DNA of 62,908 nt, the filler included, from Globobulimina sp. (lineage: Eukaryota): assembly GCA_003354225.1 (NCBI GenBank). It is 40 parts of 40 records of this genome, joined end to end, with 100 filler letters (N's around TTAATTAATTAA, not from the genome) between each part and the next. Parts side by side here need not be neighbours in the genome. Positions count along the whole stretch, not along the records: positions 59,861 to 61,334 come from PIVH01016116.1; positions 61,435 to 62,908 come from PIVH01016117.1; 38 more parts are not named here. One strand, written 5' to 3'. The translations under genes were made by a program, and so were the position numbers. The notes beneath the pieces were generated by a model. It was not told where the DNA came from and made no database searches. It saw nothing but the letters and a program-made list of their open reading frames with translations. Position 1 is the stretch's first letter. Every line of letters begins with the position of its first letter. Below, piece by piece: positions 1 to 62,908 of this stretch.

Positions 1-247
1 TTGGGTCAGTTTAAAAGATTTTGTTTAAACTGATTTTATGGTTTCAGTTTCAAACTATGTCTTTCTCATAGTTTGAAACTATAATCTTTCCTCAGTTTCA
101 AACTGATTTATTTTTCATACAAATATATGAATCCATTCCAAATGCATCCATTGCGCATCGCGTTGGCCATCTGGCGCTATGTAATAAATGTATTCTATAC
201 TATCCTATACTAATCTATCCTATACTAATCTATACTATCCTATACAG

Positions 248-1122
248 GTACACCCGCAACACATCGTCGTCCACGCGCCCAACATCGATATGATAGCCAT
301 CGCGCCGCAGCCTTTCGGTTTGATCCGACAGACGCCGTGGACAGTGATAATGATGAAGAGAAACAGATAATTTTGGGCGGCGATAGAAACGAAGAATTGG
401 TGGCGTTTGTAAAGCAAAAACATAAAATGCAGTCGATTTTGGAAATGTGGTATGGATACAGAGTGATATTATTGAAGGCGAAGGGTGGCAAAGAGAAAGT
501 GCCGAATTATCGCATTCCCACTGAAAATATTCAATTTTTAGTCCATTGGTTGGTCGCCGGCTCGTTAGTATTTGAGCAGGCGAAAGAATATAATGTATCG
601 TTTCACCCGGATGGCCTCGCGAGCGCAGCCGTCCATCAAAGGATCGCGCAGGTATTTAATGTTGTGCGAGAGAAATTAGGGATTAGTGGGTATAATCCCA
701 TTAATAAGAGCATGTCCGAGCGCATTTTTAAGAAATTATCGGCGGGTTGTGGGCACCAGGAGGATAAGACCCACTATGTAAACGTTTTGCTCAACAAATT
801 GCAGATGGATGTAAATGGATTATTATCAGCAAACAAAGAATATAATGATGATTTTACCCGGATCACCATGAATGCAGCATCAAAGAAAATTAGTCAATTA
901 CAAAGGCGGCATGACAAAGTCTCGAAAATGGATGTAAATTTGGAGGCGACGGTGGCGACGTTACGGCAGATGGTTGATTTGGAAACGAAGAAATTGATGA
1001 ATGAAAATAAGAAAAAAGTGGAGGCAGAAAAGGAAAACATTCAGAATTTGGTTGGGCGCGCGCATGAGAATGACATTGGTTTGTGGCGCTATTATGCAGT
1101 ATTAAATATTAATAAGTATTAA
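248..1122 (+). CDS. Hypothetical eukaryotic protein, terminal exon with C-terminal coiled coil (possibly TE-encoded)
   Basis: ORF 337-1122 stays open upstream to a putative acceptor TATACAG ending at 247, after a TATACTAATCTAT-repeat intron-like stretch. Confidence 0.55.
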
Positions 1123-1220
1123 AATGTTTGAAACTGCTTTCAAACAAAGGCATTTTCATGGTTTGAAACTGCCAAAATGCGGCAGTTCAAAAGGTATCAA
1201 ATATAATAATAGTTTCAGTT

Positions 1221-1413
1221 TCATTTCATTATAAGAATCTGGTTTGAAACTGAAACTACACTCTCAGCACACACAAAATCTAAGAACATACCACAAAGCG
1301 GCGCGCTGCGCGCGCCACGCCGCAAGCGGCGTCGCTTTGTGTTATGTACTAATATTTGGTTTGAAACTGAGATTATACTTTCAGTTTCAAACCAGAATCT
1401 TATAATGAAATGA
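1221..1413. repeat. 35-bp inverted repeat (1221-1255 / 1379-1413) enclosing a GC-rich T-shaped double hairpin (1286-1346)
   Basis: Arms are TCATTTCATTATAAGAATCTGGTTTGAAACTGAAA and its near-perfect reverse complement (1 mismatch). Inner hairpins are GGCGCGC-TGC-GCGCGCC and ACGCCGC-AA-GCGGCGT. Confidence 0.9.
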
Positions 1414-1476
1414 TCTGTACCAGTTTATTTTTTAGAATTAGTGTCCGGGTCATGGAGTCTAGTTTTGTGTCCAATT

Positions 1477-1576
1477 NNNNNNNNNNNNNNNNNNNNNNNN
1501 NNNNNNNNNNNNNNNNNNNNTTAATTAATTAANNNNNNNNNNNNNNNNNNNNNNNNNNNNNNNNNNNNNNNNNNNN
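1477..1576. other. Artificial contig spacer N44-TTAATTAATTAA-N44 (first of 39; recurs every 1574-1576 bp through 61335-61434)
   Basis: Identical 100-bp spacer with stops in all six frames. Contig lengths fall 1476->1475->1474, and 40 contigs plus 39 spacers sum to 62908. Confidence 0.99.
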
Positions 1577-1811
1577 GACAGAGAACACTTTCCTCTGCTT
1601 TTTCTGGTGAAACATCAAATTCTCCTTGAAGTTTTTCGCAAATCTTTCCAAGTGCAAGATTATCGCTAAGCATTTGCCATATACGTAATCCGGTAGGATT
1701 TAGAGTAAAATAATCTTTAGTACCAAGATGCAAAAGTACCGCCTCTTTGTCCTCTAATTCAGTGCAAATTACCTCAGAATCCATTTTTACTCTACTATTT
1801 AACCCTAGCAT
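1577..1811 (-). CDS. Bacterial PqqD-family / RiPP recognition element protein (3' truncated)
   Basis: EAVLL..YFTLNPTGLRIWQML..L..EFDVS is the typical PqqD pattern; Shine-Dalgarno AAGGAGGT lies upstream of the ATG. Confidence 0.85.
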
Positions 1812-2215
1812 TTGTTTCCACCTCCTTTGTACATATTTTTAACTAATTTTTATCAAATCAGTGATTCACAGAAAACTCACTATTCCAATCTGTTTTCTCG
1901 AAATAATTTAAGCAATACCAACATGGGAAGTAATCAGAATCTTCAAATTCACTATTTTGTGCTTTGATCATCAACGTAAAGGTATTTATATTCAAAAAAA
2001 GGTATATTTAACATGGTACAAACGTTCAAGTCTCTGCTTCTTTTTGGGAGGTGATTCATTATCACTTTCGCTGTCCATCTTTTTTTTTCTTTTGATCATC
2101 ATTCAATATATAAGCACAAAACCTGAGCAAACCTGACCAACAAAAACATTTGTAAACCAATTTTTAAACAAACTCACTGTCAAAATATCTTGAAACGTAC
2201 ATGAAATAAATAATT

Positions 2216-3052
2216 TTACTGACTAATCATAGTTTTTGTGCTATTTTTGATTCCTTGAATTTGTTTCCGTTTATTAACAATGTATAACATCATCGCAAAT
2301 GTATAAATCACAATCTTTTCCTTAATCATAAACATCAATGCATTATTCAAAGACGACTGAGCTAACTTTGTAGTCAATCCACTATAAAATTTTTGCACAC
2401 CATATTCCTTATAGGTTTTGATAGCAATATCCAATGCACTCTGTCTTTTATTGTCTGTATTATCCGCTTGTTGATTATATTTAATATAAATTAAGGGATA
2501 ACAAAGAATTGTTGTGATTGCTTTACTTAATAAACCAGCAAAAAAGTCAATCACTGCCGATTTCAATCCAAATGAAACATTCATATATTTCCGTATACGT
2601 CCATATAAATACATATTCATCGCAGGATTAATGACCAATATCATACTCATTCCAAATCCAGACCAAAGTGCTGAAATTCCGTGTCTTTGCGATATATTTG
2701 TAATTATGATCGATGCGCTCGCATTGGCTCTATCTTCGCTGTGTGTGGTTTGCAATATCTTTTGAATGGTTGCTAATGGCGATGTAAATATTTGTGTCAA
2801 TATCCCAGCGATACAGCCTCGAAATAATGCGACAACCATTGGCATTTCGCGTGGATTATTCACTGCGGAATAACGTTTTTTCCAATCGTTTTTTAAAAAT
2901 GAATAGAAGAAAAAATAAATTCCATTAAATATAAATTTCTCAAATATACCAAATTGTAAACCACGATAAATATCCAATATATTGTCGCCTCGCAAATGAA
3001 TAAAATCTTCGATGATTGTTCTTATTGTAATGATACGGGCTGTTGAGTGCGC
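2216..3052 (-). CDS. Mitochondrial carrier family protein, PMP34/ANT1-like peroxisomal adenine nucleotide transporter (5' partial)
   Basis: Carrier repeats SPLATIQKILQ and YPLIYIKYNQQ, plus ALWSGF..ILVINPA and FYSGL..KL.QS.L. Confidence 0.85.
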   Translation of the reverse strand, partial: AHSTARIITIRTIIEDFIHLRGDNILDIYRGLQFGIFEKFIFNGIYFFFYSFLKNDWKKRYSAVNNPREMPMVVALFRGCIAGILTQIFTSPLATIQKILQTTHSEDRANASASIIITNISQRHGISALWSGFGMSMILVINPAMNMYLYGRIRKYMNVSFGLKSAVIDFFAGLLSKAITTILCYPLIYIKYNQQADNTDNKRQSALDIAIKTYKEYGVQKFYSGLTTKLAQSSLNNALMFMIKEKIVIYTFAMMLYIVNKRKQIQGIKNSTKTMISQ

Positions 3053-3679
3053 NNNNNNNNNNNNNNNNNNNNNNNNNNNNNNNNNNNNNNNNNNNNTTAA
3101 TTAATTAANNNNNNNNNNNNNNNNNNNNNNNNNNNNNNNNNNNNNNNNNNNNCAACAAGCGTTGCATACAGAAAGAGATGGATTTCATGCAAAATTGAAG
3201 GATGTTGTGATTGAACATGTTTCTAATTTGGATGTGATAGCAAAGCAATCGAATGTCGCTGTTCAAAATGCAAACTGGATCCAAGATGTTGTAACTGACG
3301 ATAATGTCCGGTTGGATGACGATAATCGACAAATGAGCTCAATTTGGGAGCCAAAACTAGTGTAAATTAACAATTTCAGTAAATTTTGTTATCCATAATA
3401 ATAATGAATGCATAAAACAAAACAAAATATATGTGACTGTCCAAAGACATACTGCCACACATATTCCTTATTGATATTAATAAATGTATACTAAGCCACA
3501 GTGGATATGCGTTTCATAATTCATATTTTTTTTCGCTCCATTTCTAAATATTTATGTGATTCGTTTTTTTTATGTTTATATGGATTCCGTAATTTAAATA
3601 CACCAAAGTGAAATCAAAAAATACCGCAAAGTTTTTTTATCTGTGATCTAGTCCTCGCTTCGACTAAAGTAAAGTTTCA

Positions 3680-4628
3680 ATGCTTTCGGCTCCAACAAAT
3701 AAGTTCCCAACAGTAAAAATATCCCATTTGAACAGACAAAGAAACAATTCATCAACATCTCGCCTTTCAACATGGTCTCAGATTCGACCATTTATCTATA
3801 AAACAATGATTTCTTCAAATAAATCAAATTCGCAATGGCTACATAAGGAATTATCATCATTTGAAGAGAGACTGCGAACTGATTATCCCAAAGATATTGT
3901 TCCCATCATTATGGATGATCACATTCGATCCGTATTAACAAAATATCCAGAATCTTTGCATAAATCCATACTAAAAATGTTATTCAATAAAATCCCAAAA
4001 TTAAAGCCAAATACAATATTTTTCATACCCTCATCGCCAAAACGTCAAAATAAACCTAAACACAAACACAAAAATAAAAAGAAAAGGAAAAAACATAAAA
4101 AAAACAAAAAATCAAAAAGCAACATCACTGATTCAAACAATGCAAATGCTGCCACTTTAGAGCCATTCCACAAAAACAACTCATCCGATTCATCCATAAT
4201 ACATTCGTCGTCATCTTCCACTGACAACCTTGCCCATATTCACATATCTGATGCTATCAAATTAAGCAAACTCAATCAGCAAAAAACATCCTCCGTATCA
4301 GATAGTAATTATTTCTTTGCCTCCACCTTCAAACAGCAAATACATTTAAATTTAACCGACGAAGACAACGACAACGACAACGACAACGACGAGAATCCCA
4401 ACGAGACAGACGTCGCTATAGCGGCCACAAAACGCGATATTGAATTCTCGCCGTCTGCCTCCTCGCGAATATCGGGCGGCTTTGACTATAACGACAATGA
4501 CATAAATATAGTTATACTGGATTTAAATGACAATGAGGACGATAATAATAATGCATATGACGGATATAATAACGGCAGCGACAAAACTATGGATTCCACC
4601 GACGATGAGACAAATAAACTGAATAATA
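3680..4628 (+). CDS. Hypothetical low-complexity protein (Lys-rich and Asp/Asn-rich), 3' truncated
   Basis: Long ORF with no recognisable domain. Confidence 0.5.
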
Positions 4629-4728
4629 NNNNNNNNNNNNNNNNNNNNNNNNNNNNNNNNNNNNNNNNNNNNTTAATTAATTAANNNNNNNNNNNNNNNN
4701 NNNNNNNNNNNNNNNNNNNNNNNNNNNN

Positions 4729-4903
4729 TTAGATTTTCTGGATAATCTAGCAATATATCATCTGCATTATAACCATCAAAATGTACCAAATATCTGTCCG
4801 GCTGGGTAGTATTCTGTAAAATTGTTGCTTGATACCACTGATTATCATCTTGCCATTGAGCCATAACTATATCTCCAATTTTAAATGGATTCAAATGAGG
4901 CAT
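4729..4903 (-). CDS. Tudor-domain protein fragment
   Basis: FKIGDIVMAQWQDDNQWYQATI..YLVHFDGY is an SMN/Tudor signature. Confidence 0.8.
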
Positions 4904-5472
4904 ACTATCAATTAATTATATTCGTACTTCTCTTTAATTAATGGTAAAATAGTTCAGCAGCTGCATATTGCATAATTATAAAAATAGATAAATATAAAAA
5001 TCTATTTAGAAAAATCTCTTTTTTGTTCCATCCTCGCGCAACAAAGCAAAACACGTTGTTCAACGGTGTTTGTTGAAAATCGTCTACCAGACAAAATAGA
5101 ACAGTTACTTCATTAAATTAAACTTATCTGATCAATTTTATTTATTTATTTTATTTAATTGTACAGCTTACCGAAAGCATTGCCAATGGCAGTATCAGTT
5201 TACGCTCTCCCTCCAAACAACACAGTCAATTCATGTCCCTGTACCTGGCAAACAAATTAATCACATAAACAATACTAATGACAAAATCCTATGTTTATGT
5301 GGTTTCTATTTAATCAAAAACGTAAATGTTGTTCGAAAACATCGTGCTGTTTGTCGTCAATCATGTATGTCAATAATACTTTTCTTGAGAAAATTCCATC
5401 ATAATTATAAAAAACAAAAAAATAGTTTCGTATTGTCACAGATGTCTGGCAATATTTTCTGATCGCAAATCA

Positions 5473-5913
5473 TTGGATTACCATCAAAGAACAGTCCATT
5501 ACAATGATAAAATTAAAGCATTCAACAAAAGGAATTCGAATGATACAAATTTATTGAAATTCCAATGTATTTTTTGTAAGAAAGGATTTGCAGAGAAAAG
5601 AAAACAAATTTACCATCAAAGAATACATTTGAATGAAAGAAAAGAGATTTGTCAATTTTGTAAAAAAGGGTTTACAGATCCATCCACATTGAGGCAGCAT
5701 ATTATTAATATCCACAATAATGTGACTAAGCAGTATTTGTGTAAAAAATGTGGAAAAAGATTCAACAAATTATCATTGTTGCAAACACATTGGAAAACAC
5801 ATATTATTCGGGTCAATCAAAGGAAAACGTTTCATTGTGATATGGATCAATGTCAATCAACATTTACGACGCAGTCAAATAAAAATAAACATTTAAAAAA
5901 ATTTCATTATTAA
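5473..5913 (+). CDS. C2H2 zinc-finger protein (4 fingers), probably the last exon
   Basis: Four Cx2-4C...Hx3-4H units. Confidence 0.9.
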   Translation: MDYHQRTVHYNDKIKAFNKRNSNDTNLLKFQCIFCKKGFAEKRKQIYHQRIHLNERKEICQFCKKGFTDPSTLRQHIINIHNNVTKQYLCKKCGKRFNKLSLLQTHWKTHIIRVNQRKTFHCDMDQCQSTFTTQSNKNKHLKKFHY

Positions 5914-6332
5914 AAATGTGCTTAATACTTTTTTTCATGCGTTTTTTGTTTGTCTTTTTTGTTATCGTCCAAAACTTAGTGAATCAATTGTTGCATTTGA
6001 TATGCATTAGGATTCTGCATTCGGTATGCATTCAAAAGATTTATTTTTTAATGAATGATGTCCTCGCACTTCACAGTTGTGAAGTTTTGGAAATGTTCGG
6101 AACTTCAAATTTATCGAGATGTCGTACGACAGATCTCAAACCAACACCATAAACCAGTCTCCTTATTGCTTTGAACTTATTCTAATGATTTTCGCGGGAT
6201 TTGTNNNNNNNNNNNNNNNNNNNNNNNNNNNNNNNNNNNNNNNNNNNNTTAATTAATTAANNNNNNNNNNNNNNNNNNNNNNNNNNNNNNNNNNNNNNNN
6301 NNNNCACAGAGAGCGAGTAGAACACTTATTTG

Positions 6333-6566
6333 AACGATATATTCCAAAAGATAACCCCCCCCTGGTCGATAAGTTGTATACATTTAATTCAATTATCTGA
6401 GAAACGCTTTGCATATCCAGAAACAGTTTGCTATAGGTTTATCTTGTGTTTGTTTTGGGTTTGTTATAACTTTGTCTTGGGTTTGCAAATCCAGAACAAA
6501 GTCAGAACAAAATTATAATTGAATTTTCGGTATACAAAGGGGGGTTATCTTTTGGAATATATCGTT
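6333..6566. mobile_element. MITE with ~27-bp TIR (AACGATATATTCCAAAAGATAACCCCC)
   Basis: Perfect inverted termini; the right end recurs at 55348-55419 on another contig. Confidence 0.85.
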
Positions 6567-6746
6567 GAGCGACAATGATTTTGAAAATATGTATAAGCTC
6601 AAGTCTCAAGGTTCTGTATTTCATGATTTAATTAATATAATAACATAAAAGCTCCCACTAATAATTAATAATTAATAATAATTATAAAGCACACAAATGA
6701 AAAAAAGTTAAGAACCGCCACAATTAATTTTTAATTTCAGCATCTT

Positions 6747-6936
6747 CAGTGGTGGAATCCAGTACGAAAATAGTTAAGGCAGTTTTTTAGAAGTTAAGGC
6801 AGTTTTATATGCATATATAGAGAATGTTAGGGATAAAACTTAATTGGGAAAAAAAAGAAATTGGAAAAGTTAAATAAATAAAAAAATTGGAAAAGTTAAG
6901 GCAGTTTTCAAAAAGTTGTAATGCATTCCACCACTG
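6747..6936. mobile_element. hAT-type MITE (TIR CAGTGGTGGAAT) with 8-bp TSD, nested in a larger palindrome (6701-6978)
   Basis: 12-bp TIRs; flanks AGCATCTT / AGCATCGT (7 of 8 match); internal AGTTAAGGCAGTTTT x3. Confidence 0.85.
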
Positions 6937-6996
6937 AGCATCGTTACAAAATTAAATGTGTGGGTTCTTAACTTTTTTCACCTTATATAGAAGTCT

Positions 6997-7577
6997 TTAT
7001 AATTTGCTATTTAAATCCTGAATTATTAAATTATTGACAGCCATAATCTGTTGGTTTAATAATATTTTACAATGCGGTGCGATAAATTTCATCAATTCAT
7101 GAATACGTCCAATTGGTAAATATTTTGTACCTCCAACAAATCCAACACAATTCGCTGCATGACATTGACAATAAAACCCTTCAGTCATTTCCCATTCGTT
7201 TGCTGTATAAAGAACAAATACGTACGGTTCAACAGTAAGGAACGGCAGATAGCATATACCAGTATACCTGGATAAAAATGTGTTAACTCATCACCTTTTT
7301 GAACATCTTGAAGTGCGACAGTTTGCTTGTTCCTAAAATCATGATGGAAATTTGGGGAACATGAATGATTATAATATTGCATATCTTCATCAGCAAATAA
7401 TATATGCATATTTCCCCCAATTTGTGTTGTAAATCTATCTTTCTTTGATGACGAAATTGAACCTTTCCAGTCATATATCACACCACCTTTTGGAATGTCT
7501 TCAGTTGCAAACATTCCTTGTACTTGCTTTCCATTTATAATTCGAATGCCTCTTTCAAACACTTTTCTGTTTATCAT
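6997..7577 (-). CDS. Small SET + post-SET domain protein (intron 7203-7267)
   Basis: GMFATEDIPKG, YNHSCSPN, GDELT.FY; splicing gives FYPANEWEMTEGFYCQCHAANC. Confidence 0.9.
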
Positions 7578-8086
7578 ATCATATCATATCATGTACGTTG
7601 TGGTTAATAGAATTCGTGCATTTAACTGAATCGAAAGCAAAATCACTAATTCCAGAGTTGTGATCTTTCCCCCCGTATACTTCACTGGCTTAGTGCGTAT
7701 ACTTCCTTGCTCATACCATGTCTAATACGCTATCATGGATCCATAACGCACAGTCATACCATAGTGGTATATGCATATTGNNNNNNNNNNNNNNNNNNNN
7801 NNNNNNNNNNNNNNNNNNNNNNNNTTAATTAATTAANNNNNNNNNNNNNNNNNNNNNNNNNNNNNNNNNNNNNNNNNNNNAAATATTGTTCAGGGGATGT
7901 TAGTACTGGATTCACCAGATGACTGGGACCGGTTTTATACTGCAGGTCTTTTTGCTGACTTTATGGGCAAAAATGTGACAGGGAAAAAAACCAGGTCTGC
8001 ACATCAAACAGTTCCGGCAACACGTCCACACGCAAATCATAGGCCACATGAAAAGAGAGAATCAAGGCGGCAAGATCCGTTAATAG

Positions 8087-8323
8087 GATGGTTATAAATG
8101 TAATGGAGGTGTAGCTAAACGGTATACTTCTGCGATGTATGTGGGTGATACAATCGATGTTCATTTGGATTTGAGAGCATATAAATTATCATTTTCTGTG
8201 AATGGCAAAAGCTGCGGTGTTGCTTATCATAATTTAAAACAAACAAAAGTTACAGAATATAGATTTGCTGTCACTTTACACAGAGGAGATTCAGTAAAAT
8301 TGTTATCGAGTGCTATGAAATGA
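8087..8323 (+). CDS. SPRY/B30.2-like domain, C-terminal fragment
   Basis: GDTIDVHLDL..LSFSVNGKS.GVAY..YRFAVTL pattern. Confidence 0.65.
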   Translation, partial: DGYKCNGGVAKRYTSAMYVGDTIDVHLDLRAYKLSFSVNGKSCGVAYHNLKQTKVTEYRFAVTLHRGDSVKLLSSAMK

Positions 8324-8938
8324 TGAAAATTAAGATATAAAATGTGTGTAGGTTGTATGCTTTAGAACATGAATAATTTGAATTATCCTCGCACACACGG
8401 AAGATGGTGATCACTTCCTCTGGTCTTGGTTGATGTGCTATTTATCCCCTTGGGAAAAGCGAACATCGAGTAGACCTTTGGAATTTATGCGATCTAATTC
8501 GCGTTGAGTTCGAGTGCTTCGAGCCTAGTGATCGAGTGTATAGGATCTCTAAAGGGTTTGATATGTGTGTATTTTAGAGTGTACTTCGTATTTCCACGAT
8601 ATGTGTGTATTAACAAATAGTTAACTCAAGTAATGCTGTAATGTTTTTGTAATCTAGTAATCTTTCTGTAATCTTGCTATCTAACTTGTAATCTTGTCTA
8701 TCGCTCATTTTACCAGTTACGTCTGTATCAATTATCAAAATGGCAAAAACAGTACAAAAACAAAAACAAAAAAAAAGAAAACCAAAAAAAAACACAAACA
8801 AAATTGTATGCAATGCAATAAATCACTAAAAAAAAAAAGGAAAGATTACAATGATAAATTTCTATATAAAATTGATTAAATATATAATGAATTTGAAAAA
8901 CAGTCAAATCATATACCACTTCTTGTATCCTCCTCACA

Positions 8939-9175
8939 TTAATACAATTTCAATTCTTTCGTAACTTGGTCAATATCGACAGACGGATACGGTCCAATCG
9001 CTAACACCGTCTTGGAACCCGCTTTAATTTGAGTATGGCCCGCATCGCACACCAAATAATGTGGTAAATTATGAATCATCGCTTTATCTTTCAACTCCAA
9101 CAACATCTTTTCATTCGCACATTGCAACACAATCTTTTTGCCGCCATTCATTCGCCACAACCTCAATCGCATTTT
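8939..9175 (-). CDS. PTH2: Peptidyl-tRNA hydrolase 2, C-terminal part
   Basis: GGKKIVL...DAGHTQIKAGSKTVLAIGP..DIDQVT..LKLY is the PTH2 signature. Confidence 0.9.
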   Translation of the reverse strand, partial: KMRLRLWRMNGGKKIVLQCANEKMLLELKDKAMIHNLPHYLVCDAGHTQIKAGSKTVLAIGPYPSVDIDQVTKELKLY

Positions 9176-9356
9176 CCGCTGCCTGACGCACCCCATTGCA
9201 CACCAGCTCGCCGAAGGGTGCCGTATATTTGCCTTTGATCGTGTCGCCTGTTACTTCTCCGGAAAACTCAATCGAAGACCCACCCCTTCCCATGGCCCGT
9301 GCAAACGTCAGAGTCTTGCCGTCAAACGCCAATTCGCTTAGTGGCATCGTCTGATC
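9176..9356 (-). other. GC-rich, probably bacterial hypothetical protein fragment (chimeric join)
   Basis: Abrupt GC rise; FDGKTLTF..IEFSGEVTGDTIKG beta-rich peptide in a different frame from PTH2. Confidence 0.55.
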
Positions 9357-9456
9357 NNNNNNNNNNNNNNNNNNNNNNNNNNNNNNNNNNNNNNNNNNNN
9401 TTAATTAATTAANNNNNNNNNNNNNNNNNNNNNNNNNNNNNNNNNNNNNNNNNNNN

Positions 9457-9575
9457 GTGTTAGTTTTGAACTGCCGAATCTCCGAATTAACTCGGTGAAT
9501 TTGGGCTCGCCGAATTAAGAAGTTTTTCGAATGCCCCGAACGACTCGGTGAATTCAGACTCAGTGTTCATCACTG
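9457..9575. mobile_element. Possible hAT-like element end with CCGAA/CTCGGTGAATT subterminal repeats
   Basis: Ends in GTTCATCACTG (reverse complement CAGTGATGAAC) exactly where the RLE ORF loses similarity. Confidence 0.45.
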
Positions 9576-9830
9576 GCTGAATTACATAATTGTTTAACTT
9601 TCTTACTGATTCCTCCAAAGCTTTCAAATGCTAAAGGCATAAATTTATATCCATTTAATAAGTCAGATTCAAATTTATTTTCATAGTTTGCCACTTTATT
9701 TCTTTCACCAATTTTTCCCGCCATAAAATGTCCAATGTTTTCATTCTCGATATTCCTCTTATTCTCATTACTAAATATATCCGTTACCACGACATCCAAT
9801 AATAATTTACTAATCTTATTTTTTTCAAGA
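9576..9830 (-). pseudogene. Fragment of the restriction-like endonuclease (RLE) domain of a non-LTR retrotransposon
   Basis: LLDVVVTD...K..Y...FMPLAFESFGGI, matching the motif set of ORF 20590-21828. Confidence 0.7.
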
Positions 9831-11164
9831 AGAAAATTTGTGCATTTCAAGAAGAAAAAACTGAATTTATCAGAGACATACATATTTTCGTGAAACATAC
9901 TGAATTTATCAGAGACAAAAAACTGAATTTATCTTTCGTGAAACATTTACATATTTTTATTTATTAATATTAGTCATCCTCGCCGACGTTGTATTTGAGT
10001 CACCGCGGTATATACATACTGTTCAATTAAAATATTTCAATTTCATTACTCAATTTTATCCATATTTTATCTGACCACAACGAGCTACAGAAAAGGAGAC
10101 ATATACCGTAAATACATACAACGTCATTGAACAATTTACAAGAGAAGCTATACAAACACGAGCAATTAATAGTATTATCCATACATATTTATTCCCAGAA
10201 ATCGACAATCTCAGACAATTAGATTATATATATAACGCTCTCAAATCCGAGACGAAAACCTTTTTTAATCGTAACAGAAATATTATATTATCAATAGTCA
10301 GGAGGTAATAAGGCAAAATAATGAATTTAAACAAGAAACTAAGCGATTCGTTATCCATTATCAACATAAACAGCAACAACAACAACAAAAACATAATCTA
10401 TAATGAAAAAAAACAACAACAAACAGAACAACAACAACAACAAAGAATGGCTAACATAAACAGTAACTTACGCTGTATTTATCACATACTCAAAATCAGT
10501 TGAATCACATATAATGCGCCAAATACCACACACTCCACACATTTTAAAGCTATATAATGACTATAAAATAGATATTATTGATAGCCAATTACAACCAAAA
10601 CTATCAACATAGAATTGCATATTTCAAGAAGATTTAGGTTGATTTTATTACTAATTCAATTTTAAAGCAATTAAATGAAGAATCAAAAAGTTATAACCAA
10701 TAGCGTGTGTGTTTTTTTTATTTATCGTGATAATTGTTCTTACCGTACTGTTGACTTCAAAATGAACAATTGAGCAGGACAGAAAACGTTAATAGTTGTT
10801 ATTTTCTTAATGTATGTGCGTAGTGCGCAGCTGGATGATGTGTTATTTTCCATCCAACAAAAAAAAACTATTATTTAATATAACATGGTTCACTGTGATT
10901 GTGCTGACGTTTCAGTTAGAAATTGCTTAATCNNNNNNNNNNNNNNNNNNNNNNNNNNNNNNNNNNNNNNNNNNNNTTAATTAATTAANNNNNNNNNNNN
11001 NNNNNNNNNNNNNNNNNNNNNNNNNNNNNNNNCCCAGAGGCAAGAAGCCGGGGTGCAAGAACCCCGGAGGCAAGAGGCTTATTTGTTATGTTTGAATTCA
11101 ATAATTCCTATACAAATCCTTAACTAAATTCCTTTAGGAAAAGAAAAAATTTTGTAAAAAAAAA

Positions 11165-11482
11165 ATATTTCGTCGTTTCTGAAATTCATGTACAAAATTC
11201 GTTTCTGAAATTTCTCAGATTTATTTCGTCAGAAAACGTTTCTATAATTCTCGGATTTATATCTGTAATTCCTATAGAACGTTTCTGAAAATGTTCCTGA
11301 AAAACTTTTCTGAAAATGTTATAAAAACGTTTCTGAAAATATTCCTGAAAAACGTTTCTGAAAATGTTATAAAAACATTTCTGAAAATATTTATCAGATT
11401 TATTTCATCAGAAAATGTTCCTGAAAAACGTTTCTGAAAATGTTCAAAAAACGTTTCTGAAAATGTTCCTAAAAACGTTTTA
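11165..11482. repeat. Degenerate minisatellite built on AAAACGTTTCTGAAAAT(G/A)TT
   Basis: More than 10 visible imperfect copies. Confidence 0.9.
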
Positions 11483-11649
11483 TGGTAAAACGACGAAAAC
11501 AAAACATAAAAAATGCAAATTAAAAGTAGTACTCAAAGATAGAGACAAGAAGACAAAACAAAACAAAACAAATCTATTTTCAAAAAACACTGGTATGAGG
11601 GTCTATCGACCCAATTATAGGTGTAATTGGGTATAATTGTACTGTCACC

Positions 11650-12508
11650 AAACCGCCGTTGAGCCCAAATTCCTCTTTTTCTTGCAAATACTTTATCCAA
11701 CAAATAATTGATTCTGCGTTCCATTTATACCATTTTTTCATAACTGTTTCCCATTCCATCTCAAAATATTCTTCCATTTTTTCAATATTCCCCTCATTCA
11801 TATCATCAAACTGTCGATATTCCTTAATCAAACTTGAACAGTTCCTTAATATCGATCTATAGCCTCCAGTCTCAACTCTTTCTAAATTCAATGCATTCAA
11901 CAATTTGCATCGTTGCTGATTTAACGCATTTTCCGCAGTGCAACACAGATTTAATTCTCTCAATTTATCTTTTAATTCATGTTCTAATCTCTGCCTTGTT
12001 TGTCGTGTCGCCTTATATTTACTCAATTTTCCATTAAATTGTTTGGATGAATGTATTACAGTGTCTTCATGTTCAGCCACATAATCCTGTCCATCACATT
12101 TTGTTAATAAGAGCATGAGGTCATTTGTGTTCTATTTTTTCTATCCTCGCACATAAAGGACAAATGAAAAAAATATAACACTTATCGACAAATGACCATG
12201 CTCTTATTAACAAAATGAGAATAAAATATAACATAACTTTTGCTTTAGATTTTTGAGCGGCGACTTCAGAGATAAAATCAGATACAGATTCCATTCTATT
12301 TTGTTGTTGCTGCCATAATGATTTGCATTTAGTATACGATGATAATAATACTGATATTTCCACTGCATCTTTTTCATCATTTATACAAATCGATTGCTTA
12401 AATTCATCATTCATTTGTTGTGTAAATGTAGTCCATTCTATTATTTTTTCTTTGTGTTTGTTAAGTACATTATCCATCTTTTGTTGTTTTTGCATAATGT
12501 GTTGTTGT
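11650..12508 (-). CDS. Coiled-coil hypothetical protein, intron-split (ORFs 12121-12495 and 11580-12116)
   Basis: Two same-strand ORFs separated by AT-rich intron-like DNA. Confidence 0.5.
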
Positions 12509-12814
12509 NNNNNNNNNNNNNNNNNNNNNNNNNNNNNNNNNNNNNNNNNNNNTTAATTAATTAANNNNNNNNNNNNNNNNNNNNNNNNNNNNNNNNNNNN
12601 NNNNNNNNTCTTGTATAAATGTATCGAAGTCTGGCACAATATGATGCGTATAATTATAATATGACAATATAGTTTTAATACGCAATACCAATTTTTGATC
12701 ATATTTAATGTCACATCTCTTAAAAGCAGGGCTCAATATACGTATAAACGTATCGTCACTGTATCAAAAAAGTGAATATATATCAAAGAAATATAAATAT
12801 ACACTGTATCTTAA

Positions 12815-13955
12815 CTATTCTACCATCGGATATTGCTTTGTTAGATCTTCCCAAATATAGGTATACCATTTATAAACTCGCAAGGTATCGCACCAACGCT
12901 GTATCTCTTTAACCGATCGACCACCATATTTGACTCGGAGCCATTCGCCTTCTGCATCTGTAAAAACCGCAACAATCTCACCCGCCAACCACATATTGTT
13001 TGAATGAGAGTAGATTTGACATTTAGATCCAACCACCAATTTTTCGCGATATTTTTTCGTTGCATATACCCGATTAATACCGAGCTCATTCACTAATTTC
13101 CGCACTATAAATTTGCCATTTTCTTGCTTCTGATGGTAATCAAAACAATCACCAAACAAATCGTGATAATAAATACTGGGAATGTCGCAAACTATATTTG
13201 GTTTTTCTAATTCGTATTTCTCGGAACAATATTCGCGTAAAATATTTTTACATTGCTCTGAAGGTTGATACTGTGCCTTTTCATCATTTACAATATCTTC
13301 AAACAATGATATCGCTTCAATGTATACCGATTCATCCATCATTACATTATCATCATTCACAAAATGTATGTTTGTAATTCGCAATTCTCCGCCAAATAAA
13401 ATATAGAATTTCTCCGCTTTGTTGCTCATTATCAGCAACGTAGAGGTATCAAAACATTTTATTTGCTGCGTCCCAGAAGCTTGTAATTCTAATACAATTT
13501 TATCACTGTTTCGAGTGACAGCGGTCTTTCTATTCGATGCCATAATTGGCGCCCAAAAATTGCCCGTAAACGTATTGAATAACATTTGCTTAACACTGTA
13601 ATAAATAGTATCCGTTGGCTGTAATACCCCACCAAATAAATTAATTGTCTCCGTCAATAATTTGAGCCAAATACCATATTCCTGGTATATTTTCTTTAAT
13701 GCCTCACTTGATGTTGCTTCACTAAACAATGTGAATAATTTATGTCGTAACTCGGGAAAATCAACAAATAACAACACTGCCATTATATGATTATGTTCAA
13801 TTGTATGATCAGGTGCGTGTTTCTCGAGTTTTTTCTTTATGTGTTGGGCTTTTTGCATTAATACATCGTACCTTTTACCATCTAATATGTCAATTTTGTC
13901 CACAACTTCCTGTCTTAATTTCTCTTTTTTCGGAGGCTCACTTTCTGCTTTTTTA
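12815..13955 (-). CDS. Eukaryotic hypothetical protein with a C-terminal Tudor/SH3-like barrel; central region possibly a degenerate ADP-ribosyltransferase-like fold
   Basis: VGSKCQIYS..W..GEIV....GEWLRVKY at the C-terminus. The central assignment is weak inference. Confidence 0.55.
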
Positions 13956-13957
13956 GC

Positions 13958-14083
13958 AGTTTCAAACTCTCCTGGGGACAGGAAATGGTAGTCGACGCCT
14001 GGCTTTTCTCCAGTACGTGGCGGCCGTGTAGTCGCAGAAATGCTCGGAATGAGTGCCGAGAAGTCGGTAAGGAGTCGGCGAAG
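13958..14083 (-). CDS. gmk: Guanylate kinase fragment (bacterial-like, GC-rich)
   Basis: Hand translation gives LIPSISATTRPPRTGEKPGVDYHFLSPGEFE, the guanylate kinase signature. Confidence 0.85.
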
Positions 14084-14361
14084 ANNNNNNNNNNNNNNNN
14101 NNNNNNNNNNNNNNNNNNNNNNNNNNNNTTAATTAATTAANNNNNNNNNNNNNNNNNNNNNNNNNNNNNNNNNNNNNNNNNNNNGCTATAATATTGCATT
14201 ATAAATTTATATAATTCTCATTGTATAAATCAATCGTTGTATATATAATTATGATTTAATTTTATTTACTATGTTTTTTTGATTTTGCATGCAGCCCATT
14301 CAAGTGTAGCAAATATAGAATGATTTTGAAGACTCGCAAGAAATGCGCAAGTCCGTTCATT

Positions 14362-15359
14362 TTAAAATTCATTGAACTGAAAATCAGACACATTTGACGC
14401 CAACGACACATCTTTAATTGTGGCTGAACTGCTCATTGAATTTTGCCGATGAATGGGAAATATGGTTTGTTTCTTGACTGTGGTCCTCTGCAATATGCTC
14501 TTATATTTAGCATAAGATATTTTACCAACATATATGGTTATAAGTATACTCAATAAACTTCCAATTAAAGTGGCAATCACCACAACCGACGCCCAATCAT
14601 GGCTGTTATCATGCGTTATTACTCTCGATATTGAATCAATAAAAGCGCCAATAAAGCAATACATGATAATGTCGGGCAGCATCGCGATATGTGCAAATAT
14701 AAAATGTGTCAATCGAACTTTTGTTGTTGCAATGGATAAATTAAATATATTATACGGTGTCCATGGTATTAATCTCATAAATAACAGCAAATGAAAGGAA
14801 TAATTTTCGTTTTTATTTTTCAATGTATTATATATTTGTTCGTATTCCGTGAATCGCCGTAATATATTTTTGATGCAAGTGACATTTTGATATAAATATC
14901 GCGAGTTACAGAATGACTGTGTTGCTCCCAATGAACAGCCAAACCAAACAATAAATATTGCCGTCAATATACCTTTCAAACCTAATAATTTTACAAATAC
15001 GAAGCCGCCAAACATTGTCAATAAAGTTTGTGGGATTAACAGTATAACGCATATATAACAGGTGAGGATATAACCGATTGGCGCAAAGAATAGGCCCTGT
15101 TGTTGGATTAAGTCAATATACGATTGTAGCCAGCCATAAATAGCATTAATATACACAAAAAATAATACAATTAATATGAGTAAAAAGATAGTAGACACTA
15201 TTTGTAACCAATAGAATATTTTTATGCGCTTTGAAGCCGTATTATTAATTGTTGGCGGATTTATATCTGTTCCAATTAATGCATCTGTTGCATCGTAAAA
15301 AATTCTTGGTGTTGATGCCAATGATTGTTTTAATGGGTAAGTTGGTGATAATGAGGCCA
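14362..15359 (-). CDS. TVP38/TMEM64 (DedA/VTT, SNARE-associated) membrane protein; start uncertain
   Basis: LLIPQTLLTMFGGFVF, G.SLGA..SF..SRY, LFMRLIPWTPYNIFN. Confidence 0.9.
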
Positions 15360-16153
15360 TTTCTGATTTACTGACAATGAGGCCATTTCTGATCATGACT
15401 ATGAAGCAGCAAAAATATAGCAGCTCTTTTCGTCTAGTATTCATGTCTGAACGTGTGCAGACTGCGATTGCATTAACCATAGCAGTTTCAACATTAGTAC
15501 TTAGATATTTAGCCATCCGATGTGTGTATATATATTTAACAAAATACAAAAACATCCATAAGTATTATATACTTTGAAGGCTTTGCATCATACAACTTTG
15601 AAGATGATGATTTGATGCCAAACTGTATTCAACACGCTAATCTCAACAAAGCAGCGCTGCNNNNNNNNNNNNNNNNNNNNNNNNNNNNNNNNNNNNNNNN
15701 NNNNTTAATTAATTAANNNNNNNNNNNNNNNNNNNNNNNNNNNNNNNNNNNNNNNNNNNNTGTTGATTTATAATCGCTTCACAACGAAGACATGCAAAAA
15801 AGAGAAACGATGCGTGATTGTGATTTTGGGTGGTGGAAATTGAGTGAGTTCATGTTGATAGTTGATGGTTTTTTGTCGCAAAGAATTGGTGGAACACAGA
15901 CGACACGCAACAAAGAAAAGAAAAGATAGATGTTCCATTAAAACAATAGTAAATTATCTTTTTCTTCACAATTACCAATTATTATTCGTGTGCAAAGTGT
16001 GTTGGGTTTATATATTTATTTGATTTGATTTGTTGTGTTTGTATATTGTTGTGTTTGTATATAATAATAATTGATTTGTTACAAATTAAATTAAATCTAA
16101 AAACGTTTTGTATACTGAACAGAGAACAGATCATTTTCTTTCTTATATAGATA

Positions 16154-16619
16154 AGATGCAATCCAAATTAAAATGTAGATTAAATGTACATTCTGAGAAT
16201 TTGGGCTGAATCTCGCCTAATTCTATGGGGAATAACATAATGTTCCTGATAATTATGCTGGATCTATTGGGATGAAATTAGCGTAAACTTGAGATAGATT
16301 AATGCAATGCTGAATCTTTTCGATATGGGTTGAATGTACATTCAACCAGATTCAACTACATTCATCCATTGAATGTCTATGAATCTTTTTACTGTGTTTG
16401 AATGTATTTGAATGTACATTCATGATATTACTAAAAGATTAATTATCGCATAATCGATCTCGAATCCACAAAAACCTCATGTCATTACATCCAGAATGAT
16501 TCCTAACTGCATTGCGTTATTTCCCATAGATTAACGGAGATTCAACATGATTTTATGGAAGATTCATCCCAAATTCTCAGAATGTACATTTAATCTACAT
16601 TTTAATTTGGATTGCATCT
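16154..16619. mobile_element. MITE (466 bp) with ~60-bp TIRs and TA target-site duplication
   Basis: AGATGCAATCCAAATTAAAATGTAGATTAAATGTACATTCTGAGAATTTGGG.. and its reverse complement; TA at 16152-16153 and 16620-16621. Confidence 0.9.
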
Positions 16620-17236
16620 TATACGCATCATTCAAAGATTCTGTTTTACAGATCAATAGAAGCACAATCATAGCAGCGATGTGTCTATTTTGTGTGCAAT
16701 TAATTGTGTTGACCTGGTGGATAATACTCATTATAATGAATGTAAGACAGCACCAATCAGACAGTTACAACACACAGTTATATATGATCGTGTTTTGTTT
16801 GATATTGTTCGACTTATGTTTGTCTTATATGGTGGTTGGCTTATTCATTAATAAATTATTTCGTTTTTTATTATTTAAAGATAGATCTGGTTTCTTGCGC
16901 AGAGCAGAAAATAAATTGATGTCACAACGTGGCCTGGTGGCTGATGACAGCGATCAACACAGCGATCAACACAGCGATCAACACAGCGATGATGATGAAA
17001 AGAAGCACGATATCGATGAGCCATTTGCTATGACAAAAACGTATTCGTTTGTATTGGACATTGTAGCCGCAGGCATTGACGACACCGATATGCAAACATT
17101 AGATTTAATCACAAAAGAATTTATATTATCCATGTTATGTATGGTTACCACACAATTTGTGTATGTCACATTGATAATTTTATTGACTGCGAAAGACACG
17201 CAATATATCAATGAACATTACATGGCAATATATTGG
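16620..17236 (+). CDS. Multi-pass (7TM-like) membrane protein exon, disrupted at its 5' edge by the MITE
   Basis: Several hydrophobic helices; similar layout to ORFs 34854-35723 and 51109-51801; 12-bp SDQH repeat x3. Confidence 0.65.
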
Positions 17237-17336
17237 NNNNNNNNNNNNNNNNNNNNNNNNNNNNNNNNNNNNNNNNNNNNTTAATTAATTAANNNNNNNN
17301 NNNNNNNNNNNNNNNNNNNNNNNNNNNNNNNNNNNN

Positions 17337-17639
17337 GCTTTCCTTGCAATTTTCGCATCGCTTTTTTAAACTTCTTTGCTTCCATCACACCCAATTTCAA
17401 ATCGTCTCTAAGGAACTCGCTGTACGTCACACAAAAGCAAACCACAAATATATATGCAACAAATATACATTATCATTTAACTGCAATTCCTCATCATTTA
17501 ATTCAAGAAAATCTTGCAATGCTAATTCTTGTTGCATGAACCTGTCGTTTTTAAATAACGATGATAATTTATTCTCTACCAACCATGTGGTTAATTGCGA
17601 CTCACCACTTCCTTCTGCCGTATCTGCCACAGCTGACAT
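17337..17639 (-). CDS. SAM-domain-like protein N-terminus (intron-split)
   Basis: LTTWLVENKL..LQDFLELNDEELQ, then after an intron-like gap EFLRDDLKLGVMEAKKFKKAMRKL. Confidence 0.55.
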
Positions 17640-17672
17640 GATAGTAAAAGTAAAGCAGTCGACCTGAGTCTA

Positions 17673-18491
17673 ATGATGCTCGACGCAAAAAACGCCAAAC
17701 GCTGGACAGGCCCCTGGTGTTTCTTTATCGTATCACTCGTTATCGTCTCGTATCAGTATTACTCGAGCTCGGTATTGAATGCTTCAACTGATCACAAATG
17801 GAATGCTTTAGGGAAACCTGAGAATATTTCCTGCGGCGAACCACGCCCTCTCATTTTCATCCACATTCAAAAAACTGGTGGTGCCTCGGTTATGCGGTTC
17901 ATGAGATCTCATGATTTGTGGCACAACAAACACCCAAAACATTTTGCTGCAGAGACAGCGGCTTCCTTTTATTCTGCGCAAGAATGGAGTGAATCTTTTA
18001 AATTTGCATTTGTCCGCAATCCGTGGGACCGAACACTTTCTTGGTATTCAATGTGGATCGGAGCTAATCAAGGAAGGGGAGGGGGAGTTCCTGAGATATT
18101 GCAACATTGCAATTGTTCCATTCAATGCTCATTTCATCATTTTGTGACTCAATGTCAAGAGACTGCTGTTTATGACAAACCGATGGCGAAAGCTAAGGGC
18201 ATAAAAGGCAAACAAGGCATTGCGAGAAGTCAGTTGGAATATTTTGTGAGTATGAATTCCTCCGATCAAATGTTGCTAGATTTTGTGGGTAAAATGGAAA
18301 ACATAATGGTTGATTTGGAGACAGTGCTAAAAAGATCATGTAATTATTATGATGGAATATTAGACTCATTGGGGCATGTTCGGCATGGATCGAATCACTC
18401 CGATTATCACAACTATTATGACCATGAAACGCAAGCATTGATCGCGCAGTGGTTTGCTGCGGATATTAAAATGTTTAATTATTCATATTAA
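17673..18491 (+). CDS. Golgi-type sulfotransferase (Sulfotransfer_2 family)
   Basis: N-terminal TM anchor; 5'-PSB FIHIQKTGGAS; 3'-PB FVRNPWDRTLSWY; DFVGKME. Confidence 0.9.
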   Translation: MMLDAKNAKRWTGPWCFFIVSLVIVSYQYYSSSVLNASTDHKWNALGKPENISCGEPRPLIFIHIQKTGGASVMRFMRSHDLWHNKHPKHFAAETAASFYSAQEWSESFKFAFVRNPWDRTLSWYSMWIGANQGRGGGVPEILQHCNCSIQCSFHHFVTQCQETAVYDKPMAKAKGIKGKQGIARSQLEYFVSMNSSDQMLLDFVGKMENIMVDLETVLKRSCNYYDGILDSLGHVRHGSNHSDYHNYYDHETQALIAQWFAADIKMFNYSY

Positions 18492-18912
18492 TGTCAAAAG
18501 TGTTTTTCATATTATTTTTTTACAAATATTTTTATTTTTATTTTTTTCTGTCTTTTTTTTTTTGTCAAAGTTCCCCAAATAATGCATTGCTTTCACTGTC
18601 ATTATTTTGAACGGAACCACATCATTAAATTTTGATATTTCTTGTTGAGATCAGCGGTCCTTGCACTGAACTCAAAATCTATTTCATCTAAAATTTTTCT
18701 CACATGGCACTAGCGTCAAATAATCGAAACCTACTTTGTGTGATTTTTAGCATTGTTGTATATCTGGTCTACGTAACACGTTCCATTGGCATTAAAGAAG
18801 ATGAAGTGATGCNNNNNNNNNNNNNNNNNNNNNNNNNNNNNNNNNNNNNNNNNNNNTTAATTAATTAANNNNNNNNNNNNNNNNNNNNNNNNNNNNNNNN
18901 NNNNNNNNNNNN

Positions 18913-20388
18913 GCGAGCTTCCTCAACAAATTTGACAATAAATCGCGGATGCTGGCCCAACTTGATTTCAATCACGACTTTATCTCATTGGCTGACAAAA
19001 TACGAGTCTTGAAAACCTTTTACTTAGTTTACACTGAGATTTTTGCGCAAGTCCTGGACAGCACCACCATAAACCTCAAAGCTGTAACAGACAAACAGAT
19101 CGAAGCGATTGCCCGCAACACTGGCATAAAACACTTCATATTCGAACAATTCTCGATTTTTGCCGGAGTGCCCTCCCCGGCGGAACGCTGGATTGTCCTC
19201 AAACTAGCTTTCTTTTGGAAACTGTGCAAAGGAGCGCCGATCTCCTATATGCACATTTGGAACAACCCCATAAACTGCACAAAATACACACTATTCAAAC
19301 AATACGTGGCGATGCGATCAAAATGGCTGCCGCCAGAAATCAAAATAATCGATGATGAGCCACAGACAATAGACATATTCAACACAGTAGAAGGCCCTTC
19401 GGAATTGCGACCGATCATTGTCAAGAAGCTACATCAAACTGTTGTTGGCACGTTCAATTATTACCATCCATTCAAAATCCTAGCACACCATCTCCCCGAT
19501 TACAAGCCAATGAACACATACGAATCAACCGACCTTGACAATGAAGTTACGGATTTAATGGTACAGCAATATCTTGAATTATTCTATTTCTTCCACCAAA
19601 AACCGGATTACTGCTCACTTTGCAGAGCCAGAACGACAATGCCCTTAGAGGCTCACCTTTGCGCCTACTGCCCTGTCCTCAATCGGTTCAGAATTACTTA
19701 CTGGAACTTTGCCCGTTTTGCATTGGCAGATGCTTTCTAACACGGTGAAAGGACTGAGGGATCTCCTCCAGATTTGCGAGCAACATAGCAGGCGTTGGGC
19801 GTATACATTCAATGCGGCAAAATGCAAAACAATCATATTTAATGATACGTCAATCACCACCAATAATACGCACCATTATACTGCCACACAGAAAGCAATT
19901 CTTACCAATGAGTATTATCAGAAAATACACAAAGTCACCACCCAAAATCCCCCAATGGTCTTGATACAGCCTCTGAGAAATGAGAGAACAATGGCCATTG
20001 ATTGTGATGGCCACATTGATACCTACGACAATAGCAACATTCCGGACAGCTTCTTGAGTGGCTTCAAAGACCACTGCACCTATTATAAACACAAAATTTC
20101 TAATAAACCGTACCACCTGCTCTGGGACAACATCATCTTAGATCATAATTGGGCCATCTCGAAAATGCACCACCTATGTCGCATGAATGGCGCACCCCTG
20201 AAATTGGTGACTCACCTCCGTTACCTGGGAGCACATTTGTGTTCCTACAATGACAGCAACCTCACAAACGCGAGCTTCCTCAACAAATTTGACAATAAAT
20301 CGCGGATGCTGGCCCAACTTGATTTCAATCACGACTTTATCTCATTGGCTGACAAAATACGAGTCTTGAAAACCTTTTACTTAGTTTA
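18913..20388 (+). mobile_element. Non-LTR retrotransposon ORF2 C-terminal half (RT domains 6-7, thumb, CCHC knuckle) on a circular contig
   Basis: LRDLLQICEQ..W..TFNAAKCK and LRYLG (RT), CSLC..E..AHL..YCP; exact 119-bp terminal repeat 18913-19031 = 20270-20388. Confidence 0.85.
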
Positions 20389-20488
20389 NNNNNNNNNNNN
20401 NNNNNNNNNNNNNNNNNNNNNNNNNNNNNNNNTTAATTAATTAANNNNNNNNNNNNNNNNNNNNNNNNNNNNNNNNNNNNNNNNNNNN

Positions 20489-21828
20489 TTATTAGCCTTT
20501 GCTGCCAGCAGCAGTTTAAAATCAACGACTATGGCAACACCGAGTGCCTAAGTATTCCCATTGGGTCGAAGGAGTACGTCTTAGGCCAAGTGCGTAAGAA
20601 AGTTGCTGATCTGAAACGGAGCATAGCGCGCGTTGCTACATTGCAAATCGCGCAGATTCAGTACCTTATTATGAGACAATACATTAACATCTCACGGATG
20701 GTTTATTGGTTCAGTGCGATCCCGCCCGACATCACTATTGATATCGCGCGCATTTATGACACCCAATTACGCCAAATTGTATCTCTCATGGCAGGATTTA
20801 TCTTGTCCGACGATGAATTTGTTCAATGTGGACTTTCGATAAAGAAGACAGGATTTGGATTACGCACCGCAACCAACAAACTAAGCGCTATCTACCTCCC
20901 AGCTCTATTCGCATCGAAAGAAATCGCAAAGACATTAGTTTCAGAAGATATTTATAATGCATTCCAGCCAACGATAAATCAACGGATTGCGTATAGCAAA
21001 TCCCTTTATAATGCGAGCGTATCGCAACGTTATAAAATTGAGCAATTCATTGTGGCACAACACACCACGAAGTGTATGATCAACGCCATTCAAACGCGGG
21101 TATTGAACAGATTTATTAGTACCAAGTCCGGGGCACATAAAGCGGCTTTACTGTCGCAAGGAACTCGGAACGCGAATTCATGGCTCAACGCCCCTATGAT
21201 ACCTGGGTATGGTTTGGTATTAAGCAACCCAGAATTTAGGGTCTTATTTAAACGCAAAATACGGCATGATTTGGTGATTAGTAACGGGAATTGCCTCGCA
21301 TGTAACGAGTTGGTCGCATGTAACGAGTTGGTCGTACACGGCGTCTCAACATTGCTTAAGTCCGCAGATATAACACATGTTATTGAGCGGCGGCACTTAT
21401 TCGACGCAAACAACATGAAACCAGCCGATATCTATATCAATAATTGGGGACCCAATTCGGAGTCCGTCGCTTTGGATGTGGGTGTTTGCTCAGTTGTATG
21501 TAGTTCGAGGGTTCAGGCGGCGGCCAACAAGAAATTGTCAGCCGCGAATTGTTTTTATAATCATAAACATAACAAATATAAAAATTACATCAATAACAAT
21601 GTGATTGATGGCCTAATTTATCAGCCATTGATTATGGAAGATTACGGAGGATTTCAACGTGATTTTGTCAAATTTTTAAAACGAGTCGGCATTCTGAGAG
21701 CAGCAAATATGAATATCGAAGAATCCGCATCCATTGGGTATTGTTTTGAATTTATTTCATCGCGATTACAAAAAGCAAACGCAGTATCATTATTACATCA
21801 TTATTCTATTTACAATAAATGCGAATGA
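20489..21828 (+). mobile_element. RLE-type (CRE-like) non-LTR retrotransposon, C-terminal region
   Basis: LSIKKTGFGLR, SWLNAP, KPADIYI..ALDVGV..K..KY..PLIMEDYGGF (PD-D endonuclease). Confidence 0.85.
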
Positions 21829-22543
21829 AGTGAGCAGCAAAGAATTGTAGTCAATCTCTATGTGTGCACGACAAATCTTCTGGATATATCTATCCAGTGC
21901 TCTACTTGAGCTAGGCGACAGTTTTAATGTCAATATCATCCATAAATCGTATTTAGATGCGTTGNNNNNNNNNNNNNNNNNNNNNNNNNNNNNNNNNNNN
22001 NNNNNNNNTTAATTAATTAANNNNNNNNNNNNNNNNNNNNNNNNNNNNNNNNNNNNNNNNNNNNCAAAGCATGAACACAACGCACATTTATCTTCCGTTC
22101 TAGAATGGCATCAAAATGAGCGCTTCCTGCCCAGGCATTTCTAACAAACTTTGCATCATTTGACTGAAAAAGAAAGGAACATACATAAACATTTATGCCG
22201 CGGAACAAAATGTTGAATAACATTCCACTGCCACATCAGGTCCAAAACTGCTTGACTAACTTGTGTACTGGATTACGACAACACTGTTCTTCTCTTGTAA
22301 ATGGGTCGACTAATAAAAGGGCTGCTAAAATAGAAAATCATGCAACATTTAACTGACAAACAAAAGGACAATAACACAAAGCGAATCACGAATTACAAAG
22401 AACACATAATTGCTGACGATCTGAAATTGCATTATCTTCTTTCCACAGTTGTTGATAATAAACAGTAAAACCTTTCAAACGAGCAGTAACATAACATTGA
22501 TCCAAATACTGATACAATTAATGTTACTCAATGAGTCGAATGT

Positions 22544-23458
22544 CTATGCGGTAACTGAGCTCTTCCTCCTTCCTACTTCTTCAACCATATGGATATGATA
22601 ATTAGCAACCATCTGTTCCAAAGGGTCCATAAACCGATCTACTTTACCAACACCAAAATAGTACCCCAATGTTAACCAGGCATCCTGATGTCCAGCGTCA
22701 GTTACTAATGGATCGAAAAATCTGACAGCAGCCACTAAAATCCCATTTGCTATTCCAAATGCCTTATCCCTGGAGAATGGTCCAAAAGGCACATCACAGA
22801 TTAACACACCAATAGATGGAGGAATACAACCAGGAATAACAGCTTCCTTTATCAATGCGGATAGGTTGAACTCTGGTATAACATGTTCTTTATAATCAAC
22901 TGGCTGTACATACTGATGACGTCGTATCAAGTCCATAAATGCATTTCCATCCATTGGTTTTAGTCGCTGCTGTTGATGGTTAACAGTCTCAGTTACAACA
23001 TCACTAGCCGGTAAATCATTCTGATGTTCTTTAACATTATTTACATCCTTTTGTACATTATCACAGTAAAGACCTTTATCATTATTATGCCCAGCATTCC
23101 AAACATTAATACACTCAATCAAATTATCAAACACATTATTACTATTTACAATTACATTATTATTATCACAACTTTCTCTCATTTGCTGTTCATTAACATT
23201 CTGTTGTCTTCGTACGTCACAGGAAACACTGTTTTGGTTACTGTCCGATCCATAAGCTGAGTCTTCACCTTCCACATTATTATCAATTCTTAACAATGGT
23301 ATCTTTAATTGCAATATTTCTGGATGGACTATTTCAGATATTCCTTCCTCCCCTTCTTGTTCAAGTCCAAAGCCCATACCATCCGGTTGATCTTTTACAC
23401 AGTCAGGCCACATTTCAGCTACTGGATCAACAACTCCATTGAAAACTTCAGGCATCAC
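22544..23458 (-). CDS. Hypothetical protein
   Basis: 304-aa ORF, no recognisable family. Confidence 0.45.
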   Translation of the reverse strand: MMPEVFNGVVDPVAEMWPDCVKDQPDGMGFGLEQEGEEGISEIVHPEILQLKIPLLRIDNNVEGEDSAYGSDSNQNSVSCDVRRQQNVNEQQMRESCDNNNVIVNSNNVFDNLIECINVWNAGHNNDKGLYCDNVQKDVNNVKEHQNDLPASDVVTETVNHQQQRLKPMDGNAFMDLIRRHQYVQPVDYKEHVIPEFNLSALIKEAVIPGCIPPSIGVLICDVPFGPFSRDKAFGIANGILVAAVRFFDPLVTDAGHQDAWLTLGYYFGVGKVDRFMDPLEQMVANYHIHMVEEVGRRKSSVTA

Positions 23459-23640
23459 ACATTCAGGAGCCTCAGAATCAATATTAAAGTCCAGATCTGT
23501 ACTATATTAGGGGAATACCATAACTTGATATGATTAACATNNNNNNNNNNNNNNNNNNNNNNNNNNNNNNNNNNNNNNNNNNNNTTAATTAATTAANNNN
23601 NNNNNNNNNNNNNNNNNNNNNNNNNNNNNNNNNNNNNNNN

Positions 23641-24388
23641 AGTAGCCCATCGATTTTCTGCGAGACACCTTTTTGTAATCATCCATTACCCTGTTTACGC
23701 TCTTTATCAACGACCACTTCTTTAATGCTAACTTGCTACCAATCTCTTTCAAGGAAGGCATTCTTTGTTTCAATTGGTGCCACCCTGAAAACCTTTTATT
23801 TTTATGCAGATCGGTCCGCAAATCGATATTTTCTCGCTCCCCAATAACGCGCTGAATCTCCGCATAGTTGTCTTTGTCGCCAAATTCCAAGCTTTCAATG
23901 TCTTTGATGTTCTCCTCCAATGACTGCCCGCTAACTTTACCTACAAACCACGCAAATGAACGGTTGAATTTATATCCTTTCGTGTCGCGATAATCATTTT
24001 TTTTGTTTTTTACGTCGACGGTTTCTGAGTTACTTTCGGAGTCAGACAATAATTTATTATTATTCTCGGAGTCACTGATCATTTTGTTTGTTTTTTGCGG
24101 TTTAAAGTCGACGAAATCAGAGAGATATCGCCCTCCATATTGAATAAATTCACTTTTCGGGTTTTCTTCCGGTATAAGCGTATAAGGATTGATTTTTTTG
24201 TTTGCATCTCTTGGTTTCAATGTATTGGTCTCTGTGTCGCGAATTGCATTTATTTTCGCATCCATTCTCATTCTGTGCTCTTTGCGTTTGACTTCCGAGA
24301 AAATTATGTTTCCATTGTCGTGGTCAAAGGCGTCCCAATACAGACGCGTTGAATATGTGTCAAACCAAAATTGTACGGAGTCCGCCAT
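23641..24388 (-). CDS. Hypothetical protein (3' truncated)
   Basis: Open ORF with protein-like composition. Confidence 0.5.
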
Positions 24389-24990
24389 CCTGCTACCAAT
24401 GATGCCACAAACACTGCCAATAATGCCGCTGAATCTGATACGGCACCGCTTAAACCATCCTCAAATACGGCTCCTTCACACGGCGGTAAAGAGCCAAATA
24501 ATGCCGTTATATCTGCAACGGCGCTACAAACCCATCCAAAACCATCCCCTTCACACCGTCACATTGTGCCACATTCCACCAATGATGTTACAAATACTGC
24601 TTCAAATGCCGATAAATCTGCTGCGGCGCCGCCTAAACCATCCCCAAATGCCACTCATTTACACGACGGCAATGCGACAAATACTGCGTCAAATGCCGCT
24701 AAATCTGATGCGGCGCTGCCTAAACCATCCCCAAATGCCACTCATTTACACCGTGGCACTGTGTCAAATGCCACTAATAGCGGCGTTAAATCTGCAAACT
24801 GCACAGCAACTCTCTCCCAAACACTGTGCCACTATTAACGCCGCCCTATCTGCAACAGAGTCGCAAATCTCTCCAAACTGATCCCCTTCACACTGTGGCA
24901 TTGTGGCCGATGCCTCTAATAATGCCGCTTTATGTGCAACGGCGCCACGAAGCTCTCCCAAATCATCCATTAATACCGCTCAACCTGCTA
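24385..24990. repeat. Degenerate tandem repeat, ~90-95-bp unit
   Basis: Recurrent AATGCCGCT.AATCTG..CGGCG...AAACCATCC..CAC; two near-identical units at about 24590-24770. Confidence 0.75.
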
Positions 24991-25216
24991 CGGCTTCGCC
25001 TCATTCTTCCCCCAACTCAACTCAATTACATGGCTGTAATGTCAACCAAATCTTGTGTTTTTAAAAAGGTACGACGAAGATAACTTGCGTTTCTGTTTCA
25101 ACGCAATTTTTATGTCNNNNNNNNNNNNNNNNNNNNNNNNNNNNNNNNNNNNNNNNNNNNTTAATTAATTAANNNNNNNNNNNNNNNNNNNNNNNNNNNN
25201 NNNNNNNNNNNNNNNN

Positions 25217-25831
25217 GGCATGGACAATCCGAGGCAATACATCCATGTATCGAAATGTTTTCATTTTTGTAAAGTAACGGTACAGCCGATTCTTGAGATG
25301 TCGAACATAGATTTCTGCCATAGCCGCTTTGACATCGGGACTGTTGACACTGAAATACTGAATATCCTGTTGCTTTAGGAGATCCTGAAAACTCTGATTC
25401 CTGAATTCACGGCCTCGATCACTGCTCAGGCGCCATGGCTTACGTCCGGTATCGAAAATCTTTTGCATGGCTTTTGTTGTTTCATCGCCAGTTTTTCTCT
25501 TTAGTGGTATAGCCCATAGGTACCGACTTAGCACATCTACACAAACCAATACAAAAGTATAGTTATTGTTATATTTCTTCAGCGAAGAAAAGTCAGCGAG
25601 ATCGACTTGCCAATCGACATCGAGACCCGCGGTCACGATTCTGTTTCGAGGAAATCTCCTCTTTACCGGTTTATGTAGGGTATAGGTTTCTTGTTTACTC
25701 AAAAACTCTTTTACGTCTTTAACTTTTATTTTTGGAAGCTTCTTTTTCGCTTCCTTATACAATTTAGTAATACCAGCATAACAAACAGGGCTATCTGTAG
25801 AATAATATAACTTTTTCAATACATTATCCAT
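25217..25831 (-). CDS. Maverick/Polinton-type retroviral-like (rve) integrase, 3' truncated
   Basis: LYY...YAG..KLY..VKEFLSKQETYTLHKP...WQVDLAD...VDVLSRY...SDRGREF...AE is the characteristic Polinton c-integrase. Confidence 0.92.
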
Positions 25832-25842
25832 ATCTAATCACA

Positions 25843-26628
25843 TTATTTTTTTTGTCTATAACTCCGCCATCCTTCCAAAGGGCTATATACGTTTGTTTCA
25901 TGTCTGACTCTGGTTGATCTGCGCATTGGTCCACCCATTGTCTCTACTCTGTGTCTTTTTCTTGAAGTCGGAGTCTCATCCCGTTCCAAGTGAAACAATG
26001 GCCTGGCTACAGTTTGAGGACTTAATAGTGGTGGTTGTGCAGCGAGTCCTACAGCCCCTGCAGGTTGCTGCAGCTGATCCCATCGGATACGGTTGACAAT
26101 CGCTTCTCTTGGCACATTTGTTTCTCGCAACGCTTGTCCAAACTCCCGCCATCCATTAGGTGGTTGTCCGCGTCGTAGAGGCTTTGCAAAATCAAAAATT
26201 AAATCTGTAATGTTGGAGTCGCGGATTTTCTGGCCACCTATTACCACTTGTCCTTTTTCATCGATGTCTATATTGGGTGCTCTCTTTACATGATTAAGCA
26301 ATAGTTTCGCTTTATTCATGTACTGTTTCGGCATACCCCCGATAATGTCATCGTCGGGTAGTGACAACGAAGAGACTGTAGATCGTGAGTTTACATCGAC
26401 TGTAATAGGTTTATTCAGTTCCTGGTCTCGCATAGTTTGATATTGATGCATTATTTGGTTGTATTGTTTATGTTTCACATCACTGGGGAGATCTGTTGCC
26501 TGGAGCATACTTTGCATATTTTTATCCATCTCAGTAAGCTGTCCAAGGGCAGGGTTTAATTGTTGTTGTGCCATTAGTGCAGAAAGAAGTTGTTGAGGCA
26601 CCAGGGCAACCTTTCGTGCAGATTCCAT
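25843..26628 (-). CDS. Conserved Maverick/Polinton hypothetical protein upstream of the integrase
   Basis: ARKVALVP...KAKLLL...SNITDLI...P.GW.EF..L...NVP; intronless and tightly packed with the integrase. Confidence 0.7.
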   Translation of the reverse strand: MESARKVALVPQQLLSALMAQQQLNPALGQLTEMDKNMQSMLQATDLPSDVKHKQYNQIMHQYQTMRDQELNKPITVDVNSRSTVSSLSLPDDDIIGGMPKQYMNKAKLLLNHVKRAPNIDIDEKGQVVIGGQKIRDSNITDLIFDFAKPLRRGQPPNGWREFGQALRETNVPREAIVNRIRWDQLQQPAGAVGLAAQPPLLSPQTVARPLFHLERDETPTSRKRHRVETMGGPMRRSTRVRHETNVYSPLEGWRSYRQKK

Positions 26629-26791
26629 TACTACAATAATTCAGTCAACGGTGTCGCCCCTAATCCCAAAGCAGGAGCAGGCAGGGCAGGCNNNNNNNNN
26701 NNNNNNNNNNNNNNNNNNNNNNNNNNNNNNNNNNNTTAATTAATTAANNNNNNNNNNNNNNNNNNNNNNNNNNNNNNNNNNNNNNNNNNNN

Positions 26792-28109
26792 TGTCATAAT
26801 ATTTTGCAATTAAATCTGTCAAGTCATTTGACAGATGGCAAGAATAGGTTTCCTCAAAATTAATTCTAACATATCCATAAATAATTTTTGAATAATGCAT
26901 TGCATAAAAATCAAATAATTGCGGTGGTATCATATCATATAAATTCATTCTAACATGTGATTGGTCATAATAGTTTATTAGATGTATATAATTATCATCT
27001 GTTTTGGCAATGTCCCCAGCCGCTAATTCCAATGGCAAATTCAAATGCGATTTATACCATTTTTTACTGTTCAATTCTAAACAAAAAATTTCATTTTTAT
27101 TTAATTTATTTGGTTTAAAACATAACATAAACACAATTGATTTAAACGCATAAATAAATCTACATCTTCCCTCTGCATTCACTGGTAATCTCAATGGATA
27201 CTCCCACCATAAATTACCACCTCCATTAACATCATAACACCAAATATCGCCCAAATAAGTTGTATCATCCAAAGCACTCTCACCAAATATTGCACTCTCA
27301 CCAATTCCAAATAACATTATTATTCCCCTCTCTTCATCGAATATCATTGCTGTATCATCCAATTCCTTTGGAAATGTGTCTGTGATACATGTAAATTGTT
27401 GCGTATGTCTTTCGTATCTCATTCCAGTTAGTTTCCGATTCATAATTCCGATGAAATATAAGTGGTCCACCGGTGATGCAATATAAAATGATTCGGGATA
27501 TTCTGTTTCCAATACCTCGCAATCTGCGGTAACTGTCCACTGCTTTGAGAGTAAATTGTAGATAGCGAATGACTCTGAAATACCAGAAAATAAATATAAA
27601 TCATGGTGTATTGTATCAATGGCTAAGCCATTTTCATCGGGACACAGTGAAGATGGATAATTTGTGAGTTTGTTATATGTATTATCAGCTATGTTATATG
27701 AATATATTCCAGGCGCTTCGCCATCATCCACACAAATTCCAACAATGATTTGATTCTTATAATATACTGGATACGGTGGAATAGTATCTCTAGCAATTGC
27801 GAGTAAATTGTAATATTGAATGTACGATGCGTTGTTGCGTTCAATTTTTTCATACGTTTTATCAATCCAACGCAGTACAGCTGATCTTTGATGCAAGAGT
27901 TTAATTTGAATGTGAGTTTCATTCATATCAATTATGGTGGCAGCGCACCATTGATCATCGGTAAATACTGTAATTTTGTCTCCAATCTTTGCATTATTGA
28001 CACAGCCATTCTTACAGCATGCATTATTAACCTTCATTTTAAAAGGTTTTTTTAGATAAAAATCAAGAATAACATTTATTAACAAACTTATATGTTTTAA
28101 TTTAACCAA
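26792..28109 (-). CDS. Kelch/beta-propeller protein with N-terminal Tudor-like barrel
   Basis: Repeated LYLFSG..YNL..KQW and IMLFG..IWCYD..W blades. Confidence 0.7.
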
Positions 28110-28801
28110 TCAAAGACAAAACACACGCAAATATACAATTGCATTCATTTTAATACTAATTTCTTTTAAAATGGATAATATACATCGGATATGCTCGAAT
28201 ATCATCATGAATAACATATATTTGTGGCTTACTTTTATTATCCACCAAGGAATCATACATCAATACNNNNNNNNNNNNNNNNNNNNNNNNNNNNNNNNNN
28301 NNNNNNNNNNTTAATTAATTAANNNNNNNNNNNNNNNNNNNNNNNNNNNNNNNNNNNNNNNNNNNNAACTTAGCAATTATCATTGAATGATACCTTGTTC
28401 GTGGTTCGAATCTGTCATATATTAACAAATAATGCAAGGATTGAAATTCCAAATTGGTTTGGTTTGTTTCAGAAAAAAGTAGGGAATTTCTAGATCTGTC
28501 GCTTAATAACAGTGTTCTGATTAGAATCTGTTGTCGCAGTTAATATCATCATCATGCATAAAAATCGAAGGGGTAACATCCAGAATCAAAGTATCAGACA
28601 GATGATTTTCATCAATTTATACAAAACTTTTCATAATTGTATTGTATAAAAACTTTTCATAATTATGACCAGTATTACTGTAGTGTTCACGCCGCACACT
28701 GACTCTTTCGTTGATCAAATATAATATAAATCTTGTAAATACTGAGAAAAAACCTAAAGTACACACTCAAAACCTAAAGTTTTCCATAGTATATGTTTTA
28801 A

Positions 28802-29841
28802 TTATTTTATCACTACAACCACATGCGCACTATCACAAGTTACATTTTGTCTTTGTTCTGGAATGTTTACCAATATTTTCCCACAATGAGAAGAACCAAG
28901 ATGTTTAATATATGTTCCAGTTTTAGACTTCATCTTTCCATGAACCACTTGGATTGTTTTGTTTGCCTCGGGAGATATTGATGGATCAAAAACGTGTGTT
29001 ATTTCCGACAATGATACGTTTATTTTGTTGCTTTGGTTGAAAGTGCAAAGTGATACATTATTTTGTTGAAAGAAATGAATAATTGAACAAGTATTTGATT
29101 CTCTGTTAATTCCTGCAATGATTACAAACTGATCCTTATATTTTAACAATGCATTCTGAACAATAAAATAATATCTATCTTTTAACAATGCCGTTGGTCT
29201 ATGAATATACAGTGAATACTCACATTTTGCAAATACAAAAATTAAATAATCATTGGGATATCCTGCAATAAATTCGTAATATGGCCTATATTGAGCATAA
29301 GTAATATGTGATATTTTTTGTAATTTTTCACCATTAATATTAACTCGAAAACAACATTGAATAAATTTTTTAGTTCGCTTAAAATATTCATTCATAACAG
29401 CTTCAATTGAATCTTGTTCACAAATCCATGCAACTAACGGTATTCCATCAAATTTAAATAATGTATTCAGAATATTAATATCTGTCTTCTCATTTAATTC
29501 TGGATTTTTAGTCTGTAAACATATAAATTTAATTCTTAATTTAAATCGCATTTTTTCTGAGACTGCATTCGGTTTTGATCTCAGTAGAAACAAATCAAAG
29601 GTTCGACCTTTAACACTGCGATAAAATTGCTTCGGTGATGTGTCATACACTGAAAAATCGTTTGTTTTTACATTCTTCTCTGGTTTTGTCGATATAATGC
29701 AATCAATTTCGTCATTTATTGATGGGACACTATTTTCGGTGTAATTGTGATCAAAATTCTCTCCATAAAATAATTTCAGCTCAGTTTCATAATCTTTTCT
29801 GAAACTATTATTTTTTGATTTGGATGCATATATAGTTTGGA
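28802..29841 (-). CDS. Hypothetical protein with C-terminal KOW-like motif (5' partial)
   Basis: IQVVHGKMKSKTG; the ORF appears to continue upstream toward the contig edge. Confidence 0.45.
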
Positions 29842-30172
29842 NNNNNNNNNNNNNNNNNNNNNNNNNNNNNNNNNNNNNNNNNNNNTTAATTAATTAANNN
29901 NNNNNNNNNNNNNNNNNNNNNNNNNNNNNNNNNNNNNNNNNACTTCACTTCTTCACTTCTTCATAATGGCACCTTGTTGCAACTTCTAAAGCACCTGTTT
30001 TAAGGCATAAATTCAAAAGGTAGCGCTAATCAAGAAAGTCCAGCAAATTAATTTCAACAAATATCAAAGTCAATTAGATACAAAAGAATAGCAACAGCCG
30101 TTTAATTTAATTTTTAATAGATTCGTGAGAAGTAATTCAATCATAAACACCATACGCATTTTCGCAATCAAA

Positions 30173-31416
30173 ATGGCAGATTTTAAGCATGCAGACAATG
30201 TATTAAGTCGTCAGCAATTAGATTTTATCAAATGTCGGGACAATTATGTAATTACAGAGAACATCCTCGGTTTCTCATCGCGTGATATTGAGCAACTTAT
30301 TGCAGAATATGGAGAAAATGCAATATATATCAGAACATATCCAGATTACCACAATACAACGCAAATAAAGCATGAATTGCAGCTTATATTAAAGGCAAAT
30401 CGTGCGAATGATATGAGCCAGTATGGATTTGCCGTCCTGTTGGCCAACACAATTGATCTCCAAATCGCGGGTGAAATTAACAAATTAGTCAGTGATGTCA
30501 CCGTCGTTCGGCAAATGAGTGACAATAAATGCGAATTTGTCAAATATGCAAAGGTGCTCTTCATAGTAAATGAAGAAGATGCACATATCTTAAATAACGT
30601 CATTAAATTAATTAAAATGCATTTAATTGGAAACACAGAATTTGTGCGGTATTTAGGTGGTAATGGCATAGATTCCGTATGTCATTTTACCACAAATAAG
30701 AATTATAGAATCTACGGAATTAGACTCAATTTTTTTTCGTGCAGTATAAAGGATTATGGCTCGTTACAACAAATTGCCATCTTCTTTGCGACGAACATGA
30801 AACAGTTAAAACCGGGCCAATGGGAATTTTTTGCCTCATTTGATGCCCTTAACCAAAGATTAAAGATGAATTCTTTCGAATTGTCATCAAATACCAGAAT
30901 TGAAACATTATCGGACAATGAAAGAGTGTGTATACCAAAGAATTACACAATTAATGGCCTTCCGTGTGGACTAAATTTGAGAATAACTCGTTTGGGCAAA
31001 ATTAGAATGTCAACGGATAGTAAATTACTGATAAATAACGAGTGTCAAAAAAGTGATTTCCAGTTAAAAATGAATGGATTATGTATTCATGAGCCTGTAA
31101 TCCAAAAAATCCATATTCAAGCCCGACAATATAAAAAATACCATATCTCGAAACCGCTATTAGTCAATGCTATGATTCGCGTCTTTAACTATAAAAAAAG
31201 TGAAATTCGCCCCGAAGATACGATAAATTACGCGATTCGGAGCAAATTGTGGTCGATTAATAATTCAATCATACAGTTCGATGTTTGTATGAATCAAAAT
31301 GATGCGAATAACGACTGTGACAGTGATGGCGACGACGATAATGACACAAATATGGAAAATAAACAAATAAAAAACAACTTAAATCAAATGAAGGCTCTAC
31401 ATTTTGGTGGTCCACA
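30173..31416 (+). CDS. Hypothetical protein (3' truncated)
   Basis: More than 400 codons open; no family recognised. Confidence 0.55.
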
Positions 31417-31516
31417 NNNNNNNNNNNNNNNNNNNNNNNNNNNNNNNNNNNNNNNNNNNNTTAATTAATTAANNNNNNNNNNNNNNNNNNNNNNNNNNNN
31501 NNNNNNNNNNNNNNNN

Positions 31517-32356
31517 CAAACAAAAAGGTCACAAAATCGTAACGTTTCTGCGTTTCTGTCAAATATAATGTTAAAAATACTTTTAAATAGAGTTTATATG
31601 CCATCATGGATGAGCAATGAAAGAAGAGAGATTATAAAATCGTTTGGTTCGCAAATTATAAATGTAACAAAAGAAGAAGGCGGCTTTGTGGGTGCACTAA
31701 AATTACAAGAAAAATCATTAATGGATAATAAAGAAACAAACTCTGAGAATTTATTTGTAGCTCATCAATTTGATAATATATATAATGTAGAATCACATTT
31801 TTTATTTACTGGACATGAAATTTCAACACAATTATTTAATTTAGGTTTATGTGCCGATGTATTCATTGCTGGTGTTGGAACTGGCGGCACTGTGATGGGG
31901 ACTGGCGATCATTTGACAAAATATCACAATAAAAATATTGTTATTTATGCATTGGAACCAAAAAATAGTCCAATATTATCACTTAAAGTACATTTACAAG
32001 AGAATTCACATCGGATTCAAGGTATTTCGGATGAATTTGTGCCATCGATTATTGATTATAATAAAATAAATCAAAAAATAATTGGTGTATGGGATGGCGA
32101 TGCAATATTAATGGCACAGAAATTATCGAAATTTGGTTTAGGTGTAGGGATATCATCAGGTGCTAATTTTATTGGTGCGGTCACCACTGCGGAACATATG
32201 AAAAATAAAAATGCGTTTGATCCGATTGTTGTTACTGTTTTTCCAGATTCTTCAAAAAAATACATCTCAACTGATTTGTTTAAAACTGAACCTGAACCGG
32301 AACATTATAAATCGTTGGATGTTGAATTGATTGATATGCATTGTTTTGGAATGTAA
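31517..32356 (+). CDS. cysK: PLP-dependent cysteine synthase family protein (5' partial; putative intron ~31544-31590)
   Basis: FIAGVGTGGT, HRIQGI, GVGISSGAN, VVTVFPDS.KKY.ST. Confidence 0.9.
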   Translation, partial: QTKRSQNRNVSAFLSNIMLKILLNRVYMPSWMSNERREIIKSFGSQIINVTKEEGGFVGALKLQEKSLMDNKETNSENLFVAHQFDNIYNVESHFLFTGHEISTQLFNLGLCADVFIAGVGTGGTVMGTGDHLTKYHNKNIVIYALEPKNSPILSLKVHLQENSHRIQGISDEFVPSIIDYNKINQKIIGVWDGDAILMAQKLSKFGLGVGISSGANFIGAVTTAEHMKNKNAFDPIVVTVFPDSSKKYISTDLFKTEPEPEHYKSLDVELIDMHCFGM

Positions 32357-32450
32357 GCAATTAGTTTTGAAGAATTAAATGTTTTATTAAGATTAACGTT
32401 TTCTTGAAGTGAGCTAGTCACATACCGTTTGCTTTCGAATTTCATTTGCA

Positions 32451-32991
32451 ATGTCTAATACTGAAATAACAACTGAGATTAAATCTAATGCTGAAATAAC
32501 AAAAGAATTATTACAAGAACTGCATAATGAACAATTAATGCATGGTGAAAATAATACATCCAATACATGTGAACTGTTACATATATTTGGTGGTATTGAT
32601 GGTGTGATATCAACATATCTCAAGTCAAATGATATAATATTATCTACAAACGAGTTACAACAAATTCATGCAATATTAGCCATTCCATTCAAATATAGCG
32701 AGAAAAATAAACAATTTTCATTAACAAACATATATAACAACAACGAAAAGGGCAATGAAAAACATGACGGCGTATTTGGTGATTTGATATACAAATTTGA
32801 TGTCAATAACACTTATTTACATTGTTTATTTGGTATAGAAAATGGTATTAAAATTAAAAATGTAATAAGCCATAAAATAACGTCGGTATTGCTGCTGCTA
32901 AGTGGCGTGATTGGAACTATCGGATTTTCCATGAAATTGTCTGGATTTTACGGCAATTTATTTTATATGTATTTCATTGTCGTTAGTTGCA
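32451..32991 (+). CDS. Hypothetical membrane protein (3' truncated)
   Basis: ORF ending in hydrophobic helices. Confidence 0.5.
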
Positions 32992-33091
32992 NNNNNNNNN
33001 NNNNNNNNNNNNNNNNNNNNNNNNNNNNNNNNNNNTTAATTAATTAANNNNNNNNNNNNNNNNNNNNNNNNNNNNNNNNNNNNNNNNNNNN

Positions 33092-33952
33092 CACAGAAAT
33101 CACAAAATTTACATTCTGTCCATTTACATTCTTTTCATGTTCATCCACGCCGTTCATTGAAGATAAGGCGCTGTAAATTGACTCACTTGACTCTGAACTG
33201 GTAATTCTGGATTTTTTTTTTCGTTTTAATTTTAACTTTCTCTTTGAAGCGCTGTCTGAGGAATCGCCAGAACCAGAACCCGAATCATCAGAAACCGAAT
33301 CACTGTGATACGTCGTTGATGTTGTAATGGCTGTGCCACATAATCTAATTTCATCGATGAAACAGTAATGTAAGTTATTTTCGCTGTCGGTGGAATTAAT
33401 TGGCCACAATGATGTCGCTTCCCATCGAATTTGAAGTGCTGCAGTATTACTTGCATCCGCACCGAGGGATTCTGTGATTATTAGCATCGATGAATTGTAG
33501 AATTCGGCCTCGGTCATACCAGCGACAGAAGCGTGTAAATCAAGGGTTGAAAATGTTTCTCCATCGACGGTATAACTACTCCCACACTCTCCATCTGCAG
33601 TGGTGATCGGTACCGTTTTAATTGTAAACGCAGCATGTTTTAATGCATAATTGATGGTAATATCTGTGAATCCGATTGTTGATATTAATCCTAATTTGGA
33701 TAAGAAATTTGGTGTTGTTGTGACTGAATCAAAATCATATTCAATGATACCATAACAATCTTCGTCATAACACCGATCTGTATCATTAATCACATGGTAA
33801 TAACCAGGGTAAGCTGTTCCGTCAGTGTCAAATATCCAATCAGTAAAATTTTCAGCGTTTTCATAAAATAATTCTGTTTGGGACGAAAGGCATTGAAGAG
33901 ACTGCGAATTTACGATACAAGCAATCACTGTTAATATTAATAACAATAACAT
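33092..33952 (-). CDS. Secreted hypothetical protein, possibly jelly-roll/lectin-like (3' truncated)
   Basis: Signal peptide MLLLLILTVIACIVNS; acidic beta-rich domain ending CFIDEIRLCG; Ser-rich linker. Confidence 0.65.
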
Positions 33953-34864
33953 ATCGGATGTCTGGTGTGGTGTGGTTTGGTTATGTCAAACTTTCTTGTT
34001 TAGCTACTAGTAGCGGGCGGATGTAGATGACCTGAAGTGAAGTAAAGTAGTTTATGAAAATAAATGTTAGAAAAGACAAGCATATGCTTTAGATCCGTAG
34101 AAGTATTTTACTCCGAACGATTGGAGGATATATACGCAAACACACTGGAATATTATAAAAATTAACGGAATGGAAAAAATACGGCTCATGCACTTGTGTA
34201 CAAAATGGAATGTCCAATTCAACGCATTTTACGTACAAAATAAAGGATAATAATATCTCGATGTTGGCGGTTTATCCCATATAATAATCAATTTCTTGGC
34301 ATGCCTCACTGATTGGATGTGCTGCGAACTTTATTATGTATATAAGCACAACATGGGATGAATGCGAATGTTTACAGAATCCAATTGCATTAAGTGCCGA
34401 TTCAAATCAATATATCAAATCAGCAGTTATTGCAAAAAATAGTAGCATATAAAAATGTGTATGGATATGGTATTGATATTTTTGATAAAAAAGAAGGATT
34501 TGCGGCAGTCGATTTTTCGTTACGTGGCATTAAAAATAATTTTATTTCAGCATTACATGCTTGTTTNNNNNNNNNNNNNNNNNNNNNNNNNNNNNNNNNN
34601 NNNNNNNNNNTTAATTAATTAANNNNNNNNNNNNNNNNNNNNNNNNNNNNNNNNNNNNNNNNNNNNGTTTATACGGTAGTGGAGTGCGCCTGTGTGGTTT
34701 ATTGTGGGGAGTGGATTGGTGGACTGGTATTCGTTACCAGAAACAACAAAAAAAAAAAACAATTAGAAAAAAAGTAACATCAACGAAATCCATGTGGTAT
34801 ATAACAATCTTCTCGATCTTAGGTAAGTATATATTTATATATAAATACACACTGTGGATTTATT

Positions 34865-35723
34865 AATTAACTGTGGATTACGTACATTTATAATATCAGG
34901 TTTTTGTATAACCTGCGGATTTGGAATAACAACACGAATTATTACATTGTATCAATTACCAGAAAATCTATGTTATCACACAGGTAGAATGGGGTCATTT
35001 TTATACATTATATCGAAACAATTGATGTATTTATTATTTATTTTACGTCTTTATACAGTTTATAGAGACAGTCAATATGCGTATAGATTGAACTCCTTAT
35101 GTTTCATGGCCGTAATGTCTGTGTTTTTAAGCATTGCTTGCTTAATTTTAATGAGTTTGTATGGTCAAAGCAACAATGTAGTTATTAGAGGCACACCGCT
35201 TAAAAATTGTGTCATGACATTCCCATTCTTGTTAACAGCATATGCCGCATTTAATGATTTATTAAATCAATCCGTATTAATTTATTTGTTTGTAAAACCA
35301 TTGATTTTATTACAAAACGAACATTTAAACACTAATTCTCACACAAGAGCAGAATTTCGTAAATTGTCGTTAAAATATTATATATTGGGATTAACTGCGA
35401 GTATAAGTACCATCTTATTTTTATTGACCGTGCCATTAATAGGCACTGTGATATTCGCTGCGGTCGATTGTATTATTAATAGTTTCTGTCTTTTATTTTG
35501 TTTCCATCATTGGGACAGTGAGTATAGATTTGTTTGTAAAGGCTTTATTGGCCTCGTTGAGTGCTTATGTTTTAGAAGGAGTGACATCGAAATTCAATTG
35601 CAAAAACAAAATGGATCAACTGTTGCCTCTGCGACCAGAGGTTGTGATGACGTCGAATCTATATCGGCGAGATCGCCGCGATCCATGTCGTCAATGGAAA
35701 CAATCACAAACGTTCCCCTCTAA
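34865..35723 (+). CDS. 7TM-like multi-pass membrane protein (last exon)
   Basis: About 6 hydrophobic segments; LRLY, LFVKPL, VDCIINSFC. Confidence 0.7.
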
Positions 35724-36241
35724 AATATTTTTTCTGTGTAAATAATAAATATTCCAATGTTATATTAAAATAGTATTTGTTGTGATTTTTTATGTGTAAC
35801 AAACGAGAGCAATCTCCGTACTCTTTTTTTTGTTTTCTGTATTATACTAATTACTTGACGTGTTTTCATGCACTCTTTTTCTGTCTGAAATTTTCTGACT
35901 AGTTTCAAATCCGATACTTTTTTTAAAAATAAATCGAAACGTTGCGACGATGTCAACCCTCAAGTTTGTAAAATATAAACCCATGCAATATCTCAACATG
36001 ATTTGAACACACCGTAACAAACCAGACATCAACAACGATTATCAAAATTAATTGGTCATCTAGATCCTCAACCAAATCTCCAACCAAATCCGACATCAGC
36101 AGAAAGTGAATATGTCGCTCATTACCGTAAACAACTACGTGNNNNNNNNNNNNNNNNNNNNNNNNNNNNNNNNNNNNNNNNNNNNTTAATTAATTAANNN
36201 NNNNNNNNNNNNNNNNNNNNNNNNNNNNNNNNNNNNNNNNN

Positions 36242-37288
36242 ATTAATTTAACGAATACGTCCTTTGAAAATATGGTTAATGTTAGAACTAAGCGTAAAAA
36301 TGAATTATTAAAACAATTAGAAAACGCTTCAAATGCACAGTATGATAAATTATTGAAACAACAAAACGAATTTAAAAATATGAAGAATAAATTATATGAA
36401 TGCTATAAAAGTACACAAGAATTAATGAAAGATTTACAAATTGATAAAAATAAAAGAAAAGAAAAAATATTATTACTTTCAAAAGAAATACTAAAAGAAA
36501 CATCAAATAATAAAAATATTAATTTACATATAAATCAACATATATGTTTAAAAATTGATACGCATAAAATTAACAATGTAATATCCAAAACAGGGTATGC
36601 ATGATTTTTAGGTGTGTGTCGTTACAAATGTTTGAATCTGTGTTTAATTTCAATCCAAAGGTTTATTTGTAATGATGGTAGTCATCAAAATATGGAAGCA
36701 GAAGAAACAAAATCTAATCATATGCAGCTTACTGAGAATAATATAAAATTTGACATTTATAACCCCAAACAAATTGCAGTTATTAATAATGGAACATTGA
36801 TTCAATGTGTTCAGGGTTGTTGTTACAGCGCCATTACGAGCACCACATCATTTGATCAAGGTATACATGAATGGAAAATTAGAATTTTGGAAGATATAAA
36901 TAACAAAGGTTGTAAAGGATGTTTTTATCCGGGAATTATTGGTGATATCAGTAATATATCAGAAAGCGTAACGAATTCTCCGTTTGGTGGTTGGATTGGT
37001 GATATGGAATTCACCAATTATGGATATATTATAAAAGGAAGTAGTATGTTTGGATATGGGTTAAGTGTGAAACAAGGGCAATTGAACTGTGTTGAAAGTG
37101 TTGGCACAATGGATACATACACGAGAAAAGTTGGGACTATTTTCAAAATAGTGCTCAACTGCGATGATTGGACAATCCAAGTATCACAAAATGAGAATAA
37201 AATGAAATGGTGTATTGCCAAAAAAATACCTTATCATCCTTATATTGTGACTTGTGGATGCAGACGACAATTTGAGTTAATATTATAA
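36242..37288 (+). CDS. Coiled-coil + SPRY/B30.2 protein (TRIM-like C-terminus), intron ~36595-36660
   Basis: Coiled-coil ORF followed by GIHEWKIRI...G.IFKIVLNCDDWTI...YHP. Confidence 0.65.
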
Positions 37289-37884
37289 TATCATCAACAA
37301 TTTAATATACATAATTTCATTGAAAAGTTGCATTTTAAAACCAGACTTTACGAATATTTGGTCCTTGAGGGAAAATGAATTGTGCTCTGTTTCGAGGGTT
37401 GATTTGTCACTTCACATTTAAAAAAAAACTAGAAAAAAAAATGAAAAGAATTCAAATCCAAAGTCCAAACGTAATAAAGTAAAAACAAAAAAAGTACATG
37501 ATTTCAATTAAAAAAAAGTTATAAAAAAAAAATAGGTATTAAAGATACCAAAAAAAAAGTACTGTTTAAACAATTCATACTGTAACAAATACATAATCAT
37601 AACAATATTTTATAAACCAATAATTATACTTTACTTGAAAGGTTTTCACAGAATCAATCCACGCCAAAAATATCATCATCTTCATCTTGACTTTGATCTG
37701 AAAGCTGTTTATTACCNNNNNNNNNNNNNNNNNNNNNNNNNNNNNNNNNNNNNNNNNNNNTTAATTAATTAANNNNNNNNNNNNNNNNNNNNNNNNNNNN
37801 NNNNNNNNNNNNNNNNATACATACCAAAAATTGTATACGCAAACCAAAAAACGGAGTCAAACGACTCAGATTTGTTGAATTTTT

Positions 37885-38407
37885 TTATTTTTCTTTTCTC
37901 GGAATGGAAAACGGTGACTGCGTCACCGGATAATAATACATTGCATCTCTCCATCCGCCAGTAGCACCACAACATTCTGCTTCATCCCAATATATCACAA
38001 ATGATAAAGTAACATTTGAATCTTGTGTACATTGGAATGTTCGACCCATTGTCGCAGTATTAATACTTAATGGGATACCATAAAACCATCCGTGTAATCG
38101 TCCTAAATCTGAAGTGTTTCTCGTAACATTGCCGATAATACCAAGTGTCGGATCTGTGCTGTGTATGTTCAATTAAATATACGTAACATATGTGTTGATT
38201 CACGTGGTGTTGATAAAAATAATCAGGATACGTATACCGTGTGCACCAATTATCAGTTCCGCAATCATTGCTGTACGCAAAATCATCATGCCATGGACAT
38301 CCACTTTTTATCATCGTCAATGACAACGTTGGATAGGACTCATAGGAGCATATTGCAATTAAAATCAACGTGTTGAACGACAACATGATTGTGCTTAATC
38401 GAAACAA
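37885..38407 (-). CDS. Small secreted Cys-containing protein (intron-split)
   Basis: Signal-like N-terminus; two consecutive ORFs. Confidence 0.45.
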
Positions 38408-38502
38408 AACTTAATGGTTTTCTTGCGCTTTGATCATACTACATACAAAAACAAAAACAAAAAACATTATTAAAAAAAAAAAACAAGTAAACATATCATT
38501 TG

Positions 38503-39291
38503 TTATCTCCGTTTTGGTGGTTTTAATATTATATTTTTACTCCAATCATCCATAGCATCTTTCCACGTAGTCCCAGCAACGTAGAATCGCACCACAACAT
38601 TGTAAGGTGTATACTGTTGATGTAAATAGATCTGATTTAAAATATGTATCCCTTTATCATTAATCTTATAATTTTGCGACAAATCAATATAATTTAATTG
38701 TATCGTATCGTCATTATACGTTTTTGCATAAAAATCCAAAATAGTTTGACACGTTCTATTGGTCAATTTGGTGCAACCGGACAAGCGCAAAAACTGTAAC
38801 TTCTGGCACTTTTTGCTAATGGTTTTCAACAAAACCTGTATCGCTTTATCCGTAATATTGGAGTTATTACACAAGGACAAACCACACAAATTGGACGGTT
38901 TTTTCCTATTCAATAAACCCGCGCAAATCCGATGGATATCCCGATCCTGAAAATTATTGTTTTCTAAACCAATCCAATCGATCGGACAATATGACGGCAC
39001 ATAACATAATATGCTGTACAGCCAATGGGCCAATTCGCCATTTTTATTCTTACAGTCCCTGATAACTAATTGTTCCACGTCGCAGGGAATGGCAATATGC
39101 AAAGCGGCGTCTTGCGCCACACGCGATAAATGACTCGAAAAACTGAAATCCTGTCGATACTTCTCTAAGATTTGCAATCCCCGCGGCCGGTCATCATCGT
39201 ACTCAAAATTGTCATTATCAGCGCCGTACAAATCTTCCTCATCGTCTTCCTCATCCAATATATGACCCTGCGCCTCCTCGTTTTTTTCCTC
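38503..39291 (-). CDS. Leucine-rich repeat protein (RNI/FBXL-like), 5' partial
   Basis: LSLCNNSNITD, LRLSGCTKLTN, IDLSQNYKIND. Confidence 0.85.
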   Translation of the reverse strand, partial: EEKNEEAQGHILDEEDDEEDLYGADNDNFEYDDDRPRGLQILEKYRQDFSFSSHLSRVAQDAALHIAIPCDVEQLVIRDCKNKNGELAHWLYSILCYVPSYCPIDWIGLENNNFQDRDIHRICAGLLNRKKPSNLCGLSLCNNSNITDKAIQVLLKTISKKCQKLQFLRLSGCTKLTNRTCQTILDFYAKTYNDDTIQLNYIDLSQNYKINDKGIHILNQIYLHQQYTPYNVVVRFYVAGTTWKDAMDDWSKNIILKPPKRR

Positions 39292-39499
39292 NNNNNNNNN
39301 NNNNNNNNNNNNNNNNNNNNNNNNNNNNNNNNNNNTTAATTAATTAANNNNNNNNNNNNNNNNNNNNNNNNNNNNNNNNNNNNNNNNNNNNAAAAAAAAA
39401 AAAAGAGAGAAAAAGAGAATTCAAAGTTGATACTTGAGAGTAATAAAAGTCATAAAAAAACACATAGAAAACTGAAAATATTGAAAACCCACACTGTCA

Positions 39500-40866
39500 C
39501 TAACTACCATTAAGCAGCTCGTATAAAATCGCAAGCGCAATGATACAAACAATAATCCAAAATTGCACTTTCGATCTTTTCTGTGAACACTGTATACAAA
39601 TATTGGCCAAATTCTGTGCCAATTGCAACCTCTCCGTCACACTCCGCGACACCAAAATTTGCAATTGCAACTGCGATATTTCCACGTTAGTGCCGCCAGA
39701 CTGCGACAACCGCCTCGGTAACGCGCCGGCAATCCACAGTGAAAATTGTGCAATGTTCTTGGGAGGATGGCCCACGCGCTGATAGAACGCCTCTGTGTTG
39801 CTGCCTTCCTCCTGTTCCACAAAGCGCTCCACAGACAACAATAAGCGATCCATCATATCCGATTCCTTGATATCCATCTCAGAGTCACTGCTTTTCTCCT
39901 CTGCGTTGTTTAGCCATTTGCGAGTCTCGAATTTCAAATTCTCGTTGACGTTGGTTTGCAATTTGGACACGAACTGCCAGAAACTGTCCAGTTCTGTCTT
40001 ATGAGCGCTGGGTATACGGGTTGGCACCGCTGCTTTTTGCCGCAATGTGCGCGACTGTGACAGCTCGGTATTTGTCATATTGATGTCGGGATAGTCGACG
40101 ATTTCCGCAGAGAGTAAGCCAAAGCTGTCGCGTTCTAATTTGATATTGCTTAACTTGACACGTTTCAATCCGATGACTTTTATATGGGAGCGACCGTCTA
40201 GAAAGGAATGGCAATTTTTAATTTGGCATAAAGTGCCAATGGAATGGGGTGTCTGTGCTGGGTAATGCTGGTATTGCATGTAGGAGATAATGAATTTGCT
40301 GTCGCTGTTTAAGATGCGGTTCACCATCACACGGTACTTGGCCTCGAAGATATGGAGCGAGATCTCACAGTATGGGTATTCCGGAGTGCGTGATATGAAG
40401 ATGGGATGGCGCGATTTACGGAAACTTTTGAGATTTTGCATCTGGCGATGGGTGTTTTGTGCGTGTTTAATTGTGGGGGAAAAATGTATATAAGCTTACC
40501 TCTGTTGCTCTGGTTTGGTATGCGTTCGTGTTGTATTTTTCTAATAATTTGGAGATTAAGACGTTTGGAGAATGGGTGATGGTGGCGATGGAAGAGTGTT
40601 GCCGGCAAATGGGACAATTCTTTTTATATTGGAAGGTTTGGTATAGACAGTCGCGACAGTAAGTGTGACCACATTCTAATGTGATGGGTTCGTATAATAG
40701 TTGGTAACATAATGGACAGTCGAAATCATGACGTTGTATATACAGGATTTCGGGTGGGGTTTCATCGTGTGTTTCGTTGTTGGTTTCTAGGCCATGTTGG
40801 TACTGTGATTCACAACCCACAAAATTGGGTCTTCTGTGGACATGGACAAATCACGAGGCAAGCAAG
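39500..40866 (-). CDS. LONRF: LON peptidase N-terminal domain and RING finger protein (intron 40442-40499)
   Basis: C3HC4 RING CPLC..CGHTYCRDC..CPIC, then LHIFEAKYRVM...DGRSHI..G..R. Confidence 0.9.
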
Positions 40867-40966
40867 NNNNNNNNNNNNNNNNNNNNNNNNNNNNNNNNNN
40901 NNNNNNNNNNTTAATTAATTAANNNNNNNNNNNNNNNNNNNNNNNNNNNNNNNNNNNNNNNNNNNN

Positions 40967-42005
40967 TTTTTAGATAAACGGTTTTTGTCCCGTTGCCTTC
41001 GCTTAATGTGAAACTTGGTAATGCGGAGTATGGTTGCCATAAAGCGTCACTGAAATCAGATAGTTCGCTTGCCATATAATATGTTGGATTATTGCTGGCA
41101 GAATTATTCAATGTAACACTACGACTTTTTGTTGAAGAAGAATTATTATTAATTTCAAAACTATCTAAAGTCAGCGCTTCTGGTTTCATCAGGATACTCT
41201 TCCCTGTAATATCTTCTCCTGAATTAATCGTTACATTATCCTCATACCATGGTTGATGTGTTCCGCCACTAAGTGTCAATGCTGCCAAACGATAAGTGCC
41301 AGGTGGGATATCATCTATTTTATAATAACCACTTGAACTTGAATAGTCCGGCCCTCTGACAGTACTACCGCCTCCGTTTTGTTCTAGCCGAACCATAACA
41401 TCATCAATAGGTTGGTTTGTATAATAGTCTTTTACATAGCCACTAATAGAGCCATTACTTTCCCCAACATCTATCCAGTCAAAAGCAATAAAGCCTGATA
41501 CTCCGGGTTCATATATACAATTAGAGCCACTCTTATTACCACAACTCTCCATGGAGGGATCAATTCTGATCTCAGTAATGTAACCAGTCCAGTTCGCACT
41601 ATTTCCCAGATCAATATCTTTTGTTTGCCAGTTGTTATTATTATCTAAATAAAAATAACCTCCATAATGTAGAGTACTACTTGAATTATTCTTAAACCAT
41701 ACATCAACCCTTTTATCAGGACAATATGAGGCTGTTAACATTGAAATTTTACTTCTATCATTCGCACTAACACTCAATCCTGATTGTACCATACCAGGAT
41801 CACTACCGCATGTATCCATATATAGCCTGCCGCATCTAACTCCACCAGGATCACAATCATTACTGTACCTCAAATTGGTATTATCTCCGCGTGGTCTCCA
41901 ACCATCTATAGATGAATCAAATTCCCACAGGGGAGCCCCAAAAACATTGCTATAACTAATAAATAAATTGACTATCAAAAGCATTACACATTTAATAAAT
42001 TTCAT
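40967..42005 (-). CDS. Bacterial secreted/surface protein: CBM-like N-domain, carboxypeptidase-regulatory-like (CnaB) domain, Ig-like repeat; 3' truncated
   Basis: Sec signal; WTGYITEIRIDP; GSISGYVKD..GYYKIDDIPPGTY; INN..T.SRSVTL..LSEGNGTKTVY. Confidence 0.8.
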
Positions 42006-42184
42006 TTTTTTAATCTTTGTAATTACTGCTTGCTAATAGATAATTGAATCGACATGTGATCCAATATAGTTAATTTACATCATTTAATCTAAGCTTGAAA
42101 AAGATAGAAAGGGTTAAGTTCTTCATTCATGACAACCCTTCTTTTTCTTCCTTTCTTCTCCTTAAACAAATATTCTTACCAAAT

Positions 42185-42223
42185 AAAAAAAGCCAAATCA
42201 CCCATCCCATAGGCAACCCGGCT
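42185..42223 (-). terminator. Intrinsic terminator overlapping the riboswitch 3' end
   Basis: Minus strand AGCCGGGUUGCC...GGUGAUUUGGCU followed by a U7 tract. Confidence 0.7.
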
Positions 42224-42340
42224 TTCCACAGCATCAAATACATAATATTACATTAATTCTTCAAAAATAATACTTCTCTTTTCTACTCTCCTAAAACCGT
42301 GGTTTTCCGATTCCGCTTCAGGCGGATTTGATCATCATAA
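42205..42340 (-). promoter_or_regulatory. Divergent cyclic-dinucleotide GEMM-I (c-di-GMP-I-like) riboswitch
   Basis: Minus strand CAAA-UCCGC-CUGAA-GCGGA-AUCGGAAAACCACGG...AGCCGGGUUGCC matches GEMM-I landmarks; located in the 5' leader of a secreted protein gene. Confidence 0.6.
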
Positions 42341-42653
42341 GGATTTCTTTCGCCTTCATCAAAAAATTTTATATTCACTTATTTATGTTCGCGATATAAT
42401 TAACTTTTTTGATGTGTTTAACCACTGAATTATTATATGTGNNNNNNNNNNNNNNNNNNNNNNNNNNNNNNNNNNNNNNNNNNNNTTAATTAATTAANNN
42501 NNNNNNNNNNNNNNNNNNNNNNNNNNNNNNNNNNNNNNNNNCGATGTAAAAAGCGGTGATTCGAATCATATTACGTTCTATTACTAGCGAATCTTCGCCT
42601 CAAAGCGACAAGTGCTTTATCTGATTAATTTAGATCGAGGCAAATCGAAGTGA

Positions 42654-42770
42654 TGCTGGTCGCTGGTTACTTGTTGCTGGTAAAAGGAATCGCCGCGCTC
42701 TGTCATTTTTAATAAAATTGATAGAATACCTTTTTTTAACCAGAATCCAGAGACCAGCAGCCAGTAACAG
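42654..42770. repeat. Imperfect inverted repeat made of 7-bp units (CTGG-containing / CCAG-containing)
   Basis: TGCTGGTCGCTGGTTACTTGTTGCTGGT ... ACCAGAATCCAGAGACCAGCAGCCAGTAAC. Confidence 0.65.
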
Positions 42771-42840
42771 TTTGTTCTTCGAAACACAACATATTGAAAC
42801 TTATTTCGTTTGTGAACTTTTTAGCTATGTAAAACGGTTA

Positions 42841-43344
42841 ATGGATACTATTGCATATCTTTCAGTTGGCTCAAATATTGGCAACAAGGCAAAAAACTGT
42901 CGAAAAGGAATTGAATCTCTTGTTGATACCGGCACATCATTTGTAGTTAAACAGTCCGGATACTATATGACCGAACCTGTTGATTATAAAGACCAGGACT
43001 GGTTTGTTAATGCTGCTGTAAAAATAAAAACCAGCCTTGATCCGTTTCAGCTTTTAACAATTTTAAAATCAATTGAAAATCATGCGGGAAGAAAAGTTGA
43101 ACCAATCCGGTACGGCCCGCGCATTCTTGATCTGGATATTCTATTATATAATGACATGAAATTAAAAACACCAGAGCTTACAATCCCACATCCCAGAATG
43201 CATAAAAGATGTTTTGTATTAAAGCCTCTTTGTGATATAGAACCGAATATTGTTCATCCTGTTTTGCAAAAAGATATAAATTTTCTTTTAAATAATATAA
43301 ACGATACAGATCAAAAGGTTTTACCCTATAAATGCGATTATTAA
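42841..43344 (+). CDS. folK: 2-amino-4-hydroxy-6-hydroxymethyldihydropteridine diphosphokinase
   Basis: AYLSVGSNIG, QDWFVN, GPRILDLDILLY, IPHPRMHKR.FVL.PL. Confidence 0.97.
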   Translation: MDTIAYLSVGSNIGNKAKNCRKGIESLVDTGTSFVVKQSGYYMTEPVDYKDQDWFVNAAVKIKTSLDPFQLLTILKSIENHAGRKVEPIRYGPRILDLDILLYNDMKLKTPELTIPHPRMHKRCFVLKPLCDIEPNIVHPVLQKDINFLLNNINDTDQKVLPYKCDY

Positions 43345-43595
43345 TTTTCTTAGGTCTCATCTATTTATTATACAAGTCATTTAAATCCTGGATGTTCCCA
43401 TCTCAACACCCCAAAAAAACATCTTTTAATCCCAAACCATCTGATATTGTAGATGAAATGGTAAAAGACCCTGTCTGCGGGGTGTATTTTCCCAAAAGAG
43501 ATGGCATGCGACTGAATATTGAAGGAAAATATTTATACTTTTGCTGCGAGAAATGCAGAGAAGAATTCACATCATCAAAAACAAATACGAAATGA
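43332..43595 (+). CDS. Small membrane-anchored YHS/TRASH domain protein
   Basis: N-terminal [12 protein letters not shown]...YFCCEKC. Confidence 0.85.
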
Positions 43596-43644
43596 TTATT
43601 GTCGATCATCATTTCAAACTGTTTCCATAAGGAGGTTGTCACAA

Positions 43645-44016
43645 ATGAAATTTTTTATCGATACAGCAAACATTGACGAAATTAAAGAAGCAAACAGTAT
43701 GGGCATGGTTGACGGAGTGACAACAAATCCCAGCCTTATTGCCAAAGAAGGTGGTAATTTTGAAGACATTATTAAAGAGATCTGTGATATTGTTAACGGT
43801 CCCATCAGTGCTGAAGTGATAAGCCTAGAAGCAGATGAAATGGCCAAAGAGGCTCGAAAATTAGCCGGAATTCATAACAACATTGTTGTAAAAATTCCAA
43901 TGACAGTGGATGGCATCAAGGCAACCCGGCAACTTGCAGAGGAGGGAATAAAAACAAATGTTACCCTTGTGTTTTCGCCACTTCAAGCTCTTATGGCCGC
44001 CAAGGCAGGCGCAACC
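43645..44016 (+). CDS. fsa: Transaldolase / fructose-6-phosphate aldolase family (3' truncated)
   Basis: [41 protein letters not shown] upstream. Confidence 0.95.
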
Positions 44017-44116
44017 NNNNNNNNNNNNNNNNNNNNNNNNNNNNNNNNNNNNNNNNNNNNTTAATTAATTAANNNNNNNNNNNNNNNNNNNNNNNNNNNN
44101 NNNNNNNNNNNNNNNN

Positions 44117-44480
44117 TCGCTAATGATAGAAACAAAGATACAGCGATTCCTTTCCAAAGTATTGCAAAAAATATCACCACCGAAATTGGCTTATATGATA
44201 CATCAAATTCTTGAGCATATAGTATCCATATTGGGTGCCGGGTTGCTGCCAAAAATACATGACAGACACATACAAAAAACATGCGACCTATAAATTTAGT
44301 TTCTGGCATCAATACCGGCTCTGTCGACTTTTCAATTGTTGAATCAGGTTGATTGGAATTCATTGTTTGCTCATTAAGTCTTTCCATGCTCATATCAATG
44401 AGGTCTTGTTTGATTTCATGTTTTTTCTCCCTTGTTTCTAACTCGTTCTCCCTTGTTTCTAACTCGTTCGATGTTCTCAT
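44117..44480 (-). CDS. Membrane protein N-terminus, possibly an MFS transporter
   Basis: Hydrophilic N-tail with a 7-aa repeat, then two TM helices. Confidence 0.45.
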
Positions 44481-44571
44481 TCTGCAAAGTAAAGATCAAG
44501 TAAGTAAGTAAGGTTAAAAACTGTTCCAAAATAGTAATGTAGTCAAATGTTAATCACAAATCTGTAGAATA

Positions 44572-45591
44572 ATGAATGAATCAATCAAAAGCTATTATGA
44601 ATGTCAACTGAGTCGGGCAACAATACATAAGATTATTAGCCTGCGAGCAAAAAAACAGATTGGTGTGTTTCATATTAAACATCCTCACAAAAAATGGTTG
44701 ATGGATTTAGAATGCTCCATTCAACCGGAAGGAGACGAAGTTTAGATTACATTGTTGTGCACAAAGCTAAATCAATCAATTGCATTTAAAGTAGGCATTG
44801 ATTTCATAATACAATGTAAAACATTGAGTGCCGAATCTTGGATAAATTATTATGGCTTCCAATATGCACAATATTTTCAATGAATAGATTGCAAAATTGG
44901 TGCCAAAAAAGCAAGAAATCAAAATCGTTACGTTTTGGCATTTTAATCAAAAGTTTGCATTTAATTCAACATAAAAAAGCACCCAAAATCATACGCTTTG
45001 ATAACATGTCATTCAATCAAAGATACTTTCAATTGACATGGAAAATTGATGGAGATACAATTCGAAAGTTTTGCTGACTTAAAAGTATCACAATGGCTCA
45101 GATCACCTTTATTCAACAACGCGTGGTGCATTACAATATACCCCAAAGGTGATAAAATTGCTAAAGTGCCTTGGTTCGAACAAGGATATGTTCAGTTAGC
45201 ATTGGATATGGTTTCTACCATCAAAAACGTTGCCAGAATAAATGTTTTCTATAATGCAGTGTTACTGGAAACTAATTCACATTTTTCAAAGCTTAAAGCT
45301 GTTTATGAGGCTTCAAAACAAGACTGTGAATGCCATGCTGCCTTCACTCCAAACACGTTATTAAAATGCAGCGATTTGCTTAAATTGCGCACCATCACAA
45401 TTAAAATGGAAATATATACATTTAGACCATCGCAGTGTGACATAAACGAAAAATACACAGAAATGCTGGTTACATATTGGGACAAAAATTGTACGATAAC
45501 TGCCGTTAAGGAGACTCCACCAACATTGAGTGATATGAACATTAGTTATGAATGGAAAATATGCAATGCTCGATTTAAATCATTTGATAAT
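44572..45591 (+). pseudogene. Tandem MATH/TRAF-like domain gene, 5' part disrupted
   Basis: SPLFNNAWCITIYPKG..YVQLAL in 45046-45591; the upstream part is broken by stops and frame changes. Confidence 0.55.
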
Positions 45592-45846
45592 NNNNNNNNN
45601 NNNNNNNNNNNNNNNNNNNNNNNNNNNNNNNNNNNTTAATTAATTAANNNNNNNNNNNNNNNNNNNNNNNNNNNNNNNNNNNNNNNNNNNNTCAGGATTT
45701 ACTGTGTCAAATTGACCTTCAGCTGCCATTACACCGACTCAGGCTTGAAGTTTAAATTCAATTCAACAATTGAATTATTCAATTCTAACAAAACGTCTAT
45801 TCAACGAACGTCATTGCATTAAAGCCAATTTCTATTCATATTAATT

Positions 45847-47057
45847 ATGTCAAAATCAAACATACACATAACCGCATAGTTTGGTCTCTTTTTTTTTCTA
45901 CTAATAACACCAATATATACAACCATTTACATTTAAATAGTTGGGAAGGTTACACTGAACAAGGATGTGCTTTTCCATTAAATAAAATCTCAGAACACGT
46001 GAATCTAATTCCCATAGCATTCATTCAACCGGTAACAGATTCAGAGGCAAGCTCACCATTAGCAACAACCTGGGCATTTGATGATCAATTTGTATATAAA
46101 AAAGGAGATATTAAGCAATGGATTAAAGAAATTAATGAACGTGGAACAAATCAACGCGTATTATTATCAATATTAGATACCCCGACTTGTCATTGGTATC
46201 CAGATGTGGATATTGATGCATTTGCAAAATCCATTGCAACGGATTGTGACGAATGGGGTGTAGCCGGCATTGATGTTGACGCAGAGTCCGGAATGATATC
46301 GTCAGCAACACAATATGTTAAAACGTTTGTTTTATTAATTAAATCATTAAAGAAATACTTATCCGCTGATAAGATTATTAGCTATACTTGTTATACACAG
46401 TCGCAATTTGATACAGATATCATTAAACAATGCAGAGACGAGATAGCATACATAAATACAATGGCATATTGGGGTGGTAAAGACGCACAAATCGCATTGT
46501 ATCAACATTATGTAAACGACATTGGTGATGCAAATAAAGTTGGTATTGGTGTGAAAGCAGGCAATGGCGGTGATTCTTCACGCTTAGAAACTGTCAAACA
46601 ATGTGCGGAATGGCTGCGAGATAATGATAATATAACACAGAAACGAATGATGCTATGGAGTTTAACGAGGGATATTAAACATATTACAGATATTGAGGAT
46701 GACATGTATTTAGAGACAATTTATACAAATATTATACCCGTAAAAGATAAAATTATTAAACATATTATGCAATATATTGATTATGACATCGATGTTGTGT
46801 CTGCTCAGTGTGGAGTAGTAGGAAATGAGTCAAATGAACCTGAATGGATTATGGTTAAAAACGAAAATCAAATGTTCCGCTCATGGTCCTACATTCCTAC
46901 CAAAAATGGAGTTAAACAGAAGGAAGTTGTCAAAGAACAAAAAACGGGAGATTTGTTTGAGGCTGGCGTACGATGGGATGTGATTGATCCAACCAAAACA
47001 GTTGATGATCAAAAAAGTTGGCGAACATTCTTTTTGCCCTATGATGGGCTGAAATAA
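45847..47057 (+). CDS. Glycoside hydrolase family 18 (chitinase/ENGase-like), intron 45879-45940
   Basis: Catalytic GIDVDAE (DxDxE), NTMAY, MMLWSL; splicing gives MSKSNIHITAYWEGY in frame. Confidence 0.85.
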
Positions 47058-47266
47058 CAATTTGGGCAGAAACGGTTCGTTGTTTCTTTAGTCGCTCTTA
47101 GTTTATCAAGTATGGCAACAGCCTGGTGTCGTGTCCGAGTGTCCGGCGGTAGTTTTTCTACGCTTGNNNNNNNNNNNNNNNNNNNNNNNNNNNNNNNNNN
47201 NNNNNNNNNNTTAATTAATTAANNNNNNNNNNNNNNNNNNNNNNNNNNNNNNNNNNNNNNNNNNNN

Positions 47267-48741
47267 ACGTGATAAGGCGTCAGCTAATAGATTATCTTTT
47301 GACTTTATATAATGGATTTTTGCTTTAATTTTATGTTCGAAGCAAAACCAACATGTCCAACGTACGCAGTCCATCAGGAAAATGTCGTTGGTATTTTTAC
47401 TAATAAAGATTCCTTCGCATGTTTTGTTATCACATCTAAGTATCAGAGATGAGCCGGGGATGAAAGGTGATTTAAATGTATTTAAAGCGGCGATAATTGC
47501 TAACGCTTCAAAATGAGCAATGTGCTGTTTCTGGGAATGAATTGTAATTTTATTGTCATCCAAAAATTTGTGATAATATTCGAGATAAATACTGGGGACT
47601 TGGTCAAAAGCCCAGATGCCTTCGAAGAATGCACCAATACCTGGCTGCCAGTTAGGATGCTCACCATTTGTAGCACCGTCTGTGTATAATAGAAATTCAC
47701 GTTTGTTATATGTGCCAACGACATCATATACGCTCACTCGATCACATTTATATGCGTACAACACCCAAAACTTCGCATCTTTGACATCGTTGTTGTTAAA
47801 ATAGATCGGACCTACCACATCGCCAAATTCTTGCTTGTATTTTGTCAAAATCATCCTAAATCTACGTAAAAATGCAGTGCCAGGCCACATTAATGCTGCC
47901 ATCCATGTTAGTGAACCTAATAAAGATTCGAAGACATCGCTCATTATCATTTGATAACAGATGATTATAACTAATATTAAGAGGACTTTCTTCTTTTTTA
48001 ATGGACCTGGACCTACAGACATGTCCGATGAGTCATATATAAGTCCGCAAATTTCCATGATCCACGAAATGATTTTGCGTTTTGCAGCTTTTTCTATATA
48101 GCCGCACGCCTCTAAAAATTCGAAGAATAAATGCATTAATTCGTTTTCACGTCTTCTTGATGAGTCCGGTGTTGATTTAATGAAACCGACGTGATCGTCA
48201 ATGTAAACGTCGTTGATTATGAGTTCCTTGGATGATAAGTACTGTTTAATCCATTGTTGAAACGCAAAAATCAGTGTTTTACCAAAATCCTGCGTGTGTT
48301 TCGAAGCTGAACGGGATCCACAGATATCACGCGTGTCGCATAGGATAGTATCCATGAATTTATATCCCATGTATTTCCAATCTACTTTGGATATACCTAA
48401 CTGACGGAAGGCATCACTTCCATCTGTTTTAAACATCAAACACCACCGTCCCGCTTTGATCATATGTCGATAGAATGTTTTGCATAAAGGAACTTTCATT
48501 TTAAAGTTGATGGGAGGTATTAATTCATTGATATTGTACGTCCAATAGGGGGAGAAGGAGGCGTGTCGACAGATTCTTGCTTTGCTATATCTTTGTGTCC
48601 ACAACGTAAGGGAGCCCCCAGTTTTCTTGTCGACTGCAACGATGGCAATGAAGTTCTCAATCAACTTATCATGGCCTAATAAAATTGCTGCTGGACCGAC
48701 TTGTCCTGCTTTAACGGCTTCGGCAAAATTCTTGCCAATCT
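47267..48741 (-). mobile_element. DIRS/Ngaro-type (tyrosine recombinase) retrotransposon RT-RNase H region
   Basis: KTD..DAFRQL, YIDD, SLLGSL.W, YTDGA, HIAHFEALA, RCDN, N.LADALSR. Confidence 0.88.
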
Positions 48742-48841
48742 NNNNNNNNNNNNNNNNNNNNNNNNNNNNNNNNNNNNNNNNNNNNTTAATTAATTAANNN
48801 NNNNNNNNNNNNNNNNNNNNNNNNNNNNNNNNNNNNNNNNN

Positions 48842-50030
48842 CAGTAATTTTAACCCATTACATTCTTCATTTTTTGCCTCCAATGCATTATCTAATACAT
48901 TGCTTTTATTTTGTTTCATATTAATTAATTCTCGTAATTCATTGACTTCTTTTTGCGTTGATTCCAATTTTGATTTTAATTTATTAATTTCTTCATTACT
49001 CAGTGTTAATTTTGCTTGTTGTTGCTCCGATTTCTGTGCAAATATAAAAAGTATTTTTGTCATAAATATAGTGATAAATTGAGAAATACACAAAACTTGT
49101 TGCAATAATTGAGACTGTTTTTGTTTGGTTGCACTCGATTCTCGCAATGTTTTCAACGATAATTTAAATTCAGAATTTTCTGCATTCCGTTCCTTCAATT
49201 TCTGTTTGTTCAAAATGTAAAGAGTTATGGCAATGGATAAAAATGTATGTGATATAATGCTAAACTTGTTGTGCTGTATTTATTTGTTGTTGTAATTTAT
49301 TACATTGCTCGTTTTTGCGTTTTAATTGATCCAATAATTTATTTCTTTCCTGTTCAGATAATTGCAATGCCAATTTTAACCCATTGCATTCTTCGTTTTT
49401 TTCATTCAATGCATTGCCTAATACATCGCTTTGATTTTGTTTTATATTCATTAATTCTCGTAATTCATTTACTTCTTTTTGTGTTGATTCCAATTTTTCA
49501 TTAAATTTTGTTTCTTGCTCTTTTACCTTCTGTGCAGGCAACAAATACAAACAATGTTGGGCATAAATAACAGTTATAACACTAAACTTGTTCCAATTCA
49601 GTTTTTTTTGATTGTAGTTTTGATTTTAATTTATTAATCTCCTCATTATTTTGCTGTGTAAATAGGAATTAAAGAAAATCAAATCAAAACTACTGAATCA
49701 CAGAAAGGCAAAAAAAGACTGAACTTGTTGTGATTTCTTTTGTTTTGTGGTGTTGGATAATAGCAATGTATCCACTTCATTTTGTATTAATTTTAATTTT
49801 GATGCCAATGCATTATTTTCTAGAGTCTTTCCTTTCAATTTGATTTCTTGTCGTTTCGCTTTCTGTGAATATAAATGAGATAAAATACAGTCAGATGATA
49901 AAAACACTTAACTTCGGATTCATTTTGTTTTGTAGCAATCAATTGTTGTAATTTATTTATTTCTTTTTGTTTTGATTCCATATTTGATTTCAATGCATTA
50001 TATTTTGTTTCTTGTTTACCGCATTTCTAT
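48842..50030 (-). CDS. Coiled-coil protein made of short duplicated exons
   Basis: KLESTQKEVNELREL..NALE/NEKNEECNGLKL occurs in two exons; several ~55-65-nt GT-AG introns. Confidence 0.65.
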
Positions 50031-50051
50031 ATAAATATAAATAAATTATAT

Positions 50052-50172
50052 AATGGATCGTCAGTAGTTTTGGGCGGAATGCGCAAAAAGGATGTCAGCA
50101 AAGAGGTAAACAAAATACCGCTGCTTGGCGATATACCTATTCTGGGCTGGTTATTCAGATTTGAAGGTGAAG
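50052..50172 (+). other. Bacterial secretin (GspD/PilQ) C-terminal fragment, chimeric
   Basis: Hand translation NGSSVVLGGMRKK..KIPLLGDIPILGWLFR is the secretin signature. Confidence 0.85.
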
Positions 50173-50174
50173 CT

Positions 50175-50316
50175 GTCTCTTTGCGATTTTTCTGTGGCGG
50201 TATGCGAGGGGATGGTTGAAAAATTGAATGAGTACAAGGTAGGAAAAGTGGAGCTACTTCATTGTGGAGTTGATTTTAGTTTATTTAATTGTGCACCTAA
50301 CCGCCTAAGTGAATCA
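50175..50316 (+). other. Probable bacterial GT-B glycosyltransferase fragment, chimeric
   Basis: CDFSVAVCEGMVEKL..KVELLHCGVDFSLF resembles the GT4 'D.vv.vS...i.nGvD...F' motif. Confidence 0.5.
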
Positions 50317-50690
50317 NNNNNNNNNNNNNNNNNNNNNNNNNNNNNNNNNNNNNNNNNNNNTTAATTAATTAANNNNNNNNNNNNNNNNNNNNNNNNNNNN
50401 NNNNNNNNNNNNNNNNATTAATACAATGTGTGAGGTCAGAGAATTCATGTGTTAAGCACCTCCTGCCATCAAATAATAATTGCAAAATATATTACAATAT
50501 AACAATAAGGAAAACAAAATAGTTTAAAAAACAAAACATTGACACACTAATAAACAGAAATATTTATGTGCGAAATATTAGTATATTACATACATACAAC
50601 AACAAACAAACAAACATCATAATATTTTAATTTAAAAAACATTTTATATCGCACTATCGCACTATGTACAGTATACAATTAATGTTCTGA

Positions 50691-51801
50691 TCATGTGGTG
50701 GCACTTTGAGTGAAATCGGGTGATATTATCACTGTCACCGTATTATGACTATTTGTTATCACTGAACTCGAATTTGTTGAGGTATTATGACTATTATCAA
50801 CATCACCACTTTGACTCGTTTTTGATTCCAATTCCAATTCCACCACATCAATCAACCCGGAAATCGCAACAACACTTTTATTGCAAATATTTTCTACTTT
50901 ACCGCATATTTTGTCGAATGTTTTGACACCAAAAGGAAATTGTAAATAAATGCAAAATAAACTAATTAACTCATCCAACATCACTAACATACAATGCATC
51001 ATCCATAGCTCATGAGAAGCATTCGTCTGTCGGATGGAACTGATGACACAATCGAGTAACCTTAACATGCAAACAACACAAACATGCAAACAACGTGTCA
51101 CATAATAATTAACATAAGAAACGTAACTGTGATGATAATAAACCCGCTGCGGCACAAACAATAGGTCTTATTACTTGTTTTAACAAATCAGCATCATGCA
51201 ACGATACCATTTTTTTCAGAAAGACTGCTAATAAAATAATGGTGAACACGAAATTGGTGATTTGATAGAATATCCGCGCTGTCAACACCCCCTGATCCCA
51301 TTTTTCTGGAGGAGCCAATGCTAAAACCAATACCAATGCGGTGCCGAACACAACTATCAATATAAAACCAATGGAAAATATAATCCATAGTAATTTGGAC
51401 GTTGCTAATACAGTGCCTTGGAAAGGGAAACTTAAACGGAAGACATATAATAAATACATCAATGATAAGCCAAATTGGTTGAAAAATATTGCGGCGATTG
51501 CGAGTTTGACCCATTCCAATATATCATAACCATACATACAAAACATGCTGGTTCCCACATGAATGCAGAATAAGACTGAATTTGCCATAAAACAAACAGC
51601 AATGGCGGTGCAGCCAAATTGTATCATCGTCGCTGGTGACGAATCTCGTTCCATTTTCATCCATATTAAATATATAAAATATACGCCAAATATGCAAACA
51701 AAACATGCACATAAAATAATCAGCACCCACAGAGATAGTGAATCTGGCGCAGTTGGATTGGAAAAACAAAGGATTATTTCTTCGCCCATTATGCTAAACA
51801 A
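50691..51801 (-). CDS. 7TM-like membrane protein (intron-split)
   Basis: Multiple TM helices; second ORF with LDELISLFCIYLQFPF. Confidence 0.7.
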
Positions 51802-51995
51802 TATGTTTGTGGAATATAACGTGTGTATACTCGCTCTGTGAAATTTTAGATGTTTAAATTTCTGAAAGTTGGTGGATGGCTAGTTCACTTNNNNNNNNNN
51901 NNNNNNNNNNNNNNNNNNNNNNNNNNNNNNNNNNTTAATTAATTAANNNNNNNNNNNNNNNNNNNNNNNNNNNNNNNNNNNNNNNNNNNNCATTT

Positions 51996-53336
51996 TTAAC
52001 AAAAAAAGTTGATAATGTTTGAAATTGCAGATATTTCGACAGCTTTTACTGGTACAAAATGTGTCGCATCTGTTGAATATTGACATTTATCATCAAATAA
52101 TTTATACGCATCAAAATATATCACTTTTAACGTATTATTACTCCAATTCATCATTTGTTGTTTGTTATAAACATATTCTGATAATCTTTGGTTAATCTGT
52201 TTCGGTCCAAGACGAGTTAATGAATATTTATGATTACAAAAATCAATTCCTTTCATCACATATGCTTCAGATTTAGTATTATTATACGAATAATTAACAT
52301 ATATTTTGTTTACATCAATATTATTTTTTTCTAAACAGTCTCGAAATGTTTTATAATTTACGTTATTCTCGTCCATCAATTCATTTTTTGATATGTTTTG
52401 TATTGATTTATAAAAATTTGCGCCAGTCTTATAATTTCTGTCATATACTTTATCACAAATTGGATGAACTGATCTAAAAATGACACATTTTGTATTTGAA
52501 TTCGATGATGCTGCTTCTATTAATTTATCAAAATAAGTTTCTAAATGAGTTAATGTTTTAATTGCATTGACTTCATAATCTTTGAATGGAAATAATTGTA
52601 AAAGATGCATTGCACCAAACTCTGTGAATATAGCATTTATATTTTGTGTTTTTAAAGTTTTCTTTGTGTCATACACATCATATCCTGGTTTAACATAGTG
52701 ATGCCACAAATAATTATTCCCAACTTTCCAAAATGCATCTTCTGTCATTGTAAGAAGCGAATTGTTTGTTTCTCTTAGACCATCAATATTAGTTTGTTGA
52801 TTGGTTTTGATATTATACGTGTTCCAGAATGCGTGGTGTTCTTTACATGACAACTTACCATCGAATGCATTTACATATTTTGTTGCGTTGTATGAATTTG
52901 AAATGTTTTTTGCTGAGGCATTGATGTAAAAATCATACGCTGTTAATTGAGCCACTAAGAAATTAAAAAAATAATATTGTACAGAATCACCAATTAATAA
53001 TAATGAAAATTTGTTAAATATTTCATTGATAAATTTATGTGAAAATCGTTGGAAGACATAATCTTTTCTGCTCATCTCATCTTTAATTATTATTTCATCA
53101 TTGAATTCATCGTAATTTTGTTGTGATAATTGGTCCATGTATTTATTGATTATATGTTGATAAGAAATGTATTTTAACTCCGAATCATTATTAATTTTAT
53201 TATTTATTGGTACGAAGATGGTGATTGGTGCAGCTTTCATTGATTGAGAATAAATGGTATACATGGAATATAAGGCACAAATACAAAGTAGACATACACA
53301 AAATATGTATGTTGACGATTTGCTTCGTATCGACAT
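51996..53336 (-). CDS. Type II membrane SGNH/GDS-motif esterase / O-acetyltransferase-like protein
   Basis: N-terminal TM; LLIGDS; C-terminal DATH (DxxH). Confidence 0.7.
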   Translation of the reverse strand: MSIRSKSSTYIFCVCLLCICALYSMYTIYSQSMKAAPITIFVPINNKINNDSELKYISYQHIINKYMDQLSQQNYDEFNDEIIIKDEMSRKDYVFQRFSHKFINEIFNKFSLLLIGDSVQYYFFNFLVAQLTAYDFYINASAKNISNSYNATKYVNAFDGKLSCKEHHAFWNTYNIKTNQQTNIDGLRETNNSLLTMTEDAFWKVGNNYLWHHYVKPGYDVYDTKKTLKTQNINAIFTEFGAMHLLQLFPFKDYEVNAIKTLTHLETYFDKLIEAASSNSNTKCVIFRSVHPICDKVYDRNYKTGANFYKSIQNISKNELMDENNVNYKTFRDCLEKNNIDVNKIYVNYSYNNTKSEAYVMKGIDFCNHKYSLTRLGPKQINQRLSEYVYNKQQMMNWSNNTLKVIYFDAYKLFDDKCQYSTDATHFVPVKAVEISAISNIINFFC

Positions 53337-53564
53337 TGAATATGGAATATTTTAATAGATCAAAAATGGAGTTTATTCTAATTATAGAATTTATATAATG
53401 TATAAAAATGGAGTTTCATAATTCATAATCTTCCAACAACCAACAATTTATGGTCACTTACTTTNNNNNNNNNNNNNNNNNNNNNNNNNNNNNNNNNNNN
53501 NNNNNNNNTTAATTAATTAANNNNNNNNNNNNNNNNNNNNNNNNNNNNNNNNNNNNNNNNNNNN

Positions 53565-53919
53565 ATCAACAATACGATGGTCGTTTATGGCGTTTATGAT
53601 CAATGAATTTCATGATGAGACTGGGTATGAATGTGGCGATGATGGGCCGCCTTGTTTTACGGAAGGAAATGAAGTGTTGAAAAAATTTGACTTTGATGAA
53701 TGGCCATTATGGTCATGGACAAAGGATGTAAAATTGCTATGGATAAAGCAAACTGCTGTAATAATGATTGTAGTTCTATTGGTTTTATTTCATGTGTTAG
53801 CATTTGTTATGTTGAAAGTGAATAGAATCAGATATATGGAATTGCCAAAAGTTATGGAATATGAATTACAAGACTTGTCGTCAAAAAAACCTTCTTTTAG
53901 TGGTGTTAGTAGAACATGA
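53565..53919 (+). CDS. ABCG-type transporter C-terminal fragment
   Basis: RWSFMAFMINEF..C....CFTEGNEVL..F followed by a TM helix. Confidence 0.65.
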
Positions 53920-55038
53920 TGTCGTTCAATCAGTTGTCCCTTGTATTACTTTGTTTGATTTGCTGCAGGAAAGCTACAGAAAGCAATTTATCTCCCAATG
54001 ATATTACAGGGGATCATATCACGATTCATATGGTAGCGCATACCCACGACGATCCAGGGTGGTTATTGACCATCGATGAATATTATATTGAAGAGGTTGA
54101 ATGGATATTTTATACAATGATACCAATATTAAAAGACAATCCCACCCGTAAATTTACCTATGTTGAAATGGCATATTTACATAGATGGTGGGAAGAAATC
54201 AGTGACAAATTAAAAAATGATACAAAGAATTTAGTTAAAACAAGACAACTACAAATGAACTTAGGTTTGTAATTTGTATGGAAATATATACTTCGAATTA
54301 TATCTTTGAAATCAACACACAATTTCTTTTAATTAGGTGGTTGGTGCATGAACGATGAGGGTATGTAAAAATACTATATATATATAATTACCATATAATA
54401 TAATAAATATATTATAGCAAACCCAACTGCAGAAGCTGTAATACATCAAATGACCGATGGGAATCAATTCATATTGCAAAATTTTGGTGTTTCTGCCTTA
54501 CCAACAGTTGGATGGCATGTTGACCCGTTTGGTCATAGGTACGATACACTTAATTTAATATAAATATGCTGATTTCCCCTTTGTTAATCAAAAATGTACA
54601 GTTGGGTTACTGGTGGTTTATGGGCACAAGGTACAATATAGTTCAATATCATGTTTTCCTTCAACGTTTTGATTGTCAATAAACAGCTGGATTTGATGCA
54701 TTTGCAGTGCATAGAATCGATTATTTAGATCTTAAGAATAGAAAACAAAACAAAGACCTAGAATTTATGTGGAAAGGCTCAAACAGTTTGGGAGAAGATG
54801 CGTGGATATTTTTCCATATTTTAGGTGGTGGTTATTGTTCACCAAACGAAATTCAATTTTATTCTATTCCAAATCAACCAGATAAAAATACATATATTTC
54901 AACTGATCCATTGTTGCCATCATATCCACCAAACCAAATCGAAATTGCTGAAACGTTTATCGCTGATTCAAGAAACAGAGCTTCTTGGTTCAGACACAAC
55001 CATTTGTTGATGCCATATGGATGTGATTTCGCTGTTTA
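53916..55038 (+). CDS. Lysosomal-type alpha-mannosidase (GH38), 5 exons, 3' truncated
   Basis: HMVAHTHDDPGWLLT, RKFTYVEM, GGWCMNDE, GWHVDPFGH, RIDY, MPYGCDF; four short GT-AG introns. Confidence 0.95.
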
Positions 55039-55347
55039 NNNNNNNNNNNNNNNNNNNNNNNNNNNNNNNNNNNNNNNNNNNNTTAATTAATTAANNNNNN
55101 NNNNNNNNNNNNNNNNNNNNNNNNNNNNNNNNNNNNNNGATAGATATTGATAGAAAAGGATAATTTATGCGTATTACACCATGCCTAGGAGTGGATGGTG
55201 GTGTTTTAAAAAGGATGATAAGGAGACATGGAATAAATGCGGCTGGAAACAAACATATACAGATACTTTGAATGGACTGCGTGGCACATCACACATTGCT
55301 ATGTGGCACATCACACATTATGAGGATTTTGCTATGTGACACATAGT

Positions 55348-55419
55348 CAGAACAAAGTCAGAACAAATTTATAATTGAATTTTCGGTATACAAAGGGTTA
55401 TCTTTTGGAATATATCGTT
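55348..55419. mobile_element. Right end of the MITE family seen at 6333-6566
   Basis: Near-identical to about 6492-6566. Confidence 0.85.
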
Positions 55420-55752
55420 TAGGCATTTTTGCTTTATCGTAAAAATCTATTTTAAATTCGTCGTATTACCATATTAATTAATCTGACTATGGCGCTGTTC
55501 ATTTATGGTAGTTCAAACAAAAAATTAAAACAAGCAAACAAACAATCACATGCACTCAAAAAGTAATAAATCTTGTCTCTCTCCATAAGTATTACTCGTT
55601 TGCTTGTTTTGTTTTGTATTGTTTGCGTACTTTTTGTGTGTCCATATCCATGTTTGCGTTTTCAGCGCACTTTTTGTGTCACAGAAAATAAACTTTGTTA
55701 CTAAAAGCTCTACTCACTCTCCACCCAACTCTCACGTCGAGACCATCTGACC

Positions 55753-56612
55753 ATGTTACCCTTAAACAGATCAAAACCAATACAACAGATTGATTTAACT
55801 GTACAATCACCAGTAGCCTCTGTAACAACCAATAGTATTTTAACGGGCGCCTTCCATGTCTTAAATAATGTAAATTCTTCTGCCAATAATAACATGGTTC
55901 CTCATTTCAATCTTAATTCAAATCCAAATGCACCGCCACCGCCATCCATACATTATAACACACATAATACCAACAACAATAATCACTCACCGCAAAAACA
56001 CAACAAAAATGTCACTAACAACCCCAAGCCGTTTACGTCTGGCATTGTCGATTTTGTATCCTTTAATTACGACGCAAACCGCTTAAAAAACCCCCATTAT
56101 CATACAAAATTTGGCATTGATTTCGATTCAGAAATATCACACAGCACAACCTCCGACGCGCAGAACAAGCCTCCCTCCAACACTCCGGGCGCCAATCCAC
56201 CATTCGATCCACACTCCATATTCTGTGCACCGCCGATAAAAGCCGAGAGTCTCCAGGCAGTCAACGAAAACGTCTCCGATTACTCGCAATATAATTTATT
56301 CGGTATGTCTATGCATATGCATCTGGACATCGATATGGATAACAAAACCAACCCAAACCCTCGCCACATTGCCTACAAATTGTTCCACCCCGCCTTCGAC
56401 CATGGCATCCGCGATACGAACTTATTCAATTACATCGCGACCAACATACTCAAACTGGAATGTGTCGACGATATCGGCATTGACATCTTGAACTTCCTCC
56501 ATTCTTTGTTCATTATTTTGTATTGGAATGACCGTTATTTTAAGCTGCAATTAAACGAGCCGCCGATGCATGGAATCATTAAAATGTTGCAAGATTTAGT
56601 CCCGCTGCAAAC
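55753..56612 (+). CDS. Hypothetical Asn/Pro-rich protein (3' truncated)
   Basis: Long ORF, no family recognised. Confidence 0.5.
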
Positions 56613-56712
56613 NNNNNNNNNNNNNNNNNNNNNNNNNNNNNNNNNNNNNNNNNNNNTTAATTAATTAANNNNNNNNNNNNNNNNNNNNNNNNNNNNNNNN
56701 NNNNNNNNNNNN

Positions 56713-57960
56713 TCTCCGTCATTCTCATCCTCAAATTCATCATCAAAGTTAGGCAACGTACCGACATCAAGCGTTGTTATTGTTTCCTTTACAGAATGTT
56801 TCATATCCATAACCAATATGGCATTTTCAGCATTATGTAAATCAATCTCCGAATTCCCTGCATCCTCAAGCTCTCCATCTTTGTTAATATCATTTGAATT
56901 AATCTCAAAATCTGTAGTATCCGATGCACACTCTACATGAATAAATTTTGCTTTATTAGCTTTATGCTTGTTTTGCCCCAGCGGTTGCATTTCGTTCCCA
57001 ATCCCTTGTTTTAATTTGTTTTTTAATATAGTTTGTTATATTAAACAGGTGAAATTGCAATGTTTATACCTTTAGTAATTGGCGTTGGAGTGTTTCCAAT
57101 ATTAATGTTTTCAGCGTGTGATTTATATTTATTTTGCTGTTTTGAGCGACTCAATAAAACACATATCCATATTGTGAAGAATGTAAATAAAACGGCAAAG
57201 ATAGAAATTAATATTACAGTATTGGCATTTACCGCAGCTGCGGATTGCGAGGATTTTGCTGTGGAATTCAACTGCAACGTTGTTGAAATATATATTTGTG
57301 TCACGAACACTGTTGATAATATATTTGCATTTGAGGCGCATTGCAATATTGGATTTGCAATAACTGCATTATCACAAAGTGCAGAATTTAATTTATATAT
57401 TTCCACTTTTAGCGACTTGCCATTTGTTGTATTTATGTTTATGTTTTCAAAATCTGATGCATATAATAGCTGTGATGATGTATGTCGAAGCATATCATCA
57501 ATGTAAAATTTGTATAGTATGCCATCGTGATCAGCATCGGAGCCATATTTATCAATGCAATTTGTATGTTGACTATATTGGGGCGATCCAGATAAACCAA
57601 TGACAGCGGTAAAAGCTGAAAAATTACCGTTTAATGGCCAGACAATGGATCCGTAGGTGGCTGATTCTGAAGTATTTATGGTTATAAAGTCAGTATAATT
57701 ATTGTTGTCACCCATAACCATGCTGCTAGAACCGTGTATATTTGCCCATTTCGTGTATATTAGATCACTTGTTGATATTTCATTTACTTCTGTCAGCAAT
57801 GTGTTGTTTGTACAATGTGCAGTATTGTGCACTGAGAGGAACACTTATTTTATGTGTACAGTAATGCATTTAATATAAGTTTTTATACACAAAAACAGAT
57901 AATACTCACGTTAATGACTGCTGCAATATCCATAACAGCACCATTCGAAAGCAAGACATC
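56713..57960 (-). CDS. Single-pass membrane protein with NPCBM/NEW2-like carbohydrate-binding domain (intron-split)
   Basis: W.LNGNFSAFTAVIGL..YKFYIDD..INI...KSLKVE..D.AVIANP.L; then TM helix. Confidence 0.7.
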
Positions 57961-58325
57961 ATATTTCTAGTAGCATTAGTTTTTCAAAATCAAAAGTTTT
58001 CACAAACACATTTACGTTTACTGATTTGCCCAAGAATGCGAAACATATAAAAACACTTTTGTATGTTTATATAAAAAGATGTTATGGATATTATTTTTAA
58101 CTATGATATCCAATTTATTTCAAATCAAATGCCAATGTAATTTAATTGATGATCATGAATATAATGTTTATAAAAAATGTAAATATNNNNNNNNNNNNNN
58201 NNNNNNNNNNNNNNNNNNNNNNNNNNNNNNTTAATTAATTAANNNNNNNNNNNNNNNNNNNNNNNNNNNNNNNNNNNNNNNNNNNNCAAGAGATCAAAGA
58301 GTCAAAGTTTAATAAATTAATATTT

Positions 58326-59760
58326 GTGGTTCAAATCAAAATATTACGAATTATATTAAAAGAAAATGATAAAATATTCTATCATTATAAATTTAATTGG
58401 ATAAAACATCAAAAAATAATTTGGAATTTGGATAAGAAAATATTTAGAAATGCTAAAAAAATATATAATGGAAAAAGGTTCGAAAGTAAAATATTTAATA
58501 ATATGTGGAGTATCTCCATTGCATTGTGTCCAAATGGATATTCATCAGATAATAATGGAAAATGTATTGTTATTTTGCGTTTATGTGCCTTTCCATTAAC
58601 TGTATCTGCTGTTGATGTTCAATGGAATCTATCCATTCCACAAATTAATTTTAAACGAACAAAAACGGATAAATTTATAATTGGAAAGAGCGTTCCGTGG
58701 ATATCAGTTGGATCATTTAATGATTTTTTTAACGTGAAAGAAATGGAAATTTTGATTGATGTGTTAATATTAAAAGAGTATGATTCAAATAATAAAGAAA
58801 TTGAAATTAAATCAACGGAAAACGAAGAAGAAAAATATGATTTTATGGATAATACGAACGAAAAAGATGACGCTACGATAACGAAATTGAAAAAACTATT
58901 ATATGATCAACAAAAACAAAATCAATTTCTATGTGATTATCAATATAATAAACAGCCGCAACAAAGCAAACCAAGCATACCACAAATAATAGTATCAAAC
59001 AAGAAAGAATATGAAGATTTAATTAAAAAAATGCAACAACAACATGCAGAGACGTTATTGGAAAAGCAGAAAGAGGTAAAATTACATATTGCAAATGCAG
59101 TGAATATTGAGTATAAATATAATGCATTACAACAAAAGAACGAAGAGTTACGGATCGAAGTTACGGACTGTTTGTCTGTTAAAATGAATGATGTGGATCA
59201 AAAACGGCAAATAAAAATGTTAAAAATGCAATTAAATAATGCATTAAATGATAGTAAACGCTTTGAAAATGATTTACATTCAAAAATAAATATTATAAAT
59301 AGCAATAATGAGCTTATTGCCAAACTAGGAAACGATGAAAAACAAAGAGAGAAAATTGAGAATAATATACAAGAATCATCCAAACAAATTGAGACTGAAA
59401 ATAAGCGCCTGCGCGATGAGAATGATGCATTGCAAAATAAATATGATGTAATAAAATGCGCTCTCACCACATTAAAAGTTTAGTGTTTTTTTCAGAAAAC
59501 GTTTCTGTTGACAATGAAATATAATGTATATGAAAATAAAGGAAGACAATGATAAACAAACAACATCAACAAAACAAATGACTGTTAAACTGAATCAGTT
59601 GACTGATGAACTCAAGATATTATATGAAGAGAACACTATTTATAAAGAACGAATCACTAATTGTACCATACAAATTTTGTCCTTACAAAACTCAAATGCA
59701 GCACATAAAGAAACCCATAAAGCATTACGAAACAAAATAGAAACACAAGCAGAAAAGCAT
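58326..59760 (+). CDS. MATH domain + coiled-coil protein (intron ~59478-59541)
   Basis: FESKIFNNMW..LCPNG..VILRL; long heptad region. Confidence 0.7.
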
Positions 59761-60019
59761 NNNNNNNNNNNNNNNNNNNNNNNNNNNNNNNNNNNNNNNN
59801 NNNNTTAATTAATTAANNNNNNNNNNNNNNNNNNNNNNNNNNNNNNNNNNNNNNNNNNNNAAAACTCATTTTCAGAAATTCGAAAACAAAATGTGATACT
59901 CCCCAAGCTCAAAAACCGTTGACAAATGAATGGTGGGATATTGACGAATATGATTAATTACGTCATGCAATATTCATGATTGTTTAATTAGTAATTCTCT
60001 GCTTAAATTTACAGATATT

Positions 60020-60880
60020 ATGGATTCTGCGTCAAGGTCAGATTCACCAGTTACACCAGAATATTCACGATGTTCCAGTGTGAATATGTCATACGAACAA
60101 ACCTTCGATGAATTAAATAATTTGCAAAAAGAATTCCGTAGAATGGAAGTAAATCGTCGCCAAAAAGTAAACTCTATGCAACGAAAACGTTGCCAACAAT
60201 CACACAATGCGTATAAAAGAACAGTTAGAGACGAGCACATAAACAATGTTAAACAACGTCGGACATCAATAAATGACATGAAAACACAATTAAAGTTGGG
60301 GAATGCGAATAGAAACCAAAGAAAAAGGCAATCGCGAGCCAAATTGATCCGTAACAATTCATTTATGCATCAACAACAAAGCATGAATCACGTTAATCAA
60401 CGCAGACAAAGTGTATTGCAAAGAAAACAACAATTACAATTGCAAAAAGATCAAAAACGTAAACAGCAATTTCTTCAAAAACAGAGAAAAAGAGAGCAGA
60501 AAAGTTATGTAAATTAATTAATATATTCAACAATAATATAAAATATAAAATATTAATGCATGTACACAGTTACTCGAGCCCTGCAGCGGAAAAAATCTTT
60601 CACCTCAAAATCTATATATGATGAAAATAAACAACTAAATGAATTCGAACTAATTGATGATAGAAAGGATTGTGATGTTCCTTTTTTTCAGAAACAAAGA
60701 ATCCGATCGCAATCGCAAACAAATCTGCGAACTACATTTACTGCAGAAACAAATTCAAATTTATATAATTGTACTTCTACTGCCAAGAAAAAGAAAAAGA
60801 GCGCATTTCGATTTATGAAACCAACATTATCTGCTTATTTGCTAACAAATCACACAAACAGTTTATTTGCTTCCTGTTAG
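60020..60880 (+). CDS. Basic Gln/Arg-rich coiled-coil protein (2 exons)
   Basis: Two ORFs separated by a GTAAAT..CAG intron-like segment. Confidence 0.5.
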
Positions 60881-61602
60881 AGCTAGCTCTAATTATTAAA
60901 TTATTAAATGTGCGTATAAATTTATAATAAGTGGACTGGATCAGACAATTGTAACCATGCACATGACATATGATATGTTGTTTAATTACTTTGTTTTCGA
61001 TGTTTCAGCAATCTGTGAGCAGACACTTTCTTTTTCATGCAAAATGAAGATGATATGAGGAAACGGAAGAGGAAGAGGAAAGTGATTGATTTGATTTCTT
61101 GTTGTTTTTGTATGTTTGAATGGTTATAATTATTTACAGTATTTTTATACGATTCATTTCTTAAATTAAATATTTAATACGGTTTTGGCATTTTTTTTAA
61201 ATTTTTTAAAGTTACTGAAAAATGAACAATGCTGCCAGGAAAAGACGATCACAACTATTGGTAAGTGGTTACGTTATAAAATGTAGGACTCCATACATCC
61301 ATACAGATATTATTAGTATCATCCATGCATTCCANNNNNNNNNNNNNNNNNNNNNNNNNNNNNNNNNNNNNNNNNNNNTTAATTAATTAANNNNNNNNNN
61401 NNNNNNNNNNNNNNNNNNNNNNNNNNNNNNNNNNTTTGAAACTGTATTATTGGCATAGTTTGAAACTGATCTGTTTTTTCAGTTTGAGCCAGAATTATTA
61501 TTTCAGTTTCAAACTAAATTCAAGGATTTGGATGGAAATCCTTGCTCTAAAAATACAGATTTTTATGTAACATAATAATTAATTAAAATATAATATATAC
61601 AG

Positions 61603-62638
61603 TAAGAAAGAACGTAAGCAGCACGATAATCGATTAAAATTGGCAAATAATAAGAAAAAAATGGAAGAAGCTGGTCTTCGGAGGACAGCTATTGTATACC
61701 CACCGGTATGGATGTCTTATAATCGATGGAGTTGTGACCCTCTACATTATTGTACGAGGAGTTTCTGTCATATGGCAGATTATTTTGGAAAGAAATTGGG
61801 CGATTGGTATACACCAACGGCTCATGAATGCAGGGATGGTATCATATTAATATTTGAATCAGAAATGTCTATAAGATCTGGATTTAGTCAGAAATGGATT
61901 CAATCTGTGGAAAAAAAACACACGCCGGTGACAAATGCAACAGGTCCAATCATTTCGCGCGTGTTAAAATCTGTATTTGTGGAAGCATTGCAATTTGCGA
62001 TTCGATTCGAAGACAATGAATTTAGATTATTAATATTATTATTCTTATTTGAAATATGTGAAAATACGCACGAATTACATGGATTGATACAAAAATATAA
62101 TTTCGAGAATGGCACAGATGATGAAGCATATATAAGATATCAAAAATTGGCAATCCGAAGATATAAAATGATATTGCAATTAAATGATGAATACAATATC
62201 CCGTATGAGTTATTTCATTTTTATGGAATACGACATAAAATGCATTATTTGGTGACAATGAATACCAATAACCGGGGAATAAGTCTCTCCTCCACTTCAC
62301 CACAAGAAGCGGTACAGAAAAAAGACAAAAGAGTCACAAAGATGAATGCGAATATGGATCGAGATGAATGTTGTAGACATTCAGGTTTATCAAATATTGC
62401 ATTTGGATTGGATTATATCCGAATAACAAAAGAGAATTTAACGAAAAGAAAAGAAAGAAACATGAGACAACGCATTCGAAAGTATGATGATGATGATAAG
62501 GAAAAATATAACAGGATTGCCTCCAATTTCAAGCCAAGAGCAGCGAATATTTACAAGTTGATACAAGATCATAATTTCGATGATGACATTGATGGTGAAT
62601 TAAAGGAGATTCGCAACAAAAGAAAAAGGAGAAATTGA
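61603..62638 (+). CDS. Candidate Transib/RAG1-like DDE transposase, C-terminal exon
   Basis: Ordered motifs DPLHYCTRSF, NATGPIISR, PYELFHFYGIRH, STSPQEAVQKK; acceptor TATACAG at 61596-61602. Confidence 0.5.
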
Positions 62639-62908
62639 ATTGATTTAATAATGGCAATGACATTGAAAAAAGATGAAATTGATTTGTTTTTTTTGTTTTT
62701 ATATCTTGCCGTCGTACATATATATTTTTATATACTTTTTATGAGTTTGGTTTGTTTTTATAATAAGTTCGCATTGAATATTTCCATTGATTTAATAAAT
62801 TTACTTTTCCATTCACGGTCCAATCAAAACAAAATTCAGTCTCAAAGTAAAAAAGAAACGTTTCTTAGCATACAAAAAAACATTATAAAGGCGGCCGAAG
62901 GCCGCCGC

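Follow-up and report, generated by a model that had tools for sequence, protein, structure and literature searches.

What kind of DNA folds into a T at this locus, and does it belong to a virus-like replicon or to the repeats of a cellular genome? The window, by which we mean the whole stretch of 62,908 nucleotides analysed from Globobulimina sp., is made up of 40 contigs of 1474-1476 bp, with spacers of the form N44-TTAATTAATTAA-N44 between them. As these are unrelated short contigs merely joined by spacers, the contig in which the original prediction saw a T-shaped GC double hairpin corresponds to positions 1-1476, hereafter contig 1. The prediction took the structure as a possible replication or recombination site of a protist mobile element, with the adjacent open frame as its gene or cargo. 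That the host is a protist holds, since the sole named relative of this open frame comes from the foraminiferan Nonionella stella. As for the structure, our analysis suggests, with a probability of about one half, that a foraminifer-like nuclear genome carries it as a dispersed, non-autonomous repeat of the foldback/MITE-like type.

In the 62.9-kb window, the interrupted palindrome GTTTSAAAC is matched exactly 11 times, where 1.18 matches would be expected, and none of 100 shuffles reached 11. Eight of these matches fall within the 1476 bp of contig 1 (at 47, 71, 95, 1126, 1161, 1242, 1359 and 1384), in agreement with the roughly eight copies of GTTT(G/C)AAAC claimed before. The features of contig 1 are the following.

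23-106: upstream array of four GTTT(N)AAAC sites, starting at 23, 47, 71 and 95 with a spacing of exactly 24 bp.
187-246: satellite block, TATAC-based, with the 15-nt unit CTATCCTATACTAAT, ending in ...tatacAG.
229-1122, plus strand: open frame with its stop at 1120-1122, member of an orphan family.
1125-1146: hairpin A, motif-built, TGTTTGAAA-CTGC-TTTCAAACA, beginning 3 nt past the stop codon.
1162-1191: hairpin B, motif-built, TTTGAA.CTGCC ... GGCAGTTCAAA, with 1167-1187 forming a perfect 7 bp.
1211-1299, plus strand: left arm, copy of a repeat unit of about 89 nt, 95.6% identity over 45 nt to positions 1398-1442 of the public contig L007.
1300-1333: GC core, the adjacent GC hairpins 1300-1316 and 1317-1332 that make the cross-bar of the T.
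1334-1413, minus strand: right arm, inverted copy of the repeat unit, 95.9% identity over 73 nt to L007 1408-1480.

The T-shaped structure is real and thermodynamically extreme, and each of its elements was found where the original prediction had placed it. An outer stem, in which ACATACCACAAAGC (1286-1299) pairs with GCTTTGTGTTATGT (1334-1347) and C1291 stays unpaired, carries hairpin 1, GGCGCGC-TGC-GCGCGCC (1300-1316), with a perfect all-GC stem of 7 bp, and hairpin 2, ACGCCGC-AA-GCGGCGT (1317-1332), which has 7 bp on paper and 6 bp with a 4-nt loop in the minimum-energy fold; there the pair G1300-C1333 extends the outer stem, so that hairpin 1 also has 6 bp. The arms that enclose it (1221-1255 and 1379-1413) have a complementarity of 97% over 35 nt, which falls to 91% when they are extended to 47 nt (1221-1267 / 1367-1413). 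Folded as single-stranded DNA, the imperfect palindrome of 193 nt at 1221-1413 reaches -64.5 kcal/mol, whereas its shuffles average -19.1 (sd 2.7; z -16.75) and none of 200 does as well; its minus strand reaches -71.9 kcal/mol (z -16.71, 0 of 200), and the core with the outer stem alone (1283-1350) gives z -4.65 (0 of 200). The minimum-energy folds are three-way junctions with the two GC hairpins on a 13-bp stem, a shape shared with the T/Y hairpin of a parvovirus/AAV ITR. The two adjacent GC-rich hairpins within a few tens of nucleotides at 1300-1333 are also like those of a double-hairpin element, and the 203 non-coding nucleotides of 1211-1413, with arms 97% (35 nt) and 91% (47 nt) complementary, have the inverted repeats and the size, under about 600 bp, of a MITE or foldback element. 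The palindrome sits internally, between 1220 nt of non-palindromic sequence on the left and 63 nt on the right, and there is no direct repeat at its edges in the window.

The arms are built from smaller parts. Each bears a 12-nt module (GTTTGAAACTGA / TCAGTTTCAAAC), and the same modules build the 24-bp arrays and the small hairpins on both sides of the open frame. On the left arm the order runs from the outer end AGTTTCAGTTTCA... through GTTTGAAACTGA at 1242-1253 to the inner end ...ACATACCACAAAG, and the right arm, which has a module hairpin inside it (1357-1375 / 1376-1394), lacks the outermost ~10 nt that are found on the left arm and in L007. In the upstream array the orientation of the flanks alternates between GTTTRAAACTGA and TCAGTTTCAAAC; its sites 47-55 and 71-79 lie within a perfect hairpin with a 14-bp stem (46-80), and TRF reports a period of 24 at 46-119, with 3.0 copies and 71% matches.

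Copies of the arm were looked for among the 40 contigs of the window, as the scope within the genome assembly, and in one scan of 241 million metagenome records, which returned four loci. Just one of the four is an external copy of the arm. In this independent public contig, L007, one 89-nt arm stands alone at 1397-1485 with about 96% identity (95.9% over 73 nt to the reverse complement of window 1341-1413, and 95.6% over 45 nt to window 1211-1255). It has unrelated flanks and lies between two nuclear-type genes, for a Metallophos phosphatase and a FAD-monooxygenase, about 160 nt downstream of one and about 460 nt upstream of the other, with neither array nor GC core, and the similarity ends exactly at CAAAG, where the GC core begins in the window. 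The other three loci were judged to be chance: L006 and L009 have bacterial-looking, GC-rich flanks and a terminator-like hairpin, and L008 is a phage-like contig with a 37-nt tandem repeat. Judged by sequence comparison, the arm is a unit in its own right, found at 96% identity in genomic settings that are otherwise unrelated. The T palindrome thus consists of two inverted copies of a repeat that also stands solo between ordinary genes, and it is therefore most likely selfish repeated DNA rather than a virus-like origin. Moreover, the 7-bp sequence TTGACGT occurs on both sides of the 89-nt block in L007 and may be a target-site duplication; this is a single, post-hoc case, at least 7 nt are shared by 367 of 50,000 random 12-mer pairs at equal spacing, and part of the right copy may be left over from the core, with which it shares GACG. 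Together with a structurally equivalent copy in the last contig, the 96% solo arm and its 7-bp direct repeat at this unrelated intergenic site support that part of the earlier view which puts the locus in a mobile element, in so far as its DNA is repeated and probably mobile.

Further versions come from X1, X2 and X3, three sequencing runs of one sample available as Logan contigs. A 174-nt contig of X1 spans 1221-1392 with 16 substitutions and no gap, and is thus a second version of the arm-core-arm; the eight differences listed of the 16 are all outside the core, six at unpaired positions and two breaking pairs, which is too few to assess covariation. A flip/flop inversion of the inner hairpins, a trait of ITR origins, was not seen in these Logan contigs, of which this one variant spans the core. 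X1 also holds variants of the whole of contig 1 at about 90% identity, and three of its contigs share 1412-1476 and differ to the left of 1412, which gives an edge at the right boundary of the palindrome; a search of the window for the loose-end sequence at 1412 found it nowhere else. Altogether, the copies or relatives of the arm seen are the two in the palindrome, the one in L007, a partial one at 61435-61516, the arrays at 23-106 and the variant palindrome of X1. The copy number looks modest: in terms of contig depth, which is a poor copy measure, the summed depth in X1 at a threshold of 85% likeness is 68 and 46 for the arms (bins 1201-1250 and 1351-1400), 30 for the core and 20-80 for the open frame, so that arm and core are no deeper than the frame beside them. 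The satellite block is a different matter, with a summed contig depth of about 1.8 million in X1 and very high values in X2 and X3 too; contig 1 minus this block was seen in X1 alone, X2 and X3 covering satellite bins only.

Another possible reading is an artefact, namely a chimeric fold-back from whole-genome amplification or assembly, the former of which the original prediction had itself named as a refutation. The runs are small, contig 1 appears in one of three runs of the sample, and the contig is short and ends 63 nt past the palindrome. However, artefactual fold-backs yield perfect inverted copies, whereas here the two arms match at 91% and differ in symmetry in their inner part, the right arm is shorter by about 10 nt, and a divergent version spanning 1221-1392 exists in X1; moreover the arm recurs at 96% identity in an independent public contig, and a GC hairpin of different sequence recurs in a like context in another contig of the window. 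We therefore regard an artefact as hardly credible.

This other contig is the last of the window (61435-62908), which repeats the layout of contig 1, with a four-site array, an open frame and a GC hairpin. Its features are the following.

61435-61516: second array, with sites starting at 61434/5, 61458, 61482 (degenerate, GTTTGAGCC) and 61506, again with a spacing of exactly 24 bp.
62886-62908: 3' end of the contig, AAAG followed by a perfect 7-bp all-GC triloop hairpin, GGCGGCC-GAA-GGCCGCC (62890-62906).

The second array lies about 145 nt upstream of an open frame (ATG at 61661) unrelated to that of contig 1, so that like flanks surround unrelated frames; it resembles the right arm (TTTCAGTTTGAGCCAGAATTATTAT versus TTTCAGTTTCAAACCAGAATCTTAT) and has two 16-nt exact matches to positions 42-59 of contig 1. 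The contig stops 2 nt past the hairpin and is thus too short to show a second hairpin and an opposite arm. Two of the 40 perfect hairpins listed for the window (stem of at least 7 bp) have stems of 100% GC, one in each motif-bearing contig, and AAAG stands before each. Between these two, two of the seven stem pairs differ on both sides and none is broken, a comparison of two sequences only, which 127 of 500 shuffles equalled and which is not significant. The hairpin at 62890-62906 has a C-GAA-G triloop, an unusually stable DNA mini-hairpin. Arrays and GC hairpins thus co-occur in two unrelated contigs, and family sequence stands at three of the four ends of these contigs, as expected of repeats, which break short-read assemblies.

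What of the open frame, which the original prediction placed at 248-1122? The stop at 1122 is there, and the frame is open from 229, so that 248 is not its exact start. The conserved part begins at about 250-270 (QHRYDSHR), directly abutted by the satellite block, and no ATG lies upstream of 427; from its sequence, the frame would be either a 3' exon or a 5'-truncated copy. Its family is small and orphan, with full-length relatives of 419-666 aa, and includes, besides the Nonionella stella protein, an EukProt-listed protein (P0002) and proteins with poly-N tracts. Neither the frame nor these full-length relatives matched Pfam or carried a Rep/HUH or transposase signature, and signals of a helicase, polymerase or capsid were found neither in them nor in the frame of the second contig. 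A word-based homologue search was empty for the frames of both contigs, a profile search returned P0001 alone, and a protein Atlas search gave no usable lead on function. In the structural check proposed earlier, the AF2 model is all-helical with a low pLDDT of 60.8, and no replication or transposition fold was identified in it, Foldseek against the PDB giving nothing at E 0.001 or better (best E 0.35) and a PDB profile search being empty; the model for the second contig's frame (pLDDT 39.9) is unusable. One relative, P0005, reads through into 1133-1203 at about 90% identity, so that the frame and the downstream motif hairpins are linked in a second copy, and part of the data can be accounted for, without transposition, if a gene was duplicated together with its flank, in tandem or as a segment. 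For the frame as gene or cargo of the element, as first proposed, this linkage speaks in favour, and the like flanks around an unrelated frame in the last contig speak against. As a tentative reading, we take the adjacent frame for a neighbouring or co-duplicated gene, probably of a foraminifer-specific orphan family, and not for the enzyme of the element.

This linkage also bears on the possibility that the repeats flank genes without any mobility, being the spacer between genes of a cluster that arose by tandem or segmental duplication, with a role in cis regulation or in termination. A dimeric DNA-binding protein would then be the putative ligand of the palindromic 9-mers phased at 24 bp, and 3'-end signals would be provided by the hairpins that follow the stop codon. 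Four-site arrays with exact 24-bp spacing do lie upstream of both frames, hairpin A begins 3 nt past the stop codon, P0005 keeps frame and hairpins together (1133-1203, ~90%), whole-contig variants about 90% identical are present in X1, and the order of array, frame and GC hairpin is the same in both contigs. Nevertheless, a like relative order in two contigs has a 1-in-2 chance, the two frames are unrelated, a regulatory site would keep a short motif and not 73 nt with spacers at 96% between unrelated loci, and the arm in L007 lies at ~160 nt and ~460 nt from ordinary genes without array or core. We consider this account unlikely.

The reading closest to the original prediction takes the locus as the site at which an extrachromosomal or virus-like element is replicated or resolved, with the T hairpin acting as a parvoviral/AAV ITR or single-stranded DNA hairpin origin and the arrays as iterons. 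The likeness is in shape, a long stem with two short GC-rich hairpins whose loops have 3-4 nt, adjoined by reiterated, phased motifs, and the unusual stability of the C-GAA-G triloop in the related hairpin would suit such a site; the presence of contig 1 minus its satellite in one of three runs fits an accessory element, and uneven coverage fits equally well. However, the palindrome is internal (1220 nt and 63 nt of non-palindromic flanks) and not the terminus of a linear single-stranded genome of ~4-6 kb; no Rep/NS1 gene (HUH endonuclease plus SF3 helicase) accompanies it, nor any helicase, polymerase or capsid signal in either frame or in the 419-666-aa relatives; the repeat is GTTTSAAAC and not the GAGC-type Rep-binding repeat; the arm occurs without the T core in a cellular intergenic region (L007); the contig contains the super-abundant satellite of the organism; and the sites alternate in orientation, unlike classical direct iterons. 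Relatives in viral, phage and plasmid collections were also lacking: in viral contigs a motif-pair scan gave five loci, each a single hairpin, the arm pattern gave 0 matches and a scan by protein 0 confirmed loci, a scan of GTDB genomes gave 0 matches, and blastn of the whole of contig 1 against phages and plasmids found no match. A parvovirus/AAV-ITR-like origin, as first proposed, is thus not upheld, for the palindrome is internal, a Rep/HUH or other replication or transposition protein was not found, and the arm occurs without the core; we hold such an origin to be highly improbable.

Three other known systems share traits with the locus. Mitochondrial double-hairpin elements and GC clusters (in Allomyces, other fungi and algae), commonly seen as selfish DNA that moves, likewise have two adjacent GC-rich hairpins within a few tens of nucleotides of AT-rich non-coding DNA; here, in contrast, the context is of nuclear type (the neighbours in L007, and in contig 1 the satellite and the orphan nuclear-type frame), with no mitochondrial gene on the contigs, and the GC core stands between long AT-rich inverted arms, the two cores seen differing in sequence. 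The subterminal repeats of CACTA (En/Spm) and hAT elements and the iterons of plasmids are alike in having a 9-12-nt motif in both orientations, clustered in 100-300 bp on both sides of a frame. Here, however, the termini are undefined and the frame encodes no recognisable transposase or initiator. Four sites at an exact 24-bp period are found in each of two contigs, but they alternate in orientation. This strictly periodic alternation may simply come from the tandem duplication of a 24/48-bp unit, and a protein resembling an initiator could not be recognised. The 3' end of a Helitron has a GC-rich hairpin, as here, where CTAA-T (1347-1351) follows about 12 nt on, but the locus has no 5' TC end and no RepHel, its double hairpin lies inside a symmetrical palindrome, and the L007 copy ends at CAAAG and not at CTRR; inspected by eye, the resemblance was judged coincidental.

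The palindrome could also be a hairpin-RNA locus, transcribed and processed into small RNAs as many MITE-derived hairpins are, which would be compatible with a dispersed repeat and not exclusive of it. An imperfect stem of 190 nt, very stable on either strand, would suit this, and 1336-1412 has a sub-threshold resemblance to miRNA precursors, in hairpin shape only (best 23.3 bits against a gathering score of 70). But no Rfam family reached its gathering score anywhere in the window, contig 1 giving only sub-threshold miRNA- and snoRNA-shaped matches, and there is no clear strand asymmetry, with 5 G-T versus 2 A-C mismatches and register slips. We consider such a role very unlikely. A hammerhead ribozyme core was likewise considered and rejected by eye.

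Taken as a foldback/MITE-like dispersed repeat, 1211-1413 is a composite element of foldback type, resident in the nuclear genome of a eukaryote, probably a foraminiferan. Like foldback elements and palindromic MITEs, of which Drosophila FB and Galileo are examples, it is short and non-coding, has long inverted arms of short reiterated motifs, can snap back as a whole, appears to be dispersed in intergenic DNA with a possible 7-bp flanking duplication at one copy, and breaks short-read assemblies. It differs from them in several respects. Its basic unit seems to be one 89-nt arm, whose lack of terminal inverted repeats is unusual in a MITE; its copy number is apparently modest; and it has no known transposase or autonomous partner, none being found among the 40 contigs of the window. 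Elsewhere in the window and unlinked, an rve-integrase fragment at 25217-25837 is the sole transposase-type lead. To our knowledge, no described MITE has a discrete GC double hairpin at its centre. In structure, two inverted arms of ~89 nt are joined head-to-head through the 34-nt GC double hairpin. As for how such a family might work, it may spread in the MITE/foldback manner, as a mobile element that is not autonomous; the 12-nt modules, being repeated, are putative binding sites for a transposase or recombinase that acts in trans and has its gene elsewhere. The GC double hairpin could be a very stable nucleation point from which each strand snaps back, and this snap-back might favour hairpin or cruciform intermediates in replication, recombination or excision.

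A bolder idea would take the arm-core-arm as the cis-acting site of an undescribed hairpin-dependent mobile or episomal element of Foraminifera, recognised as single strand or cruciform. A structure-specific enzyme would then recognise or resolve the T-shaped GC double hairpin, and the 24-bp-phased GTTTGAAACTGA arrays would bind a protein of the element itself, possibly the co-travelling orphan family. If true, such an element would be a eukaryotic cellular analogue of ITR-type origins; we regard it as a long shot. The unusual part of the dispersed repeat is the discrete GC double hairpin, recurring with apparently compensating changes between long AT-rich arms, which would matter if it were a recognised structure and not a by-product. 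The present finding is a well-documented structural curiosity of repeated DNA and not evidence for a new replication system.

A full-text search of the literature returned no paper pairing 'miniature inverted-repeat' with 'foraminifer', and for the repeated motif itself unrelated papers only. In its accessible text, the Astrammina paper mentions transposon-like contigs in general terms only, and according to a passage of another source, few rhizarian genomes exist and most are highly fragmented (PMC13746701). Foraminiferal nuclear genomes are among the least described eukaryotic genomes, and a defined repeat family lying at contig ends would help to account for assembly breaks and could serve as a marker for repeat annotation.

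The T-shaped palindrome lies in contig 1 (1-1476), one of the 40 contigs of 1474-1476 bp each which, joined by N44-TTAATTAATTAA-N44 spacers, make up the window of 62,908 bases and do not represent one locus; palindromes spanning the spacers are construction artefacts of this concatenation. All the elements described in the original prediction are present in contig 1. When 1221-1413 is folded, as had been proposed there, here as single-stranded DNA, the result is far better than in shuffled sequences (-64.5 kcal/mol vs -19.1, sd 2.7, in 200 shuffles; z -16.75; 0/200 as good), and the complementary strand reaches -71.9 kcal/mol (z -16.71). From the outside in, the fold consists of an outer stem of 34 pairs, a looser middle and an inner stem (1286-1299/1334-1347) on which two GC hairpins stand:

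1300-1316: GC hairpin 1, GGCGCGC-TGC-GCGCGCC, on the inner stem
1317-1332: GC hairpin 2, ACGCCGC-AA-GCGGCGT, beside hairpin 1 on the inner stem

The description of these as two perfect 7-bp hairpins is correct on paper and nearly so in the fold, where the minimum-energy structure has 6 pairs per hairpin and the stem is lengthened by G1300-C1333; the inner stem and the hairpins by themselves give a z of -4.65. The palindrome is two arm units of about 89 nt, placed head-to-head around the GC double hairpin. A CTAA-T at 1347-1351, about 12 nt past the GC hairpins, was considered as a Helitron 3' end and judged coincidental, Helitron features being otherwise absent by eye.

The repeated motif GTTTSAAAC is likewise present, with 8 copies in contig 1 out of 11 in the window, where 1.18 are expected and none of 100 shuffles reaches 11; the longer motif CAGTTTCAAAC, allowing at most one mismatch, has 17 matches in the window vs 1.74 expected. 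More specifically, the true form of the motif is a 12-mer, GTTTGAAACTGA, with TCAGTTTCAAAC as its complement, and inverted 12-mer pairs build a series of hairpins besides the big palindrome. The repeats of contig 1 are as follows:

46-80: motif hairpin with a 14-bp perfect stem
1125-1146: motif hairpin
1162-1191: motif hairpin
1357-1394: motif hairpin
starts 23, 47, 71, 95: four-site array upstream of ORF1, exact 24-bp spacing
187-246: TATAC-based satellite block of 60 bp, between the upstream array and ORF1

Tandem Repeats Finder gives a period of 24 for the upstream array, and the arrays repeat, in fixed phase, the 12-nt module of the arm. As for the satellite, its unit is 15 nt long (CTATCCTATACTAAT), with two exact copies at 200-229, and within the window it has the single location 187-246. 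It is hugely abundant in all three sequencing runs of one sample, with summed contig depths of about 1.8 million in X1, 0.39 million in X2 and 1.5 million in X3; moreover it adjoins the start of the ORF1 homology, and its end ...tatacAG is possibly splice-acceptor-like.

The open frame of ORF1 runs from 229 to a stop codon at 1120-1122, and its first ATG does not come before 427. A word-based homologue search gave no match, and HMMER, run exhaustively over 1.84 billion representatives, gave five relatives:

P0001: 666 aa, 44% identity, E 3.7e-53
P0002: 604 aa, E 3e-24, EukProt, from the foraminiferan Nonionella stella
P0003: fragment
P0004: 419 aa
P0005: fragment, 91% identity

Several of them bear poly-asparagine tracts. 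Their homology to the window sets in with QHRYDSHR, at about nt 270 and a few codons past the satellite end, and from this position the ORF1 frame should be either a 3' exon or a copy truncated at its 5' end. P0005 lacks the stop region and reads on into the translated sequence of window 1133-1203, so at least one further copy keeps ORF1 joined to the motif hairpins downstream of it. For none of the members did the searches give a family, a fold or a relative of solved structure, nor any HUH/Rep, helicase, DDE or tyrosine-recombinase signal.

The same layout is seen a second time in the last contig (61435-62908), which opens within the same kind of array:

starts 61434/5, 61458, 61482 (degenerate), 61506: array sites, exact 24-bp spacing
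61661-62638, plus strand: ORF2, a 325-aa orphan, with the array 5' and a GC hairpin 3' as for ORF1

This contig has two exact 16-nt matches to 42-59 and, by alignment, a right-arm-like stretch. ORF2 is unrelated to ORF1; a word-based search and Pfam gave no homologue or match for it, and its AF2 model is unusable. At the 3' end the contig reads AAAG-GGCGGCC-GAA-GGCCGCC-GC and then stops. Scanning the 40 contigs for perfect hairpins (stem at least 7 bp, loop 3-7 nt) returned 40 entries, only two of which have all-GC stems (1300-1316 and 62890-62906), and both of these lie in motif-bearing contigs, after AAAG, with a loop of 3 nt. Comparison of the two shows both bases changed in 2 of 7 pairs, with every pair still intact, which with two sequences is not statistically meaningful (127/500 shuffles). 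The sequence just upstream of the hairpin at 62890-62906 is weakly similar to the left arm, a likeness that is suggestive only.

Beyond the window, a metagenome collection scanned once with the module pattern yielded four loci. Two (L006 and L009) were rejected as chance hairpins with GC-rich, bacterial-looking flanks, and L008 was judged an unrelated chance match on a phage-like contig; at 2001-2217 it has a 12-mer hairpin and then 4.2 copies of a 37-nt tandem repeat containing TGTTTCAAAATGAAACA, and its contig has a terminase-like ORF. The fourth, L007, is a 2930-bp contig from an independent record with one arm: its 1408-1480 is 95.9% identical over 73 nt to window 1341-1413 in reverse complement, its 1398-1442 is 95.6% identical over 45 nt to window 1211-1255, and the likeness breaks off at CAAAG, exactly where the T has its base; the contig contains no GC core and no second arm. 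The arm sits in the 670 bp that separate a gene for a calcineurin-like phosphoesterase from one for an FAD-binding monooxygenase. The latter (1645-2929, minus strand) is read in two overlapping frames, 1645-2412 and 2354-2929, through an intron or a frameshift. TTGACGT stands on both sides of the 89-nt block (1397-1485); at the same distance, 367 of 50,000 random 12-mer pairs share at least 7 nt. It is a possible target-site duplication, so worded because it is a single post-hoc case and because GACG is common to the right-hand copy and the window; this copy might partly be a core remnant.

The solo arm bears on two alternatives. The arm is a discrete unit of about 89 nt with 96% identity in unrelated contexts, and this points to dispersed, recently copied DNA instead of a conserved regulatory site; the main rival, namely repeats in the spacers of a duplicated gene cluster that would serve regulation or termination, is considered unlikely. 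The replication origin of parvovirus-ITR type initially proposed shares the T shape, but the palindrome is not terminal, a Rep gene was not found and the arm occurs without the T, so that this origin is now very improbable. A hairpin-RNA role, which is given only slightly more credit, is compatible with a foldback/MITE-like repeat.

Contig 1 is found in one of the three runs, X1 (share of words 0.59), the runs being examined as contigs, not reads, at 85% likeness and in 30 bins over contig 1. All 30 bins are covered in X1, with several divergent versions of contig 1. For example, a 174-nt contig on 1221-1392 has 16 substitutions and no gap, which means that a second version of arm-core-arm exists; among the 8 of its 16 differences listed, 6 are at unpaired fold positions and 2 break pairs. 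Moreover, three X1 contigs have 1412-1476 in common and differ to the left of 1412, which indicates an edge at the right boundary of the palindrome. With arms imperfect and asymmetric and with independent copies in existence, the data speak against amplification or assembly fold-back, and such an origin of the palindrome is hardly credible. Depth in X1 is 68 and 46 for the arms, 30 for the core and 20-80 for ORF1; arms and core do not exceed ORF1, which speaks against very many copies at an identity of at least 85%, although contig depth is a poor measure.

As to the source genome, GC is 0.24-0.41 per 2-kb window, other contigs carry eukaryotic genes by Pfam scan (mitochondrial carrier, C2H2 zinc finger, rve integrase), and 27 out of 41 long open frames examined in the window lack a Pfam match. 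The contig at 42542-44016 has a bacterial look, with HPPK (42634-43341) and, 175 bp on, transaldolase on the same strand; other contigs have LON substrate-binding and CarboxypepD_reg domains, and from these contigs bacterial sequence probably accompanies the eukaryote. Altogether the eukaryotic genes, at least one bacterial-looking contig and the Pfam-less frames identify a fragmented, non-axenic assembly of a low-GC eukaryote. One frame implies some integrase-bearing mobile element in it, unlinked to the T-shaped palindrome:

25217-25837, minus strand: open frame with rve integrase core domain, E 2.5e-11

From the dispersal of the arm, the head-to-head units, the module arrays and the contig ends, 3 of 4 of which in the two motif-bearing contigs lie within sequence of the family, as would be the case if repeats had interrupted a short-read assembly, we favour, at a probability of about 0.5, a repeat family of non-autonomous, foldback/MITE-like type in the nuclear genome of a foraminifer-like organism. 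In this reading an enzyme acting in trans would bind the 12-nt modules, and snap-back would nucleate at the GC core. Foldback elements and palindromic MITEs are the closest known kinds to the whole structure, and mitochondrial double-hairpin elements and GC clusters to the core alone. No named superfamily is assigned, since the target-site duplication is only a possible one, no autonomous partner was found among the 40 contigs and the solo unit of about 89 nt has no terminal inverted repeats. A full-text literature search returned no paper with both 'miniature inverted-repeat' and 'foraminifer', and rhizarian genomes are, according to PMC13746701, few and mostly of low contiguity. Though structurally striking, the element is probably selfish or repeated DNA of an ordinary sort, a variant within known kinds from a poorly explored lineage.

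Follow-up and report, generated by a model that had tools for sequence, protein, structure and literature searches.

We found that the last contig of a 62,908-nucleotide stretch of Globobulimina sp. DNA (the window) probably carries the final exon of a gene that belongs to a small, so far foraminifer-associated protein family (896-1224 aa), whose members would be related, very distantly and at the level of structure, to the RAG1, RAG1-like (RAG1L) and Transib DDE transposases, with a GT-AG, repeat-filled intron upstream of the exon. The window is made up of 40 unlinked contigs of 1474-1476 bp each, separated by N-TTAATTAATTAA-N spacers; the exon lies in contig 40 (61435-62908), which a reading made from the sequence alone (the sequence-only reading) had suggested might belong with contig 1 (1-1476) to one large DNA transposon family.

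The sole open frame of contig 40 (61604-62638) encodes, in this order, the peptides DPLHYCTRSF, NATGPIISR, PYELFHFYGIRH and STSPQEAVQKK, and translation confirmed both the peptides and the order that the sequence-only reading had given for them. From stop to stop the frame starts at 61583, its first ATG is at 61661 and its TGA stop at 62636-62638, and tblastn homology to family proteins begins at 61586-61604, i.e. upstream of the first ATG. The last coding exon is placed at 61603..62638 (plus strand; 344 codons starting at 61604 and followed by the TGA stop), its frame is unbroken over the 344 codons and all family-invariant residues are present. On the basis of the models described below, its product would form the all-alpha C-terminal portion of a RAG1/Transib-like protein, with insertion-domain-like helices, a Glu-bearing segment and a C-terminal tail. 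A ciliate-type genetic code was considered and rejected, as the longest open frame per contig averages 290 of ~491 codons under the standard code and 61583-62635 has no in-frame stop. The window also encodes a mitochondrial carrier with 56-84% identity to foraminiferal proteins.

An exhaustive HMMER search of 1.84 billion proteins (E<=1e-3) returned 12 relatives of the window ORF (P0001-P0012). Three long relatives, P0002 (1176 aa), P0004 (896 aa) and P0005 (1224 aa), align with the window ORF over their C-terminal third, and the family has an N-terminal extension of 300-600 aa with a long coiled coil; P0001, P0003 and P0006 are C-terminal-only ORFs. Both relatives with a species name come from foraminifera, namely Bolivina argentea (P0004) and Nonionella stella (P0009). 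A word-indexed homolog search, a method too insensitive at 30% identity, gave no match for the window ORF and only the query itself for P0002 440-1176, and scans of metagenome contigs with the window ORF and with P0002 gave no relatives and no longer locus.

To compare folds, we searched two AlphaFold models, one of the window ORF (AF2; pLDDT 68.5, pTM 0.71) and one of P0004, each against 48,161 PDB chains. Rank 1 for the window model was amphioxus BbRAGL (6b40_E; Z 8.5, rmsd 4.4, 164 aligned) and rank 2 Helicoverpa zea HzTransib (6pqn_A; Z 7.7, 158 aligned, chain 246-491), with RAG1 entries at ranks 4, 8, 9 and 11 (Z 7.3-6.9), and RAG1L, Transib and RAG1 chains thus make up six of its top 11 (Z 8.5-6.9). 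The P0004 model has nothing but RAG1L, RAG1 and Transib chains at ranks 1-6 (Z 9.6-7.8), headed by BbRAG1L (PDB 6B40), the top match of both models, at Z 9.6 and including HzTransib at 8.1, and the next unrelated chain reaches 7.3; the top match is ahead of the best unrelated chain by 0.9 with the window model and by 2.3 with P0004. P0004 aligns to mouse RAG1 from 728/729 to 962/964, and the aligned RAG1 range is the same domain for both models. RAG1 and HzTransib are both top-ranked among the 48,161 chains, and both models appear to match the all-alpha insertion domain of the RAG1/Transib fold at Z scores that are modest for helical proteins, since the tool documents best Z values of up to 14 for helical models without any relationship, a background that includes 7-9.6. 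Neither model had a Foldseek match in the PDB at E<=0.001, and the highest probabilities in both of its lists belong to RAG1 entries (0.28-0.44, at E ~1).

Sequence profiles gave no such link. A Pfam comparison with seven family members returned no RAG1-named family and no transposase family of any kind, CMC type included, at E<=10; hmmsearch of the PDB with profiles A1 and A2 returned no RAG1 or Transib chain at E<=10, a PDB sequence search with the single window protein gave 0 matches, and PHROGs searched with the window protein gave noise only. Language-model comparison, an independent method, placed the family near RAG1 domain clusters: among the 30 neighbours of P0005 540-1224, 15 are in unnamed clusters and seven in clusters named RAG1, six of the 30 are in a set with RAG1_RNase_H on 38% of its members, and two of the 30 are in a set with DUF1280 on 12% of its members. 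The neighbours of the window ORF are 29 unnamed clusters and one RAG1 fragment cluster (ZnH2 67%, ZnC2 56%, RAG1_C 42%; the ZnC2 and ZnH2 domain names are the atlas Pfam labels), at an atlas 'recognition' value of 1982, below the 2300 mark. The proposed RAG1/Transib-like identity is thus supported by the predicted structures and the language-model neighbours, and not by sequence profiles (Pfam, PDB hmmsearch).

Several of the encoded peptides had been read as landmarks of the RAG1/Transib core; of these residue-by-residue parallels, only that of the candidate catalytic Glu is supported, and the two proposed zinc-binding His are not conserved in the family. The STSPQE segment (62291..62308, plus strand) has its S, T, S and E invariant in 7/7 members, and its Glu (62306-62308, model residue 242) is a candidate third catalytic residue. 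The equivalent residue of P0004, E800, is the last residue aligned with mouse RAG1 962 (6cij_A, 599..800 versus 729..962), and against 4wwx_E the alignment ends within 2 residues of E800, where local pLDDT is <50; in both the window and the P0004 model the Glu sits in such a low-confidence stretch (pLDDT <50). In PYELFHFYGIRH (62201..62236, plus strand), which has His at both positions in the window, the P is invariant and the His columns vary among the seven members, the second reading H5/N2 and the first H3/N3/P1. The zinc site of RAG1 is formed by a Cys pair and a His pair that bridge the two halves of the insertion domain; in the foraminiferal family the candidate zinc-ligand positions vary, unlike in RAG1, and no conserved Cys pair was found in alignment A1 (7 members). 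The D, L and H of the DPLH motif (61736..61747, plus strand; model residues 52-55) are identical in the six covering members of the seven aligned, and in the same alignment A1 the H of DxLH is present in 6/6 and another H follows 8-9 residues later in 5/6.

Upstream of the region that corresponds to the window ORF, the long homologs carry two invariant Asp blocks, the first, [FYW]D[GA], after a hydrophobic stretch and the second, [GA]DL, 92-95 residues after the first, and the invariant Glu of STSxQE lies 334-338 residues beyond the second Asp; in P0002 the three residues are D626, D721 and E1057. Both candidate catalytic Asp are encoded off contig 40, and the two-Asp region of the P0004 model has pLDDT <50 and is covered by three sequences only, so that the RNase H-like fold of this region is putative. 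The exon would accordingly encode the all-alpha domain that separates the second catalytic Asp from the catalytic Glu in RAG1 and Transib, as well as the invariant-Glu segment (STSPQE) and the C-terminal tail, and the RNase H-like part with the two Asp would reside in one or more upstream exons outside the 1.47-kb contig. By analogy with Transib and RAG1, the complete protein would act as a dimer that binds element ends and cuts DNA with a two-metal D-D-E site. In the accessible text of the respective sources, the catalytic residues of HzTransib are D125/D224/E435 (preprint 10.64898/2026.08.26.747230) and E962 is an active-site residue of mouse RAG1 (PMC10462144). The matched mouse RAG1 range (4WWX/6CIJ) lies between the second catalytic Asp and E962.

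These spacings bear on whether the family might be a DDE transposase of another superfamily that has no solved structure (CMC, i.e. CACTA/Mirage/Chapaev, regarded as the nearest relative of Transib, or an undescribed one), with RAG1 and Transib merely the closest solved folds, an explanation that we regard as rather unlikely. The order Asp, Asp, Glu is that of HzTransib and the first spacing is close to its 99 residues, which argues against another superfamily, whereas the second spacing is ~125 residues longer than the 211 of HzTransib (as numbered in the part of the preprint accessible to us) and, together with the long coiled-coil N-terminus and the lack of a profile match to RAG1 or Transib, speaks for it. 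CMC and Transib stand in one tree in the accessible part of the same preprint, which also counts for this explanation, but Pfam families of CMC type were likewise absent from the matches at E<=10. The fold lists hold no CMC structure among their matches and are uninformative on this point, and among the language-model neighbours RAG1 clusters and sets far outnumber DUF1280, the only other family named there.

A second explanation, that a lineage-specific foraminiferal protein with another function and no nuclease activity resembles RAG1 by a chance likeness of helical bundles, appears quite improbable to us. It would fit Z scores inside the background of the tool, Foldseek E values of ~1, the sub-threshold 'recognition' value of the window ORF and the missing sequence-level link. 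It would not readily explain why the six RAG1/RAG1L/Transib representative chains occupy ranks 1-6 of 48,161 with one model and six of the top 11 places with the other, why both models align the same RAG1 domain and the language model names the same RAG1 sub-domains, or why the invariant Asp, Asp and Glu come in the expected order.

The presence of an intron upstream of the exon, as had been proposed, was supported by records of runs X1 and X2 from outside the window; runs X3 and X4 contributed no matching record. Record 9 of X2 (taken as RNA by guess only, the record being a 91% copy and not the window locus) is ~91% identical over 61603-62613, with an alignment that starts exactly at 61603, after CAG, and with 143 other letters before that position; in frame, these letters read ..IDYMND|KKERK and resemble ..HIDAMNHD of P0005. 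The match of an X1 DNA record ends at 61579, beyond which the record reads as the reverse complement of the same upstream exon end and GTATGTTTAT, and in X1 DNA this exon end is followed directly by GTATGT. Record 3 of X1 (131 nt, 0 differences) spans 61550-61680, showing that the intron-exon junction is real DNA. The intron 3' end (61580..61602, plus strand; phase 2) is an AT-rich tract with the acceptor CAG at 61600-61602 and an in-frame TAA at 61580-61582. Between the window ORF and X2 record 9, 40 of the 95 differences were listed; they change 37 codons, of which 20 are synonymous compared to an expectation of ~20% for random changes, and are distributed 11/8/21 over codon positions 1/2/3 (chi-square p=0.03). 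That the exon is instead a dead, 5'-truncated transposase fragment, the AT-rich DNA upstream being an insertion or deletion scar, is extremely unlikely: the frame is indeed broken at 61580-61582 with no upstream exon on contig 40, P0001, P0003 and P0006 likewise lack N-terminal parts and X2 is RNA by guess, but the break coincides with a canonical CAG acceptor, a matching exon end with GTATGT exists in DNA of the same sample, 344 codons are intact with every family-invariant residue, and synonymous changes are over-represented among the differences from the 91% copy.

Inside the intron, 61435..61579 (plus strand) is the distal arm of a large inverted (foldback) repeat, within which the contig start falls. 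The arm contains, at 61435-61516, an array with a 24-bp period of the palindromic 11-mer AGTTT[C/G]AAACT (TRF: period 24, 2.5 copies, 61457-61515) and a perfect 14-nt inverted pair (61456-61469/61503-61516). The three to four GTTTGAAACT copies noted earlier upstream of the exon were located as two exact matches (61458-61467, plus strand; 61505-61514, minus strand), a copy truncated at the contig start (61435-61443) and a degenerate one (~61482-61491). Summed word depth is 54.6, 21.5 and 14.6 over 61435..61579 versus 3.9-5.7 over the ORF; 61469, 61520 and 61579 are points at which several records part from the contig sequence. Lying between splice sites, the intron repeat has long inverted arms and is present in many genomic copies; the assembly broke at the start of contig 40 because the foldback repeat is multi-copy in the genome. 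The GT-AG, phase-2 intron before the exon would consist almost wholly of this long foldback repeat of 24-bp units with AGTTT[C/G]AAACT. Introners are transposon-derived introns, and the intron resembles them and foldback/MITE-like repeats in being filled by a long multi-copy inverted repeat, but differs from them in that its arm ends bear no recognisable target-site duplication (flanking letters of one copy, inspected by eye). An intron built of a multi-copy palindromic repeat is of separate interest for the interplay of introns and repeats in foraminiferal genomes.

A lineage of this kind would extend the known range of RAG1/Transib-type enzymes. In the accessible parts of PMC9435367 and PMC10462144, the ancestry of RAG1 is traced via Transib and RAG1-like transposons found by sequence similarity, the reported hosts being animals, fungi, plants, one pelagophyte and bacteria, and Transib needs no RAG2-like partner (PMC10462144). 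A full-text literature search (for Rhizaria by title, among the matches listed) found no link of Transib-type enzymes to foraminifera or Rhizaria. The nearest precedent is AanRAGL of the pelagophyte Aureococcus anophagefferens, likewise a RAG1/Transib-type gene of a unicellular non-animal eukaryote, which Tao et al. 2022 (PMC9435367) described alongside Transibs from bacteria and other eukaryotes; as far as the accessible part of that paper goes, its elements carry TIRs and 5-bp TSDs and were found by sequence similarity to RAG1/Transib, AanRAG1L having a single exon, whereas the foraminiferal family escapes sequence searches and sits in Rhizaria. It also differs from Transib in lacking similarity by HMMER profiles, in its coiled-coil N-terminal extension of 300-600 aa and in having an intron, and from RAG1 and RAG1L in showing no sequence-level match. 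RAG1/Transib-type elements have TIRs that start with CAC and a 5-bp target-site duplication; the TIR heptamer CACWRTG has 37 matches in the window, none of them within the 1474 bp of contig 40, which ends inside repeats. A family in Rhizaria that is tied to RAG1/Transib only by structure and language models would show that this class is older or wider than sequence searches reveal and would supply a highly divergent outgroup from which the ancestral domain set could be reconstructed.

In ciliates, domesticated transposases serve genome rearrangement and DNA elimination. By analogy, it is conceivable, as a long shot, that foraminifera keep a deep, unrecognised RAG1/Transib-type recombinase lineage as intron-bearing, expressed host genes under purifying selection, which might serve programmed genome rearrangement or DNA elimination in the life cycle.

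The proposed union of contigs 1 and 40 in one transposon was not supported, as their ORFs are unrelated and their common motif belongs to a dispersed multi-copy foldback repeat, which is all that the two contigs have in common. With up to one mismatch, GTTTGAAACT has 24 matches in the whole window, whereas 100 shuffles gave 8.8 on average and 16 at most; eight of the 11 exact matches are in contig 1, two are in contig 40 and one is at 13958, the latter being rejected as part of the repeat since it is a lone copy in GC-richer, coding-looking DNA. Contig 1 carries a similar array before an AG-exon boundary and a 193-bp foldback with the same motif 3' of its ORF. Contig 1 was also considered and rejected as the missing N-terminal part of the gene, because tblastn with six family proteins matches contig 40 only (best match outside it, E 0.036).

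Downstream of the exon, an AT-rich 3' flank or UTR (62639..62890, plus strand) is multi-copy in the source sample, with a summed word depth of 11.5-21.1 versus the 3.9-5.7 of the ORF, and other contigs join at 62648/62649. The contig ends in a GC-rich palindrome (62891..62908), which had been noted earlier and stands: GCGGCCGAAGGCCGC occurs once in the window, at 62891-62905, with no second match at up to two mismatches, and in 0/100 shuffles. It does not echo contig 1, whose GC-rich hairpin (~1298-1337) has a different sequence. The palindrome of contig 40 is part of a longer GC palindrome that runs past the contig: in X1, a loose end behind 62894 adds 25 more GC-rich palindromic letters.

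Contig 40 (61435-62908) probably carries the final exon of a foraminiferal gene that encodes a highly diverged DDE transposase of RAG1/Transib-like type. Its open frame, 61604-62638 (+) (stop-to-stop start 61583, first ATG 61661), encodes all four peptides quoted in the sequence-only reading, in the order given there, and the exon is intact, with all family-invariant residues of the family alignment kept. Searches of this ORF against Pfam, PHROGs and PDB sequences and a word-indexed homolog search found nothing, and tblastn detected no coding sequence of the family on the other 39 contigs of the window. Exhaustive HMMER against 1.84 billion representatives recovered 12 proteins at E<=1e-3 (4 of them at E<=1e-30), all of them distant relatives. 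Two are EukProt entries from foraminifera (P0004, Bolivina argentea; P0009, Nonionella stella) and nine more, leaving out P0011, come from ENA (7), Logan (1) and NCBI (1). Only the last ~310-330 residues of the long relatives P0002 (1176 aa), P0004 (896 aa) and P0005 (1224 aa) match the window ORF, and by tblastn the similarity to the long proteins starts at 61586-61604, i.e. upstream of the first ATG. A 42-nt direct repeat within the ORF (62084-62125 / 62558-62599, 79% identical) encodes LIQKYNFENGTDDE and LIQDHNFDDDIDGE, thus repeating a peptide motif in the protein.

All three long proteins have an invariant Asp that follows a hydrophobic run ([FYW]D[GA]), another ([GA]DL) 92-95 residues past the first and, within the part encoded in the window, the invariant blocks DxLH, LTN-like, PY(E) and STSxQE, the S, T, S and E of the last being invariant in 7/7 sequences of the family alignment. 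The second Asp and the Glu are 334-338 residues apart, and the pattern is D-D-E-like. Compared to the triad of HzTransib (the Transib transposase of Helicoverpa zea), which is D125/D224/E435 (preprint 10.64898/2026.08.26.747230), the Asp-Asp spacing agrees, and the second spacing is ~125 residues longer in the foraminiferal family. Both of the proposed Zn-binding His occur in the window, but their columns read H3/N3/P1 and H5/N2 across the family (n=7), and a conserved Cys pair is absent from the alignment of 7 sequences. The RAG1-named Pfam models matched none of the 7 family members at E<=10, and PDB searches with profiles from the two family alignments (A1 and A2) returned no RAG1 or Transib chain at E<=10.

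For the window ORF (351 aa), AF2 predicted an all-alpha structure from a 13-sequence alignment (mean pLDDT 68.5, pTM 0.71), most of residues 50-229 scoring 70-95. When models were aligned to each of 48,161 PDB representatives without prefilter, a comparison in which unrelated chains can reach Z ~14 with helical models, the window model ranked amphioxus RAG1-like 6b40_E first (Z 8.5, rmsd 4.4, 164 aligned, chain 828-1064) and HzTransib 6pqn_A second (Z 7.7, 158 aligned, chain 246-491), with the RAG1 entries 6dbi_C, 4wwx_E, 6cij_A and 6oem_A at ranks 4, 8, 9 and 11 (Z 7.3-6.9). The model of full-length P0004 is of low quality as a whole (mean pLDDT 50.8, residues 90-562 <50) and good at residues 602-795 (80-93); its ranks 1-3 are 6b40_E, 6dbi_C and 4wwx_E (Z 9.6, 8.7 and 8.6) and its ranks 4-6 are 6cij_A, 6pqn_A and 6oem_A (Z 8.5, 8.1 and 7.8), the best unrelated of the 48,161 chains following directly at Z 7.3. 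P0004 residues 599-800 and 598-801 match mouse RAG1 729-962 (6cij_A) and 728-964 (4wwx_E), respectively, and since the invariant Glu of P0004 is E800, the alignment ends on or adjoining RAG1 E962, in a region where model confidence is <50. According to PMC10462144, E962 belongs to the active site and lies on an alpha-helix. For the candidate parallels of DPLH to DALH and of NATGPIISR to NGNFAR, the structural alignments give ranges only, and these disagree at the N-terminal edge, window residue 50 being paired with RAG1 790 in 6oem_A and residue 35 with 736 in 6cij_A. Foldseek gave no significant E-value with either model, though RAG1 entries had the highest probabilities (0.28-0.44) in both lists. 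Because the proteins modelled are homologous, the two models are not independent.

A language-model feature search, an independent method, agrees with the RAG1/Transib fold result. The 30 neighbours of P0005 540-1224 (scores 0.92-0.96) comprise 15 in unnamed, mostly cnidarian clusters, 7 in RAG1-named clusters, 6 in a set with RAG1_RNase_H on 38% of members and 2 in a set with DUF1280 on 12%. The window ORF alone retrieved 29 unnamed animal clusters and one RAG1 fragment cluster (RAG1_ZnH2 67%, RAG1_ZnC2 56%, RAG1_C 42%), neighbours that are weak on their own because the 'recognition' value of 1982 lies below the 2300 mark; the ZnH2, ZnC2 and C sub-domains are those matched in the fold search. 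The proposal of a RAG1/Transib-like transposase is thus supported by fold ranks, the Glu and language-model neighbours, but not by sequence profiles. The family may belong to the Transib superfamily proper, of whose features the predicted fold and the Glu were found and sequence-profile similarity was not.

The intron proposed before the exon is supported by sequencing records at 61603 and 61579. Four runs, of a single organism, were matched to contig 40; X1 is probably the source sample, and the RNA status of X2 is a guess only. Record 9 of X2 (1328 nt) matches 61603-62613 with 88 differences (~91% identity) and has 143 extra letters before 61603, directly past the CAG at 61600-61602. In the exon frame these end in ..IDYMN, with a GAT codon completed by the T at 61603, resembling HIDAMNHD of P0005 at the aligned place. 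A 131-nt X1 record spans 61550-61680 with 0 differences, confirming the contig, and another matches to 61579 and then runs on in letters that, reverse-complemented, give this exon end (19/20 identical to X2's) and, after it, GTATGTTTAT. On the 5' side, the proposed order would run from the exon end through a GTATGT donor and an inverted copy of 61435-61579 to an unseen centre, and on the 3' side from 61435-61579 through a 23-nt AT-rich tail and the CAG acceptor to the last exon. The simplest reading is a phase 2, GT-AG intron of at least ~320 nt that is nearly all palindrome, which would explain why the contig starts at 61435.

The 3-4 copies of GTTTGAAACT noted in this intron are there: two are exact, 61458 (+) and 61505 (-), one is truncated at the start of the contig and one is degenerate, all in an array of 24-bp period, and the full motif is an 11-bp palindrome (AGTTT[C/G]AAACT). 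At <=1 mismatch the motif is enriched in the window (24 versus a shuffle mean of 8.8); of the exact copies, contig 1 has 8 and contig 40 has 2, while 1 stands alone. Summed word depth reaches 54.6, 21.5 and 14.6 over 61435-61584 versus 3.9-5.7 over the ORF. At 61469, 61520 and 61579, several records of X1 part from the contig, so this repeat exists in multiple copies; the 3' flank of the exon (11.5-21.1) and the terminal GC palindrome are repeat-like as well. The terminal GCGGCCGAAGGCCGC is indeed present at the end of contig 40 and unique in the window. An X1 record extends this GC palindrome (62891-62908) by at least 25 letters past the contig end into a longer GC-rich palindrome, a likely cause of the assembly break.

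Contig 1 (1-1476) had been suggested to belong with contig 40 to one large DNA transposon family. Its array at 46-119 consists of 24-bp AGTTTCAAACT units of the same kind and lies ~125 bp before an ..ACAG boundary that opens a 297-codon frame (229/246-1122), and a 15-bp CTATCCTATACTAAT repeat (200-242) leads into this ..ACAG. As this layout is that of the contig 40 intron end, 46-245 may be a further intron occupied by this family of repeats. Located 3' of the ORF, a ~193-bp foldback (1221-1413; arms 1221-1304 / 1329-1413, nested as 1221-1267/1367-1413 at 91% and 1270-1304/1329-1363 at 80%) has arms that carry GTTTGAAACT and that enclose a central, GC-rich hairpin. The ORF itself has no Pfam match, nor is it similar to the transposase family. 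The likeness of the two contigs is that of a shared dispersed foldback repeat and, therefore, no evidence for a single element.

Regarding the state of the gene, among the 40 differences listed of the 95 that separate the window from its 91% copy (X2 record 9), 21 fall on third codon positions (positions 1/2/3 = 11/8/21, p=0.03), and 20 of the 37 codons changed by them are synonymous versus ~20% expected at random. Among the EukProt proteins of Bolivina argentea is a full-length member, P0004. The intact exon, the synonymous excess and P0004 would suit an active transposon family or, alternatively, a gene retained by the host. RAG1-like/Transib genes outside animals are already reported from Aureococcus, fungi, plants and bacteria (PMC9435367), so the kind is known; the novelty is a rhizarian lineage to which sequence searches are blind. 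The foraminiferal family differs from known RAG1/Transib in that its insertion domain is longer, its N-terminus is much extended and its intron consists of a palindromic repeat.

The window consists of 40 contigs of 1474-1476 bp each, arranged in order of length with N44-TTAATTAATTAA-N44 spacers between them. Because they were length-sorted before joining, adjacent contigs are unlinked, and any feature spanning two of them is therefore a joining artefact, the window not being one locus. The longest standard-code open frame per contig averages 290 of ~491 possible codons (40 contigs), which suggests a eukaryote with the standard code as the source; eukaryotic Pfam domains such as Mito_carr agree with a eukaryotic source. 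A mitochondrial carrier ORF (2216-2992 (-); Mito_carr, 1.9e-32) has best matches, 56-84% identical, in the foraminifera Globobulimina turgida, Bolivina argentea, Elphidium margaritaceum and Nonionella stella, which makes a foraminifer the most probable source of the window. A tandem array of CGTTTCTGAAAA-type units at 11269-11480 (period 23/48 bp, ~8.6 or 4.1 copies), with shorter echoes at 11173-11212 and 31543-31558, is distinct from the GTTTGAAACT repeat family. Finally, a GC-richer contig carries an 87-bp tandem repeat (24590-24794, ~2 copies, 83-94% matches) along with several CACAGTG/CACTGTG palindromes (24757, 24822 and 24891).
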